In this document: positions 1 through 64,000 of the stretch, piece after piece
Layout of the letters: every line of letters starts with the position of its first letter
Numbering within the stretch: the stretch's first letter is position 1
Assembly: GCA_028534125.1 (NCBI GenBank)
Contig: CM052816.1
Coordinates: 1,674,001 to 1,738,000 of the forward strand
DNA length: 64,000 bases
Reading direction: 5' to 3'
DNA from: Lama glama
Lineage: Eukaryota
Translations under genes and position numbers: made by a program
Notes under the pieces: model-generated
What the model was told of the DNA's origin: nothing
The model's database searches: none
What the model saw: the letters and a program-made list of their open reading frames with translations, nothing else

Positions 1-1284
1 TTTCCCCTTTCTCTACTAGACTTTTCAGAAAATATTTCCTTTTGCTTTGTCTCCTGCCTCTCTCTTAGCTTTTCCTCTGCTCCCAGTCAGCCTCCTCCCA
101 GGTTCTCACCTACCAGTCTCCTTGTCTCCCAGTTGCTAGACTCTGTCATTTTCAGCATAGCTCCCTCCATCTGCTAAAACCAGTCTGAGGCTGCCTCTCT
201 GCAAACCATGTGGCCTGGCAGACAAGGCAGCCTCAATGTTGATTCAAGAGTTGAAAGCAAATCCAGCTTAACCCTCATCCTCCTTTCTTAGCAGGAGAGG
301 AGGCAAACTTTGTCTCCTGTCTCTCCTGTCCTCAGCCGAGGAGGGTGGGTCCCAGCTAGTTCCATGGTGCCCAGTCCTGTCTGACCTGGGTCTTCCTGCC
401 TCCCTCCTCCACAGGAGCTATTCATAGACCTTCCTATGCCCACTCTTAGAAAGAAGCACTTTGTGCCCTTCACTGGATGGACTTCAAGCTGACACACCTT
501 CCTTGGGTCAGGAGGGATGGGCCAGTTAGCCTTCCTCGTGGTTCAGGGCAGTGAAGTTCCAAAAAGTCTTGCAGCAAGCGGAACAGGGCCTCGGGTCAGG
601 CCAGGCAGCTTTAGGGGTCTGTGCACTTATGCTCTGATGGTGCTCTCCCGGAAAGTCCCAAAGCTGGGCCTGGACGTCAGCATCACCACGTGTCCTCTCC
701 CAATGGACAAAGTGAGGTAAAGTCACATTACACATTGGAGAAATGGAAAAAAGAAAGAGAAGAGGAATGAAGGAGAAAAGAAGGAGAGGAAGGGAAAAGA
801 GGAAGGTAGAGAGGACCCTCCCAAGACTAGTTGTAGGGTTTTCTGAGAGCAGATAAAAGGTATCATGAAGGGGCATCCCAAACCACAGTGGGTATGACTT
901 GCCCATGCACAAAGGCCCTGTGATGGCAGGAAAAAGTGCTGCCTGAGCACCACTGTGCACTGTCTGGCTTTCATTTCATGTGCAACGCAGAGTGCCTGCT
1001 ATGCGCAAGGAGCTGGAGCTCCAGAAATGCTCAAGACAGACCAGGTCTTTGCTCTCTTGGAGCTGACACTGGAGTGGGATAACAATGTCCCAGCAGCGCG
1101 TGGACACTGGAACCAGACTGCTGAATTTTAAGCCTGCGGTCCTGCATCTTAGCTATGTGACCCCGCATCTCCACTTAACACAAGTCAGTATCCTTATCTG
1201 TAAAATGGGAATAATAAGAGCCTCACTTAAAAGGGTCTTGGTAAATTTTCAAAGATATAATTAATATACGGCATAGTGAACTGT

Positions 1285-1710
1285 GGTGATGTCTCACTGT
1301 GGCGTTAACTGTGTTTCCCTAATGTCCAATGATGTCTAATCATCTTCCCATGTGCTTATGTGCTATTTCAATATCTTTTTTGATAATGTGTCCATTCAAA
1401 TATTTTACTGTCTGGATACAAGTCCTTAATCAGATACATATTTTACAAATATTTTCCCCAGATTGTGACTTTTCTTTTTGTCTCCTTTAATGGTCTTTTT
1501 CTAAAAGCAAAAGTTCTTAATTTTTATGAAGTCTAGTTTGTCAATTTCTTTCTTTTGTAGATTTTGCTTTTGATAGCACATCTAAAACATCTTCACCTAA
1601 CTTAAGTTTTATAGTTTTATTTCTTACTTTTAGGACTTTAATCCATTTTAAGCTAATTTTTGTGCATGTTGTGAGGTGAAGGTCAAGGTTCATTGTTTTG
1701 CATATAGATA
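1285..1710 (-). mobile_element. Old L1M LINE fragment (ORF2 3' region), antisense
   Basis: T-rich antisense L1 motifs: tttccctaatgtccaatgatg, tttatgaagtcta, ttttaagctaatttttgtgcatg..gtgaggtgaaggtcaagg. Confidence 0.75.
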
Positions 1711-1904
1711 ATGGAATTATTTATGATTCCCTTTTTACAGACTGAGAAAAAAGAGAGACCCAAAGAGGCCAAGTAAGGAACCCCAAATCACAGATTAAAA
1801 CAGATTGAGCTGCACTTGAACCAGACAACCTGATTCCAAATAAAGTACTCTTTGCAGGCTGCCTCCACTTACTTGGTGCCTACAGTTTCTTCAAGGCTGT
1901 GGTA

Positions 1905-2120
1905 AGAGCAGGCTTGGAAGGCAGAATAACCTCATTTCTAGTCTTGGCTCATCACTTAGCCCGAGCAAGTTGCTTAGACCTTCTAAGCCTCCATTTTTTT
2001 CATCTGTAAAATGGGACTAATAAGAGTGCGTCCCTCATAAGGTTGTGATGACCATTTTAAAGAATGCACTTAAAGTACTTCGCACAAGCTGGCATTTAGC
2101 AGCTGCTTCATGCAAGTCAT
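1905..2120 (+). mobile_element. MIR SINE
   Basis: MIR core: gagcaagttgcttagaccttctaagcctc..catctgtaaaatgggactaataa..ggttgtgatga. Confidence 0.75.
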
Positions 2121-2384
2121 TGTGTTGGGATGACTTCTCTTACCCCCTCAGCCTTCGCCTTGACTGGAGCCCATACCCAGCCTCTTCTGAGCCTTGGCAC
2201 GCTCCAAACCGCCATGGCAGAAGCTGTGGGTTAAACTGAGAAAGGGGGCAGACACCTTCTACCACAGTAACTCACCAGGGTGTACTGCATGAGCTGTTTG
2301 GACAATAAGAGAGTATATTGTCTAACAGACATTCCACCTTGAAGCTGTTTCAGCAACTTTCCACATCCGCCCCCTCAAATGTCC

Positions 2385-2932
2385 TCCCAACTATCTGTGC
2401 CTTCTGGTATTCACGCCCTGTATAGTCCCTCCAGCGACCTGCTTCCAACCAATAGGAACCGTGGTAAAGGTAATGGAATGTCAAGTGTGCAATCACATTA
2501 CAAAAGCTTGTAACACCATTCTCCCCAAAAAAGACTCCGTCCTGCAGGCTTTGGTGAAGCAAGTGGCTGTGATCAGAAGGCTCATGCAGCAAAGAATTGA
2601 GGACAGCCTTCTTCAAACAACCAGCTAGGACCTGAGGGCAGCTTTCATCTATCGGTCAGCAAGAAACTGTGGCCTTTACTTAGTCCAACAGGCCTGAAGG
2701 AACTGAATTCTGCCAGCAGCTGCATGAGCTTTAAAGCCAGTCTTTCTCTAGTGGAGCCTTGAGACAAGATCACAGTCCCAGCCGACATCTCAGTTTAAGC
2801 CTCGTGGGAGGCAGGCACCCAGTGAAGCCAGGCCTAGACTCCTGACCCACAGAAATGATGAGATAATAAGTGTGTGCTTTTATTAAGTCACTAACTTTGT
2901 GGAAATTTGTTATACAGCAATAGATACCTGAT
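2385..2932 (+). mobile_element. MLT1-type MaLR solo LTR
   Basis: ctgaattctgccagcagctgcatgagctt, gactcctgacccacagaaa..agataataa..taagtcactaactttgtggaaatttgttatacagcaatagata (MLT1 3' end). Confidence 0.85.
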
Positions 2933-4249
2933 CTAGAAATCAAGATAAAGAACAAAGAGAAGGCTGGAGTGAAGAGCAAAGGAGGCGAAAGACCTGGGAA
3001 AGGAATAGGAGAGGACATCCTTTATGCCATCTGAGGAGTCTCCCTCTGTCCTCTTAAGTATGTGCAGTGACCAGACCCACACTCCAGCAGGCCCGCGACT
3101 TTGGGGATCACCCTTGGTAAATACAAGTCCTTCCACCAGATTAACTAGCAAACGTGGTCTCCTTCGGGTACTTCTGATATCTACTCCCTCATGATAATCA
3201 AAAGTGGACTGTAAGTGAGACATACAGTTTCTCCTTCTCCTTCCCTTCAGGTAGGGCCAGCCACAGGCCAGCCTCCTGCCTCCTTTCCTCAGACTGCTTG
3301 GCTTCAGTTCTCCCCAGTGTGGAAAGGGAAGGGAGGACGTGGATGGAAGAGAAGGAGGTAATTTGCTCTTTTGAGGCAAGATTCTTCCTTAGATAGCCCC
3401 ATGTTAGCACTCTCACCATGGATTCTACATCTGGTCCCCGGTGTTCATGTCCCTTTCACCTGCCAGTGGTGGAGAGAGCGGTTACTCCTAACACAACAGC
3501 AACCTCTGTTGCATTTCAGTAACCTCTGGTGGTTAGATACAGGAGGAAGTGAAAGAGCCCTGTTCCTGCAACCTTGTTCCAAGGGGGCTTCTTCAAGCAA
3601 AAGCAAGCCTCAGGTGGAATGCACCAAACACAGAGATGCTTATCAGCACGCAGGCAATCAACCACTCTGTGTCTAAGGAGAGACTCCTCCCCCCTCTGCC
3701 CTCAGGTTACGTGGCAAGCCCCTTGCAGGAGCAACTCCTTCAGAAACAGATGCCCTTAAAGCATAATCAGAGGCCTCGTCACCAGACCAGGTAGGGGCTC
3801 ATCCCCGGGAGAATGCAGGCCAAGGGGCTCCAGAACTCCCATCTCCGGGATCGACAGCTGAACAATGCTCATTTCTTCCACCTTATTCACACACAGGTTG
3901 TGGGTCTTGCTACCCTAGTCCTAACCGAACTTTAACACAACTCGTTTCACCAATAAAAAAGCTATTTCTAACATTCCTTATGCTAATGAACGAACCCAAA
4001 GGCAATCATTCAGATAAGGACTCTTCATATACTAATTAACCACTCACTCCTAGAGTGTTGATCAGTATTAACTTGCACACATACACATCACGGCACTTAC
4101 ACTGAAGTATTTTAAAGTAAATTACCACGCACAATCTAGCACTTACTGAATCCTGATTTTGTTTGGGTTGCCGAGTGCACAGCCGTGAGAGATGAATCAT
4201 GACTGTCTGCTAATTCAGCCATGACAAACTCAGCCTCTCTCTGCCAGAT

Positions 4250-4640
4250 ACCCTCCAGCCTCTCCTTGTGGCCAGGGGAGGCCACGTGATGGAGTACCGG
4301 TCTATAAAAGTGAAGGGGAGGTACGCTGAGAAATCCTTTCCTCTCTAATAGGACATAGACACACACAAGGCAATTTCTTAGCATCTTGGCTGTCTTTGTT
4401 TCTGTCTTTGCATGGGGTAAGAAGAAAATGTGATGTTTGTAGCCCCCTTATAATCATGAGGCCTCCAGTATGAGGGTAAAAACTAAAAGAAAGAGGATGG
4501 CAGAATGGAAAGGCCTGGGTTCTGATGATCTTGTTAAGTTACACACCATCCCTAGGACTCCTATCTCTTTTCAGTAAAAAATAAATCTACCTATGGTTTT
4601 ACTCGCTGTTAGCTAGGTTTTCTATTCTTTTCAGTGCTAA
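4250..4640 (+). mobile_element. Degenerate MLT1-type LTR
   Basis: gaggatggcagaatggaaaggcctgggttctgatga..ctgttagctaggttttctattctt..aagtatcccaactgata resembles an old MLT1 3' end. Confidence 0.55.
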
Positions 4641-4919
4641 GTATCCCAACTGATACCTTTGGCCTGGAATAAAGATATAAAGGAGGGACCTTTCCTGAAC
4701 AACTAATGCCCTAAGGTCACACAGACACACACACACACTTCCCTCCCGCCCCCAAGGCTGAAGACCTATCCTCAGAAAATTAGTGCAAGTCCATCATTTC
4801 AGAGTGTTCTGGCCAGTTCTGGCTTCAGTTTCTTCACTTCTAAAATGAGAAGAGTAACATCTTCCCTAAAAAATCCCATGGGTTTAGGATAAGAAATTTA
4901 AGGTAGTTTCAATGAGAGA

Positions 4920-5170
4920 TGACTTAGGACAGTGATTAAACGCATGGACCCTGGAGCTAGACTGCCTGGGTGAAAATCCCACTTCCACCACTTGTAAACT
5001 GAATGAGCAAATTACTTCTCTGAGTCTTAGTTTCCTTATCTGCAAAGTAAGGATAAAAATTCCTGTTTCAAAAGGTTTTATTAGGCTTTAAGGAGTTAAT
5101 ACTTGTTAATAAGCACTTACAACAGCAACCAACAAAAGTAACCACTGTACAAGGATTAGCTATGATCATG
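4920..5170 (+). mobile_element. MIR SINE
   Basis: agtgattaaacgcatggaccctggagctagactgcctgggtg..tctgagtcttagtttccttatctgcaaa. Confidence 0.8.
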
Positions 5171-6332
5171 ATGATTATTATCATGATATCTGAAAGGGCT
5201 TTGAAAACCTTAAGTTCACTCTGTGACAACATAACAAGATAATGGTAACACTGATCACCCCAACTTAGTAATAAAGGAGTATCAGTGAGCCAACAGGACT
5301 TACAACTTGTAGGGAAGGAAGGAAAAGAAAGAAGAGATAAGGAAACAAAAGAAGGGAAGAGAAGAGGGTGGGAGGGGTTGGGAAGTGAGAGGAGAAGGAA
5401 GATGAGAGAAACATATGGTCAGTGAAACCGCACAGAGTGGGAATGAGGGCTAAGTGACAAGAACAGGAAGAAGCTGCTCTTTTTCTTTTCAGCAGGCAAC
5501 CCTGTAACTTTGGGAGAACATCATTCAGAACATACCATTTCCCACAGAGAATAATGCAGCTTACCCACAATTTCATCAGTGGTGCCCAAGCAGCATTAAA
5601 AGCATCGAAGCCGGCCCTTCACCTTAGGGCACTGCCATGCGGCGTCATTATTTCCATGGCAAACAAAATCTTTCCCAGGAAACAGAATAGAGAAAGTAAC
5701 TGAAATGTCCGTGATGCAGTGAGAAATTCAGGGTCGCTAACCATTCCACATTTGTGAGATTGCCCTGTGTTTGAGATTCCCACCCTGGTGGCGCCTATGG
5801 GGTCCTATTTTTGAACAAAGAACCAAGCATCAGCGTTGGAGCTTCCCTGAGGGGTCCAGATGCCTCATTTCCTGGCTCCTGGTACACACTAAATCAGGAA
5901 CAAGTAAATTCGTTCCCAAGTCCAACACAACTCGGTGGCTCCCCTCCCCCCTCAGAAAGACCTATTCCTCATCTCTCTCCATGTCCCCTGTCTGGGATCT
6001 TGACCCCATGGTTCCCACGCAACCGCCAGCTCTACTGCTTCCCCGTACCCCACTGTAAATGCCCAATAAACATTTTTGCATTAAAAAAATTAAAGTGATA
6101 AATATATATATATAAAGGGTGAAGCAAGACTCTCAGGGACATACATACTTAGGAATATTAATTATCCTTCACTTCCCTTATATAAATTATGCCTTTTATA
6201 TCATCTCTATGTCAATTTCACAAGGGGGCAGGAAAGTACAGTCTTAAAAGTTAGCTTACTTTGGGCACTACAGTTGGGAAAAATTATCTGCAAGTGGATT
6301 ATAATTTCATAAATTATTAATCACCTTATTTT

Positions 6333-6546
6333 AACTTTTTTTCTATTTTTTAAATTGTATTTATTTTTTATTGAAGTATGGTCAGTTTATAATGTTGTGT
6401 CAATTTCGGGTGTACAGCACAATGTCCCAGTCATACATATACATAAATATATTCGTTTTCATATTTTTTTTCAGTATAGGATACTACAAGATATTGAATA
6501 CAGTTCCTTGTGCTCTACAGAAGGAACTTGTTATTTACCTATCTTG
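6333..6546 (-). mobile_element. 5'-truncated younger L1 3' end
   Basis: ttttattgaagtatggtcagtttataatgttgtgtcaatttc..; imperfect TSD atcaccttatttt (6320-6332) / atcatcttatctt (6547-6559). Confidence 0.85.
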
Positions 6547-6679
6547 ATCATCTTATCTTTAAACTAAAACAGGTAATGGAATCTACTGTTCAACTCAACA
6601 GAATCAAACTCAAGAGTTCTACTATCAGTTAGGGTTACTGGGGTTCATAAAAGACCATCACTCCATTAAAAGCATCGAC

Positions 6680-6850
6680 CAAAAAAAAGCCCAAGTAAAC
6701 TTAAAAACTTAAAAAGCAAAACAAAACAAAAAAACCCCCAAAAATCAAAAACAAAAAAGAAACAAAAAGAAAACGAAGTCAAAAAAATCTTGCTTCTCTT
6801 TAAAGCCTGTGAAGTCTGTAGATGAAAAAAAAAATCTAAATAAACTGAAA
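6680..6850. repeat. A-rich low-complexity tract
   Basis: Runs of A with interspersed C. Confidence 0.8.
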
Positions 6851-6859
6851 TCCAGACAG

Positions 6860-9650
6860 GGAGAAGATCTTTTTTTAGATGAGCACAGACAGGAGACCAT
6901 TTCAATCTCTGGGGGAGTTGCTGTGGCTGGCATGGAAGCGGGCCTGCTGGAGGCAGAGCAACTTTGTGGGAACGAGGAGAAATCAGCCAAGCTTTTCAAG
7001 GCTGTGCATAGGCTGGCACAGCAGACTGGAATCTGGAAGAGCCCCAAACTCAGAGTTAGCCCTCCCCATCCACCAGTATTCCCCCATGGGCATTTCATTC
7101 AATAGGTGGAATAATCAGAAAGCCGACAATAAGGTGTGGAAAGCGGAGAGAGCTCTCACAGCCTTGTGGTGCTTACATCCCAAAACCCTGCTGGAGTGTC
7201 AGAGGAAGGGTGCTGATCTCCCTCAAGACATTTAAAATCAGAGGTGAACTAAAATTCACTCTGCTGGCATCCAGCCCCAATTCAGCTCCACTGCTAATTA
7301 GACTGACAGCTCAGCCACTAATAATAGCTGCATGTGAGACAAAAGGGCCAAACATTTCTGGAGGAAATGACAATCTACTTGAGTCTCTCTCGGTCTTTTA
7401 CTTACTATGTCTGACCTATGATTAAAAAAAGAGGAAAAAAAAAAAAACTATGACATGCGAAGAAGCAGGAAAAGGTGACCCACAGTTAAAAGATACAAAA
7501 ACATATCAATAGACTCAGGCCCACAGAAGAGCCACATGATGAAATTTTCAGAGAAGGGCTTATAATTATCCCAAATACGTTAAAGAATTTGGAGGAAAAG
7601 AAGGATTCAAAGGGGTTAGGGACTGAGAATGTCATCAAATAAGTGAAACTCGACAAAAGAACCAAATGGAAATTCTATAACTAAAATAAACTATTTTCTT
7701 AGAAGAAAGAAATTGTTGGATGAGCTTAACAGCAGGCTGGACAGAGCAGAACAAAGGATTGGTGAACTGCAGGTGACTCAGTAGAGATTACTTAACCAAA
7801 GCACAGAGAGAAAAATGAAGTGAAAAACGTAACTATATCAAAGACTTGCAGAACAGTATCAATTCAAATAACACAAGTGTAATTGGAGTCTCAGGAGTGG
7901 AGAAGAGAGAGGACAGAGAAGAAAAAATATTTGAATTGATGATCACCCCCCAAATTTCCAAAACAGATGAAATACTTCAACCCACACATCTTTAAAAAGT
8001 ACAACAGACATAGAATAGAACAAATGCAAAGAAAAACCACACCTAGGTACATTATAGTCAAACTGCTAAAAGTCTGAGATAAGGAGGAAATCTTAAAATC
8101 AGTCAGAAGAAAAGAATCATTACATTTATGGGAACGTCAATGCCAGTTACAACTGATTTCTCATTGAAAACAATCGAATAACAGTTTCAATGTTATTCAA
8201 GAAAAAGAAAACTGTCAATCTAAAATCTTCTACTCAGTGAAGATATCCTTCAAAAATGAAGGCAGAATTCAACCATTCTCAGGCAATCCAAAACTGAGAG
8301 AATTTATGACCAGCAGACCTGCACTACAAAAATGCTTCAGGCTGAAGGAGGAGCGATCCAGTTTGAAGTCCTCAGCCGCAGGGAGAAATAAAAAGCACTT
8401 AAAAGGATAAATATGTGAATAAATATAAAGGAAGACTTAAAATCTTTTCTTTATAAGACTATTTGTTTAAAGCATATTTAACAATATAGCCTCAGATGTA
8501 TAATATATTTTAAGTAAAATATATGACAAAAGGCAGAAGATGGTTAAGTGGAATGATGTTTTTGTAAGGTTCTAACATTGTTTATAGATTATATAGTAAG
8601 AATTTAAGTGGACTGTGATAAATTAAAGGATAAATATTATCATCTCTAGATGAATAAGTACTAAAAATAACACCATGATGTGTAGGTAAAAGCCACTAGA
8701 GAAGGTGAAATAGAAACGTAGAAAATACTTGACCAATACGAGAGAAGGTGGGAAAAGTGGATGAACAAATAGCAAGATAGTAAATTATTGTTAATCACAT
8801 TAAATGTAAATGTATTAAACATTCCAACAAATGAACAACTTAAAAATAAACCCACAGATTTTTAAAATAGGAAAAAAGAAAATACCTGAGTGGCCAATAA
8901 GCATATGAAAGGGTGATCAGTGATATTAGACATCAAGAAAATGTACATGGAAACCATTGAGATACTGGCACTGGAATGACTAAACCTAAAAAGACTAGTG
9001 GTACTAAATGTTGGTAAAGACGTGGAGCAACTGGAATGCCTGTAAATTGCTGATGGGAGCATAAATAAGCAACAGCACTTTGGAAAACTGACAGTTTCTA
9101 ATAAGGTTAAACAGACACCCCCTCTATGACTTGGCAGTTTCCCATGTACCCAAGAGAAATGAATAGATATAAAAATATATGTGAAAAATGTTCATAGTCA
9201 TTTATTCATCAATGCCCCAAACTTCCCTTAACAGGAGAAGAGATAAGTAATGTTGCATATTCTTACAGTGGACTGCTATTCAGCAAAAGGAGTGAACTAC
9301 TGATACCTGCAACCAAATGAACGATTTTTTTTAAGGTAGGAGCCAAAGAAGTGAAATACAAAGGAGTAGACACTATTTGAATCCACTTACTTGAAGCTCA
9401 AGAACACAGGAAACTGGTCTACACAGACAGAAGTGAGAATACTGTCGACTGCTTTGGGTAGTGCAGGGGACCGTATAGTAACTAGAAAAGGGCATGAAAT
9501 TTTCTGGGGAGATGATAATATTCTATATCTTGATCTTGGAGGTGGTTACATGGGTACATACCTGATAAAAAGACATGGAGCTGTATATGCAAGGTGTGTG
9601 TATTTTACTGTATATAAATTGTATCTTAGTAAAACTACTGGAAAAAACTA
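6860..9650 (+). mobile_element. Ancient L1M element: putative 5' UTR, decayed ORF1, most of ORF2 absent, 3' UTR
   Basis: ORF1 remnants ~7500-8350 (gtaattggagtctcaggag, accacacctaggtacattatagtcaaactg, ccagcagacctgcactacaa); ORF2-end/3'UTR motifs 8880-9640 (tggccaataagcatatgaaa, ttctatatcttgatcttggaggtggttacatgg). The 5' boundary is uncertain. Confidence 0.75.
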
Positions 9651-9787
9651 AGTCCAGGTGATGTAGGTAAACTGCTCCCTTGGCATCTGGGATAGCACAC
9701 TTTCTGGATTGCCTCCTGCCTCTAACCCCAGACATTTATTTCTCCATTGTCCTTTTCATGGGTTTCTCTGATTGATTGCCTTTCTAA

Positions 9788-9814
9788 GTGTGTGTGTGTG
9801 TGTGTGTGTGTGTG
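9788..9814. repeat. (TG)n microsatellite
   Basis: Direct reading. Confidence 0.95.
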
Positions 9815-10527
9815 ATGTTTTTATTTTATGCTTGTTTTCTTTAAAAGAAATCTCTGCTTATTATAACCAATAAAACAATATGGTTATATAAAAAGAAAAT
9901 TTAATCTCACCTGCCACTCATTAGCCTCTTTGTAAAGAGGGGTTCAGACTACTCTCAGCCCTACTCAATTACTCAGTTCTAGAGAACACCACCCATCTCC
10001 TTCAGCTTCCACTGCAGGACAGGAGAAACACCAGACTATTTGACTGGGCTGGACCATTTACTAAACTTCGCCAGACCACAAAGCCAGAGCCCCAAACCAA
10101 ATGTCCTAATTTGGACCCAGAGTTAGAAAATGTAACAACTGCCTTAAAAAAGTAGTAAAGAGTAAAGCTACCCTCTGAAGACATCTGGTATTACGTTCAT
10201 GCATCTCTGTCGCCTGTGTCCGTCTCAGTTTTTACTTTCTCTCCTCCCCATGCCTCTTTCTTCCCCTCTCTTTTCCTTTTACTCTTTACTCTCTCCCCTA
10301 CTTCTTTTCCATGAGATGTGCTTACTTTACCATATGTATTTTTCTTATTTATTGAATAATAGTATATATATCCTGTTCTTTTCTTCTTGTAGAAGTGAAC
10401 TGTCTTATATTTTCTTTTAGAAAAATAAAGTGGATTTTCACTGTGACTCTGTTAATTTTTCATGTGAGTCATATTGATCTTTGCTCTAGGACTACACAAG
10501 AAATTGTTTCTTTTCTGAGTGAACTCG

Positions 10528-10575
10528 AGTGTGTGTGTGTGTGTGTGTATAAATATAAATATATATACATACATA
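10528..10575. repeat. (TG)n + (TA)-rich microsatellite
   Basis: Direct reading. Confidence 0.9.
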
Positions 10576-12411
10576 TTTTTTAATGAGAGCAAGTCCCAAG
10601 CTCTGTATTTCAGAAAATAAATTTGTAAATTTCCCTAGCTTCACTTCTGAGTTCAATGCATTTTGAAGTGGCTGGGACAAAATAAATGGTCTCAGAAAAA
10701 GAATGCCTGGGTGATGGGGAAAATACTGTATTTCTCCAAGGAAAGAATTTGAGACATACTTCAGATGGCTGTTTCATATAATTCATGAGTTACAATTGCT
10801 TGCTCATTTCAAACAAGAGGTACCCGTAATATACATGCACACACACACACACGGCAGGATCTTTAAAGATAATTTTTTATAATCAAATATGTCATAATAA
10901 ATCCTTCTTGTAAATCTGAACCATTATCAACTTGCAGTTTCTGAAGAAAAACAACTTTCCTTGGCAACCACATTTTCCATAAACCCAAGGCTGTCCACCC
11001 TGGTGTTCCCTGCAGTCAGGAAAAAAGTAGACCTGAGAATGAGGTGACCTGCCATTTGGGCAGCACATTAGCTGTTGGAATGTTCTTCTTATCTTCCTGG
11101 CAAATTCACTGGAGAAACCTCTCACCCCGGCGGCTCCACAGCACACTTGCTGTCACTCTAGCACAGTATGTGTGGAGGGATCCAAGCACACTCCATGTTT
11201 GCCTGGAAACTCGCCCATAGTTCATTACCAGAGAGCTCAGTCTATTTTGATCTCAACCAAATGAAAGTTCCGGAAGTGTTCATTTTGTGGTGAGTCCAAG
11301 TTTTCTGTGTCATTGACCCTTATTCCTCTCAGAGAACCAAAGTAGAGAAAGCTTAGCTGTTCATAAACACAGCATATAAATTAATCATTATTTGGGTCCT
11401 GAGTTTTTATTTTCCAATTGTAAAAAGGTCAGAGCAAATGCCATGACACAGTCTGTCTTTCTATAATGAACAGCTGCTTTCCTAAGAAAAATTGCACTAA
11501 CAAAATTCTCCCTATAATAATTTCTATCATTTATTGACTGTTTGTTGTCTGTGAGGCACAGGGCTAAACCTCACAAGATTATTTCACTGACTCTTTATAA
11601 TCCCCAAATAAGCACTATCAATATCCTCTTTTTACAAATGAAGAAACTGCGTCTAAGAGCTTAAGTCCTTCTTACACTATTCTTAATGGTGCGTGGATTC
11701 AAAGTCTAATTCAAAGAAGTCTAATTTATAGGGATTTTTCATAACTACTAGCCTTGACTGCTCCTCCTGCTTCCTGTTTAAAACAAAAACACAAGAAAGT
11801 TGTAGCAGTGAAGAAAAAGAGATTAGGAATTAAAGAGTTTATTTTACCCAATTTTTATCCACTGTGCTGTCCATCGTTAGCACAAACTGAAATGAACTGT
11901 AGCAGAATTCACAAATATGAATTGCCAACAAAAGAAAATCCACACTGAGAAACTCAACACCCTGACAGGTAGCAATGTGCTTCCCTGCCCTGGGAGACCA
12001 GCTTTTCTCATTCAAGCAGTGCCAATTCCTGTGTGGTTATAGCAGAACCCTAATGGCCCACAGGGTTAAAATTACATGCTCTAATTGATCAATGCCACCA
12101 TGACTAGTTTGTGTTACGAAAACCTAAGCTTTGGGAGACATATCTGTAAATATAAGACAGATTTTCCAGTATGAATAGGTCAGATACTTTTTGGGAGCCC
12201 CGTGTTTAAGTCTTTCCATGTCTGGATCCCATGTTTCATGGTGCATGGAATAAAGCATTGAGCTCAATGCATTAACTTTTTCTTTAATAGTCTGCAACCA
12301 GAAGAGAACTGGGAGGATTTTGTGTCCTGGAAAATAGCTACAGCCATGTGGCCTTTCCCTTATGTCTCATACCCCCACCAAAGTCATTAGATGAATACTC
12401 AGTCCTTTAGT

Positions 12412-12850
12412 CATATTTCTACTGTGACAATGCTCTGTAACAAACACGCCCCCTCCCTCCAATCTCACTAGCTTAAAAAAGGAAGTATCTATGGGAACGT
12501 AGGCTGCCTGTGGTTGCTTGGCTCAGCTGGGCTAGGCTAACGTCCAACCTTTCATTTAAGTTCAAGTCTGCTCCAGGTATCTTTATTCCAGGACTCAGGC
12601 TAGGAGAGCAATGACTACTTACTCTTCATGGGAAAAAGTTTGAAATGCCTCACAAAAACTTAGTAGTTTCTTAAAGTGTCTGCTCAGAACTGGCACACTG
12701 TCATTTTATTTCTGCTTGAACTAATTGGTCAAAGCAAGTCACATAGCTAGGTCCCAAGTGAATGGGGTGAGAATATATATTCTGCCTACGCTTGAGATAG
12801 ATGCTGGAAAGTATGTGGCAGAGGGCATGGGAATAATAATCCAATCTACC
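12412..12850 (-). mobile_element. MLT1-type LTR, antisense
   Basis: ttagtcatatttctactgtgacaatgctctgtaacaaac..ctcagaactggcacactgtcatt..ttggtcaaagcaagtcacat. Confidence 0.75.
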
Positions 12851-13199
12851 ACACTCAGTATTTCCCACAGGACTTTTCTCATATCTTTTTTATAGAACCT
12901 ATCATATTTTATTGCAATTATGTTTATATACATATGATCCTCCCAGTAGACCGACTGAGTCACCACTTAACCCCAGCCCCACAGACCACGGCACTGCCTG
13001 TCCCGTTAGCAGATACTTAATAAATAGCCAAGAAATAAATGTATGAATGAAGACACGTATAAGCCAGGTATCATGAACATACATAAATTATTTAATTCTC
13101 AAAATAAGATTACACCAGAGCATCACCTGTAAGAAAGCTGGTAATCACCAGTGTAGAAAATAATTATATAGAAGTCTTACTTTGAAATGTTCAAATTGT

Positions 13200-13779
13200 G
13201 GATCATCTCATTCACTCATTCAGAATATATTTATTGAATGCCAGATGCAAGAATACAGAAGTGAATAAGGCAGATACAATTAATGTCCTTGCCAAGCTAG
13301 TGGGCAAGAAAGACAAACAAGAAATTATACTGAGTGATAACTGGCATGGTTATGAAAGTGTGGGAGCATCTAACCATTTTGGGGGACCAGCAAAGGCTTT
13401 CTGGGCACCATGACTTTCAAGCTGAGCTCTAAATGATGAGTAGGAAGAGAAGGGGAGACAGGGAATTGACACTCAAAGCTGAGGAAGCAGTACAGTATGT
13501 GAGCTAGAAAAATTAAGGGAAAAACCCAGGTTTCAGTTTTGGGCAGCTGGGTGGATGGTGACATGATGATATTTACTAACAGGAAATACAAGAGAGAAAG
13601 TGTATCTGTTGGACAGGGTGGTGGGAGGGGGATGGGGTTCATTTTTGGACACTGATGGATTAGAAGTATGGTGATATCGCCTTAAAAAGACCCAGGTGGC
13701 AACTGGATCTGAGAGTCTCAATTTCAAAGGAGAGATATGAGCTGAGATAACAAATTTGTGATTCATCTGTATATATGTG
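13200..13779 (-). mobile_element. L2 LINE fragment (resumes at ~14528-14620 after the MER21 LTR)
   Basis: cattcactcattcagaatatatttattgaatgcc (L2 tail), ttggacactgatggattagaag, ggagagatatgagctgagataacaaatttg. Confidence 0.75.
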
Positions 13780-14522
13780 TCTGATATAATAAAAAATATA
13801 TCTGGGCTTCGTCCTCAGTTCTTGGAACAAAGCTTCAAAAAACTTTGAATTACCTGAGTGACAGGAGTGTCTTTGTTATCCTAATAAGATGACTCTTGGT
13901 GGGCTCTTGATGGCTTCAGGATGGGAGCTGGCCACCAGAAAGACAAACTACATGATTAGAGGGTTGGAACTCTGGGCCAGCCCAACCTCAGTGAGGGAAG
14001 GGGGCTGGAGGCTGAGTTCAATCACATGACCAGTGGCTGACTCAATCCTGCCTGCATAATAAAACTTCAGTAAAATCTCTGGACACCAAGACTCAGAGGA
14101 GCTTCTTGACTGGCAAGCACACTACTGTGATGGAAGGGTGATGTGCCTGGATTCCACAGGAGAGAAAACAGAAGCCCTTTGTCTCTCCCCCTCCTCAGAT
14201 CTTTCCTTATGCATCTTTTGGCTGTTCCTGAGTTGTATCCTTAATAATAAAACTGTAATTTTAAGTACAGCATTTTCAGTGTATTCTGTGAGTTGTTTTA
14301 GCTAATTATTAAACTCGAAGGGGTCATGGGATCCCCTAAATTTATAGCCAGTCAGAAGTGTGAGTGGTCTCTGAAACCTGTGGCTGGTGTCTAAGGTGGG
14401 GGCAACCTGTGAAGGACTTTGCCCTTAACTTTCAGGGTCTGCATTAACTCCAGGTAGTGAGGGGTCATAGTGAAATAAATTGTAGGACACCCAGTTGGTA
14501 CCAGAGAATTGCTGTCTGAACA
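13780..14522 (+). mobile_element. MER21-like ERV solo LTR
   Basis: Starts t(c)tgatataataaaaaatatatctggg, contains catgattagagggttggaact, ends ..tctgaaCA; 5-bp TSD ATGTG at 13775-13779 and 14523-14527. Confidence 0.85.
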
Positions 14523-14859
14523 ATGTGGAGAATGAGACCATTTAATGCTGATGATTTTGCCCATGGAGAGTATATAGAAAAGGCCACTCAGGACAGAACC
14601 TTAAGAAATACGGGCATTTAATGCAGTGTTCCCCAAAACGTCATTTCAATACCATGGGAGCTAAATTGAGTTTGGGTTATAGAGAAACAAACTTCTGTTT
14701 ATTTAATAGCTATGCATTTATTATAAATGTGTTGTGGTGTACTTTTTATTTACACAAAATGATACTGGTTTTTCCACTAATAACAGTGATATAAAGTTTC
14801 CTTGTAAGAAAATTAATTTGAACTTAAAAATTAAAATATTGGCAAAAACTGTATTAAAT

Positions 14860-15420
14860 TCATTCATTCAATGAACTCACTGAATGAATGGAGTCCCCAA
14901 TATGTGCCAGGTCTAGGAAGACAAAAAAAGGAAAAAAAATCCCTGCCCTCATGTGGCTTATATTCCAGTGGGACAGAGAGAGGGAATAAACATAAATAAG
15001 TGAAAAATATTTAGTACAGCAGATAGCAAAAAGTACCAAGGAGATAAAAAGGCAGAAATGTGGGTAAGATTGGGGAAGGAGAGTAGAAATTTTAGATTTC
15101 AAGGCCAAGGAAGTTTTCATCAAGAAGATGACAACTGAGTAACATCTTGAAAGAAGAAAAGAAGCTTATGAATATTGGGGAGAAAACCATTCCAGCAAGG
15201 AGCAGCACTAAGTGCAAGGGGCCCTGGAGCAGGAAGGAGGGAGCGAGGAGGCCAGCGGGGCTGGAGGCAAGAAAATGAACAAGAGGATGGGTGATGGGTG
15301 AGAAGAGCCTCTGCACCTTCCATGCAGAGGAAGATACCAGGGGAGGGGGAGAGGCTGAAAGTAAACAAGAGAGGTGAACATTACTGGCAGTCAATTGATC
15401 CAAGATGAGGAGAGGAGGCA
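14860..15420 (-). mobile_element. L2 LINE 3' fragment
   Basis: ttcattcattcaatgaa..tatgtgccagg, ccctgccctcatgtggcttatattccagtggg, cactaagtgcaaggggccctggagcagg. Confidence 0.75.
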
Positions 15421-16219
15421 GGTACTCAGGACACAAGTGGGGAAGGGTGCCTTAGACAAGACGGGTGTGGCTTCCATTGGAACAGGTGGGAAAAACAACC
15501 TGAGCCTTCCAAGGGAGAAGATCTTCAAGTTTCCAAACTGATTCTTTCTCCACTGAAAAAATAAAGCAACCCACAGGCCTCCCACCTCCACTGACCTCAT
15601 CACAGCTAATTCCATTCTCTCTCTAGTCTCTTTTACTTGTTTGAGGCCAAGTGCCCTTCAACCTAATCCGTCTAATTAGCAAAATAACTCTACTCATTTG
15701 CATTACTTAAGCAGCATGTACCTGAAAGTCCTGAAGATGATATGCAAATCACAAGGACAGTCTGGAGATCCCAGAACTGAGGCTGTAGAACTATAAACAA
15801 ATTAAATCTCATCTGGCTTGTGGTGCTACTGCTAAAATCCTGCTTCCCAAAGTAAAACAACAACAACAACAAAACCCAAAATCTACACAGAATGCTGTCA
15901 CCGAGGGAGTTCAAGGATCTCCCTCTATCTATAGCCTGCCTCTTCCCTCACCATCAAATTCAAATTCTTTTAGCCCAGAGGAGCTACTATGTCCTCCAAG
16001 GCCACATAAATTATTGACAAGTAACGTTCAAGAACTCCCACTTACCCTCTAGACTTTTTAAAACTTCTTCACCAAAGTTTCATTAACACAGTAGAGTGTG
16101 AACTTGCACTGGGAAGAGGACTGGCACCCCAGGTCAAAGAGCCTGCATTTCTTCATCTTTTAAATTGTACTTTTACTAGTCATACACATTTTGCATTGCC
16201 CTTTATAATGTATCTGTTA

Positions 16220-16562
16220 TCTGTTGTGATGGTATTTGGAGATGGAGCCTTTGGGAGGTAATCAGAGTCAGATGAAGTCATGAGGGTGGGGCCCTCATGA
16301 TGGGATTAGGGTTCTTATTAAGAAGAGACACCAGAGAGCTCCTGCTCTTTCTCTCTCCTGTACTCTCACACAGAAAAAGTCACATGAGGACAGAGAGAAG
16401 GTGGCTGTGTACAAGTAAATAAGGAAGTCCTCACCTGAACCCAACCATGCCAGTGGCCTGATCTCAGACTTCTAGCCTCCAGAACTGTGAGAAATAAATG
16501 TCTGTTGTTTAAGCCACCCAATTTACGGTATTTCAATATGGCAACCCCAGCAGATTAAGACA
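16220..16562 (+). mobile_element. MLT1A/B-type LTR
   Basis: ggtatttggagatggagcctttgggaggtaat, tcatgagggtggggccctcatgatgggattag, gcctccagaactgtgagaaataaatgtctgttgtttaagccacc. Confidence 0.9.
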
Positions 16563-16649
16563 GTCTTCCAAGGCTTCCCCTCCCTCCTTTTCCCAGGACT
16601 GCACTCTCCACTTTCACCCTCTTCCACAGGGGGAAGTCGTCTTCTTAGT

Positions 16650-17095
16650 ACAACAGGAGCTATCCAGGTCACAGCTGATTGCTTCACATTGGATGAGTGC
16701 CTCCCTCCTTCCACACCCAGGCCATGGCTGATGGGTTCGGGGGCAGGCACCTGGACTAGGTTAGTCCAAACAGAGAATTTTCATAAGCTTTGGTGAATTC
16801 ACAATAAGGAAGTCATTCCCAAGTGACAGAAACAGAAAGTGTAAAATTAGGAAATGCTGGTGGACATTTTTCTACCATGTTGAGAATGAGGCCAACACAC
16901 AGGGCACAGTAGATGTGAGAACTGAACAGAGCCGTGGTATCACTGAGTCTCTGCTTCTAGTTTTCTCAAGGCCCAGCTGTGGCCTGCCCTTCCCATGACT
17001 TGATAGCCATGCTTATATTTCTGGGGCCAACAAATTCCCCCTTTACTTAAGCAACATTGACAGAGATGTAGGACACTTGCTCTGAGAGCAATTAA
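16650..17095 (+). mobile_element. Old MLT1J/L-like LTR
   Basis: ggccatggctgatgggttcgggggcaggcacctggac..ccaacaaattcccctttacttaagc. Confidence 0.5.
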
Positions 17096-17519
17096 ATGTA
17101 ATACTTCTTTAGAAAGCAGAATAAAGATCAGGGGACTAATAAGTACTTGTTGATCATCTATTTGCCACTTATAGGCTTCAGTCTTGCTGAGAGATAACAT
17201 CCTGGGAAAATGGTGACTGCCATGGACTCCAGCTGGGAGATGCAACCGGGGCAACTCACATTTGCAGTACTTGTGAAATTCAAGATCACTGACTAGTGAG
17301 GGGGTGGAAAACATCTTAAGAGGCCTCCACTGGGAAGGGGGAGAAACAGACTTCACCCCAGCGTAGCACACTCAAAATGATGACGGGGAAAAAGGAACAG
17401 AAAATAGTCTGGGCCAAGGATCAGAAGACCTGGTTCTCCATCTTGGATCTACCACTGATAAGTGCAGCTCTTTGGAATAATCACAGAACTTCTTTGGGCT
17501 TATGTTTTCATATCTATAA

Positions 17520-17748
17520 GCAATAAGTTTATACTGTAGAGCACAGGGAACTATATTCAATATCATACAGTAACCCATAATGAAAAAGAACATGAAAAGG
17601 AATATAGGTATGTGTATGTATGACTGAAACACTGTGCTGTACAACAGAAATTACACAACACTGTAAAGTGACTATACTTCAACTAAAAAAAAGGTTAAAT
17701 TAAAAAAAATTGTAATAATTTTAAAATTAAAAACAACAACAAAAATAA
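17520..17748 (+). mobile_element. Short L1 3'-UTR fragment with A-rich tail, inside a MIR
   Basis: tactgtagagcacagggaactatattcaatatc..ctgtaaagtgactatacttcaactaaaaaaa. Confidence 0.85.
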
Positions 17749-20224
17749 ACGTTGTCAGGGCAAAAACTATACAGCAACAAAAAACTATGCCTGCAGACAC
17801 AATATGAACCATAGCATTTGCACAGCATGATGTAGGGGTTAAATTATGACTCTGAGTCATGTAATACCTTGTCATACTAACATACCAGAGCTGCCAATTT
17901 CAGCAGGAGGGCCACCGCATACTACCAGGATTTACACATTAGAGTTGCCTGATTTGCATAAATGTAAAGTCTATGGCTTTGCAGCCTGACAGGTGGAGCA
18001 AGGAGAGCCAGTGTGTATACTATTCAAACTAGTAGAGCGTCCCAAGAATGAGAACCCTGAGTTTCTGTGGCGCCATGACACTTGCTCCCGCTGCAGGGCT
18101 CATGCTGTCCTGCTGCTCTCCTGGTGCACAAGGGTCCCATCTCTGGCTGGGGTTGCTGGACTTCACTCTAGAGCCAATCCCCAGGCTAGGCTGGGTGTCT
18201 TCTGGGAAGAGAGAGCACCCAGGGCTTCAGTCCACATTCACATGGACAGCATCAATCCCCCATGGAAAGGTTAGGGTACTGTGGCCTCCCCCATCCCAAA
18301 GGAACGTGCATGTGCCTATGGGGAGGCGAATCTTAACAGGAATTGGCTTAAACAGGTCAGATAGTTTCATATTGGATAACCTTTTGTTATGTTCAATAAT
18401 TTTATAATGAATAGGAGTCATTTGGAAAGCCCATCTCTACTGGTTTTCCACTTATCATACCAAAGCCATGGAGCAAACGTAGTATTACTCATTAAAGGCC
18501 TTAGACTTCCAACCCTAAGTAGCAAGCCCCCCAAAACTGACAAAGAGAAGAGAGGCTGGAGGATGTGCCTCAGTGGACACTCTGATTCCCAATTTCTTGT
18601 TCTTTTCTTCTTTCTCTCCCTCTATCCTGAGCCCAACTCTATTTTCTAGCTCTCCAAGGTTAGAAGACCCAGAGGAGTGTTGAGAAGATCCAAAGTCATT
18701 AGCCAAAATCTTTCTTGTGCAGAGAAAGTGGTAAACTCATAAAGACACCAAAGGGAGAGAGAAAAAGAAAGAAACAGAAGAGGTAGAAAGTTGGTGGGGG
18801 TGGGGTAGGCATTCTAACATTAAGTCACTCATCTGTATTTAATCCTGTTGGCCCTTTATGCTGTTCGACATTTACTTTCCCTTTCTGTTTGTCTTGCTGA
18901 TTAGGCAGCAAAATTCAGGCATATTTTCATGCACAGAAGGGGAGGATATTCCAGCCACCCTTATGGCTAAGCCCGTTGGACATGCAGACATGTATCTGAA
19001 CCTCGGTTCAGTGGAAACAGACGGGAAATTTTCACCACCTAAGTCCTCAGTGTTAGAGTCTGTCAGCTGTTTTCTATCTTGTTGAGTATCCAGGCATTTT
19101 GTTTTTTGCTTCATCCTGCTTACTGCCTGAATTGACACAATGTCATATTATCAGTTTGGGGAATGAGGGAGCATGGGAGAGGGGGCTGAAGGGAAAGAGC
19201 AGAAATACAGCCCTCCAGCATGTTGGAAGGAACCCTCTGAAAGCTCACTGCTGATTCCTAAGGCAGAGCAACTTGTGTTCTCTCCCCTGTAGTCAGGTGG
19301 CACCCGGGACTCTGGCCTAGGCAGATGGTAAGCAGTATGACCAGTGGTTCCAACATCCCACCCAGAGTTCTAGACTCTTCTGTTCCGTTCATGGTGGAAA
19401 GTCACCTAAAAGATGTAGACATACATTAGATGAAGAAATAAGGAAAAGGGCTTTCCGCTTGGAAGACCAAAGAGTCATCCAGACAACATGGAAAGTGGAA
19501 GGAAGCCCTGTTCATAGTTGTGCGAGGACATCTGTTATAAACAGGCCCCGTCTGGTGTGCTCACCCTTCCTCTGAATCACGGAGAAAGCACTTCCAACCC
19601 GGTTTTGATCATGGGTCTCTTTGACAATGAGATGAAATCTATGAACTTTATCTCTGCACCAACGAACGTTATTTTGCATAGACATTCTAGAGTTCCAGAA
19701 GCCTCCTTCATCCCATCCATTGAACCCAAGCTAGGAAACTTTTATAGAAAAGATAATAATCATGGCCTATAAAAGCACCTATTCCCCAGCCTCTACTAAC
19801 TATCACAGGGATAAGTAAAGAGCCCAAGAATTCTGTGTGCTCCTAAAAGATCCCTGCCCCCGTCCCTCCCCCTAAATACTCTCTGCCCCTAAACTGTCAG
19901 GCCAGCACTAATCTCTATGCCTGGAGAAAGCTGCCCAGGGCTCTAAGCCAACCCTCGTATCCCACAGTGCAGTCCTCACCCAGCTCCCAAGTGGGAGGTC
20001 AGGAAAACAGGCCGAGCCCACCCGCCCTTCTGCAGCACCCTCCCCTGCTTTGTGTTTGCTGTAGCCCTTATTACCATCTCATTACCATTTACTTGTCTGA
20101 CCCCTTTAGGCACAAAGGCACAGATTCCTATCTGTTCAGTGCTTTAGCCTCAGTATGGAAAAATAGTGCCTGGTGCCTAAAAGGCATTCCATAAATGTCT
20201 CCTGAATGAAAACCTGATGAATAG

Positions 20225-20460
20225 AAAGCTAACATTTACTGAGCCCCTACTTGATGCCAGGTATGAAAGCACTTTTACAAACATTATTTCATTTCTTCTT
20301 TTCAACAACCCAAGGAGGGACGTATTTCTATTACTTTCACTATAGACCAGGAAACTGAGACGTAGAAAGGTTATAGAAGGTTGCCAAAGCCACAGACCAG
20401 TAAGAAGTGAAGTCAAAATTCACTCCAGCATCTGTGCTCCTAGGTCCTATGACTTAACAG
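20225..20460 (-). mobile_element. MIR SINE
   Basis: agctaacatttactgagcccctact..gaaactgagacgtagaaaggtta..caaagccacagaccagtaagaagt. Confidence 0.8.
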
Positions 20461-21554
20461 TTGTTACAGGAAATACCCTAAGCCATGGGTTATTCTGTGT
20501 CACAGGTGAGACATCTCAACCTCTATTTTCTGTTTTTGCCTGAGCCATTTTTTGTCATTCTAACAGATGAGGAGATAAACCTGATTTGATCTATCTTACA
20601 CACACACACACACATCATTTCTTCCCATAGCACATATCATAATATGACTTGGAACACTAGATCCTGAATTATTTGATTAGAACAAGTGTCTTCATGAAAC
20701 TACATGACATTAGTCACTTTCCAGCACCCCCACACGAACAATATCCAATAGATGAGAAGTCAGGTTGGAGAAAGCCAGTGGTCCCAATTGAGCATTCATG
20801 GCATGCTTGAAGGGGAAGCAGAGGAGCCCTGCACGCACTCACAATGATGCATTGCACCTGCAAGACTGCAAAGGCGCACTCATTCCTCATTCATGGGGAG
20901 AGTGGAAAGAATGGGTCTGGAGCAGGCAACTGGGAATTGACCAAAAAGCAAGCAAGTTGTCAATGTGAAAGGATAGGACCACTTTACAAAATAGAGCTCT
21001 TACTGCCTCCCACGCGGTAGTTAAGATGCTGCTGCAAAGATAGACGTTGAGTGTCTAAGTCACCGAGCAGGAAAAACCATTTGTGTAAAACCTGCATTGA
21101 CCTCCACATTCCCATAAATGCCAAACCCTCTGTGTATTAAGCAGAGGCATCCCTTACTTATTTGTATGAGTGATATTATAGAAGGTTCAAATGCAGATGA
21201 TCCTCCCTTCCCACCCCCAAAGCCCCAGGGGGCTAGAGAGGTACAGATTAAGGGATGAAAGGTTTCTGATAAAATTAACTCATTTGGTATGCATGGACAT
21301 GCCAGGAATTGGGCTGGAGGACACAGGAATGGGAAAACAAAAAACAGACCTCCCATCGCTTGTCCTTCTAGGGCTAGACTTCAAGTGGAACACTTATGTT
21401 AAGGTGTAATGTAATATTAGGTCATTATCAGCAGAGTATCAGCAAAAGTTGTGGTACCACTGGGCCATTTAGCAGGATCAGAGGCCCAGAGATGGACAGT
21501 TCAGAGCATCTTAGTTACAGCCTTCCGGCTGCAGGGATTTCCAGCAGGATCTCA

Positions 21555-21735
21555 GCAGTTGTGATGTTTACCACTGGACCTAGGATACCGTCAGTGCTGG
21601 TCTAAATGCAGATTCCTGGGCCCCATCCTGTGTCTATGAAGTCAGCATCTCTGAGGGCCCAACCAAGGAACGTGAGTGCATGTTAACAGTCTCCCCTGGA
21701 GAGTCTGATGCTCGCCCTTTGTGTGACCACTAGCC
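21555..21735. mobile_element. MER5A-like hAT MITE
   Basis: taaatgcagattcctgggccccatcc..gaagtcagcatctctg..ttaacagtctcccctggagagtctgatgc. Confidence 0.7.
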
Positions 21736-22267
21736 TACTGATCATGACGCTAGACCCCTAGGCCTACAGTTGGAATCAAGAGATTCAACCTGTTATTTTA
21801 TGTTCTTTTTCACTTTGGTGATTTTTCTCATTGCGCTTGAATCAAACCATCTATTTGGAGCTAGCAGAGAGTTATTAAGAGCTTGGGATTTATAAATCAG
21901 GAAAGCCAGGTCCAAATCTGTCACTGAGTAGTTGCAGTAACCTTGGACAAGTTACTTAGCTCTCTAAGCCTCAGTCCACTCATCTGTTACATGAGGAGGG
22001 ACACCTATCTCTCGGTACAGTCGAAGGAACCGATGTGAAAATGCTCGCAGGGTGATTAAGTACAGTGCGTGGCAGGAGCAGAATAATGTCAGTGGTGGTG
22101 GTGGTGACGGTGACACTGAGGCCCAGAGGTGGAAGGAACAGCTGCTGACAGAGCCATGAGGAATCCTAGGTTTGGAATCTGAGAACTTGGTGAAAGGAGA
22201 TAAGAAAAGGGATGATGGGGAAATATGTGTGAGGGTGTTTGTCGGGGACAAAGGGAGCACCCTAATT

Positions 22268-22484
22268 CCAAGGTTCTGCAAACTATATCCCTTAGGTCAA
22301 ATGCAGCTTGCCATCTGCATATAAAACAAGTTTTACTAGAACACAGCCACACTCTGTGTTTACCTTCTGTCTATGGCTTTCAAACCACAACGGTAGAGAC
22401 GACTACTTGTGACAGACCATATGGCCCACAGGGCCTAAAATATTTACTATCTGGTCCTTTTCAGAAGAAGTTTGCCAATCCCTG
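22268..22484 (+). mobile_element. MER58A-like hAT-Charlie MITE
   Basis: aagttttactagaacacagccac..atatggcccacagggcctaaaatatttactatctggtccttttcagaagaagtttgccaatccctg. Confidence 0.85.
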
Positions 22485-22594
22485 CCCTCGTGGGTTGCAA
22501 GTGGGACTTTCATGGCAGAAGAGGGGGCCAAGAGAAGACACTGAATAATGAGGAGGACAGAAGTGCCAGCTGAACTGACTTGCGCACTGCCCAC

Positions 22595-22895
22595 CAACAC
22601 TCCACACACACACACACACACAGGTATGAGCACATACATGCATAACCCTCACGCTTACTACACATGACACACACAAACCCACGACACAGCCCCTATACCT
22701 GCAAACACTCCCTGCCTCCCCAGAGACTCCTACACATCCCCCATACCCTCACACCCTCAACACAGATCTCATGTCTCGCACACACCACACACTCCACACA
22801 AAACACGCCCCCACCGCCAACCTAGATGTGAGCGCATTCCTCTGACTCCATACATAATCCCCCCCAACACACACAAGACACCACCACCCACCCCC
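22595..22895. repeat. CA-rich low-complexity region
   Basis: Degenerate (CA)n / CACC runs. Confidence 0.8.
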
Positions 22896-23344
22896 TTGCA
22901 GGAGATTGTTCGGTGTTCTCCTTCTAAGGGTTCCTCAGGACACCCATCTCCCAGCCTGGTCAAAGGGAAGAAGCACAAAGCCGGGAGCCAGAACACTTTG
23001 ACTCAATCCTGGCCCCACCATTAAACAGCTCTATGACCTTGGGCAGGTCATTTTATCTTCCTGAGCCTCAGGGTCCTCATCTGTAACATGAGGAGGTTGG
23101 AACTGTGGGCTATTTATTAAGGCAAAGCATACCCTAAGAACAGGCATTCCACGCAAGGGTTAGCTTGTCTTTATGTGTCTCTCAGGGACCAAGGACTTGA
23201 GAGCCAAGGAGGTGAGTAGATACTGAATATCCCTTTGGTTTGTTTCAGAATCAAGATTCAAGTTCATGTTCTGGGAATGGCATTATTAACCTCTACTTAT
23301 GAACAGAATGGTCAATAAAGAAGTGTTGATTAGAGTTATAAAAT

Positions 23345-23700
23345 AAATTATGTCCTCCACACCTCCCACCCCTCCACCAAATTCACATGAAGCCCAAACC
23401 CCAGTGTGATGTCCTGGAAACAGGGCCTTTATGGGAGTAATTAATCTAAAGTGATGGGGTTGATGTCCTTATAAGAAAAGGAGAACTTCTCTCTCCATGC
23501 TTGTGCCCAGGAAAGGCCATGTGAGGACACAGAAAGAAGGTGGCTGTCTGTAAGTCAGGAAGAGAGACCTCACAGAAACCAATCACGGTGGCACCTGGCT
23601 CTTGGAATTACAGCCTCCAAAAATGTGAGAAGATAGATTTCTGTTGTTGAAGCCACCTAGTCTGTGGCATTTTGTTACGGCAGTTAGAGCGGACTAATAA
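23345..23700 (+). mobile_element. MLT1B-type LTR
   Basis: aaggccatgtgaggacacag..aaggtggctgtctgtaagtcagg..ttctgttgttgaagccacctagtctgtggcattttgttacggcag. Confidence 0.85.
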
Positions 23701-24221
23701 AGTTAGATTCCAGGCTTGGTGACTTTGTAAGGGATAACAATGATACAGTCCTTGGCTCAAAGGGCTTTTCCTGTAGATGAGGATTAGGAAGGAGCAGAGG
23801 CAGACACTGAGGAGTGCTGTGGTTTACCCCCAGTCTTGTTCACTTTCATCTCAACTTTCTTTTGCCTATGAGTTGATGAACCTGGTGGTTGTTTTTGTGA
23901 CAAACAGGGGGAAAAAATGGGCCCTGAAGTCAAGAGGTCTGCACTCCAATCTCAGCTCCATAGTATTATACAAATGAAATCTATCTTGGGGTTTGGGGTT
24001 CATTAGATCTGAGGTCAAAAACCTGTTCTACCTTTAGCTATATGACCTTGGACAAATTACCCAACCCTTCTGATGAATAGTTGCTTTTAACTATAAAATG
24101 AGAGTAACATCAGTAACTTACCAGGTCACTGTGAAGATTAAACGCAATGGAGCATATAAAGAACTTAGCTCATGGTAGGTAAGGCTATACAATTTAACAA
24201 ATCCAGTTCATGAGAAGTAGG

Positions 24222-24339
24222 TTGCGTTCCTTATCTTTTGCTATGGAACAAGTTACCCTAAAACTTAGTGGCTTAATACAACATTTTAAAACGTTTTCTA
24301 AACTGTCATAGCTTCCTGCCTCTGATTCTCAGATTTCTT
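24222..24339 (-). mobile_element. MLT1 LTR, left part (host of the 4.07-kb insertion)
   Basis: tttgctatggaacaagttaccctaaaacttagtggcttaatacaac; reads on into 28424 (..ttctcagatttctt|acaaggctacaac..) once the insert is removed. Confidence 0.8.
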
Positions 24340-25010
24340 TTTTTTTTAATTTATCAAGTTTTTTTATTATGGGTATTGGTATAGCAGAATATAAAAATTA
24401 AATGATAAACATTTCTTCAAAGAGTACAATTTAACTTCATCTTAAAAAACGTTTATTTTTTAAAAACTATACATACTCAGGTAGAAAGAGGCTCTTTGAC
24501 TTAAACTTATGACTTCAGAATTAAACTCTAGAAATAAATGCTATGGCCATCTAAAAGTTTATATTGACAAATTGCATACATTTTCAAATTATAATGTAAT
24601 TTTTGTACACAGAATAACTATATATACACTTCACTTACATTGCTGATATATAACAACATATAAACTGTCTTGAGAAGTGAGGCTTAATTAATGTAGATTC
24701 AAACTAAGCAGAAGATCAGTCTCAATTACTACATTTCTTTCTCAACTAATAAGAGATAATCCAAACATTTGCGGAATATATAAAAAGTCCCATGCTTCAA
24801 GGTGTTGTTCTGGGAATTCCAACGTATTTTATATAAGAGATGCTGACCACGAAGGAGCTCACTGCTGTGCTCACCGGTAAAGTTGGAGGAACTCTGGTCC
24901 AAAGGAAGGGACTGCCCTCCATCCACTGGCCTCAGTGCAAATCAGGTGGTGATCTGACTAAGTGACTGAATGCAGCCTGGCAGCTTCAGAGGGGAGGGAA
25001 CAGCACAGCT

Positions 25011-25643
25011 TTAACATGAGGGCCCACTCCTGGGAAAGGGGCCATCAGGATTTGGTGCTTGGTCCCCTGGCTGGTTTGTAAAAGCCTCTTGTGATGTGCT
25101 GATTCTCGTGACCTCCTCCAGGAACTGGAGCACCTTTAGCATCTCTGCCATCTCTTCTCGTATAGACTGCAGGGGTCCCTCTCTCTTCAGTTCTTGGACG
25201 AGAAAACTGATTTCCTTCCTTGAACTCAGGTTGCCCATCATCAACTTTCTGTAGGTGTCAGCGAGGCTGGGTATGTTTACTGGCTCCTTCTCTAGCCTGG
25301 TGTCCTTTAGAGCTGTCTCCATCCTGGCACACTCCTGTTTAGCCACATAAAGCTTGTCGATGAGGTGGCACTTCTCTTCGATCTTTTCAGCCAGTGTTTT
25401 TGCCAGTTGCTTTTCATGTCTTCCATTAAGTTAACTTCTAACAGACTGAATAATAAGTCTACAAGTAAATAACATGCCCACCAAAAAGGTGAGGACAGGC
25501 AGACTCAACACTGTCTCCCAGTGGGGGCTCTGGAACATGAGCTGAGAACACAGGCCATTGGGCAGCCACAAAACCAGGACCACACTCAGCTTCCTAAGGA
25601 TCAGCCCAAGGCCAAGCTCCACGGAGGACAGCAGCCCCTCCAT
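25011..25643 (-). pseudogene. CTAGE5: Intronless cTAGE5/MIA2-like retro(pseudo)gene: 210 codons with one in-frame TAA (25431-25433); TM helix plus partial coiled coil; large internal deletion
   Basis: ORFs 25431..25751 and 25011..25346 share a frame. MEGLL..LGLIL..WETV..QSVRS*L..EKQLA..IEEK..LKD..EKE..ELK..MAE..SQ parallels remembered cTAGE5 MEEPG..LGLLL..WELV..RSVRSRL..EKKLA..IEEK..LKD..EKE..ELK..MAD..SQ. Kozak GCCATGG at 25643. Confidence 0.85.
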
Positions 25644-26139
25644 GGCACTGACCCACCCAGGGCTCCGCCCAGTTACCATGGAGCCACCAGCCACAACAAG
25701 CACCAGGGGACACCCCCAACATTCCACCTGGAACCCAGCCAGCATTGACATCTTGGATTGGTCAGTTATCTGGTCAGTGTTGGCAGGGAGGAGGCATGGC
25801 TGTCAGAGGACAAGGTTGTAACTAAAATGTCATTTTCTCCATTATTGCCTCATGGTAATTTTTTCTTCTTATCTCTTTCTTTTTGTGTTTATATCTGTAT
25901 ACAATAAAACTATAGTGAAATGTGTCAACGTAAAGTTTATGATTTCACAAACCTTTCAAATTCCTAACCCTCGACAGTATTGGAAAAGTCAGTGGATGAA
26001 CCATATGTTTGAATCACATCCACTAACACAGAATATATACCCTTTGTCACATTTCAGTTGAAATACACACACTCTTATGACATGCAGCCATCAGTCTGAT
26101 GGTGGCCAAACTTAATAAAAATGAAAAAAAATCACAATG

Positions 26140-26580
26140 TATACTTTAATGTCTGTCTCTTTTGCTCTAAGTAATGTTTTTAGAGCTACATGTTTTTATT
26201 TGAACATGCCATTCATTCTGTTTGTAGGGCTGAATAATTTGACCCTGTAAGATTATATCACAAAATATTAATCCATTCTCTTAATAATGGGCATTTGGGT
26301 TAGTTCAAGTGTGGGTTATTATGAATAAATACTTTTGTATATATATGCATGCATCTTTTTTCTAAATATCTGTTTTCATTTACCCTGTCAGGCAAATACC
26401 TGGGAGCAGCTCTGTTGGGTAGATGTGTGCTAAATACCTCATTTTGAAACATTTCTTGAGGTATAATTTACATGCCACAAACTCACTCATTTAAATACAG
26501 AATTCTTTGGTTTGTGTGTGTGTAAGTGTGCAGAGCTGTGTCTACCTCACAATCCCAGTTTAGAACAATTCTATCACAGG
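26140..26580 (-). mobile_element. Ancient L1M fragments inside the insertion cargo
   Basis: atccattctc..gggcatttgggttagttcaag..attatgaataa; ttcttgaggtataatttacatgccacaaactcactcattt. Confidence 0.65.
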
Positions 26581-26589
26581 AAAAAAAGA

Positions 26590-26830
26590 TTTCTCAGTCC
26601 ACACTTTTCTTTATCAGCTTCATTTGACACAGTCAGTCTTTCTTTCTCTTTGAAATGCTTCCATGATATAGATTCCACTTCAATACATTTCCCATTTTTA
26701 TAATTGTCTTTGTTCTTGGTTTCTGTTTTTTTATGAACTCACTGGCCTTTCCTTCTGTGACTCCGCGGATGGTTTGTACTTTTCTTCCAAACCCTTTAGC
26801 ATTAGTTTGACTCAGGAATTACTTCTTCCT
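26590..26830 (+). mobile_element. L2 fragment inside the cargo
   Basis: tcagcttcatttgacacagtcagtc..ctctttgaaatgctt..tcactggcctttccttctgtgactcc. Confidence 0.5.
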
Positions 26831-26834
26831 TTTT

Positions 26835-27160
26835 TTCTCCCATAGTTTATATTAGGGTTTACTCTTGATGTTGTATATTCTATGGGTTTTGACAAGTGCA
26901 TAATGACATGTAGTCACTATTATAGTATCATACAGAATAATTTCACTGCCCTAAAAATCCCTTGTGCTCCATCTACTCATTCCTCCCCCACTTTCTCTCC
27001 CCTGGAAAGCACAATCTTTTTATTGTTTCTGTAGCTGTGCCTTTTCCAGAATGTCGTTTGGCTGGAATCGTACAGTTTGTAGCCTTTTCAGACTGGTTTC
27101 TTTCATTTAATAATATGTCTTTTAAGTTTCTTCTACATCTTTCATGGCTTGATAGATTTT
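26835..27160 (-). mobile_element. L1MC-like 3' UTR fragment inside the cargo
   Basis: catagtttatattagggtttactcttgatgttgtatattctatgggttttgacaagtgcataatgacatg..tttcactgccctaaaaatcc. Confidence 0.8.
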
Positions 27161-27289
27161 TGGGGTTTTTTTTACTGCGTATGTATCTTTTAATTTACAT
27201 GTATGTACTGTCCATTGTTTCAAAGAGTGTTTAGAGATTTAGCTTTTTAAACTTACATAGTTATCAAAGGAATAAAGCCAACCACAAAA

Positions 27290-27407
27290 TAAGAATTAAC
27301 TCAAAAAGATATATACACCCTGCTATGAACAGCAACATTATTTATAATTGCCAAGATACGGAAACATCCTAAGTGCACATCAATATTTTAACAGAGAATG
27401 GAGATGC

Positions 27408-27439
<32 letters not shown>

Positions 27440-27850
27440 CATGTGTGTGTGTGTGTGTGTGTAATGGAATATATGTAAGTCACCATAAAAAAGGATATTT
27501 TGCCACTTGGAGACCTTCATTCACTTTTTTTTTTCACTTCAAAAACCAGAATTTTATAACTGGCAGAGACATTTCCATTACATCGAAAACAACAAAATAT
27601 CTAGAAATAAACTTAACCAAGGAGGTACCCATACTTTGAAAACCGAAATGACAAAGAAATGGAAAGATTGCTTGTGCTCTTGTATTGGAAGAATCAACAC
27701 TATCGAAATGGCCACACTACCCAAAGCAATCCACAGATACAACGCAACCCCCGTCAAAATACTCAAGACATTCCTCACAGATCTAGAACAAACAATTCCA
27801 CAATTTATAAGGAACCACAAAAGTCCCCAAACAGCCAAAGTAATATTTTG
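27290..27850 (+). mobile_element. L1 fragments (ORF2 end/3' region with (TG)n at 27410-27462, then ORF2 piece ~27565-27850)
   Basis: Translations KYLEINLTKEV and KWKDCLCSCIGRINTIEMATLPKAIHRYNATPVKI. Confidence 0.85.
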
Positions 27851-28409
27851 TAGGTCTCTTTTTCCCCCTCTTTCTTCTTTTTGTTCTCTTTTCTTATGGT
27901 TTGATGACTAGAGGAGGTCCTTTAACATTTGTTGTAAAGCTGGTTTGGTGGTGCTGAAATCTTTTAGCTTTTGTTTATCTGTGAAGCTTTTGATTTCTCC
28001 ATCAAGTCTGAACGAGAGCCTTGCTGGATAGAGTATTATTGGTTGTAAGTTTCCCCCTTGCATCACTTTAAATGTATCATGCCACTCCCTTCTGGCCTGT
28101 AGAGTTTCTGCTGAGAAATCAGCTGATAACCTTATGGGAGTACCGTTGTATGTTATTCATTGCTTTTCTCTTGCTATTTTTAATATTTTCTCCTTATCCT
28201 TAATTGATGTCAATTTGATGACTGTGTGCCTTTGTGTTTTCCTCTTTGGGTTGATTCTGTGTGGTACTCTCTGTGCTTCCAGGACTTGGGTGACTGTTTC
28301 CTTTCCCAAGTTGGGGAAGTTTTAGGTTATTATCTCTCCAAAAATTTTCTCAGGTCCTTTCTCTTTCTTTTCTCTTTTTGGGACCCCTATAATGTGAATA
28401 TCAGAGCAC
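27851..28409 (-). mobile_element. L1 ORF1 C-terminal half plus start of the inter-ORF spacer; 5' end of the insertion
   Basis: Minus-strand translation: IHIIGVP..EAQRVPHRINPKR..TPIRLSADFSAETLQARREWHDTFKV..YPARLSF..FSTTKPALQQMLKDLL*. Confidence 0.9.
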
Positions 28410-28830
28410 TTCTCAGATTTCTTACAAGGCTACAACTAACATGTTGTAGCCAGGCCTGCAGTCTCATCTGAAGCTTGACTGGGGAGGAGTCTGCTCACTC
28501 AGGGATTGGTTCCTTGCTGTATAAAAGGCCACATTTCCTTGCTGGCTCTATCATTTTGCTTGCCATGTTGGCGTTGCCATAAGGCAGCTCATACCATGGT
28601 ATCTGGCTTCCCACAGAGCAAACAAGTGAGTGAAAGAGAGTGTCCAAGATGGAAGCCATAGTCTTTTGGTAATTGAATCTTGAAAGTGACACCTTATTAC
28701 CTTAAGCCACACTCTATTTATTAGAAATCCATCACTAGATCTAGGACATTCTCAGGGTAGGGGATTACCAAGGGCTTGAAGGCCAGGAGGTGGAAATCAC
28801 TGGGGGTTATCTTAGAGGCTGTGAATCCCA
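28410..28830 (-). mobile_element. MLT1 LTR, right part
   Basis: acaaggctacaac..gcctgcagtctcatctgaagcttgactgggga..ccaagatggaagccatagtctttt..ggccaggaggtggaaatcactggggg. Confidence 0.85.
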
Positions 28831-28879
28831 GCAGTGTGAAGTGTGAAGAAGAGCAGAAAGATGCTCTGGAATAAGATTA

Positions 28880-29147
28880 CAGCCAACTGACAGATTCCAT
28901 ATTTTTTAATTTGCCTGCTCGCTAAAATGTATTTGTTACTCCACAATGAATACTCATGACTCTTTTGCGGTCATTTGCAGACATGCACAAAGCAGTGAAC
29001 AATTTGAGTCACCCAACACAGACATTTAAAGCTGCTGTGGGACCTAACCCTGTACTTCCCCTAAATGCAACAGTTCGGTATTCACTAAGTTCACTGTTCA
29101 TGGAGACTTTATAGAACTTAACTACCATGAATAACAAGAATCAGTTG
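28880..29147. mobile_element. Tigger4/MER46-like TcMar MITE
   Basis: ctcgctaaaatgtatttgttactcc..gcggtcatttgcagacatgcac..ttatagaacttaactaccatgaataacaagaatcagttg|ta. Confidence 0.7.
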
Positions 29148-31884
29148 TACTTTGGTTGGACATCCAACTCCACCACTTGCCCACCTGTGCTGTCCTGGGC
29201 CAGCTTTTTAACCTCTCTGTGTTTTATTTGCATTAAGAGTAAAATGGGAATGACAACAGGACATACAACCGAGGGCTTTGGGGAGGATGAACTGTAATGT
29301 TCCTGGCACAGTGGACAGCACACAGCAAGTGCTTCACAAATAGGAGACATTATAATTACCACTGTCTGTGCTCAGTTTCACCTGAATTATACCGAATTTT
29401 TTTGAGACTTCCTTTCTTATATTCTGGGACAGTGCTGGGCACAGAGTAGGCACTCATAAACTACTTATTGAATGAAATAAAGATTCTCTGACTCCATCAG
29501 GCAGAAGATCTAGAGCTGGAGGAGATGAGGACTTCTGTGTCTGGTCTCTGGGTCTGATGTCATAATTGTGGCTGGTAGGGATGGGAGTGTGTAAAGAATT
29601 ATAAAAACTCTCACACCAGAACCCACATCAAGACACTAAATCCATAGTATCGACAGACTGTTGACTCACTTCCCCCAGGAACTGAGAGAATGCCCAGCAG
29701 ATGGAAATGTACCCAAGACACAGCAGCCGTGGTATTTTCCCCACGTTACCAGGCGTGAGGCCAGAAGTGGATCTAGCCGTGGTACACAGTGGGATCAATC
29801 ATCTGTAAATAAGTCGCCTACGTAGTTTCAGAGACGATTTTTCATCTCTAAATGCCGAGTCATCGCCTTAGGAGCTGAGATGTAAAATCTCTATGGCCTC
29901 TGGGTTTTGGATCTGACCTTGATTTTGCAGTTTGTTCTGCAAGCCAAGGGCCCTGTCTTCCTCCAAAAGGGAGAGCATTTGGAAGCTCTCCAATACAGAT
30001 GGCTTGGGAGGGGGTCCAGGTGGATTTCAAGGACTACCACCACTAGCCCTCTCTTGGGAAGGCAGAAGTTATTTGGAAGGGTTATTATGATCACAGCTGA
30101 AGGGAGGTGGGCACTACATCCTGTTTTTTGAGGGCATCCTGAGGAAGCTGTGTGACTCGGGTCCAATTAATCTCTCTGAGACTTGGTTGCCCTCATAGGT
30201 GAAACAGCAGTGGTAAACAGTGCCTATTTTGTAAAGCCTATGCAGACTGACCTACATGAAGGAGAAAGCAACTTAAATTTATTCCCAGGGGAGTCATATC
30301 ACTACCTACCTCTTCTTCTCAGGGTTTAATAATAAGTGCAAAAAATAGCTAACTTTTACTGAGCATCTGTGTCCCAGGGACTATCCTCTCCTCCCCAGAT
30401 CCCATGATTATTCTCATTGTTGCAGGTGCTGGAACTGAGGCACAGGGACGTGAAGTAACTTGTCCAAGGTCACACAGCTAATAAGTGGCAGAGCTTACCC
30501 TCAGGTCATCTTGCATCTCCCCTAAAAGATATCTGTATTTTAACCAGGTAACATTTTAACCTAGATACAGATAGAAATTTTAGGTGGTGCATCTAGCTGG
30601 TGAGAAAGACAGGTCCTGCGCTGCACTTTATCCATGAGTACCTTACCTGTTAGAGAGCTGACCAGGGATTGGAAAATTAACCTCACTTATCATTTCTCCC
30701 TTCTCAGACATCCTTCTTCAGTCTTAAATAAGGACTGTGATTAATCTGATATGTTAAGAGATTTAGGGCCTCAGAGTTCAGGGAGCTGAGGTATGAAGGG
30801 CAACAGGCCCCTCAAACTCCACAGACATCATCACTCCTGATTTATTTTTTAATAAAGTATCATTTATCCTGCACCTATTCAGTGCCAGGGACTAGACTCA
30901 GTACCTCACAGCCTTCATTGCTACCCCTCACAAAAACTCATGAGCTGGTTACTTAAAGTCCCATTTTACAGATGAGAAAGTGAAGTCAGAAGAGTCATGT
31001 GGCTTCTCAAGACAGACAAGTAGTAATAGATGGATCTGGGGTTCTTGTCCAGGGCTACCTAGCAAAGCCAGACCTCCCACTTCACTACCCTGGGAACCCA
31101 GAAAGCTTTCTTGATGCTACAAACCTGATCCTTGTGCTCAAAGGTTTCATTAGTCCAGCTGCTACTGGGTGGCAGCTGAAATTGCTAGGCTGGATAGAGG
31201 CTGTTGAACTTGGCAGGAGATGGATATGCCACATAAAACAAAAGCCTCTCTGGAGACAGAGAGGAGATGTGGCCCGGAACACCAGCTAACATGTATTAGG
31301 AGTATAACGTGACTCAGGTTGTAAGGTAACTTTTATCACAACAAGGAGAGGTGGAATAGGAGAGGCTCACAGGTCAGGATGCCCTTGGATGTCAGCCCCA
31401 GTTCTGAAGGATGCTCTTATTCCACCACAGAAAGGTCAACTTATAGACCAGCATCAGAAAAATCCCTCCAAACATGGAAAATTTTTCAAGAAGTAATACC
31501 TTGAGCTGAAAGCATTGGAAATTAAAAAAAAAAGTCATTGGACAGATTCTGACACCCAACTTTGGCAATTTGGTGCCTACTGAACCAAAATTGGCCTCAG
31601 CCACACAGATGGGTGGAAGTATAAATTGAAATGGCATTTCTGGAGGGCAAATTAGTAATATAGATCAAAGAGCTTTAAAATGTGCATAAGCTTTTTATCC
31701 AACCAGTCTGCTTATAGGATTGTATCCTAAGGAAATAATCAGACATATGCAAAAATGAGGTTATCACAACATTATTTTTTAAAGAAAAATAATGCAAGTA
31801 ATCTACATGTCCAATAATAGGGATGGGTTATATTCACCCACTGTGGTTAAACTAAGCAGGTGCTAGTTTAAAACTCAGGCCTTT

Positions 31885-32065
31885 CCCTCTTAATCCTGCT
31901 TCTCCTCTGATGCTCCACATCCAGGTGATGACACTCTCATCCATTCAGTTGCTCCAGGCAGAAATCTGAGACTGGTCTTGAATGCCTCTCTCCTTATCTC
32001 CCCTATCCAAGTCAGTGACCAAGCCGTGTCACACACAATTCCTAAAGGGATCTCAAATCCATCTA
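31885..32065 (+). mobile_element. L2 fragment, left arm (split by Tigger1)
   Basis: ccattcagttgctccaggcagaaatctgag..tctcaaatccatc continues after Tigger1 as cacttctgtgtcc..accctagtctaaaccacc..tctcctggac. Confidence 0.75.
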
Positions 32066-33508
32066 CAGGCATGCCTCATTTTATGGTGATTCAATTTTTT
32101 ACTTTTTTTTTTTTTTTTTTACAAATTGAAAGTTTGTAGCAACCCTCCATAGAGCAAGTCTATCAGTGCCAGTTTTTCAAAGGCACTCACTCACTTCATG
32201 TCCCCATATCACATTTTGGTAACTTTGAAAATATTTCACACTTTTTCATTATTATTACATTTGTTATGGTACTCTGAGAGCAGTGATCTTTGACGTTACT
32301 GTTTTAATTGTTTTGGGGTACCACAAACCACACCCATATGAGACCACAAACTTGATAAATGCTGTGTGTGCTCTGACTGCTCCACCAACTGGCTGTTCCC
32401 CCATCTCTCTTCCTCTCCTTGGGTCTCCCTATTCTCTGAGATACAATAGTATTGAAATTAGGCCAATTAATAACCCTAAAATGGCCTCTAAGTGTTCAAG
32501 TGAAAAGAAGTGTCACATGTCTCACTTTAAATCAAAAACTAGAAATGATTAAGTTTAGTGAGGAAGGCGTGTTGAAAGCCGAGATAGGCCAAAAGCTAGG
32601 CCTCTTGTGCCAAACACTAAGCTCAGCTGTGAATGCAAAAGAAACGATCTTGAAGGAAATTAAAGGTGCAACTCCAGGGGACACATAAATGTTTAGAAAG
32701 TGAACCAGCCTCATTGCTGATATTTAGTAGTGTGGCTAGAAGACCAAACCATTCACAACATTCCCTTAAGTCAGTGCCTAATCCAGAGCAAAACCCTAAT
32801 TCTCTTCAATTCTGTGAAGGCTGAGAGAGGTGAGGAAGCTACAGGAGAAAAGCTGGAAGTTAGCAGAAGTTGGTTCACTAGGTTTAAGGAAAGAACTCAT
32901 CTCCATAATATCAGAATGTATGATGAAGCAGCAAGCGCTGTTGTAAAAGCTTCAGCAAGTTACCCAGAAGATCCAGCTAAGATAAGAAATGAAAGTGCCT
33001 ACACTGAACTATAGATTTTCAGTGTAGATAAAAACAACCTTATATTGGATGTTGGAAGAAGACGCCATCTAGGACTTTAATAGCTCGAGAGGAGAAGTCA
33101 ATGCCTGGCTCCAGAGTTTCCAAGTACAGGATGACTCTCTTAAGGGCTATTGCAGCTGGTGACTTTAACTTGAAGCCATTGTTCATTGACCATTACAAAA
33201 ATCCGAGGACCCTTAAGAATTATGCTAAATGTACTCTGCCTGTATTCTATAAATGAAACAACAAAGCCTGCTTACAATGTGGTTTTCTGACTATTTTGGC
33301 TACTGTTGAGAACAACTGCTCAGAAAAAGATTCCTTTCAAAATATTCCTGCTTATTGACAATGTACCTGGTTATCCAAGAGCTCTGATGGAGATGGACAA
33401 CAAGATTTATGTTGTTTCATGCCTGCTTATACAACATCCACTCTTCAGTCCATGGATCAAGGAGTAATTTCAAATTTCAAGTCTTATTATTTAAGAAATA
33501 CATTTCAT

Positions 33509-36500
33509 GAACAACTGTATGGCAACAAATTGGACAACCTAGAAGAAATGGACAAGTTTCTAGAAACATACAGTCCACCAAAACTGAATCAAGAAGAAAC
33601 AGATAATTTGAACAGATCAATCACTAGAAGTGAAATAGAATCAGCAATAAAAAACCTCCCTGTGAACAAAAATCCAGGAACAGGTGACTTCACTGGGGAA
33701 TTCTACCAAATATACAAAGAAGAACTCATACTGTTCCTTCTCAAACTCCTCCAAAAGACTGAAGAGGATGGAACACTCCCAAAGTCTTTGGAACACTCCC
33801 AAAGCCACTATTACCCTGATACCAAAGCCAGATGAAGATACTACCAAAAAAGAAAGTTATAGGCCAATATCACTGATGAACATAGATGTAAAAATCCTCA
33901 ACAAAATATTAGCAAACAAAATCCAACAATACCTAAAAAAGGTCATATGCCATGATCAAGTTGGATTCATGCCAGGGACATAGGATGGTTCAACATATAC
34001 AAATCAACCAATGGGATACCCAACATCATCAAAAGAAATGAGAAAAATCATATGATCTTCTCAATAGATGCAGAAAAAGCATTTGATAAAATTCAACACC
34101 CATCTATGATAAAAAGTCTTACTAAATGGGTAGAGGGAACATATCTCAACATAATAACAGCTATTTACGACAAACCCACAGCCAACATAATATTCAACAG
34201 TGAAAACCTGAAAGCCTTCCCGCTAAAATCTGGAACAAGCCAAGGATGCCCACTCTCACCACTTGTATTCAACATAATATTGGAAGTCTTAACCATAGCA
34301 ATCAGACCAGAAAAATAAATTAAAGGGATCCAAATTGGAAGAGAAGAGGTAAAACTGTCACTATTTGAGGATGATATGGTAATATATATAGAAAACCCTA
34401 AAGGCTCCACTCAGAAACTACTAGAGATGATAAAAGAATCCAGCAAGGTAGCAGGATACAAGATTAACAAACATAGCACAGGGAAATATATTCAATATCT
34501 TATATTAGCTCACAGTGAAAAAGAATATGAAAATGAATATTTGTATATTCATGTATGACTGAAGAATGGTGCTGCACAGAAGAAACTGACACAACATTGT
34601 AAACTGACTATATCTCAAGAAAAAAATTTTTTAAGTTTTTTTAATTAAAAAAATAAAAAGATTAACATATAGAAATCAGTTGCATTTCTTTACACTAACA
34701 ATGAAATATCAGAAAAGGAAAGTGAAAAAACAATCCCTTTTAAAAGCTCATCAGAAAAATAAAATAAAATACTTAGGAATAAACCTGACCAAGGAAGTGA
34801 AAGACTTATATGTGGAGAACTATGAAACACTGACTAAGGAAATTAAAGATGACTTAAAGAAATGGAAAGATATTCCATGCTCTTGGACTGGATTAAGTAA
34901 TATTGTTAAAATGGCCACACTATCCAAACCAATCTACAGATTTAATGCAATTCCTATCAAATTACCCAGAACATTTTTCACAGAACTAGAACAAATAATC
35001 CTAAAATTTATATGGAATCACAATAGACCGAGAATTGCCAAAGCATCACTGAAGAAAAAGAATGAAGCTGAAGGAATAACCCTCTATATGGACAGTACTA
35101 CAGAAGTACAGTAATCAAAACAGTGTGGTGCAGGTACAAAAACAGACATATGGATCAATGGAACAGAACAGAGAGCCCAGAAATAAATCCACACACTGAC
35201 AGTCAATTAACTGCCAAAGAAGGCAAGATCATACAACAGAGAAAAGACAGTTTCTTCATCAAGTGGTGTTGGGAAAGCTGGACAGACACACGTAAATCAA
35301 TGAAGTCAGAATGCTCCCTCACACTATACACAAAAATACACTCAAAATGGGTTAAAGACTTAAACATAAGACAAGACACTATACACCTCCTAGAAGAAAA
35401 CATTGGCAAAATGTTTTTTGACATAAATCTTGACAATCTCCTAGAACAGTCTACTGAGGCAACAGAATATAAGCAAAAATAAACAAATGGGGCCTAATTA
35501 TACTTATAAGCATTTGCACAGCAAAGGAAACCATAAACAAAATGAAAAGACAACCTAAGGAATAGGAGAAAATATTTGCAAATGATGTGACTGACAAGGA
35601 CTTAATTTCCAGAATATACAAACGGCTTATACAACTTAATAACAAAAAACAACCCAATCCAAAAATGGACAGAAGACCTAAACAAGCAATTCTTCAATGA
35701 AGACATACAAATGGCCAATAAGCATATGAAAAGATGCTCAATGTCACTAATTATCAGAGAAATGCAAATCAAAACTACAATGAGGTATCACCTCACACCA
35801 GTCAGAATGGTCATCATTCAAAGGGCCACAAACAATAAATGCTGGAGAGGGTGTGGAGAAAAAGGAACCCTCCTACATTGTTGGTGAGAATGTGGATTAG
35901 TGCAGCCATTATGGAAAATAGTATGGAGATTCCTCAAAAAACTAAAAATAGATTTATCATATGATCCAGCAATCCCACTCTTAGGTATGCATACGGACAA
36001 AACTCCAATTCAAAAAGATACATGCACCCCAATGTTCACTGCAGCACTATTTACAAAAGCCAGGACATGGAAACCACCTAAATGTACACTGACAGATGAC
36101 TGGATAAAGAAGTTGTGGTATATTTACACAATGGAATACTACTCAGCCATACAAAAGAATAAAATAATGTCACTTGCAGCATCATGGATGGACCTGGAGA
36201 AGTTATACTTAGTGAAGTAAGCCAGAAAAAGAAAGAAAAATACCATATGGTATCACTTATATGTGGAATCTAAAAAAAAAAAAAAAGACACAAATGAACT
36301 TATTTACAAAACAGCAATAGACTCACAGATATAGAAAACAAACTTACGGTCACCAGAGGGGAAAGAGGGGTGGGAAGGGATAAGTTGGGAGTTGGAGATT
36401 TGCAGATACTAACTAATATATACAAAATAGATAAATAGCAAGTTTCTACTGTATAGCACAGGGAATATATTTAATATCTTGCAGTAATCTGTAGTGAAAA

Positions 36501-36624
36501 TGAAAAAGAGTATGAAAATAAATATGTATGTATATGTATGACTGCAACATTAAGCTGTACACCAGAAATTGACACAACACTGTAAATTAAACACACTTCA
36601 CTAAAAACAAAATGAGTAACTCTG
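33509..36624 (+). mobile_element. 5'-truncated L1 (RT domain to 3' UTR) inserted in Tigger1; ORF2 disrupted
   Basis: [58 protein letters not shown] zinc knuckle; TSD aagaaatacatttcat (33493-33508) / aagaaatacatctcat (36625-36640) after TT. Confidence 0.95.
34470..34657 (+). mobile_element. Short L1 3' tail nested within the L1
   Basis: atagcacagggaaatatattcaatatc..aacattgtaaactgactata + A/T tail; TSD aagattaaca at 34460-34469 and 34658-34667. Confidence 0.9.
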
Positions 36625-37550
36625 AAGAAATACATCTCATAAGGCTATAGCTGCCAAAGATAGTGATTCCTCTGATAGATCTGGACAAAATAAATTGAAA
36701 ACCTTCTGGAAGGAGTTAGCATTATAGATGCCATTAAGAACATTCATGATTCATGGGGAGAGGTCAAAACGTCAACATTAACAGGAGTTTGGAAGAAGTT
36801 GATTCCAGCGCTCATGGATGACTGTGAGGGGTTCAAGTCTCAGTGAAGGAAATAACTGCAGATGTAGAAACAGCAAGAAAACTGGAATTTGAAGAGAAGC
36901 CTGAAGATGTGCCTGAGTTACTGCAATCTCATGATAAAATTTTAATGGATGAGGAGTTTCTTCTAATGGATGAACAGAGAAAGTGGTTTCTTGAAATGGA
37001 ATCTACTTCTGGTGGAGATGCTGTGAAGACTGTTGAAATGACAACAAAGGATTTAGAATATGACATAAACTTAGTTGATAAAGCAGCAACACATGTTTGT
37101 TTTGAGAGGACTGACTCCAGTTTTGAAAGACATTCTACTATGGGTAAAATGCTATCAAACAGCATTACACGCTGTACAGAAATTGTTCATGAAGTAGCTG
37201 ATCAATGCGGAAAACTTCATTGTTGTCTTATTTTAAGTAACTGCCACGGTCACCCCAACCTTCTTCAACCTGCACCCTGATCAGTCAGCAACCATTGACA
37301 CTGAGGCAAGATCCACCACCTGGTGAAGGCTCAGATGACAGTTAGCAATTGTTAGCAGTAAATTATTTTCAATTAGGGAATGTACATTGTTTTTTAGACA
37401 CAATGTTACTGCACACTTAGACTACAGTATAAATATAACTTTTATATGTACTTGAAAACCAAAAAAATCACGTGACTCTCTTTATTGCCATAGTCCCTTT
37501 ATTGTGGTGTACTTGAACCAAACTCGCAATGTCTCCAAGAAGCACACCTG

Positions 37551-38495
37551 CACTTCTGTGTCCAGCTGGCATAACCCTAGTCTAAACCACCAGCCCTTCT
37601 CTCCTGGACACACTCAGGCTCCCTACATATGCCCAGGGTCCCCATTTCTAGTCTGTCCTCCCCACTGTGCCTGGAGCTTTCCTTTAAAAGGAAATCTGAT
37701 TAGGCTCCTTCTGTGCTTTCCTCTCAAAGCCTTCCCATCGTATTTATGATTTAAAAATTTCACCACGTGCCCATCTGCAAGACCTTAAAGCAGGGGTCAG
37801 CAAAGTTTCTGTTTAAGAGCCAAACAGTAAACATTTTACACTCTGCAGGCCATTCAGTCTTTATAGCAACTATACATTTTCGACATCATAGCATGAAAAC
37901 AACCACAGACATGACATGAGTAAACAGACATGGCTCTGTTTCAATAAAATTTTATTTTAAAAAGGTGGTTGTGCTGGATTTGGCCCAGGGGCCGTAATTT
38001 GCTGGTACTTACCCTATAGATTCTGACTCTTATTTCCCTCTCCAACTGACACAAATCCCCCTTCTAGTCACTGTCTCCTCATCAGTATCCCAGACAAGCT
38101 GGTCACTCCAAGAGTTTTCCTGCTCCTTTCTGCCCCCTATCTTTTCTCCTTGGCCCCACACATACCTGCTTTTTCTGGCTAGCAATTTCTCACTATTCTT
38201 GTCTCAGTTTAAGGGTCTTTTCCTTAGGTGACCCCCCTGATGGACTTGGGATAGTTTAGGACCCCCATTCTCTCAAAAGACTCAGTGTTTGTCCTCTGTC
38301 AAGTTCGCCAAATATGAGATTAAGTACTTCTCACTACAATTGTATGTCTGTGTCACGTCTGCTAGGCTCCAAATTTCATGAGATAAAAGATTTCACATAT
38401 TATTGATCGTTACTATATTCCCAGGGCCTAGCAAGGTGCCTGATACCCACAGAAGCATTAAACATGTGTGGAAATGTTGACTGAATAAATGATCC
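37551..38495 (+). mobile_element. L2 right arm to the 3' terminus (interrupted by MER58A)
   Basis: L2 tail ccagggcctagcaaggtgcctgatac..tgttgactgaataaatga. Confidence 0.7.
37792..38015 (-). mobile_element. MER58A-like MITE
   Basis: caggggtcagcaaagtttctgtttaagagccaaacagtaaacatttt..tggctctgtttcaataaaattttatttt..ggatttggcccagggg. Confidence 0.85.
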
Positions 38496-39569
38496 CACAA
38501 CTAGGGGAAAAACTCAAAAGGATATATACTAAAGTATTACGAGGTAAGTGTAGGGGTTATTTTTATTTTCTTCTTATATAGTCCCCCATTTCTCAAATTT
38601 TTCACGAAGAATGTATATTACTAGTATATTCAAAAAAACAATCAATGTCCAAAGAAAGAGAGACCGTGCTTCTACCTTCAACTAAGTTGTAAGATGCACC
38701 CCCACGCATTTCAGACCCTCATCTTTCTTCTGCTTGTTCAGAGCTTCCTAACAAACCCCTCTACTTCCCTTCTTGTTGCCTTTACCTGGCCATTCCTCAT
38801 GTTCTACAAGTGACGCTATCGGATCCAGGAGCACCTGTATACCTGGGCAGCGATTCGAGTTGAGCCATCAGTTCCAGAAGTGCCTGTAACAGATGGGCAC
38901 TAGTGCACCCACACCCACGAGGTCTAACTGGCCTTACAGGATCTCCAGCTTCTAGTTTAGGAAGAGGCTAAGTGAACAGTTGCTGCCATGTGACATTATC
39001 AGCACCAGTGGCTTTGCAATGCAGAAACTGTCCATGCAAATGGGAAGTATGACAGCTAACATTTCTTCCACTCACTAGTGGCTCAGCTTCAAACATCTGG
39101 TGATTTCCATGCCAGGCTGGTCTCCAAATAGTACTCAGGGGCAGCAGGCCTCATGGCCGCCACGTTCCTATTCTTTCATCCAGTAATTCCCTCCACATTC
39201 AAGAGGAAGCCAAAAAAATGAGACTAATTATTATCTCCAAATAGAGATAACATTTTAGTCACCTTCTGAAAGAATCTGTGTGGGTGGAATAAATAAGCAA
39301 AAATGTGTGGGTTACATAAAGGGTCGTCGGTCTACAAAGAAGTAAAAGTTTATCTCTGTCCTTGATACAAAAAGTTTCTAGACTATCAGTTATTCAAAAA
39401 TATCAGAAAGGCAACAATACAAGCTAAAGTAAATAGCAGAAATAGTTGTCAAACAAGTGATAGGGACAGGAAGTGACATGCAGGTCACACTTCCCCCAGT
39501 TCTCATAAAATCAAGGCCATTATTTCACATTCTTAAGTTTTACATGCTTAAGTATATCAGAACACTATT

Positions 39570-40010
39570 AGTCATTCTGTTATTCCTAATGGAAAATTCC
39601 AAGTCAAAAGGACTTAAGCAATAAAGCAAGTATCTCTTCACATTTGATGAAGCCCAGAGGTAGGGCAGGGATTGGTTATTTAGCAGCTCACAGAGTCATC
39701 CAGAAGCCTGCTTTTTTCCATCTCTCCATGTTGCCATCAATGATTGATTCAGCCTCAGACTTGGAATTGAAACAGTTGCAGCAATTATAAGCATGACATC
39801 AAGACATGGCAGTTCTTTTGGTTTTCTGTTAGAAATGAGAAAACTTTCCTTGGAAATCCTACAAGAGATTCCCCTAATGTGCCATTGGCTAGAGTATGGT
39901 CATGTGCCCTATGAAACAATTCCTGGCAAAAGGACAGAGGTGACCCTTAGATCAACCAGACCCCCTAGTGGAGCTAGGGGTGGGATTAGCTTCTCTCGAA
40001 GCATGTGGTT
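39570..40010 (-). mobile_element. Old MLT1-type LTR
   Basis: ggacttaagcaataa..gaggtagggcagg..gccattggctagagtatggtcatgtgccc. Confidence 0.55.
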
Positions 40011-40175
40011 ACATGGGAATGGCTTTTGTTAGGAAGGAGGGGAAATGAATGCTAACAAGTTCCCAATAACATCTACATTCAGGGCTAGTTCTAAAGGAAA
40101 GAGACATTTTACACTTGCAGAACCTGACACTGCAATTACCTTTCCAGCTTCATCTCTCACTACATTACCTTTCCC

Positions 40176-40177
<2 letters not shown>

Positions 40178-40213
<36 letters not shown>
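40178..40213. repeat. (CA)n microsatellite
   Basis: Direct reading. Confidence 0.95.
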
Positions 40214-40216
<3 letters not shown>

Positions 40217-40439
40217 CAAGACTAGCCGGATTGTAGTTCTCACAGTTCTTCAAAAGCAATGTGCTTTCTAATATCACTCTGGAATTCCTCCTGTATCTCA
40301 GATCTTGGCTAATCACAAATCCTGTTTGCCTAGATGATGTCTGGTTTACACTGTTGTCCTGGCTTAACTGCTAATAGTGCCCCCTTCATTCTTAAAGTAT
40401 TCCAACTTAAATAAGAATATAAAAATTAAGGAAAGAGAA

Positions 40440-41050
40440 AAAGGGGTTTGGGGATTGAGTGTAGAGAGTCGAGGAGATGGAGGAGTCTAGGATGACTCAT
40501 AGACATCTGAAATTGAGAGGCTGGGTAAGTGCTAGACATCAGGGAATCAAAGAGGGGAGATGTTAACAAGTGAAGCATGGGACTTGGGAGATAGCTGAGT
40601 GCAGATGACCATGTAAAAGCTAACTAAGTTAAGAATTCAAGAGAAAAAGACATCATCCAGAGATAGAAATGTGTGAGTCAACTGTATCCAGATAACCTGA
40701 AGTCATAAATACAAAGGAGACGGCCTGAAAGAGATGTAGAACTAGAAAATGGCCATAGCAAGAACTGTGGTGAGTCAACATTCAGGAGCTGCACCAAGGG
40801 AGAGGAGGCAGTGATGGAGACTGAGAAAAATTTAGCCAGAGAGAAAACTGGAGAATCAGGAAGTGAAGGCATTGCAGCCTCAGAAGATGAGAGAGTTTCA
40901 AGAAAAAAAAAAGGAGTGATTCATGAAATTTATAGCATAAAAGAGAACTCAAATAAGGTAAAGATCAAAGAGTTTATTGACGTCAGGAATTCATTGGCCA
41001 CCTTTCCTGGGGTATTTAGAGCACAGCACAGAATCACAATTTTAGGGTAG
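40440..41050 (-). mobile_element. L2 fragment
   Basis: gaggagtctaggatgactc..gcctcagaagatgagagagtttcaagaa..aggaattcattggccacctt. Confidence 0.6.
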
Positions 41051-41504
41051 AAGACCATTGATGACTTAGTTTTTAATGGGAACACAGGTTTTAATGGGAA
41101 ATCACAAGATTAGTTAAGTCTTAGTGGTAGAGCTTGGGGGAAAAATTCTGACCCTTGCCTCATTAGTCATGAAATTGTCTACCATATTATGCTTTCCCTT
41201 TCTTTGGGATCAAACTGTAGAGATGAGCAGAAGCGGAAGCACACAGGATAAACACAAATCAGTCACTATTAGTCTACAAACAATTCTAAAAGCAAAAGAA
41301 GTCAAGAGACTTCTTTCTATCTTCACTACTGCTGCCTTGGTTGTGACCACTATCATATCAAGTCTGGACTGCTGCACTAGCCTTCTCACAGACCTCCCCA
41401 CTGCTTTCAATCCATTTTCCTCACACTGGCAAATACATCACATTCCTTCTCTGCTTAATAGCCTTCAAGGAATCACCAAAGCAGTTCAAAAAGAGAAAGA
41501 ACTG

Positions 41505-43985
41505 GCACTGGAATGACTGGATAAACATCTGGAAGAAACGAAACAAACCCTTATATGTTAAAAAATACATAATTCAGAGTGAATCATAGATCTAAACATA
41601 AGAAATAAAACTCTGCTTCTAGAAGAAAACTTAGGAAAATAATTCACAAAGGCAAAGATTTTTTAGATACAAAACATAAAGCATGATTAGTAAAAGAAAA
41701 AAGATCAAATGAATTTCATCAAAGTTAAAAACTTAACACTCATCAAAAAACACAATTAAGAAAATGACAAAACAAGGCAAAGACTGTGAGAAGATGGATT
41801 AGTGTGTGCGCGTGTGTATAAAACAAATCAATAGTACAAAAATAAAAATCTCAATTAGAAAGTTCACAAAAGACGACCAAAAAATGAATGGCCAAAAAGC
41901 AAATGAAAAGTGCTCCAAATCATTAGTTATCAAGGGAAGGCAAATTAAAGTTACAATAAGATATCACTTCATACCCATTAGAATCCTGAAATCAGAAAGG
42001 ACAAATGTTGACAAGTTTGTGGGGAAACTGGAACTCTAATACACTGCTGTTTGGAGGATAAAATCCACAACTACTTTGAAATATTGTAGGCAGTTCCTTA
42101 TAGAGTTAAATATACACCTATTCAAAGAGGAAGAAAATTAGAGGACTTAAACCATATGATTTCAAGACTTATTATAACACAATAGTAACCACACAGTATG
42201 ATGATGATGTAGAGAGAGAGAGACATATAAAACAGTGGAACAGAATAAGTAATCCATAAATAAGACTCATAACATACAGTAAATTGATTTTTTAAACATT
42301 TTTATTGAGTTATAATCATTTTACAATGTTGTGTCAAATTCCAGTAGTAAATTGATTTTTTGACAAAGCTGTCAAGGTAATTCAATGAGAGTCAGGCTAG
42401 CCATTCAAAACATGGTGCAAGAACAAGGGTTATATGTATACAAAACATGAACTCAAAATGGGTAAGTCAAAACCTAACACTAAAATTCTAAGACTTCTAG
42501 AATAAAACTTTGTGACCTTGGGTTAAGGAGGAATTTCTTAGAAAGAACACAAAACATGAACCATAAAATTAAAAAAAGGTTTATAAATGTAAATTCATCA
42601 AAAAAAGTAATTGCTTTTTGAAAGACACCATTTCAAAAATTGAAAATATATGCTGCAGACTGGGAGAAAACGCTAAATATATATCTAATAAAGGCTTTGT
42701 ATACAAAATATATAACAATTTTTAGAATTCACTAATAAGACAAATAACCTAATTTGTAAAAATTGAAAAAATATTTGGGTAGACATTTCATTAAAAAATA
42801 TAAGAATGGCACGTAAACACATGAAAAGATTCTAAGCAGCATTAGTCATGATGGAAATGCAAATTAAAACCAAATGGGAAAAGGACAGAGTAGGGGGTCT
42901 CTGAAAATTCTCTCCTCCATTGAAGCAATGAAAAACTGGCCAAAAAATGGTTAGAATCAACTTTCACAGAACTCTGGAAATTAAACAGTCTTGCAACAAT
43001 CTGGTCAGCATTTACTTAAGAAAAACAGATGATTCTCAATAAGAACACAAGCTTTGAGGTATTTTAACTTGCCCGAGTCCCATCCCTACTCTCCAGCTTC
43101 AAAGTAGCCTTGAAAGCTAATGGTTCCAAATCATGGTGAAAACCAACAGCCTGGCACTCATTGGAAGAGGTATTATGGGGTTAGAGCTACTTCAAAGCCC
43201 TATTCCTAAAGAACTATCATTATTTCACGTGTCAGATAGTTCTCTGGAAGATCTCAATCGCAAGGCTGTATTTACCTGACCTGAGTCAGAGTTCACCCAG
43301 TGTCTCTTTATGGGCATTTATCAAAAACAGTTACAAGCAATTGCTTAATTTCATGGTTGTCTGAGGTGGTGGGATAACACAATGAACTAACAATAAGCTT
43401 AAAAGGAAAAGCTGGGGAGTGAGATATCCATATGGGCTTTGAAAAGCTCTGACATATTCCTGAGTATCTAAAAATCCATGTGCATGCATGGGACTGTGTT
43501 TAGGCACAGGACAGATCCGAGAAAGCCCAATGCTCTCACCTCTGGCTGACCTTGAAGTTCTGTGCAAGCAGGAACTGAGAGATAAGGCAGAGTTGTCTAC
43601 TGCCTGGCGGAGAGTTCAAGGCATGCTCAAACATTCATACAGAGCTCCTTTGCAAAGACTGGGAGTCATACTGCTTCTTGATATTATGAGCTATTTAAAG
43701 AAACAAGGAAGCATGACCCATACACAGGAACAGAAATAAAAAGCAATCAGACAATTGCTACCACATAATTCAGCAACTCTACTCTTAAGTACACACAAAG
43801 AGAAAAGAAAACATATGGCTTCATGAAGACTTACCTTTAAATATTTACAGCATTTTTTGGCATATCAACCAAAGACTGTAAACAGCCTAAATATTTATCA
43901 ACTGATGACTTAACAAATTGTGGCATATGCATACAAAAGAATATGACTCAGCAACACAGGAATGAATATAGTACTGATACATGCA
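41505..43985 (+). mobile_element. Cluster of old L1M fragments (ORF2 3' pieces, plus a putative 5'-end piece ~42880-43750)
   Basis: gaatcatagatctaaacataag, ttcaagacttattataa, gaaatgcaaattaaaacca, aatttatcaactgatg-like 3' motifs. Confidence 0.75.
42294..42345 (-). mobile_element. 52-bp L1 3' terminal insertion
   Basis: Perfect 16-bp TSD agtaaattgatttttt at 42278-42293 and 42346-42361; body matches the tail of the L1 at 44260-44306. Confidence 0.9.
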
Positions 43986-44245
43986 TCATCCCCATCCTCC
44001 AGGCACACCAGCTTCTTTCAGGATCTTAAGCACACTCAGGTAATCCAGGCTTTTGCACATGCTGCGTCCTTTGCTGGATACACTCCCATGCATCTTCAAG
44101 TGACTAGGTCATTCTCATGCTTCAGGTCTCAAATAAATGCCACCTCCTCCAAGAGGTCCTCCTTGACCATCCCCAAAGTAGCTCTCCTTGGTTCTTTGCC
44201 CCTGTCCCTAGTTTGTTTCACTTGTACTGCTTATTAACATTTCTT

Positions 44246-45753
44246 TTTTTTTAAACTTTTTTTTATTGAGTTATAGTCATTCTACAATGCTGTGTCAAAT
44301 TCCAGTGTTAAGCACAATTTTTCAGTTATACATGAACATACATACATTCATTGTCACATTCTCTTTTGCTGTGAGCCGCCACAAGATCCTGTATATATTT
44401 CCCTATGCTACACAGTATAATCTTGTTTATCTAGTCTACATTTTGAAATCCCAGTCTGTCACTTCCCACCCCCATCCCTCTGGCAATCACAAGTTTGTAT
44501 TCTATGTCTATAAGTCTGTTTCTGTTTTTTTTTGTTTGTTTGTTTTTTGTTTTTTTTCAGATTCCAGAAATGAGCGATCTCTTATGTTATTTTTCTTTCT
44601 CTTTCTGGCTTACTTCACTTAGAATGACATTCCCAGTAACATCCATGTTGCTGCAAATGGCGTTGTCAGTTTTTATGGCTGAATAGTATTCCATTGTATA
44701 AATATACCCCAATTTCTTTATCCAGTCATCTGTCGATGGACATTTAGGCTATTTCCATGTCTTGGCTATTGTAAATAGTGCTGCTATGAACACTGGGGTG
44801 CAGGTGTCATTTTGAAGTAAGGTTCCTTCTGGATATATGCCTAGGAATGGGATTCCTGGGTCATATGGTAAGTCTATTCCTAGTCTTTTGAGGAATCTCC
44901 ATACTGTTTTCCACAGTGGCTGCACCAAACTGCATTCCCACCAGCAGTGTAGGAGGGTTGCCTTTTCTCCACAGCCTCTCCAGCATTTGTCATTTGTGGG
45001 CTTTTCAATGATGGTCATTCCGACTGGTGTGAGGTGATACCTCATTGTAGTTTTGATTTGCATTTCTCTGATAATTAGTGATATTGAGCNNNNNNNNNNN
45101 NNNNNNNNNNNNNNNNNNNNNNNNNNNNNNNNNNNNNNNNNNNNNNNNNNNNNNNNNNNNNNNNNNNNNNNNNNNNNNNNNNNNNNNNNNNNNNNNNNNN
45201 NNNNNNNNNNNNNNNNNNNNNNNNNNNNNNNNNNNNNNNNNNNNNNNNNNNNNNNNNNNNNNNNNNNNNNNNNNNNNNNNNNNNNNNNNNNNNNNNNNNN
45301 NNNNNNNNNNNNNNNNNNNNNNNNNNNNNNNNNNNNNNNNNNNNNNNNNNNNNNNNNNNNNNNNNNNNNNNNNNNNNNNNNNNNNNNNNNNNNNNNNNNN
45401 NNNNNNNNNNNNNNNNNNNNNNNNNNNNNNNNNNNNNNNNNNNNNNNNNNNNNNNNNNNNNNNNNNNNNNNNNNNNNNNNNNNNNNNNNNNNNNNNNNNN
45501 NNNNNNNNNNNNNNNNNNNNNNNNNNNNNNNNNNNNNNNNNNNNNNNNNNNNNNNNNNNNNNNNNNNNNNNNNNNNNNNNNNNNNNNNNTATGTCTGTTT
45601 TTGTACCAATACCATGCTGTCTTGATTACTGTAGCTCTGCAGTGTTGTCTGAAATCTGGGAGAGTTATTCCTCCAGCCTCTTTGTTTTTCTTCAGTAATA
45701 CTTTGGCAATTCTAGGTCTTTTGTGATTACATATAAATTTTATTATGATTTGT
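44246..45753 (-). mobile_element. 5'-truncated young L1 spanning an assembly gap
   Basis: ORF2 C-terminus [40 protein letters not shown] tgcttattaacatttctt (44228-44245) / tgctcattaacatttctt (45754-45771). Confidence 0.92.
45090..45589. other. Assembly gap (500 N)
   Basis: Run of N. Confidence 1.
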
Positions 45754-46194
45754 TGCTCATTAACATTTCTTCATACTTTGGGGTCCAGTTACTTCTTTCT
45801 GCCTGCCCACAGGAAAAAAAAAGTTGCCAGCTGTATCAATAGTAGTTCAGTGTTTTATTTTTCATTGTTGGGAGGTGTGGGGATGAAGCATAAAAATTTG
45901 TTTTTATTAAAAAATAACACACATCATTTTTTTCCCTAAACCTGTCTCAAGCACTTTTTCATCCCCACTGGTCCTGACTTTCCAAATTAAATGAAAAGTT
46001 TCTAAGGGTAGGTGTCATATTTATTTATTTCCAAATGGGACTCCCTAGACACTCACTTGCTTTGATTTGAGCTGGTACAAAAGCCCTACCTGTCCTCAGA
46101 CTGTTCAGATCACTTGCCACTATGTCCGAGTATCAGAATCCCCAGCCTTAGAGAACTTTGTTGGGTCAAGATATAAATATCACTAAAAGCACAA

Positions 46195-46370
46195 ACTGCT
46201 AGACATAAAATGAATAAGATATGGGGATGTAATGCACAGCACAGGAAACACAGCCAATTTTTTATAACCTTAAATGGAGTGTAATCCATAAAAATGTTGA
46301 ATCACTATGTTACACACCTGAAAGTATACCTGTATAACATTATAAATCAACTATACTTTAATTTTTTAAA
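46195..46370 (+). mobile_element. Short older L1 3'-UTR fragment
   Basis: ggatgtaatgcacagcacaggaaacacagccaat..tgaatcactatgttacacacctgaaa..aaatcaactatacttt. Confidence 0.8.
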
Positions 46371-46484
46371 AATTGCTAGCAGACCACTCTGGAAATACAA
46401 ATACACTCTCTGAGTGGATAAAATATTGTCATGTAGGTATAATTATTAAGAGCACTCTTTTACTCTTAAAAAGTATCCTGATTT

Positions 46485-47568
46485 TCAATAACAAAACAAA
46501 AAAAGAACGTATGGAAAGGGAGAAAAATATTCACCAACGATGTGACTGATAAGGGGTTAATATCCAAAATATACAAACAGCTCATATAACTCAGTTTGGA
46601 AAAAACCAAACAACTCAATCAAAAAATATGCAGAAGACCTAAATACACATTTTTCCAAAGAAGACATACAGATGGTCACAGGTACATGAAAAGATGCTTA
46701 CTTAACATTGCTAATTATTAGAGAAATGCAAATCAAAACCACAATGAGGTATCACCTCACACTGTTCAGAATGGCTATCATCAGAAAGTCTACAAATAAT
46801 AAATGATGGAGAGGGTGTGGAGAAAAGGGAACCCTCCTCCACTGTTGGTGGGAGTGTAGATTGGTGCAGTCACTATGGAGAACATTATGCAGGGTCCTTA
46901 AAGAAATAAGAACAGAACTACCATATGATCCAGCAATCCCATTCCTGGGCATATATCCAGAAAAAAAGAAAACTCTTAATTTGAAAGATACATGAACCCC
47001 CAATGTTTATAGCAGCATTGTTTACAATAGCCAAGACATGGAAGTAACCAAAGTGTTCATCAACAGATGACTGGATAAAGAAGATGTGATATATATATGG
47101 AGATATAGATATCTATATATAGAAAATGGACTACTACTCAGCCATAAAAAGAATGAAATATTGCCATTTGCAGCAACATGGATGGACCTAGAGAATATCA
47201 TACTTGGTGAAGTCAGACGGAGAAAGACAAATATTATATGATATCACTTATATGTGGAATCTAAAAATAATACAAATGAATCTATATACAAAACAGAAAC
47301 AGATTCACAGACACAGCAAACATACGCTTACCAAAGGGGAGAGGGATGGAGGGAGGGACAAGTTAGGAGTATGGGATTACAGATACAAACATAAAATATA
47401 CATAAAATAGATAAGCAACAAGGATTTACTGTGCAACATAGAGAATTATATCCAATATCTTATAATAACCTATAAAAGAACATAATCTAAAAATAAATAA
47501 CTGAATCACTTTGCTGTATACCTAAAACTAACACAGTATTGTAAATCAACTATACCTCAATTTTTTTT
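46485..47568 (+). mobile_element. 5'-truncated L1 (ORF2 C-terminus + 3' UTR)
   Basis: agagaaatgcaaatcaaaaccacaatgaggtatcacctcacac..gtaaatcaactatacctcaa; possible degenerate TSD aaaagtatcctgattt / aaaagtgtcctagttt. Confidence 0.9.
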
Positions 47569-49379
47569 AAAAGTGTCCTAGTTTGGACACTAAATTCTAT
47601 GGTCATCCAACTCAGCAGGAAACTTCACTGATGCAATGGCATGGATGAGAGGTAAGTTGTGGTGGGGGCTGAAGGACAGGTGGCTAGCGGATGAGACAGA
47701 TGCATAAAGACAATAGGAGGTGTCAGGGATGCAGGAAGGCATAGGAAGGGCAAATGGCAGGGAATAAAAGAGACCCCAGAAAGGGAACTGGAGACAGTAA
47801 AACAAATCTGCTCCTTTACAATTTCATTAGGTGCCAGTCCAGCCTGCAACACTCAAAAACACATTCACCTTTCCTTGAGGCAAAGGGGATTAGCACAAGT
47901 CTTGTCCAAAGGAAAATTAATACATGTTCACAATTTATGCTCAACCCAGAATCTTTGTTTATTCCGGAAAAGGATTTAGAAGCTTCTCTTTCAACACTTT
48001 AATCCTTTGGCCTAATCATCTTCCAGCAGTGGCTGAAACAGTGTACGGGGTAAGTGCTGAGGAAGGGCTGAAGGGAAAATCCTTTGTGAGCCAGGCAAGC
48101 AGTCAGATTCAGTACCAAATGCTGGCTAGACAGCACCAGTTTCTCAGTCCCTCTGGGAATGTTAGTGCAATTCTCACTAACGTCTACCTCAAGGTTCCCT
48201 GGCCCAACAAGCTCACTGTTAGCATCTCTTAAGCAGTGCTGGTCCATGGAGAAAAACTCCTTTTCAGATTTATCTTCCCCCTGAGCCTGGAGAAGAATCT
48301 TCTTCTTGCTGTGACCTCTTGCCATGGCTGTTGGCAGGGGATGTAAAATGCAGGGCCCATCACCCAGTAAAACATTTCCAGGTGTTTCCATTCAAGGTCT
48401 GCCACAGAGAGGTGAATTCGCCTTTTTGCTCTATTCTCCACCATAAGCCATAAAAGCAAAAGACAATCTCACCCACGAGCTGTTTCACACTCATGCTCAC
48501 CGCATACCACGCAGAGGGGGAGAAAAAGAATCATGGTCTTCATGAACTGTAGAAACTTGCACCCAGAACATGGTCACTTGGCAGCTCTTTGCATCCCCTC
48601 ACTTTGTCTACCCGAGCTGGGCTCTTCCTCAGAATTGTTTTCCAAGTAGCAGCTTGTGTTTATTCTACTGGGCTTTTGGAGAACTTAGGAAAAGGAAAAT
48701 CAACAAAGTGTAGCTAGGCACATGGAAAACCATATGCTTCATAAAACTGCGTATGTGCTGTGTTTAAGATATAAAGGGAGATAAGAAAAAATAAACACCT
48801 GCCAACTTCCCTGTCTACCTAGATTAGAAAATTCAAAAAGCCTACGTTCATATGCAAAAAATACAGCATGCCTTAAATTTCATAGATTGTTACAGTTGAA
48901 AGCTGAAAGAGCTCATTCAAGATTGCAAATTCAAATTTCAGTGGGGAGCAGGCAGGTAATATAAATGAGTGAAGTAGGCCAGGTGGGGCCTTGGGAACTG
49001 GGAGTGGGGGGTACTACCTAAAATGGTGAATTTTCCTGACTTTTTCAATGTTGTTCAGTCATTCAGGCTTATTTAAAAATATTGTATTGGCCAAACAAAA
49101 CACATATGCATGGACGTCCAACTTGAGACCTCTGTTCTAGAAAGACTTCATAATGAATTAACAGATAAGTAGTGTGATCTAAAGAAAGGCATTTTCTCAA
49201 AGTCACACTCATTGAGAATCCCAGGTGTGTCACCAAGTTTCAGGTCCCATAACTCTCACCCTGGTATTCTTCCTTCTCATTATGATATTGTATGACCTGC
49301 TAAACATGAGAGATTTTACATTCAGGTATTCAGATAATCAATTTCATTTTGTGTTTGTTCTGGTTATTTTTCATTTGCC

Positions 49380-49760
49380 TGTCAATATCCAGTCTGCATC
49401 CTTCCTCAGCTTGTGTCACGTGACTCAGGAGGCGGACTTATATGGCCTAGGTCAATGGGCTCCCTTGTCCTCTGACTTTGAGTTGAGTTAAGCCAGTGGG
49501 AGGCCCTAGCAGGAGCTCAGAGGGAAGGTAGAAGGAAACTGGTGTGTTTCTCTCCACTAAAGGCTCCTGTCAGGCAGTACGCTCCATGGAGCTTATTTCT
49601 CTGGGTTTCAGTAACCACATTACTTTGCCCCTCTGGGGTGGAATGGCTCCCATTACTCTTAGGTCCAGGGTCGTGTGCCTTCCTTGTTGGGTTCCCCAAA
49701 CACTGTCCATAAGTTTGTAAAGAGTCCCTTTATTAAAATCCCTTCAATTACCAGTTAAAG
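49380..49760 (+). mobile_element. LTR33-like ERVL LTR
   Basis: tgggctcccttgtcctctgacttt..agccagtgggaggccctagcaggag..tttgtaaagagtccctttattaaa. Confidence 0.6.
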
Positions 49761-51864
49761 GAGGGTGACCGACCAACCATGTCGGTTTGTCAGAGACTCT
49801 CTATTTTAGCACTGAAAATCTTACATCCTGGGAAATCCCTCAGTCCTGGGCAAAGTAAGACAGATGGTCAATCCATGTGCAAGGGCTATCTACATATTTC
49901 TTTAAAATCTGCTGCTGCTTTTTATCATACTATTCCTTCTTTCATATCTTTAATCACTTCAAATATTCTTATTTTTTACAGATTATCTCTTATAGATACA
50001 GCTATTATTTCTGATTCTTTTGCTGTACCTGCTGATTCTCCCTTATGGTGGTGAATTTCCTTGTGTGAGTTCTTTGTGCCTTGAGTTGTAAAAATGTCCC
50101 AACGAAATAGTTTACAATTGCTTGGATTGTACCCTAGGGGTTTGACTGACTTGAGCAGTTTGTGCTAACTTATCAGCAGTGTACATTTGGATAACACACC
50201 CTTATGTGTCACAGACCTGGGGTTTTAGTTTCTTGGGCATAACTTCTTTGCTTCTTTTAAACCAGGGCCCTAGACAGTTAGCAAGCTTTGTTCCTTCCTA
50301 GACTAAATATGGAGTTGTTATAGTTGTGATTCCATGAAAAGTACCCCAGCTTTATGCTGAAGCTCAGTTCTAGTTTCTCTACCTGACAAGGGCTTGAGGC
50401 CACATCTCCTATACCTTAATGGGTGTCAAGTTCCCAATCTTCAGCTCTTAGAGCCTATACGTGGGTCAGAAATTTTGCTGAAATGCCAGCCCTCCATTAC
50501 GGCCCTGGCTTTGATTTTTGTCTTCCTTTTTTGAAGTTGGAGATTTTTCTGTCTTTCATGTCAAAATATTTTATAAAATCGGGTTTTTTAATTCAGTCTT
50601 TCCATGAATTTGCTCTGTCATACTGTCAGAGTCAAAGACCACTCTGAAATAAAGAAGTTCACATCCAGCATAAACTGGAGATAGGCTTATGTGGTTCTGC
50701 TTCTGTGCTTGCATCGTTAGTAATAGAATTCAGCTGACAAATTGAGGCCAAATTGCAGCAAGTCTGGGGGGCCAGACTTGGATGCCTAACCAAGTGTGAG
50801 TCACTTCTGATATTAATCTGGTCTCATTTTTAAGGTGACTGGCACCATGAGGCAAGGTGGAAATGAAATATTCATTGCCCATTCAATATTACCTAATTTG
50901 TATGTCCAAGTGTTGACAAAAGAGAAGCTTTGCCATCTACATTATGAGTAATTGTAAATTAATATGCAACCCTGCACCCATTCTAGTGAGAAGAGAATAA
51001 CTTAGATTTGCCAACTGTTCAACAACATGGCTTGACTTCAGCTACAGATGCCACCTATCCTGTTTCCCACCGTTGGAAACACAGAGGGATAGAGAGACTT
51101 CCTAAGAGAAGCAATTTTGCATAATAACACAACAGAAACTGGAGTCTAGAAATCTTAAATAATCAAGGTTAAAAGAAAATTTAAAGCTCATATTCTCATT
51201 TAATAGATGAGGAAGATGAGGCCTAACTTGCATTTCAGGCTTAGATGTTCCTTCAAATTCTTCTAAGCACTTCGACAGCACAGCCAAACACAATCATTTT
51301 GCTCTCGCAGTTTTACATTATGTGGCTTGCTGGATTTTTTTTTTTCACTTGAAAAGTCATATTGAACAGATCCTCAAATGTTTGATAGCTGCATAGATCT
51401 AGCAGGCAGGACTAGAATGCTTCATCCATCATCATGATCTGGGGCCCAAAGATTCTTCATTTGCCTAACACATTGGGCCCTGAGGTTTCCTGGGACTCAG
51501 CTAGAAAGGAAATGGTCAGAGCTTTGACACTTCACTAATGTCAACTTGAAGTTCCAGACATTTCTCCCAACATGTAGGCTGCTGGCACAAAAACCAGGCT
51601 CCCACAGCACAAAGGAGGTGACTCCATCACTCCCCAGCTAGAGATCTCTGTCTATGGGGGATTCAGCTCAAGCCAAGAGCCAAGAATGAGAGGCCCTCTC
51701 TCTGAGTACAGTTCCTTCACTCAATAACACAGGCAGGGGCCAGTGGGAGAGGATCCCAGAGGGGTAAGGCCATGTGATTGTGAAGCACATGGGAAAAACA
51801 TTAACGAAATGGGGAAAGGGAGAAATGGTCATGATAAAACTAGTATTGTTTATGTCCTCTGCAT

Positions 51865-52380
51865 TCATTATCTTATTTACTCATTACCAAAAAAGCTGTG
51901 AGTTAAGTACCACCATTAATTCCATTTAACAGATCTGAAAACTGAGGCACGAAAGTGGTCAAGGAGGAAGTCACAGAGCTGGTAAGTGGCAGAACTAGAA
52001 TTAGATCAGGCATTCTGATTTGTGAGCCTCCAGTCTTAACCGCTATACATGTTATGCCATATTCTGGGGCGCGCCCCTGTTCAAACATAATGTGTATCTG
52101 TTCCTTGTGAGCTTTCTTAGGCCTACTCCCTTCTCTTCCAGTTTTAGATCTTAATAACAATACTTACTGAAAGTTTCTTATAGAAAAACACTTGGTTAAC
52201 TGCTTTTTAGGCATACATTATCTCTTTTATCCTCAAATCCTAAGAGATAGTATTATCCTCACTTTACTGGTAAGAAACCTGAGGCTGAAAGGAAGCTAAG
52301 TCACAAGCCCAAGGTCAGACAGGTAGTAAGTGGCAGAGATCACATTCAAATGCAGACCTTCTGATTTTAAAGCCTGAGCT
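51865..52380 (-). mobile_element. Two adjacent MIR SINEs
   Basis: aaactgaggcacgaaagtggtcaag..gtcacagagctggtaagtggcaga; gaaacctgaggctg..cccaaggtcagacaggtagtaagtggcagag. Confidence 0.8.
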
Positions 52381-52789
52381 GTCCTTACTATGGCCCTGGA
52401 TCTCACACTTTAATGTATACCCTGGGAATCTTTTAAGAAAGCAAATTCCAGTTCCCTACTGCCAGATTCTGAATCAGCAGATCTGGGTTAAGCCCAGGGA
52501 TCTGCATTCTCAAACATCCCAGAACTTGAGGACTCTTCATGGCCAAATCCTCACCATGCCATAGTACCTCTATGACTATAACAGGTCAGGCATAAACTGG
52601 TCAGTTGCATGTTAGTCATAAAATCAGAAAGTAGCATTGCTAAGGTCTGCTGCTCCATTGTTTGGGATTATTCAAACCCAACAGGTTGTATGCTGTGGCT
52701 CACTGTATTTGCTCATTCCATTGCAGATGTCCCTTTTCCTTCTCCCTGCGTATCACCCTGAGTTTCAAAGTGACTTGTGTGAGTTGAGA

Positions 52790-53290
52790 CATTTCTCAAT
52801 GCAAGTGACAAAAATCCAATTAAAGTAAACTTTACCAGAAGGGGAATTCATTGGCTCATTGAACTGAAGAGTCCAGGAGTAAAACAACCTTCAGGTATGG
52901 CTTGATCCAAACGGTCATATGGTATCACCGGGAACTTATCTCTCTACTGTTTAGTTTTGTTTTCCTCTGTGTTGGCCTCATTTTCAGGTCAAGCCTCCCC
53001 TCAAGAGCTGATGGCCATCCATAATTTCAAGCATATATTCATGGAGTTTAGTGAGTCTGGTGAAAGGAGGGAGCCTCATTCTCAATTGTCCTGGCAAAAA
53101 TCCTGAGGCCGAGTCTCATTAGCCTGTCTTTAGTTAAGTTTTCATCCTTCAACCCAACATTGTAGACTGAGGGTAAAAACAACTCTAATTGGCTAAATAT
53201 TAGCCAAGTGTCCACCCATGGGAGGTGGGGGTGGGAGCAGAGTCAGCCCAACTATAACCACAAGAAATGAGAATGAAAGGGATGGATAAT
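52790..53290 (-). mobile_element. Old MLT1J-like LTR
   Basis: tgcaagtgacaaaaatccaa..ttcattggctcattgaactgaagagtccagg..ttcaggtatggcttgatcca. Confidence 0.65.
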
Positions 53291-53300
53291 AGGCAGGTAA

Positions 53301-53833
53301 TGAGGCAGGAAGCCCCACAAAAAGACCGGCAGGACCCCTAGGCAGGGCCGCTGCTCTCCTCTTAGCACCGTCTGGTTAACTTACACCTAGAATTCTATTG
53401 GTTCCCTGAGCTCACTTCTGATTGGTTATTTCCTTCACTCCTGATTGATTACTACTTTCACTCCTGATTGGTTATTACTCTCATTTCTGATTGGTCCACT
53501 TCCATAACTTCTGATTGGTCCATTTGTAGTACTTCATTTGTATGGAGCTCACTCCCAATTGGTCTATTTCTACAAAGCTTGTTCCTGGTTGGTCAACTTC
53601 TGTTGTATTTTATTTGCATATGATGTTGCAAAGTGTAAAACTGGCAGCCTATAAAAGGCCTGTGTAAACCTACAGACAGGGTCCAGAGCTTGAAGTGTTA
53701 ACTCCTCTGGGCCCGCTGGCATAATAAACCTGAGTTCTCCAACTCTCCGAGTGCTGCTTGGTCTCTCGCCCAGATCCAGGTTGCTGTCACAACTGAGCTG
53801 TAACACTGAGCTGTAACATATTTTTCCGCAACA
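53301..53833 (+). mobile_element. Young ERV1 (gamma-like) solo LTR, 533 bp
   Basis: TG..CA termini; 4-bp TSD GTAA (53297-53300, 53834-53837); TATAAAA 53650-53656; AATAAA 53723-53728. Confidence 0.92.
53390..53656 (+). promoter_or_regulatory. LTR U3 promoter: tandem inverted CCAAT (NF-Y-type) array, octamer, TATA
   Basis: ATTGG at 53397, 53421, (ATTGA 53444), 53467, 53490, 53514, 53558; ATTTGCAT 53612-53619; TATAAAA 53650. Confidence 0.75.
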
Positions 53834-56519
53834 GTAAAAGTTACCCAAGTCCAGCATGAGAGCAGTGTCTGATTCCTGGAGCAGAGGTGGCCAGGCCACA
53901 ATTGATTCTTCTCTAGGGAAGATGACCCTTTAGGATTTCCCTATACCCATAATTGAGTTAGGCAGGTTTGGAGACCCTAATGTTTTGGGTACTAACAAAA
54001 CAAAACAAACTTGGTCCTTTATAAACATAAAAGAATTTTACAAACATGAAAGAATTTGGGGTTGAAAAGGAGCTTATCGATCTTCCACTTCACCCACCTC
54101 ATTCTGACATTTTAAAAAATCAACTGAATTAACCATTTTGAGTTAGAAAAAAATCAATAAACCATGCATTACGCACACAAGTCTGTTGATGTCTGTGGAA
54201 ATAACACTAGAAGGTTTGGAGTCTTAGGCTCCAGTCCCAGAGGACGGAGGAAGGTCACTGAAGCTATGTGTCCCCACCTTCCTCCATCTAGTGATTTATG
54301 AGACTCTTTTCAGTGACATAATAGGGTCAGGACTATAACCCAAGTCCCCCAGCCTAGGGCTCTTTCTTTCATCTTTAAAATTCTTCGTGGGAGCATTTTC
54401 TTTACCTATCTTGGTCCTGCTTTCTTTGTTCTTAATTCTGGTTGTATTTTCCAGCAATCATTCAGCTAGCATTTATTGACTGTCCACCAAACATGTAAGG
54501 ATGATGGGAAGGTAATGATAAGTAAGACAGGGTTGGTGCCCTCAAATGTACAACTTGGATGTCCTCAAGTTTCTTGGAAAATGCCACTTTCCTGTCAACT
54601 CACCCTTTTGTGCCACATTTTCCCCTTCAGTCTCGATGGTGCAGCGTTCTCCCCGGCCTTTCTCATTCCTCTAAACCCCATCCTTCTCAGGGAAGTTATG
54701 TGGAGAAAGACCCACTCCCTTTCCCTGCTTTCCCGCCCCATGGGCCCAGAGTAACATTTCTCGAGACTCCTCCTGCACCACCTGACAGCATCCGTTAAAA
54801 TTTAACGGCAAGTGCTCAGCAAAATGATGATGAACTTCCCTGGCAATTCAAATCAGGTTATTGGGCACCATCTGCCTTCCTTCAAATTAGTGGGAAGAAG
54901 GAATGGATCTTTGGGGCTTTGCTTATTTTTAGATTATTGCAAAAGAACCCAGAGTGCTGCCTCTTGATCACGTAAATTCCCACTGCAAATGAGGCTGAAA
55001 TATCATGGGAGACCATAAGTGACTGTAAACATCTCAATTCGCATGCAGTAGTTATGGGGAAAGCAGAGTAAAGTGTTCCTGTCTCCCCTGGTCTTCATCC
55101 TGTCATCCTCCCACCACCCACCCCACCCCGAGACATACTGGGGGAAAAGCAAACAGACTTGTAACTCCAAGGAGGTAGCTAATTAAGACTACATAACAGG
55201 AGTGCAGCTAACACACCCCATCTCTTCTGTAGCCCATATCAAATTCAGGCCAAGTGAGTGGCTGTATTTCACCTTCCATCTTAGTTTCTAAAGCAGTCAG
55301 AACTCCAGAGAAGAATCCCTCTGGAACATGCTAGGAACCCTATCCTTCTAGTTTGGACTTAACTGTAGACAGAAGGATGATTCCATACAAGTCAGGGAGG
55401 GGAATGAGCCCCATGGTTCCCAGATTTGAGTAAGTACATGACTCCTGCGGGACATTGTTAAAAAGGCAGATCCGAAGGCCCATTCCCAGAGACACAATTT
55501 AATGTATCAGGATTGGGGCAGAGAATTTAATTTTAACAAAACTCTTCGATAATTCTGATGCAGGAAACTATTCTGGGGGCTGACCTCGAGAAGTTCTCTC
55601 CATGTCGTGCACTTTCCCTAGGCTATCTTTCTAAAACTCTCTTCCTAATAGGCATTAGCTCTAGACGCCTCTAGTGAAAAAGCAAACAGTTTCCCCAGGA
55701 GATGAACCGATAACTCACTAACAGTGCTGTTGCATCAGCACAGATTCATGAGCAGATAGATGCCCCGCACTTAGAGGCACAGGCACAGGGCTGACCAGGA
55801 TTAATAAGCTAGAAAGGCCTGAACGTGGGCCTCCTGAGAGCAAAAACATAGGGGAGAAATGGGGAGGTTGGGGGAGAGAGATGAAGTCACTGGATCCCAA
55901 GGGGTTTGGAGGCAAGGAAGGAGCACTACCAGGAAAAGAAAAACGGAGAGTGTCGGAGAGCTGGAAAGGTCGTGGAAAAGGATGAGGCAATTACACGCAT
56001 AACCTACGCTACCCTTCAGTGTTTTCTAGAGAATATTTTCCAGGGTGGAAGAAACACCAGAGCATTTGATTTTCCCATTCTCAACACTGGAACAGGAATT
56101 TGGGCGAGGCAGGGGGATGTCTATATTAGCAATACTCACATTGATACACTAATAAATTATCTTATTACTCTACCTTCTTTTGTTTGCACATTATAAAGTA
56201 TAAAAACGAATTTGACAATTTCTGGCAATAATTTCTCACGTGAGGGCATTTTGTGCAATCTACTTTATTTAGTGCAATCGTGCATTCTATTTTACAAGCT
56301 CCCACTGAGGTTCTGTCAGAACCTCATAATTATAAAATTATTTTGTTAAATAAGCTTGGGAAATGCTGAAATCTGAACTCCTCAGTTACTATTCAGGTTT
56401 TCTTATTTGTATACATCCCGTCACGGGAAACTCTGTTCCACCAGCAGTGACAGCTCGGTTTGTGTTGGAAAGCTCCGTGAGTGGAGCATTCTTCCTTATG
56501 TGTCTAAACATCATAATTA

Positions 56520-56650
56520 GTGGTCGGTTTGTGAAACACAGGTTTCTGCCTCAGTAGGCCTGGGGTGGGGCTGAGAATGTGGGCCTGGGACAAATCCCCA
56601 AGTGCTGCTGGTGTGCTGGTCCAGGGCCACACTTGACAATCACTGGCCTA
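56520..56650. mobile_element. MER5A-like MITE fragment
   Basis: tcagtaggcctggggtggggctgagaat..gctggtccagggccacacttgacaatcactgg. Confidence 0.7.
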
Positions 56651-58944
56651 ACGCCATCTACCTCCCTCTAATTTCCACTTTTTCTTCCCTACTTCTGATT
56701 CCAGAATGACCAAGCAAGTCTAATTCCTTTTTCACCATGAAGAACTTCAAACACGTATCTTCCCACTGCAACATAAACACCACCATAGTAAAGACTGAGT
56801 CCACAGCGTTTTCCTTGCTTCATTCCCAGTGGCTCAAACAATGCTGGCAACTTAGTACACATGCAAGAACGAGCTACTGATTGCCTGGCACGTAGTAAAT
56901 GCTATATAATTGTTGCTCATTAGTCTTATTACTTCTGAGGAATGAAAATCTCCTAAGATAGACCTTTCTTCTAGAGAAGTTATAAATGTGCCCTGGCCGT
57001 CTTCTATGTCTCCAGACCTCAGCAGGGACTAAAATCAGAGTGTACGTTTGCCTAGGGTAAGGGGTTTCTAAAATTTTCCAGGATGTGTGTTACTCTCCAT
57101 CTCTTTAAAGAATGGGCTCAGAAAAGGAATGAAGTGATGGACATTTTCAACAAAGGATTCTCTTATTCACTGGAGGGAAAAAAAAAAAAAGAACTTGGCA
57201 ATCAGATGGGAGATGGAAGAGTAGAACCAGTATCCCACAGGGGATGTGCTCCAGACATCCTGGTAGTAATTTACCTCCCATTAACACCCTGCAGCTGGAA
57301 AAGAGCAGAAAAGCAGTCATGCAAAGGACCTGGGGTGTAGGCAGCAGCTCTGACTCCTGGCCTTTCTGAGGGGAAAGAACCTCCACTTGGTCTCATCTGT
57401 CATTATTGGTCTTCCCACCTTAGGCCTGGTATTTCTCCATCAGTGATGAAGTTGGCTGCACCCTGCAGCTGGCCTCAGTGCTTCCCCAACCCAGTGCTTC
57501 TGTTTCAGGGACAAGAAATAAAAATGCTTTGAAATGAATAACTCTAAAAGCAACTCAATTTTGTCCTAATGCGTAAGTGGGGTATTTGAGGGTTGAATGA
57601 AAACCTTCCTTTTCAGAGCCCTTCCCAGGCTCAGGAACAAGTTATTACTAAGCCATCATAGGCGACTGCCTCAGCAAAGAGACAAAAACAGAATGAACTA
57701 TTGCTATAATTACAACTAATTACAATCCCATGATTCCATTTAATCGCCACATAAGAAGTTCACCAATCGGAGAACGCCATTGATCCTCTCTGCTGGAGCC
57801 AATTAGATATTTTGGTCCAATCCAGAATGGCTACCCAGCCTTTGCCAGAATGAAACTGTGTTCAGAATTTTATTTTTACAGCCTCTGAGGCATCCCAGAT
57901 TTTAACAGGACATTGGAAACCATCCACTTGTGGCACATCTGCTCTAACAAGATCTGCGTATTTCAAAAATCATTAAAAAGTTAATAGTGAAACCTATGTT
58001 AACTTTCTCTTTCTTTCTGATGACAAGTTGTTTTGCAATGTTTAAGCTTTTAGATTTCTTTTAGGAAAATGAAAATGATTCCTTAATATTTTAAAATTTT
58101 GGTCCAGATAGTCTAGGAGAGAAGGGATTGTAAGTGACATCTCAATTTCAGGCATCCTATTAGTCAGGGGGATTTAGTTTCCAATGACGACTCTTCTGAT
58201 TTTCTAGTGGTGGACTGTTTGTTGTTTTCTGGGGTGTTGGAGAACTCCAGAAATCCTGCTTTCAGCTGCCCAGGGGTTTGCAGAGACTCCAGCTTTTCAC
58301 TGGCTGCAGTATCCCTGAGCCTCAAGAAATCATGGGAGGCAGTGGGCCCTTTACCATTTACCTGCCCTGCAACCTGAAGCAAGTTATTTATCCCCTCAGA
58401 ACCTCCACTTTCTTGGGGTATAAAATGAATAAAATACTACTTGCCCAAAAATTTGATGTGAGGATGAGGGGTACAACATGGGCTGTTCTAGGGTTGGGTC
58501 TAGAGGCAGTGCCCCCCAAAAACTGTTTATCTGTTTATTCACCCAAAAGTTAAGCACAAGAACGAGCACACAATGTACGGGCCCTGCTTTCCTGTGTCTG
58601 TTGCAGTCTGGTGGAGAAAACAGACATGAGTCAAATAATTACTTAATTTAATTAAAAACAGAGATAAGCACAATGAAGGAGAATTGAAAGCAAGGGAGCT
58701 GCTAGTTAGGTAGGGATAGGGTCAGGGAGGAGGGTGGTCAGTGTGGAGAGTAGAGAAGACTGAGGAAGTGACACTAGAACCAAGATGTGGAAGATGGGGT
58801 GCTGAGCGAGAGCCTACTGGGGGGCAACATCAGCAGAGGAAGCCCTCGGAGAGAACCAGGAGGAAGCATGGCAGAGATGCAGCTGGATTAATCACTGGCA
58901 ATTTGACATAAATTATTGGCAAGCTTTCTCAAGTGACGCCACCG

Positions 58945-59630
58945 ACAGATGACTGGATAAAGAAGTTGTGGTGTATATATATATGTGTATGTGTGTACAG
59001 ATCCTCAGTCCCTTATATATACATATATATATATACACACACACACATATATATATATGCGCACAATGGAATACTACTCAGCCATAAAATAGAATGAAAT
59101 AATGCCATTTGCAGCAACATGGATGGACCTAGAGGTTATCATTCTAAGTGGAGTATGTAAGACAGAGAAAGACAAATATATGATATTACTTATATGTGGA
59201 ATCTAAAAAATAATACAAATGAACTTATTTACAAAACAGAAACAGACCCAAGAAAACAAACTCATTATTACCAAAGAGGAAAGGGGGTAGGAGAGAAATA
59301 AATTAAAGAGTTTGGGTTTAACAGATGCAAACTACTATATATAAAATAGATAAACAACAAGGTCCTATTGTATAGCACAGGAAACTATACTCAGTATCTT
59401 ATAATAACCTATAAAGGAAAAGAATATGAAAACTACATATATGTGTGTGTGTAGCAAATGTATGTGTGTGTGTATGTGTGTATATATATTATACATATAT
59501 ACATATATATATATAAAGAACACTGAATCACTTTGCTGTACACCTGAAACACAACATTGTAAATCAACCATACTTCAATTAAAAATTTTTAATTAAAAAT
59601 TTTTTTAAATTTGTTTAAATAAAATAAATG
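58945..59630 (+). mobile_element. 5'-truncated L1 3' end with expanded TA/CA microsatellites
   Basis: gacagatgactggataaagaagttgtggt..aatggaatactactcagccataaaa..gtaaatcaaccatacttcaattaaaa. Confidence 0.9.
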
Positions 59631-59931
59631 ACAAAATTTTACAAATGCCTTAAGAACAAACTTTTAACCTTGCTATGAAATAAGATTTACTGACAGGAAT
59701 ATGTCTTAATCCATTTCACTAATTTCTCTGAAGAGCTGCCTAATTTATGTGAAAGGGGAAAAAAGGAAAAACTATATACAGTTGTATAACTACATAATTA
59801 TATCCAGTAGAAAGATAACACAAAATGAATGATTATTATTCACTATAAATTATAAGAAGTGGACTTCGAGTTGATGAATGATCTAAGATAGAGGCTCACT
59901 GCTACTTATGTTATCCTAAGCAAGTCATTTA

Positions 59932-60251
59932 CAGTTGTCCTTTGGTATCCATAGGAGATTCGCTGCAGGACCTCATCACCCCCCAACCCATGTCAAACTC
60001 TGAGGATGCTCAGTCCCTTATATAAAATGGCATATTGTTTCCGTATAACCTACGCTATACTTAATCTCTAAATTACTTTAAATATTTAATACAATGTAAA
60101 TACTATGTAAATAGCTGTAAATACAATGTAAATGCTATGTAAATTCAAGTCTTGCTTTTTGGAACTTTCTGGAGTTTTTTTTTTCAAATATTTCTGACCT
60201 GCAGTTAGTTGAATCCGAGGATTCAGAACCTGCAGATATGGCGGGCAATTG
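59932..60251 (+). mobile_element. MER2-like TcMar-Tigger MITE
   Basis: TA|cagttgtcctttggtatcc..gatgctcagtcccttatataaaatgg..cagatatggcgggcaattg|TA. Confidence 0.88.
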
Positions 60252-61447
60252 TATTTAGGGTGTTCTCTGTGCCAGGCACTGTGCTAAGTGCTTCCACAAC
60301 ATACATCATTGAATTTTCACAGCCACCCAGTGAGCTACCCAATGTCCTCCTCCTTTTCCTCCTCCTCCTCATCTCCACTTTACAGAAGAGACAGACTTAG
60401 AAAAATTTAATATATCCAGTTTTACATAGGTAGTAAATAGCAAAGTTGGGATTTTAATCCTAGCAACTAGCCAAATCTGCATTCTGAAAACCACAGTACA
60501 AATCGTTTGCTCTGTCCAGCTTGGAAGGTGGTTGTGAAGATGAAACAGTCAGGAATGTCCTTTGTAAAAATCCCCACAAGACCCCACACCAACAGGCTGC
60601 CAGGATAAACATCTCTGCTTTCCTGCCTTGAAACCCAACCCATTTCAGGTTTGCCCCAACTTTATTCCAACTGTCCAAGCTGGGACCTCAGAAGATTTCT
60701 TTTTCAGCACAGTGCTTCACCTGAGCCCAGGGGTCCACTGAACCTGTTTGCAAAGTATTACATGGATGTTCACATGTGCAGTTTTCTTGAAGTTGGTTAC
60801 CCAAAATGTTTATGAACTTCTGGGAACAGGAACATTCTCACTAAATTCTGATTCAGAGGAATTGATTCAGGATGATAAAGGACTGGGAGTTCAGGAAAAA
60901 ATTTTTAATTCTCTCCTGAAATCACCTGCTCACTAAATGCTTCAGGTGGGCCTGTAATGTGTGAATCTAGAGGTCTAGCCACAGTGGGGGCTCCCTTAAA
61001 AATTACTCCTGTTCATTTGCTTTCAAAAAAACTTCCTCACTTCTCTGTATAAATTTGCATATTTATGAGTTAAATAAACTTGCAGAAAAAAGAAGAGTCT
61101 AAAACACATTAAACTCTGAACTATCTAAATATTTCAAATTCTGTACAGTGTGTGCCAATAAATATTAAGGTTGCTTTAGCAGAGTTGCAATCAGTATGTA
61201 TTCTCCCCTTTGCACTGGTTTTTCACAAGTGGTATTTCACATAAACGTTTTCCTGTACAGGCATAGCCCACACACTTGTGATTTTAATAATCTGACAGTA
61301 TTCCATTCTATCAACATATCTTAAATGTATTTCAATTTAAAAAGGAAAAGAAAGAAGCCCTCAATTTTAGGTTCTCAACTCCTTGATTTTCACTTTAAGA
61401 TTTAAAAAAAGATACAGAAAATACTAATAATGTATCACGTAATGATT

Positions 61448-61680
61448 TCAGAGCATGGGCTTTGGAACTCAATAGATGTGTATTTGAATACTATTTCTGC
61501 CTCTTACAAGCTATGTGACCTTGAGCGAGTCACTTAAGCTCTCTGAGCCCCAGTATCCTCATTGTAAATTGGGGCTAATTGCAGTATCTTCCACTTCAAA
61601 TTGCTGCCAGATTAAGCTACATAATATGTTTGAAGTGTTTTGTGGAGTGCCTGGTACATGCTAAAAGCTTGGTAAGTGAG
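61448..61680 (+). mobile_element. MIR SINE
   Basis: agagcatgggctttggaactc..agctatgtgaccttgagcgagtcacttaagctctctgagccccagtatcctcat. Confidence 0.85.
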
Positions 61681-63205
61681 CGCTGTGGGCATAGAAGGCA
61701 GCAAGTAGAGAACAGGACCCATCCAAAGCATTTTCTTTAAGAGGGGCAAAACATATTTTTCCAAGGTCATAAGGAACAAAAATCTGGGGGAATAAGGAAG
61801 AGATAAATTGGTCACATGTTGGTATCGATTTACTGGCCAATTCCAAGTTTGGGTGTCTGAAACGAACATTTTCAGTTCTAAAATAAAGATGGCAACTTGG
61901 GGCTGGTGAGCATGAATAAATACAGCCAGAGAATAAATACACCCTGCGTGTCCCTGGCACCATGCATCTGTTCAGCCTCACTGTTTCCCACCTCCCTGCA
62001 AAGCAAATCTTTCCAAGCCAAGTCAGCCCTCCACCATCAAGATGGGTTTTCTGACACCTCCCCTGACCAAATGCTAGAATACGCAAGCCAGACAGAACCA
62101 CGGCAATTCTCTCTTGTCCAACTTACTCACTTCACAGATCAGAAAATGGGAGGCTTGAGCAAGGGAAACGAATTTACAAGCTTGCATAACTCCTGAAAGG
62201 CAAAACTGATGGAGAACTCAGTCCCTTCTAATCACCAGCCGAGGGACTTCCTAGTCAATCCTTTGTGTTCCACATTCATGATATTTTATTTAACCTTAGA
62301 CCGCCTTTATTAATACTCACTTAATTTTTAAATATTTGCTTCTTTTTTTGCTAAAAATAAATGTAAAAGGAAACTATATATCACATGTACTATTAGCAAA
62401 GGTTCAAGGGTTCAAGTTCAACCAAACTAAGACTCCATCAGGTGAAAACTCCATCAAGCTCTTCTCTTTGGGAATGAAAAAGAGTGAAACGGGGATGACC
62501 ACACTGGCTTGGTATGAGGGCTGTGAACCTGGGAAATGCCAACCTGCTTCCTCCTGCTTTGTTTTACCTTCTGGTGTCCCCTTACACTATTTTTCACCTG
62601 TCACTCACCTTGGTGAATGGTCCCTGGGGGCCTTTTGTATTTTGAGGTTGATTCTAAGCTCCCACAAAGCCGTCCACTTCTTTGCTTCCTTTTATTGTGC
62701 ACAGCTCTAGTCAAACCCTCAACACTCCTGCACAGTTAAATTGCTCATATTCCTGCTTGCAGCTAAATCTTGGCCGTGAGTTAGCCCTGCGTATGTGTAT
62801 TATCTTATTCCATCTTCAGCAGTACCTTTTTAAGCGGGCTATACTACCATTCCCATTTTAGAAATGGGGAAATTGAAGCACAGAGAAATGACTAAACTTG
62901 TCCAAGTCCTTAGCTAATAACTTGGAACTACCTGATTCCATAGTCTATGCTCTTGAGGATCGTGATACACTGCTTTTCAGCCTAACTTCTGTTCATTTAA
63001 TTTGCTTCAAAAATAGTTTCTAATTTTTTTCTTATGATTCCATCCATGGACTAAGAACATCAGGGCCTAGCAAAGAAGGATACAATTCAGTCCTTGTCCT
63101 TGAGTTTTATATGTCATTAATAAATTCATCAAGTACTTGCTGGCCTATTTTCAAGCTGCAATTTTGTTGAAAAACCAAGACATACATGTTAAAAGTGCAC
63201 GAATA

Positions 63206-63335
63206 GGAGGAAGGGTATAGCTCAAGTGGTAGAGCATGTGCTTAGCATGCAGGAGGTGCTGGGTTCCATTCCCAGTGCCTCCAGTAAAATAAATAAATAA
63301 ACCTAATTATCACCCCTCAAAAAAAACCCTAAATG
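63206..63335 (+). mobile_element. tRNA(Ala)-derived SINE, camelid vic-1-like
   Basis: A box tatagctcaagtggtagag, B box gggttccattccc, tail aaataaataaacctaattat; TSD aaagtgcacgaata (63192-63205) / aaagtgcataaata (63336-63349) after TT/AAAA. Confidence 0.88.
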
Positions 63336-64000
63336 AAAGTGCATAAATAAATAATAGAATCAAATACCAAAATGTACAGAGCAATTGGTAAGAGTTATGG
63401 GCAGGTCAGGAAGGAGATGTAGCACTGTGGCCTGGCCTTATTGAGGAAGGCTTCACAGAAGACATGGCCCTTGGAAAGAGGGAGGGCATTCCAGGTGAAA
63501 GGTTGGAGTGAGCAAATGGACAGAGGTTGCACCAGACATCAGGGCAACTGGAGGCTCCTTTTGTTAATATCTAATAAATTAACAACAACAGAGCAAACAA
63601 ACAGCCAAGCCACGGGGCAGCAGGGGCTTTTACTTCTTTGTTATGATTTTCAGGAATCAACTTTAATAAGCTCTATGAGAAAAAGCATCCTCCACTCTTA
63701 AGAGTGGCATTAGATCAAGGAAGAGGTTTCCTCAAAGATGGTTTAGATTTCAATTGTGTTCCTGACAAAGGTCTGCCACAGTCACGACCTAGATTATCAA
63801 CTCAGGGGAAGGAACCTTTCAGTCAGCCTCAACGCCTCAGAGGAAGGGAAAAAAATCTACCTGTTACGACTGTTCACCTCGGAAGACTTGAGACACACTG
63901 GCAAGGTAGGAGCTTAAGAAATAAGACTTGCTCCTTACAGTTAAGTTCTGAATGCTGTCAATAACTTAGGGCTGGCTCATTATGGACCTATTTCAGCTAA

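What the first reader, a model, noticed from the sequence alone, without database searches (positions are those of the whole stretch)
24326..28423. A 4.07-kb single retro-insertion that moved a whole gene plus ~2 kb of its upstream genomic DNA
Seen: the identical 14-mer TTCTCAGATTTCTT flanks 24340-28409, and removing the insert rejoins an MLT1 LTR. The left end is poly(A) on the minus strand with AATAAA ~15 nt upstream, and the TSD reads AAGAAATC.. on that strand, resembling an L1 endonuclease site. Cargo 5'->3': L1 ORF1 piece, inverted L1 pieces, ancient L1MC/L2/L1M relics, unique DNA, cTAGE5-like ORF, 3' UTR, poly(A). Established: TSD + poly(A) are hallmarks of target-primed reverse transcription, and L1 can transduce 3' flanks. 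Inference: an L1-initiated read-through RNA (or an RT template switch) used the gene's own poly(A) signal, so the gene was duplicated together with its upstream region, unlike an ordinary processed pseudogene. The perfect TSD suggests a fairly young event, and a source locus might have produced more copies.
Basis: partly seen in the sequence, partly recalled or inferred. Interest (0 to 1): 0.85.

Follow-up and report, generated by a model that had tools for sequence, protein, structure and literature searches.

The report
Truncated copy of gene-carrying L1-derived retrotransposon
The 4.07-kb insert is real, but it is one old, shortened copy of a repeated 5.4-kb element in which half of an L1 retrotransposon carries a small cTAGE5/MIA2-like host gene and has spread it to many places in this genome.

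Summary
An exact 14-mer flanks 24340-28409, and the minus strand ends in AATAAA plus an A8 tail.

The insert is not a one-off copy of a gene locus. At least 9 other genomic places match the whole 4.07 kb at 84-87%, and the flanks do not match. Most of these copies run about 1.3 kb further into L1 ORF1 and 5' UTR. Each has its own target-site duplication.

The family ("A", about 5.4 kb) has two parts:
- an ORF2-less, rearranged L1 that also exists alone as an abundant ~3.1 kb family "B";
- 2.5 kb of host DNA holding a 209-codon cTAGE5/MIA2-like ORF and its poly(A) signal.

Gene loci without L1 and without an A tail also exist ("G"). One A copy later passed 640 nt of its own flank to three further copies, which shows read-through 3' transduction in this lineage.

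The window copy is 5'-truncated in ORF1, has one premature stop, and differs 6.9% from the family majority. It is therefore old.

The read-through idea is broadly right. The claim that the gene locus was the direct source, and "young", are not. Whether the first A element arose by read-through or by template switching is open.

The parts
24326..24339 (.). Left copy of the target-site duplication (on the element strand AAGAAATCTGAGAA, directly after the A tail).
   Evidence: exact 14-mer, only two copies in the window, 0 of 100 shuffles reach 2.
24340..24347 (-). Poly(A) tail of the insert (T8 on the + strand).
   Evidence: Other copies carry T7-T10 at the same point. G-type gene loci have no tail there.
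24348..25010 (-). 3' UTR of the carried gene, with AATAAA at 24368-24363.
   Evidence: Colinear with the other copies and with G-type loci up to the cleavage site.
25011..25643 (-). cTAGE5/MIA2-like ORF: 209 codons plus stop, no frameshift, one premature in-frame stop at 25433-25431 (codon 71).
   Evidence: Homologues named 'cTAGE family member 9'. The profile hits MIA2 short-isoform residues 12-194.
25644..26279 (-). Host DNA upstream of the ORF (the upper part of segment Y).
   Evidence: Colinear in A copies and in the G-type locus L040. L041 and L042 have a different L1 junction at its upper edge.
26280..26821 (-). Segment X: further upstream host DNA with old repeat relics, present in A and G but not in L041 or L042.
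26822..26840 (-). A-rich tract at the joint between the L1-derived part and the host DNA.
   Evidence: 23 rows (13 distinct A places; ten appear under two locus ids) have A10-14, sometimes with G, after ...AAACTATG. G has other sequence at this point.
26841..27234 (-). L1 3'-end segment in sense, cut about 210 nt before the normal L1 end. The upper bound is approximate.
   Evidence: In B copies (L045, L046) the same segment runs on into a ~210-nt tail plus poly(A). That tail has 1910 first-look candidates and 40 of 40 scored hits.
27235..27849 (+). ORF2-derived pieces lying antisense to the element, including (TG)n at about 27411-27462.
   Evidence: for 27648-27848 (ORF2p residues 796-860). 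The remainder is assigned by recall only: searches gave no hit for 27489-27911 or 27235-27372.
27850..28409 (-). L1 inter-ORF spacer and the C-terminal 168 codons of ORF1 (2 stops). The 5' truncation point of this copy is at 28409-28412.
   Evidence: Other copies continue 378 to ~1345 nt further.
28410..28423 (.). Right copy of the target-site duplication.
   Evidence: The first 3 nt also match the element in other copies.

Best explanation
Window 24340-28409 is one 5'-truncated, dead copy of an old, multi-copy, non-autonomous retrotransposon family, here called A (about 5.4 kb).

On the minus strand, a full-length A element consists of:
1. an L1 5' UTR;
2. L1 ORF1;
3. two antisense scraps of ORF2;
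4. an L1 3'-end segment cut about 210 nt short;
5. an A-rich tract;
6. 2.5 kb of host DNA that carries a complete 209-codon cTAGE5/MIA2-like gene with its own AATAAA.

Shown:
- The L1-derived half also exists alone, with a normal L1 tail, as an abundant ~3.1 kb family (B).
- The host half exists alone, as gene loci without L1 and without an A tail (G).

Inferred:
- A arose when a B-type RNA became joined to the G gene region.
- The resulting unit kept the L1 promoter and ORF1 and used the gene's poly(A) signal.
- It was copied many times by L1 ORF2 protein supplied in trans.

The copy in the window was made from such an A transcript. Reverse transcription stopped inside ORF1.
For: Family membership:
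- 48 matches to the insert; 9 other places cover all 4.07 kb at 84-87%.
- Homology stops at 24330-24348 on one side and at 28404-28412 on the other, with unrelated left flanks.
- The right flanks of 5 copies share a further ~1270-1345 nt. L006 shares about 912 nt and L005 about 378 nt. This is graded 5' truncation.

Own target-site duplications:
- Found in 7 of the 9 loci L002-L010. L009 is cut by its contig end and none was found in L010.
- Among 11 shorter copies, 4 score 10 or more. Mismatched-pair controls had mean 6.1, and 1.8% reached 10. L017 and L018 add two more.
- 11 of the 12 duplications read start A-rich on the element strand, as expected for L1 endonuclease sites.

L1 identity:
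- ORF1 Pfam domains: Transposase_22 at 3e-23, Tnp_22_dsRBD at 2e-24, Tnp_22_trimer; also the window's own piece.
- An antisense ORF2p match.

Related forms:
- B: L045 and L046 match element positions 7/14-2856 at 87%, then carry a ~210-nt tail plus poly(A). A probe across the ORF1/antisense-ORF2 joint gave 40 of 40 scored hits spanning it, from 1842 candidates.
- G: L040 matches from position 2856 to the cleavage site, has unrelated DNA upstream and no A tail. It shares its downstream flank with L038 and L039.

Proof of read-through in this lineage:
- The full-length copy L002 shares 640 nt of its 3' flank (92-93%) with L017, L018 and L026.
- In those three copies the shared stretch ends in A7-10. 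In L017 and L018 the copy's own duplication follows; in L026 none was looked for.
- L002's flank simply continues.

Age: the window copy differs 6.9% from the majority state; the family range is 4.9-8.8%.
Against: - No locus was found in which the L1-derived part sits between G-type flanks. 38 of 38 upstream-flank candidates and 26 of 26 downstream-flank candidates were scored. The four places holding both flanks have them 2.4-2.65 kb apart, never 5.4 kb. The read-through origin of A is therefore not demonstrated.
- The L1 3' end in A is truncated, with no canonical AATAAA just upstream. Plain 3' transduction does not predict this.
- ORF1 is broken in 9 of 9 copies examined, so cis-acting ORF1p cannot be shown.
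- Copy numbers are bounds only. The genome tool scores at most 40 candidates per search.
- Presence of this insertion in other species was not tested.
Confidence: 0.85

Rival explanations
1. The first A element was a chimeric retrocopy made by reverse-transcriptase template switching. ORF2p copied a G-gene transcript to its 5' end (the start of X), then jumped onto the A tail of a prematurely polyadenylated B-type RNA and copied that. No L1 ever sat next to the gene. This rivals only the origin step, not the family reading.
For: - The joint has an A10-14 tract directly after a truncated L1 3' end.
- No locus with L1 between G flanks was found.
- The related pair L041/L042 shows a chain of same-sense pieces: an SR-rich retrocopy ending in AATAAA plus A10, then a 5'-truncated L1 3' end plus A10, then Y. 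That is the look of multi-part chimeras (recalled from the work of Buzdin and colleagues; not read here).
Against: - Read-through transduction is directly seen in this lineage.
- It is unknown whether the start of X is the gene's transcription start.
- The G array is poorly assembled, so a master locus could be missing.
Confidence: 0.35
2. One reading: a unique, fairly young retro-insertion made directly from the gene's own locus by an L1-initiated read-through RNA.
For: - The duplication, A tail and AATAAA are present.
- The perfect 14-mer might suggest youth.
Against: - There are many copies with different flanks and different duplications.
- The copy ends inside ORF1 of a longer unit.
- It differs 6.9% from the majority state, like its siblings.
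- At about 6.5% decay, 28 unchanged bases are expected in roughly 15% of copies, so the perfect match is not evidence of youth. This is my arithmetic.
Confidence: 0.03
3. The copies arose by DNA-level segmental duplication, not through RNA.
For: Some related loci do share flanks: L038, L039 and L040, and L041/L042.
Against: - A copies have unrelated flanks, A tails, individual duplications and graded 5' truncation.
- The window's flanks have no other match.
Confidence: 0.01
4. The carried ORF is more than a passenger. Either it was kept open by selection in the active lineage, or several copies serve as working genes, so the element acted as a vehicle for a gene-family expansion.
For: - The ORF is open in 12 of 33 aligned copies, including 8 of 26 A copies.
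- Indels run at 1.8 per kb per copy in the ORF against 7-11 in the flanking parts.
- Pairwise dN/dS is 0.55.
- Camelus records annotate proteins from such loci.
Against: - Diversity is almost flat across codon positions: 0.117, 0.114, 0.134.
- NG86 is biased by transitions and CpG sites.
- Using the ORF's own indel rate and the simulated stop rate, about 4 of 26 open copies are expected against 8 seen (my arithmetic).
- The flanking parts are AT-rich and indel-prone.
- No expression data were obtained.
Confidence: 0.15

Closest known systems
L1 3' transduction (read-through of the L1 poly(A) signal, carrying downstream DNA to a new site). Seen as passages in PMC9917352 and PMC4859970; the primary papers are recalled.
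   Same: An L1-derived 5' part in sense, an A tract, then colinear host DNA ending at a downstream AATAAA plus tail, flanked by a duplication. A second round of transduction is seen directly.
   Different: - The driver lacks ORF2 and its 3' end is cut short.
- The transduced unit itself became a family of dozens to perhaps about 200 copies, not one or a few offspring.
- The source locus was not found.
SVA-mediated duplication of the AMAC1 gene (Xing et al. 2006, seen only as a cited passage in PMC9917352).
   Same: A whole intronless host gene is copied to new sites as 3' cargo of a non-autonomous, L1-mobilised element.
   Different: - The carrier here is half an L1, not SVA.
- The copy number is far higher than I recall for AMAC1; the passage read says only that multiple transductions on different chromosomes made the family.
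- This is a camelid-type genome, not a primate one.
HAL1, 'half-L1' (Bao and Jurka 2010). Seen only as a citation and one sentence in PMC4859970; the paper itself is not held.
   Same: An L1 5' UTR plus ORF1 without ORF2, multi-copy, with tails and duplications (family B and the 5' half of A).
   Different: - B keeps antisense ORF2 scraps and a normal L1 tail.
- A adds a host gene.
- ORF1 is broken in all 9 copies read.
- Any relation to the catalogued HAL1 lineages was not testable here.
SVA and LAVA composite retrotransposons (passage in PMC4859970).
   Same: A mosaic of unrelated modules that became a new L1-dependent family. Most long copies share one 5' end.
   Different: There is no hexamer, VNTR or SINE-R module. 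It contains protein-coding modules.
Primate CTAGE family expansion by retroposition followed by DNA duplication (passage in PMC4949931).
   Same: A cTAGE5/MIA2-derived gene multiplied through an RNA step.
   Different: - A different lineage.
- A short ~210-residue form.
- The copies carry an L1 half and upstream genomic DNA, so they are not plain processed retrogenes.

Membership tests
L1-mediated (target-primed) retro-insertion | Target-site duplication flanking the insert | tested here: met
   for the window. 7 of 9 other long copies. 6 of 11 shorter copies.
L1-mediated (target-primed) retro-insertion | Poly(A) tail preceded by a poly(A) signal at one end only | tested here: met
   A8, with AATAAA 15 nt upstream. 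Tails are present in the other copies and absent in the G locus.
L1-mediated (target-primed) retro-insertion | Variable 5' truncation among copies that share one 3' end | tested here: met
   5' ends fall at element positions ~1, ~430, ~950 and ~1290 (the window), and at 2968-3914.
L1-mediated (target-primed) retro-insertion | Endonuclease-type target (TT|AAAA-like) | tested here: inconclusive
   The window site reads TTGT|AAGAAA. 11 of 12 duplications start A-rich (read). No statistical test was made.
L1 3' transduction | Transduced DNA is colinear with a genomic locus that lacks the L1 and the tail | tested here: met
   L040, L039 and L038.
L1 3' transduction | Complete L1 3' end and A tract between the L1 and the cargo | tested here: not met
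   An A tract is present, but the L1 end is cut about 210 nt short. By contrast, L041 and L042 have the complete tail plus A10 before Y.
L1 3' transduction | Source locus with the element next to the cargo | tested here: not met
   none among 38 and 26 flank matches. For the second-round 640-nt cargo, the source-type locus L002 was found.
HAL1-like (ORF1-only L1 derivative) | L1 5' UTR and ORF1 present, ORF2 absent | tested here: met
   (ORF1 domains). (only an antisense ORF2 scrap). Element lengths are 5.3-5.4 kb for A and ~3.1 kb for B.
HAL1-like (ORF1-only L1 derivative) | Open ORF1 in at least some copies | tested here: not met
   0 of 9 copies; the longest run is 244 residues in L004.
HAL1-like (ORF1-only L1 derivative) | Sequence relation to catalogued HAL1 families (Repbase/Dfam) | not testable with these tools
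Processed pseudogene of an mRNA | The copy starts at the gene's transcription start and holds only mature mRNA | tested here: not met
   The copy begins in L1 ORF1 and holds 1.2 kb of upstream genomic DNA.
cTAGE/MIA2 protein family (the carried ORF) | Homology to the transmembrane and first coiled-coil region of MIA2/cTAGE5 | tested here: met
   The profile search hits a record named MIA2 isoform X4 (806 aa) at residues 12-194, long MIA2, and MIA3. NCBI names for ~210-aa homologues are 'cTAGE family member 9'.
cTAGE/MIA2 protein family (the carried ORF) | Full-length architecture (about 800 residues with the later coiled coils and proline-rich end) | tested here: not met
   The ORF is 209 codons, and its homologues are 199-211 aa. 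A single-sequence search among longer proteins found none.
MLT1 LTR as the target | Both flanks belong to one copy of one repeat | tested here: inconclusive
   1 of 5 related copies matches both flanks in order. The family name was not tested.

The most novel reading that the evidence does not exclude
This would be a camelid-type 'gene-carrying half-L1'. An ORF2-less L1 picked up a complete cTAGE5/MIA2-like gene. The ORF was kept open in the active lineage, and some of the roughly 200 copies are still expressed. On this reading an L1 derivative served as the vehicle for a protein-coding gene-family expansion, and may even have depended on its second ORF.
Probability: 0.15. Interest if true: 0.75.

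Novelty: new variant of a known kind. Interest (0 to 1): 0.45.

Why it matters
L1 3' transduction and half-L1 elements are both known. A unit that combines them, carries a whole host ORF and reaches dozens to perhaps about 200 copies is less common. Here the gene-only form (G), the L1-only form (B) and the fused form (A) are all still visible in one genome. One source-to-offspring link is marked by a second transduced flank.

This gives:
- a natural case for asking how new composite retrotransposons are born (read-through or template switching);
- a test of whether ORF1 in cis is enough for efficient trans-mobilisation;
- a measure of how far such elements seed new genes.

In practice, gene annotators of camelid genomes will meet many cTAGE-like "genes" that are cargo of this repeat.

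Tried and rejected
- Empty-site test with public reads. The look-up of sequencing runs listed 20 runs, under five organism codes and eight studies, holding 44-53% of the sampled words of window 23340-29409. Nothing was laid, so no conclusion is drawn about other species. The flanks make up only a third of that stretch, so a share above one third hints that part of the insert is present. This is unlaid and is not evidence.\n- Other copies of the flanking repeat inside the window: none.\n- Pfam on the cTAGE-like ORF: only sub-threshold hits.\n- Single-sequence search among longer proteins: none. The profile search was needed.\n- PDB sequence search for 26973-27194(-) and 27235-27372(+): no meaningful hit. 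Calling these pieces L1 rests on colinearity with B copies, and for the second piece on recall.\n- Pfam on the SR-rich ORFs of L041: none.\n- Search for a master locus with G flanks around an A element: not found.\n- Earlier notes of this scan: none by place, sequence or words.\n- Literature searches returned no paper describing a camelid composite or half-L1 family. The searches were HAL1/half-L1/ORF1, camel/alpaca/LINE-1/transduction/retrocopies/cTAGE, and HAL1 with camelid names. PMC8605555 (passages) does not mention one. Repbase and Dfam could not be consulted, so the family may already be catalogued there.\n- The exact start of many hits at query position 2501 looked like a chunking artefact. 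It turned out to be the true L1/host joint at 26840-26841.

Full report
**1. The observation**

The 14-mer TTCTCAGATTTCTT occurs exactly twice in the window, at 24326-24339 and 28410-28423. With up to 1 mismatch the chance expectation is 0.13 matches, and 0 of 100 shuffles gave two. Directly inside the left copy lie eight T (24340-24347), which is an A8 tail on the minus strand. AATAAA on that strand (24368-24363) sits 15 nt before the tail. On the minus strand the duplication reads AAGAAATCTGAGAA and the pre-insertion site reads TTGT|AAGAAA.

**2. The insert is one of many**

A search of the window's own assembly (2.35 Gb) with the insert gave 48 matches. Nine other places cover essentially all 4,070 nt at 84-87% identity (only 40 of 12,983 first-look candidates are scored, so counts are lower bounds).

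I aligned the window with 1.5 kb of flank on each side against these nine loci:
- Homology starts at 24330-24348 and ends at 28404-28412. L010 is shorter.
- The flanks on the tail side share nothing.
- On the other side, five loci share a further ~1270-1345 nt with each other. L006 shares about 912 nt and L005 about 378 nt. L009 is cut by its contig end.

The unit is thus about 5.3-5.4 kb long. The window copy is 5'-truncated, and the truncation points are graded, as in LINE-type retrotransposition.

Seven of the nine loci show their own, different duplications of 10-16 nt at the ends of homology. None was found in L010, and L009 cannot be judged. Among 11 shorter copies from a second search, 4 score 10 or more in a duplication scan. 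Mismatched pairs in that scan had mean 6.1, and 1.8% reached 10. Two more (L017, L018) have duplications once their true 3' ends are recognised. Eleven of the twelve duplications I read begin A-rich on the element strand.

**3. What the unit is made of**

L1-derived half:
- The shared 5' extension and the right end of the window insert encode L1 ORF1. Hits are Transposase_22 at E 3e-23, Tnp_22_dsRBD at 2e-24 and Tnp_22_trimer.
- The window's own remnant hits Tnp_22_dsRBD at 1e-16. It reads 168 codons with two stops up to the truncation point.
- Window 27648-27848 on the plus strand matches human L1 ORF2p residues 796-860 at E 3e-16. It therefore lies antisense within the element.

Carried ORF:
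- The ORF at 25643-25011 (minus strand) has 209 codons, no frameshift and one premature stop at codon 71.
- Its homologues are ~200-210-residue proteins. These include NCBI records named "cTAGE family member 9" (fox) and "cTAGE family member 9-like" (otter), and unnamed Camelus proteins.
- A profile of 17 such proteins hits 266 representatives. Among them are a record named MIA2 isoform X4 (806 aa, residues 12-194), long MIA2 forms, and MIA3.
- "cTAGE5-like" therefore holds for the N-terminal ~190 residues. The protein is a short form, not a full cTAGE5.

**4. Three related forms in the genome**

*B.* Loci L045 and L046 match element positions 7/14-2856 at 87%. They then continue for ~210 nt into a tail ending in poly(A), making an element of about 3.1 kb. 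That tail is highly repeated: 1,910 first-look candidates and 40 of 40 scored hits. Two of those hits abut B-type matches. A 181-nt probe across the ORF1/antisense-ORF2 joint gave 40 of 40 scored hits spanning the joint, from 1,842 candidates. B is therefore an abundant, ORF2-less, rearranged L1 of the half-L1 kind.

*G.* Locus L040 matches the element only from position 2856 to the cleavage site. It has 555 nt of unrelated DNA upstream and no A tail. It shares its downstream flank with L038 (90.7%) and L039 (96.6%). Probes for the G flanks hit 38 and 26 places, nearly all on small unplaced contigs at 88-97%. There is also an old paralogue on contig C25 at about 70%. A Camelus dromedarius protein record is closest to the G-type ORFs (84-86%) and further from A copies (72%). 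G is the ordinary gene locus, present as a poorly assembled multi-copy array.

*A.* This is the family of the window copy, and it equals the B part up to ...AAACTATG, then an A10-14 tract, then the G region. The G region splits into X (window 26280-26821) and Y (24348-26279). The many hits that start exactly at query position 2501 are B or A copies, because position 2501 is the true L1/host joint.

*A fourth form.* L041 and L042 have a 5'-truncated L1 3' end with a complete tail and A10 directly before Y, lacking X. They share at least 1.44 kb of upstream flank, which encodes SR-rich ORFs and ends in AATAAA plus A10. They are therefore two copies of one composite, not independent events.

**5. 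Read-through is seen directly**

The full-length copy L002 has its own duplication immediately after its A tail. It also shares ~640 nt of downstream flank, at 92-93%, with L017, L018 and L026. In those three copies the shared stretch ends at ...GAGTTGCTA followed by A7-10, about 26 nt after an AATAAA. In L017 and L018 the copy's own duplication follows. L002's flank simply continues.

An A element at that locus, or a lost twin of it, was therefore transcribed past its own poly(A) site. The longer RNA was inserted at least three times.

**6. How A arose (inferred)**

There are two routes:
- A prematurely polyadenylated B-type RNA inserted just upstream of X in a G paralogue, and L1-promoter transcripts then ran on to the gene's poly(A) signal. 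This is 3' transduction.
- Reverse transcriptase copying a G transcript switched at its 5' end onto the tail of such a B RNA.

The A tract at the joint fits both routes. For the first: read-through is documented in this lineage, and the G sequence at the joint (ATC|AAGACC) is an acceptable nick site. For the second: no locus with the element between G flanks was found, and the L041/L042 chain looks like a multi-part chimera. I put them at roughly 45% and 35%, with the rest for DNA-level rearrangement.

Premature polyadenylation of L1 and the idea that 3'-truncated ORF1-containing RNAs give half-L1 insertions are stated in PMC4859970 (passages read).

**7. Age and state**

- Over the 3' 1.5 kb, 26 A copies differ pairwise by 11.1% on average (range 3.9-14.7%).
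- The window copy differs 6.9% from the majority state (6.4% outside CpG). The family mean is 6.5% and the range 4.9-8.8%. Its nearest relative is 10% away.
- With commonly quoted mammalian neutral rates (recalled, not computed here), this means tens of millions of years.
- A perfect 14+14 nt is expected in about 15% of copies at that decay (my arithmetic), so it does not indicate youth.
- ORF1 is broken in 9 of 9 copies read.
- The carried ORF is open in 12 of 33 aligned copies, 8 of them among the 26 A copies.
- Indels are 4-6 times rarer in the ORF than beside it, and pairwise dN/dS is 0.55.
- Against this, diversity is nearly flat over codon positions, at 0.117/0.114/0.134. About 4 of 26 open copies are expected from the ORF's own rates. 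I leave selection on the ORF as an open minority reading.

**8. Comparison with what is known**

The closest known things are:
- L1 3' transduction;
- SVA-mediated duplication of AMAC1 (passage in PMC9917352);
- half-L1 elements (citation in PMC4859970; the original paper is not held);
- SVA-type composites;
- the primate CTAGE expansion by retroposition (passage in PMC4949931).

This case works like a transduction lineage driven by a half-L1. It fails two strict criteria for plain 3' transduction: the L1 3' end is incomplete, and the source locus was not found. No open ORF1 could be shown.

Three literature searches and passages of a Camelus transposon survey (PMC8605555) gave no description of such a family. 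Repeat libraries could not be consulted.

**9. What could not be done**

Copy numbers are bounds: at least 40 confirmed for the 3' 1.5 kb, 513 first-look candidates for that probe, and 266 for a 221-nt ORF probe.

**Verdict**

The window feature itself is an ordinary dead copy. The family behind it is a moderately interesting new variant of known mechanisms.

Noticed in passing
L002 (G000:C26, locus 1-1500, rc) with L017, L018, L026: About 640 nt of L002's 3' flank recurs after the A-element tail in three other copies. There it ends in A7-10, and in L017 and L018 the copy's own duplication follows. This is a second-round 3' transduction that marks the C26 locus (or a lost twin) as a source element.
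   Followed up: yes
L041:1-3096 and L042 (rc) 2054-3480: Upstream of the L1-3'-end/Y unit lies a shared stretch of at least 1.44 kb (88.6% identity). It has long SR-rich reading frames and ends in AATAAA plus A10. It looks like a retrocopy of an RS-repeat protein mRNA chained to the L1 piece. There was no Pfam hit, and L042 lacks about 1.8 kb that is present in L041.
   Followed up: partly
G000 unplaced contigs (for example C88810, C140105, C113886, C956360, C626478) and C25:2730741-2734171: The L1-free gene locus (G) occurs in many copies at 88-97% identity, on small unplaced contigs. This suggests a collapsed or poorly assembled array. An old paralogue at about 70% identity sits on contig C25.
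   Followed up: partly
L021 (G000:C4:67276355-67277839): A 5'-truncated copy with a 20-nt duplication (1 mismatch) but no A tail at its 3' end.
   Followed up: no
L023 (G000:C36:58096539-): A copy with an internal deletion of element positions ~2264-3381. The deletion removes the L1/host joint and X.
   Followed up: no
window 27411-27462: A (TG)n microsatellite inside the L1-derived part, next to the antisense ORF2 scraps. It was not checked whether it is present at the same place in other copies of the family.
   Followed up: no
L014/L015, L034/L035, L016/L020, L039/L040: These pairs of copies are only 3.5-5.5% apart, much closer than the family mean of 11%. They may be later DNA duplications, haplotigs or a young subfamily.
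   Followed up: no

Follow-up and report, generated by a model that had tools for sequence, protein, structure and literature searches.

The stretch between positions 28409 and 24338 of the window (the whole 64,000-nucleotide sequence from Lama glama analysed here) is, with a probability of about 85%, one 5′-truncated insertion of a chimeric non-autonomous retroelement, which carries a shortened cTAGE5-like reading frame (mini-cTAGE) as a neutral passenger. The insertion lies on the minus strand, is 4.1 kb long and polyadenylated, and is flanked by a 14-bp target-site duplication, with mini-cTAGE forming its 3′ part (Table 1). The initial annotation had treated the frame as a second-generation copy of a retrogene and had missed the vehicle by which it spread, a half-L1 chimeric retroelement.

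Table 1. Parts of the insertion and its flanking duplications, in window coordinates.
Feature	Position	Strand	Basis
5′ target-site duplication AAGAAATCTGAGAA	28410..28423		read directly; same 14-mer after poly(A), 24339-24326
L1 ORF1 fragment, sense with the element	27908..28409	-	Pfam Tnp_22_dsRBD, E 4.5e-25 on 27908-28156
L1 ORF2 C-terminal scrap, antisense to the element	27489..27911	+	open frame similar to the end of ORF2 in the L1 at 34635-35114
(GT)26 microsatellite within the element	27411..27462		Tandem Repeats Finder
Spacer, co-amplified with the mini-cTAGE frame	25776..27410	-	~85-88% identical in all untruncated sister copies
5′ leader of cTAGE5 type, from the original mini-cTAGE retrocopy	25644..25775	-	L070 homology starts ~130 nt upstream of the ATG
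Mini-cTAGE frame, 210 codons, TAA at codon 71	25014..25643	-	translation, BLASTP, model
Terminal TAA of the mini frame	25011..25013	-	alignment to L069 exon
MIA2 exon-derived segment (residues 517-541), continuing the frame of the N-terminal part	24983..25057	-	offset scan, tblastn
Decayed proline-rich coding region and 3′UTR	24348..25010	-	read-through similarity to MIA2 519-588; AATAAA at 24368-24363
Poly(A) remnant, A10	24338..24347	-	read directly
3′ target-site duplication AAGAAATCTGAGAA	24326..24339		read directly; first two A overlap the tail

The truncation of the window copy falls within ORF1; sister copies extend upstream through the rest of ORF1 into an L1 5′UTR. Pfam gives no match for the ORF2 scrap, which blastn aligns to the L1 at 34635-35114 with 70-77% identity over ~200 nt in 8 of 8 extended loci. 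The spacer has no Pfam or Rfam match and is absent from the old plain retrocopy L070, and Rfam returned no match over 24000-28800. The 5′ leader is also matched by upstream read-through peptides of two goat-like proteins (P0019, P0023). The target-site duplication brackets the entire chimeric unit, with the L1 and spacer sequence included.

The same composite recurs throughout the Lama glama genome, where the family comprises at least 150-200 copies. A protein search of this genome gave at least 153 matches at E≤0.001 (150 scored of 629 first-look candidates), and the 671-nt 3′UTR as query gave 202 candidates, the best 40 of which were scored, all with E<1e-189. At the 3′ side, homology ends within 24330-24352 in 23 of 29 sister loci; five are cut by contig ends and one stops at 24452. 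The 5′ ends are dispersed (for example 25453-26101 in 8 loci), and six of eight extended loci share one 5′ end, which lies 5270-5432 nt from the 3′ end and begins TTTCCTGTCAAGATGGCAGAGTGG. Position 28412, at which six of eight loci stop aligning, had been considered as the element's own 5′ end; locus-against-locus comparison revealed it to be an artefact of the truncated query.

From these loci, the full-length element measures 5.3-5.4 kb and consists of an L1 5′UTR, L1 ORF1, a 0.4-kb inverted ORF2 scrap, (GT)n, a spacer of 1.6 kb, the whole of a mini-cTAGE retrocopy and poly(A). Its ORF1 contains the domains Tnp_22_trimer, Transposase_22 (RBD) and Tnp_22_dsRBD. The ORF1 frame is broken in all six full-length copies examined, so that production of ORF1p by a source element is putative; the sampled copies are old (~78-89% alike). 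In one full-length copy, six-frame translation gave 53 open stretches of 45 aa or more; their only Pfam hits were ORF1 domains, and none matched an endonuclease or reverse transcriptase domain of ORF2. The first 921 nt of the element gave 2796 candidates genome-wide; the top 40 have 85-89% identity, most of them start at query base 1-11, and most occupy loci missing from the cTAGE lists. The chimeric element may already be a catalogued repeat.

That the copies arose as segmental, DNA-level duplications of a single locus is suggested by L032 and L036, which have ~630 nt of 3′ flank past the poly(A) in common, and by identical pairs that are inverted on one contig (L058/L059). In other copies, however, the flanks differ at both ends, and the copies have variable 5′ truncation, poly(A) and target-site duplications of their own, the latter clear in the window copy, L032, L034, L035, L037 and the truncated L033 and unclear in L031 and L036. 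These properties contradict segmental duplication for the family overall, an explanation we consider extremely improbable, and leave it possible for a few secondary pairs.

The older plain copy L070 has just the cTAGE-derived 1.25 kb in common with the element, at 67.6% identity, and none of the 2.6 kb of upstream non-cTAGE sequence; reading its upstream open frames by eye, we saw no L1 ORF1-like frame. The proposal that the locus is a later-generation copy is borne out by this upstream sequence, which L070 lacks.

The mini-cTAGE frame itself was correctly described at the outset. It runs on the minus strand from 25643 to 25014 (210 codons, N-terminus MEGLLSS), starts from an ATG in the strong context GCCATGG and ends at the TAA at 25011-25013; its one in-frame stop is the TAA of codon 71 (25431-25433). 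A hydrophobic stretch at residues 42-66 (25446-25520) matches the position of the cTAGE5 membrane segment, and an AlphaFold2 model, computed for an intact sister copy and not for the window copy, has an uninterrupted helix at residues 48-116. One additional codon (II, not I, at residues 64-65) distinguishes the window copy from 24 sister copies. Codon 71 reads Q, H or R in the sister copies and TAA only in the window copy; this stop is therefore a private mutation acquired after insertion.

Given that only one change disables the 210-codon frame and that its start context is good, the locus might itself be functional, the TAA being an assembly error, a polymorphism or a codon that is read through. 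We think this very unlikely: private changes in the family follow a neutral pattern, the window copy is without the 5′UTR of the element, the site of its presumed promoter, and there is zero sign of recoding. The locus is a genuine copy of a shortened cTAGE5/MIA2 gene, but a dead one that yields no protein. By word matches only, 26-40% of sampled words were present in 14 DNA sequencing runs from five organisms and 10-17% in six RNA or possibly-RNA runs, two of them labelled reproductive system; such matches are evidence neither of expression nor of fixation of the TAA.

Similarity of the frame to cTAGE5, followed by an in-frame jump, had been proposed in the initial annotation, and searches uphold it. 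In BLASTP against P0053, an 806-aa cTAGE5-type MIA2 isoform of the raccoon dog, residues 1-187 align to residues 1-195 with 32% identity (E 1e-19). A profile built from 13 minis recovers mammalian and reptilian MIA2/cTAGE5 proteins, for example P0053 at E 1.7e-29. A word-indexed search for longer relatives found none, and an exhaustive profile search did recover such relatives. Beyond the N-terminal part, tblastn gave a second match of MIA2 residues 519-588 to the tail of the frame, collinear and in the same frame across two stops (30% identity, E 0.021). Further, the first 75 nt of the Lama glama MIA2 exon for residues 517-560 (L069) are identical to 25057-24983 at 42 of 75 positions, which in an ungapped scan was the best of ~4000 offsets (runner-up 33, z 6.4) and agrees in codon phase; in a stringent local nucleotide alignment of this exon with the tail, the score was reached by 30 of 500 shuffles and is not significant.

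Between the two matching parts, residues 196-516 are absent, an in-frame loss of ~320 residues that is close to the ~300 first estimated for the missing coiled coil. In the MIA2 exon, the codon opposite the terminal TAA is GAA (Glu); this stop falls 15 codons inside the first proline-rich exon, the remainder of which is decayed 3′UTR; the read-through match to MIA2 519-588 confirms that the proline-rich tail decayed in this way. In the window copy, the MIA2 exon for residues 517-541 joins the N-terminal exons without an intron. By sequence comparison, the frame thus derives from the cTAGE5 isoform of MIA2, with an in-frame internal loss.

As to family membership, mini-cTAGE has homology to the cytoplasmic/membrane part of MIA2/TANGO1 and a transmembrane segment. 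It has neither the two coiled-coil regions described for cTAGE5 (PMC4164946) nor the proline-rich region that PMC5379956 gives as common to all TANGO1-like proteins; its coil content is limited to the start of coil 1 and ends at MIA2 residue 195. Pfam is unable to decide on membership because MIA2 itself has no Pfam domain, and the halves of the frame, searched separately, gave nothing beyond coiled-coil noise below the threshold. Among solved structures, zero relatives of mini-cTAGE were found at E≤0.01.

The window copy has the properties of a processed pseudogene: it is spliced, or intronless, it has poly(A), and its frame is disabled and evolves at an omega of 0.89, not significantly different from 1. 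It starts at the cTAGE5-specific Met, joins non-adjacent exons and has a target-site duplication, all of which would be expected had an MIA2/cTAGE5 mRNA been copied directly into the locus. Such a first-generation origin is nevertheless hardly credible, as the protein has 32% identity to MIA2 against 62-82% to the other copies, the same composite is found at many loci, and 2.6 kb of L1 and spacer sequence preceding the cTAGE part lie within the target-site duplication. The placement of the duplication contradicts a direct insertion, for which the duplication would have to flank only 25775-24338.

The near-intact frame had also been taken as a sign of selection. We examined this within the Lama glama genome, using 23 copies picked by 3′UTR similarity, irrespective of their frame. 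The maximum-likelihood dN/dS of 0.89 gave 2dlnL 2.35 (p ~0.12) in a likelihood-ratio test against 1. Private substitutions in this sample comprised 90 synonymous, 209 non-synonymous and 8 stop changes against an expected 80, 216 and 11.1 (p 0.31), their density was 0.492 per site in the frame against 0.496 in the UTR, and 5 of 24 complete frames, in a sample likewise chosen irrespective of frame, were intact. The frame evolves neutrally within this genome; its near-intact state at the locus requires no selection, contrary to the initial annotation, and the locus is a neutral second-generation passenger copy.

A different picture had emerged from copies picked by protein score. Among shared variants in that sample, non-synonymous changes and stops were fewer than expected (92 synonymous, 187 non-synonymous and 3 stop against an expected 70.6, 200.8 and 10.6, p 0.0016), and frameshifting indels were rarer in the frame than in the UTR; this hints that the source may have maintained an open frame while the burst lasted. 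The apparent constraint was no longer significant in the copies picked by 3′UTR (62, 117 and 3 against 53.8, 122.6 and 5.6, p 0.25).

Stop-free copies sharing the deletion junction, which had been anticipated, occur with the same terminal stop in the Lama glama genome and also in other mammals. Open frames of 202-210 aa with the same start, junction and stop are found in arctic fox, raccoon dog and further assemblies. The junction is shared, with other ends or lengths, by frames of the Mexican wolf, a bat and the tree shrew, by a frameshifted form in the ground squirrel, and by frames in goat and camels. The end ...GPFPRSGPxx is present in 8 of 13 aligned homologues, and two more end there with one substitution. 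In the tree, the minis form one clade (support 100) with two old lineages, each represented in canids and in the Lama glama genome, where the lineage-B copy (L070) is dead.

The junction-sharing frames across species, together with an older plain retrocopy without the L1 part, lead us to regard an ancient mini-cTAGE retrogene as real on the sequence evidence. It is older than the divergence of carnivores, bats and even-toed ungulates and, probably, than that of tree shrews and rodents. The family is older than Laurasiatheria: the junction also occurs in proteins of tree shrew and ground squirrel. The proposed hidden paralogue was not wholly hidden, a 210-aa 'cTAGE family member 9' being publicly annotated in arctic fox. 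One public camel gene model joins the mini frame to an aminotransferase. A search of the literature on cTAGE retrocopies or retroposition and on HAL1 in camelids yielded no description of a short cTAGE retrogene or of the chimeric element, and two scans of JGI metagenome contigs yielded no DNA of mini homologues from other species.

The long-open ancestral frame suggests that it was, or in some lineages remains, a working protein, and the cross-species comparison supports selection on it only indirectly. Residues 56-100, which comprise the end of the membrane helix, the juxtamembrane part and the first coil, and which are the part best conserved with MIA2, show an excess in mean pairwise identity of 0.145 across species (permutation p 1e-4, for a region chosen post hoc) and no excess among Lama glama copies (-0.02, p 0.78). 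By a rough estimate from a stop fraction of 0.036-0.038 and the observed indel-to-substitution ratios, neutral drift since the carnivore-ungulate split should have left several stops and ten or more frameshifts.

These observations, with the same-junction open frames of arctic fox, raccoon dog and other mammals and the single clade of minis whose two old lineages persist in canids and Lama glama, would also fit a mini-cTAGE source gene under purifying selection in the Lama glama genome, encoding a working protein of transmembrane segment and partial coil 1, of which the near-intact locus frame would be a reflection. We consider this possible but doubtful. In its own genome the frame has an omega not significantly below 1 and diverges at the pace of the UTR, and L070, the copy of lineage B, is dead. 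The gamma shape is no lower across species (3.68) than among decaying copies (2.65), unlike in typical constrained proteins. The fox and raccoon dog orthologues differ at ~15 of 207 residues and by a 3-residue deletion, near what an approximate divergence time would predict without constraint, and open frames are overrepresented among database proteins.

More speculatively, a boreoeutherian intronless mini-cTAGE gene might exist, encoding a 205-210-aa ER-membrane protein whose frame has stayed open for tens of Myr, and which would, probably in the germline, compete with or regulate cTAGE5/Sec12 at ER exit sites in the manner of a naturally truncated form; one copy, fused behind an L1 5′UTR-ORF1 in the llama lineage, would have produced a half-L1 element with a second reading frame of host origin, which spread to a few hundred loci. 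We regard this scenario as less likely than not. The protein it invokes would combine the anchor of cTAGE5 with no more than the first half of the coil that binds Sec12, and its frame would have stayed open in several mammalian orders while the sequence evolved fast.

For the chimeric element, which we continue to prefer as the explanation of the insertion, the following course of events seems plausible. An older processed copy of a cTAGE5-isoform MIA2 mRNA lacking residues 196-516 gave rise to the 210-codon frame, with the membrane anchor, the first half of coil 1 and a stop replacing a Glu codon early in the proline-rich exon. Transcription of the element probably started from the L1 promoter inside the copied sequence and ended at the mini-cTAGE polyadenylation signal; we place the start there because of the shared 5′ end and a YY1-like box, which we take to be an L1 promoter feature. 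L1 machinery acting in trans would have copied the RNA back into the genome, a route indicated by insertions that each have a poly(A) and a target-site duplication to themselves and are often truncated at the 5′ end. The copies, including that in the window, then decayed neutrally.

Most mini-cTAGE loci are decaying retroelement passengers, and with a few hundred of them, some with open 210-codon frames, gene finders will see what resembles cTAGE-family genes; public annotations of camel, fox, wolf and tree shrew already include mini-cTAGE models. For transposon biology, a half-L1 with a complete host-derived retrogene as its 3′ half offers a clear case in which a gene fragment was multiplied together with an L1 promoter. 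In terms of cell biology, mammals have long possessed a natural truncated cTAGE5 that retains the anchor and half of coil 1 and lacks the parts that bind TANGO1 or Sec23; an expressed copy, should there be one, would be a ready-made probe for the role of the first part of coil 1 at ER exit sites.

Among known proteins, the cTAGE5 isoform of MIA2 (and TANGO1S) resembles the minis in its start, its membrane segment and the first ~135 residues of coil 1, with the 32% identity extending over residues 1-195. In human cTAGE5, coil 1 spans aa 61-300 and binds Sec12 (PMC4164946). The minis differ in being intronless and in having lost the remainder of coil 1, the whole of coil 2 and the proline-rich domain, and they evolve far faster than MIA2 (stem branch 0.82 substitutions per site).

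Among mobile elements, HAL1, described as having only ORF1 and as present throughout mammals (PMC13756887, citing Bao and Jurka 2010), is similar to the chimeric element, which has an L1-derived 5′UTR, ORF1, no ORF2 and the marks of L1-type mobilisation. Both are dispersed with poly(A), target-site duplications and 5′ truncation and therefore need L1 enzymes in trans. The 3′ half of the chimeric element, however, is not anonymous but a complete processed host-gene derivative with a 210-codon frame and a polyadenylation signal.

L1 3′ transductions and template-switch chimeras also mobilise L1 and non-L1 sequence as one RNA, which ends at a downstream polyadenylation signal, and in this they are comparable to the chimeric element. 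In classical 3′ transduction a whole L1 including ORF2 precedes the flank, whereas here ORF2 is missing, the composite itself amplifies, and its internal junctions are identical in all copies.

The primate CTAGE retrogenes (CTAGE1, 4, 6, 8, 9, 15), which have full coiled coils and a proline-rich tail in ~750-780 aa, are, like the minis, cTAGE5 retrocopies multiplied in one mammalian lineage. Annotators have named the fox and tree-shrew minis after these primate genes. Compared with primate CTAGE, the minis stand apart by their shared 320-residue loss and early stop and form a clade of their own.

Pfam holds no domain for the mini-cTAGE frame and none for MIA2 itself, and for the latter reason we tested the homology of the frame by sequence search. 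A profile built from 13 family members and searched against 1.84 billion representatives yielded 270 proteins at E≤0.001; all long matches that were looked up, from a mammal and reptiles, carried the annotation MIA2 or cTAGE5. Starting at Met1 and running to residue 187, the frame aligns with residues 1-195 of P0053, the 806-residue cTAGE5-type MIA2 isoform of the raccoon dog (32% identity, E 1e-19), and tblastn matched MIA2 residues 519-588 in the same frame across the terminal stop (30% identity, E 0.021). The genome's own MIA2 gene lies on contig C8, where we retrieved the exon for residues 517-560. Of the first 75 nt of this exon, 42 are identical in window 25057-24983, with the codon phase preserved; none of the other offsets in an ungapped scan of about 4000 matches as well (33 for the runner-up; z 6.4). 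MIA2 has GAA at the position of the terminal TAA of mini-cTAGE. Mini-cTAGE thus lacks about 320 residues of MIA2 (196-516). The initial annotation had described a 210-codon frame with one premature stop and a jump in its similarity to cTAGE5; given the alignments, the exon match and the TAA in place of GAA, this observation is confirmed at every point testable by translation, alignment, tblastn and exon scan, as is the assignment to the MIA2/cTAGE5 family.

Features of the window around the mini-cTAGE insertion
Feature	Position	Strand	Remark
mini-cTAGE frame	25643-25014	minus	210 codons, starts MEGLLSS
In-frame TAA, codon 71 of mini-cTAGE frame	25431-25433	minus	translation
Terminal TAA of mini-cTAGE frame	25011-25013	minus	translation
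Direct repeats flanking the unit	28423-28410 and 24339-24326		perfect, 14 bp, AAGAAATCTGAGAA
Broken frames of L1 ORF2 character	33359-36220	plus	reverse-transcriptase and C-terminal regions

The frame starts in the context GCCATGG, and past its terminal TAA it extends via one further stop to 24729. Since codon 71 encodes Q, H or R in the sister copies, the TAA of the window copy is a single private change.

Stop-free copies with the deletion junction, looked for in view of the hidden functional paralogue postulated by the initial annotation, do exist: frames that are open over 202-210 aa and share the start, junction (...TSQGAFPN.PG...GPFPRSGP) and stop have been annotated or assembled in arctic fox, in raccoon dog, which has two paralogues, and in many further assemblies. 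The Mexican wolf model, known here by annotation and not by sequence, is longer (264 aa). Models from goat and camel have most of the frame, though several are shortened, lengthened or broken up. A leaf-nosed bat protein carries the junction as well, as do tree shrew and, in frameshifted form, ground squirrel. When MIA2 N-termini are included in the tree, the minis group as one clade (support 100) on a stem of 0.82 substitutions per site. This single clade on a long stem, together with the junction across orders, points to one origin of mini-cTAGE before the carnivore-ungulate split, and probably also before tree shrews and rodents branched off, with fast evolution since.

Some public gene models lie on family copies in camels (P0020 of Camelus ferus, P0004 and P0018 of C. 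dromedarius and C. bactrianus). One camel model joins mini-frame residues 80-194 to an aminotransferase (PF00155, '8-amino-7-oxononanoate synthase-like'), and in two the mini frame holds a GC-rich insert of about 100 aa; these are likely annotation artefacts caused by the repeat. Three very long 'low quality' models of Callospermophilus lateralis (P0030, P0170, P0171) contain repeated MIA2-like and mini-like blocks, P0030 scoring 226 bits against the mini profile, above every true MIA2, which suggests many cTAGE-derived copies in ground squirrels too.

In the window's own 2.35-Gb assembly (G000), a protein search gave at least 153 matches, with 150 of 629 first-look candidates scored, and the 671-nt 3'UTR alone gave 202 candidates, of which all 40 scored were strong. 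Homology between copies reaches far outside the frame. Among 29 loci, 23 share a 3' end at 24330-24352, five run into a contig end and in one the homology stops at 24452; the 5' starts of homology are scattered. The window unit ends in AATAAA followed by A10 and is flanked by direct repeats (see table). Pairwise comparison of eight extended loci gave a common 5' end for six, 5270-5432 nt from the 3' end, while in L033 and in the window copy the truncation lies elsewhere and L038 is shorter still; position 28412 was rejected as the 5' end of the unit, being merely the truncation point of the window copy in locus-versus-locus comparison. L032, L034, L035, L037 and L033 each have a clear target-site duplication of their own; in L031 and L036 it is unclear. 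The copies are independent L1-type retrotransposition events, not segmental duplications, and the window locus is a dead, 5'-truncated insertion of a chimeric element, in itself an ordinary neutral retro-pseudogene.

Two full-length copies on different chromosome-scale contigs, L032 (C26) and L036 (C35), have about 630 nt in common beyond the poly(A) and differing 5' flanks, either because a duplication at the DNA level followed or because both inserted into the same older repeat. L058 and L059 on C916804, and pairs on C92398, C439035 and C94620, are identical and inverted, with distances from hundreds of kb to nearly 3 Mb, which suggests large inverted duplications or artefacts of the assembly.

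Other cTAGE-like sequences were also seen in G000. Matches to frame residues 1 to ~155 only (C32:5771-6226, C32:11030-11482, C32:263077-263532 and about 25 small contigs) have 42-46% identity and 1-4 stops each, and many contain an open stretch of 199 aa. Since only 5.3 kb separates two of those on C32, the group may represent a cTAGE-like repeat that is older or arranged in tandem. Uninterrupted matches to the middle coiled-coil of MIA2, residues ~184-534 (C9:16484881-16485861, C4:101997503-101998474, C19:18381702-18382583, C590146:6563-7537 and others; 28-41% identity, some stop-free and within 504-689-aa open frames), may represent either further cTAGE-like retrogenes or coiled-coil genes of unrelated origin.

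The 5' part of the unit is, judged by its sequence, LINE-1. Its first 921 nt have 2796 candidate loci genome-wide; among the 40 that were scored, identity is 85-89%, most begin at query base 1-11, and most lie at sites without the cTAGE part. The following 0.9 kb contains the trimerisation, RBD and dsRBD domains of L1 ORF1, which is broken in all six full-length copies read. The ORF1 stop is followed by an inverted piece, 0.4 kb long, of the ORF2 3' region, (GT)26, a spacer of about 1.6 kb without any match, and mini-cTAGE; one full-length copy has 53 open stretches that reach 45 aa or more, and no endonuclease or reverse-transcriptase domain was found in them. The element was probably transcribed from its L1 5'UTR, its transcript terminated at the mini-cTAGE polyadenylation signal and the RNA copied by L1 proteins in trans. 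The broken ORF2-like frames elsewhere in the window are ordinary decayed L1, with no relation to this insertion.

A much more diverged mini-cTAGE copy with two stops in frame, L070 (contig C13), has only about 1.25 kb in common with the unit (67.6% identity); the shared stretch begins about 130 nt 5' of the ATG and stops about 230 nt short of the 3' end. The open frames upstream of it, when read, showed no L1 ORF1-like frame, and in the protein tree it clusters with raccoon dog P0017 and further relatives (support 90 and 99). As this diverged copy shares only the cTAGE-derived part, a plain mini-cTAGE retrocopy came first and the L1 fusion later, in one lineage; the window copy descends from that fusion.

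Selection on the frame was assessed within this genome. The 25 best protein matches, a sample biased towards unbroken frames, comprise 11 intact, 3 open without ATG, 5 with stops and 6 frameshifted; of 29 loci picked by 3'UTR similarity, 24 have the whole frame region and just 5 of these are intact. Median pairwise Nei-Gojobori dN/dS was 0.62 in frame versus 0.82 and 0.77 in the two shifted frames. A codon model with transition bias gave omega 0.89 (kappa 4.05), indistinguishable from 1 (cost of fixing omega at 1, 1.18 log-likelihood units; p ~0.12). In 23 copies sampled regardless of frame, with the mutation spectrum taken from the adjoining UTR, private variants (synonymous/non-synonymous/stop 90/209/8 observed, 80/216/11.1 expected; p 0.31) and shared variants (62/117/3 observed, 53.8/122.6/5.6 expected; p 0.25) were close to expectation, and substitutions per site in the frame equalled those in the UTR. 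An earlier significant deficit in shared variants came from a mixed sample of 32 copies, partly selected by protein score. Copies drift once inserted, and any constraint on the source during the burst was too weak to show in them. The proposed interpretation is supported in part: the second-generation copy stands on structural grounds, L070 being plain and the window copy deriving from the L1 fusion, while selection on the frame does not show in this genome.

The old lineage could be a working gene. The frame has stayed open on at least two old lineages, over a time in which, by our rate-based estimate, a neutral frame would gain several stops and many frameshifts, although open frames are over-represented among database proteins. 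Residues 56-100, a region picked after the fact, show higher conservation between species than the remainder of the frame (p 1e-4), with no such excess among the decaying copies here (p 0.78); yet among-site rate variation is as flat across species (alpha 3.68) as in dead copies (alpha 2.65), and the divergence between the fox and raccoon dog orthologues is close to our estimate for absence of constraint.

The structure model of an intact mini-cTAGE is helical over residues 3-26, 29-45, 48-116 and 123-185, and its end is disordered (mean pLDDT 68). Coil 1 of human cTAGE5, which binds Sec12, spans aa 61-300 as given in PMC4164946, and a review describes the proline-rich domain as common to the cTAGE/TANGO1-like family (PMC5379956). 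Mini-cTAGE retains the first ~135 residues of coil 1 and, unlike cTAGE5, lacks coil 2 and the proline-rich domain; if translated, the intact form would be a tail-less ER-membrane protein, and a role as decoy or modulator at ER exit sites is a guess.

A literature search, with repeat databases outside its scope, found no description of a half-L1/retrogene fusion or of a mini-cTAGE lineage, and we regard both the old lineage and the fusion, with at least 150-200 copies, as modestly new. HAL1 is described in PMC13756887 as a half-L1 with 5'UTR and ORF1 and without ORF2. Our unit, with its L1 5'UTR and ORF1 and no ORF2, has this HAL1-type architecture. It is unusual in its 3' half, where a whole retrocopy of host origin contributes both a reading frame and a polyadenylation signal.
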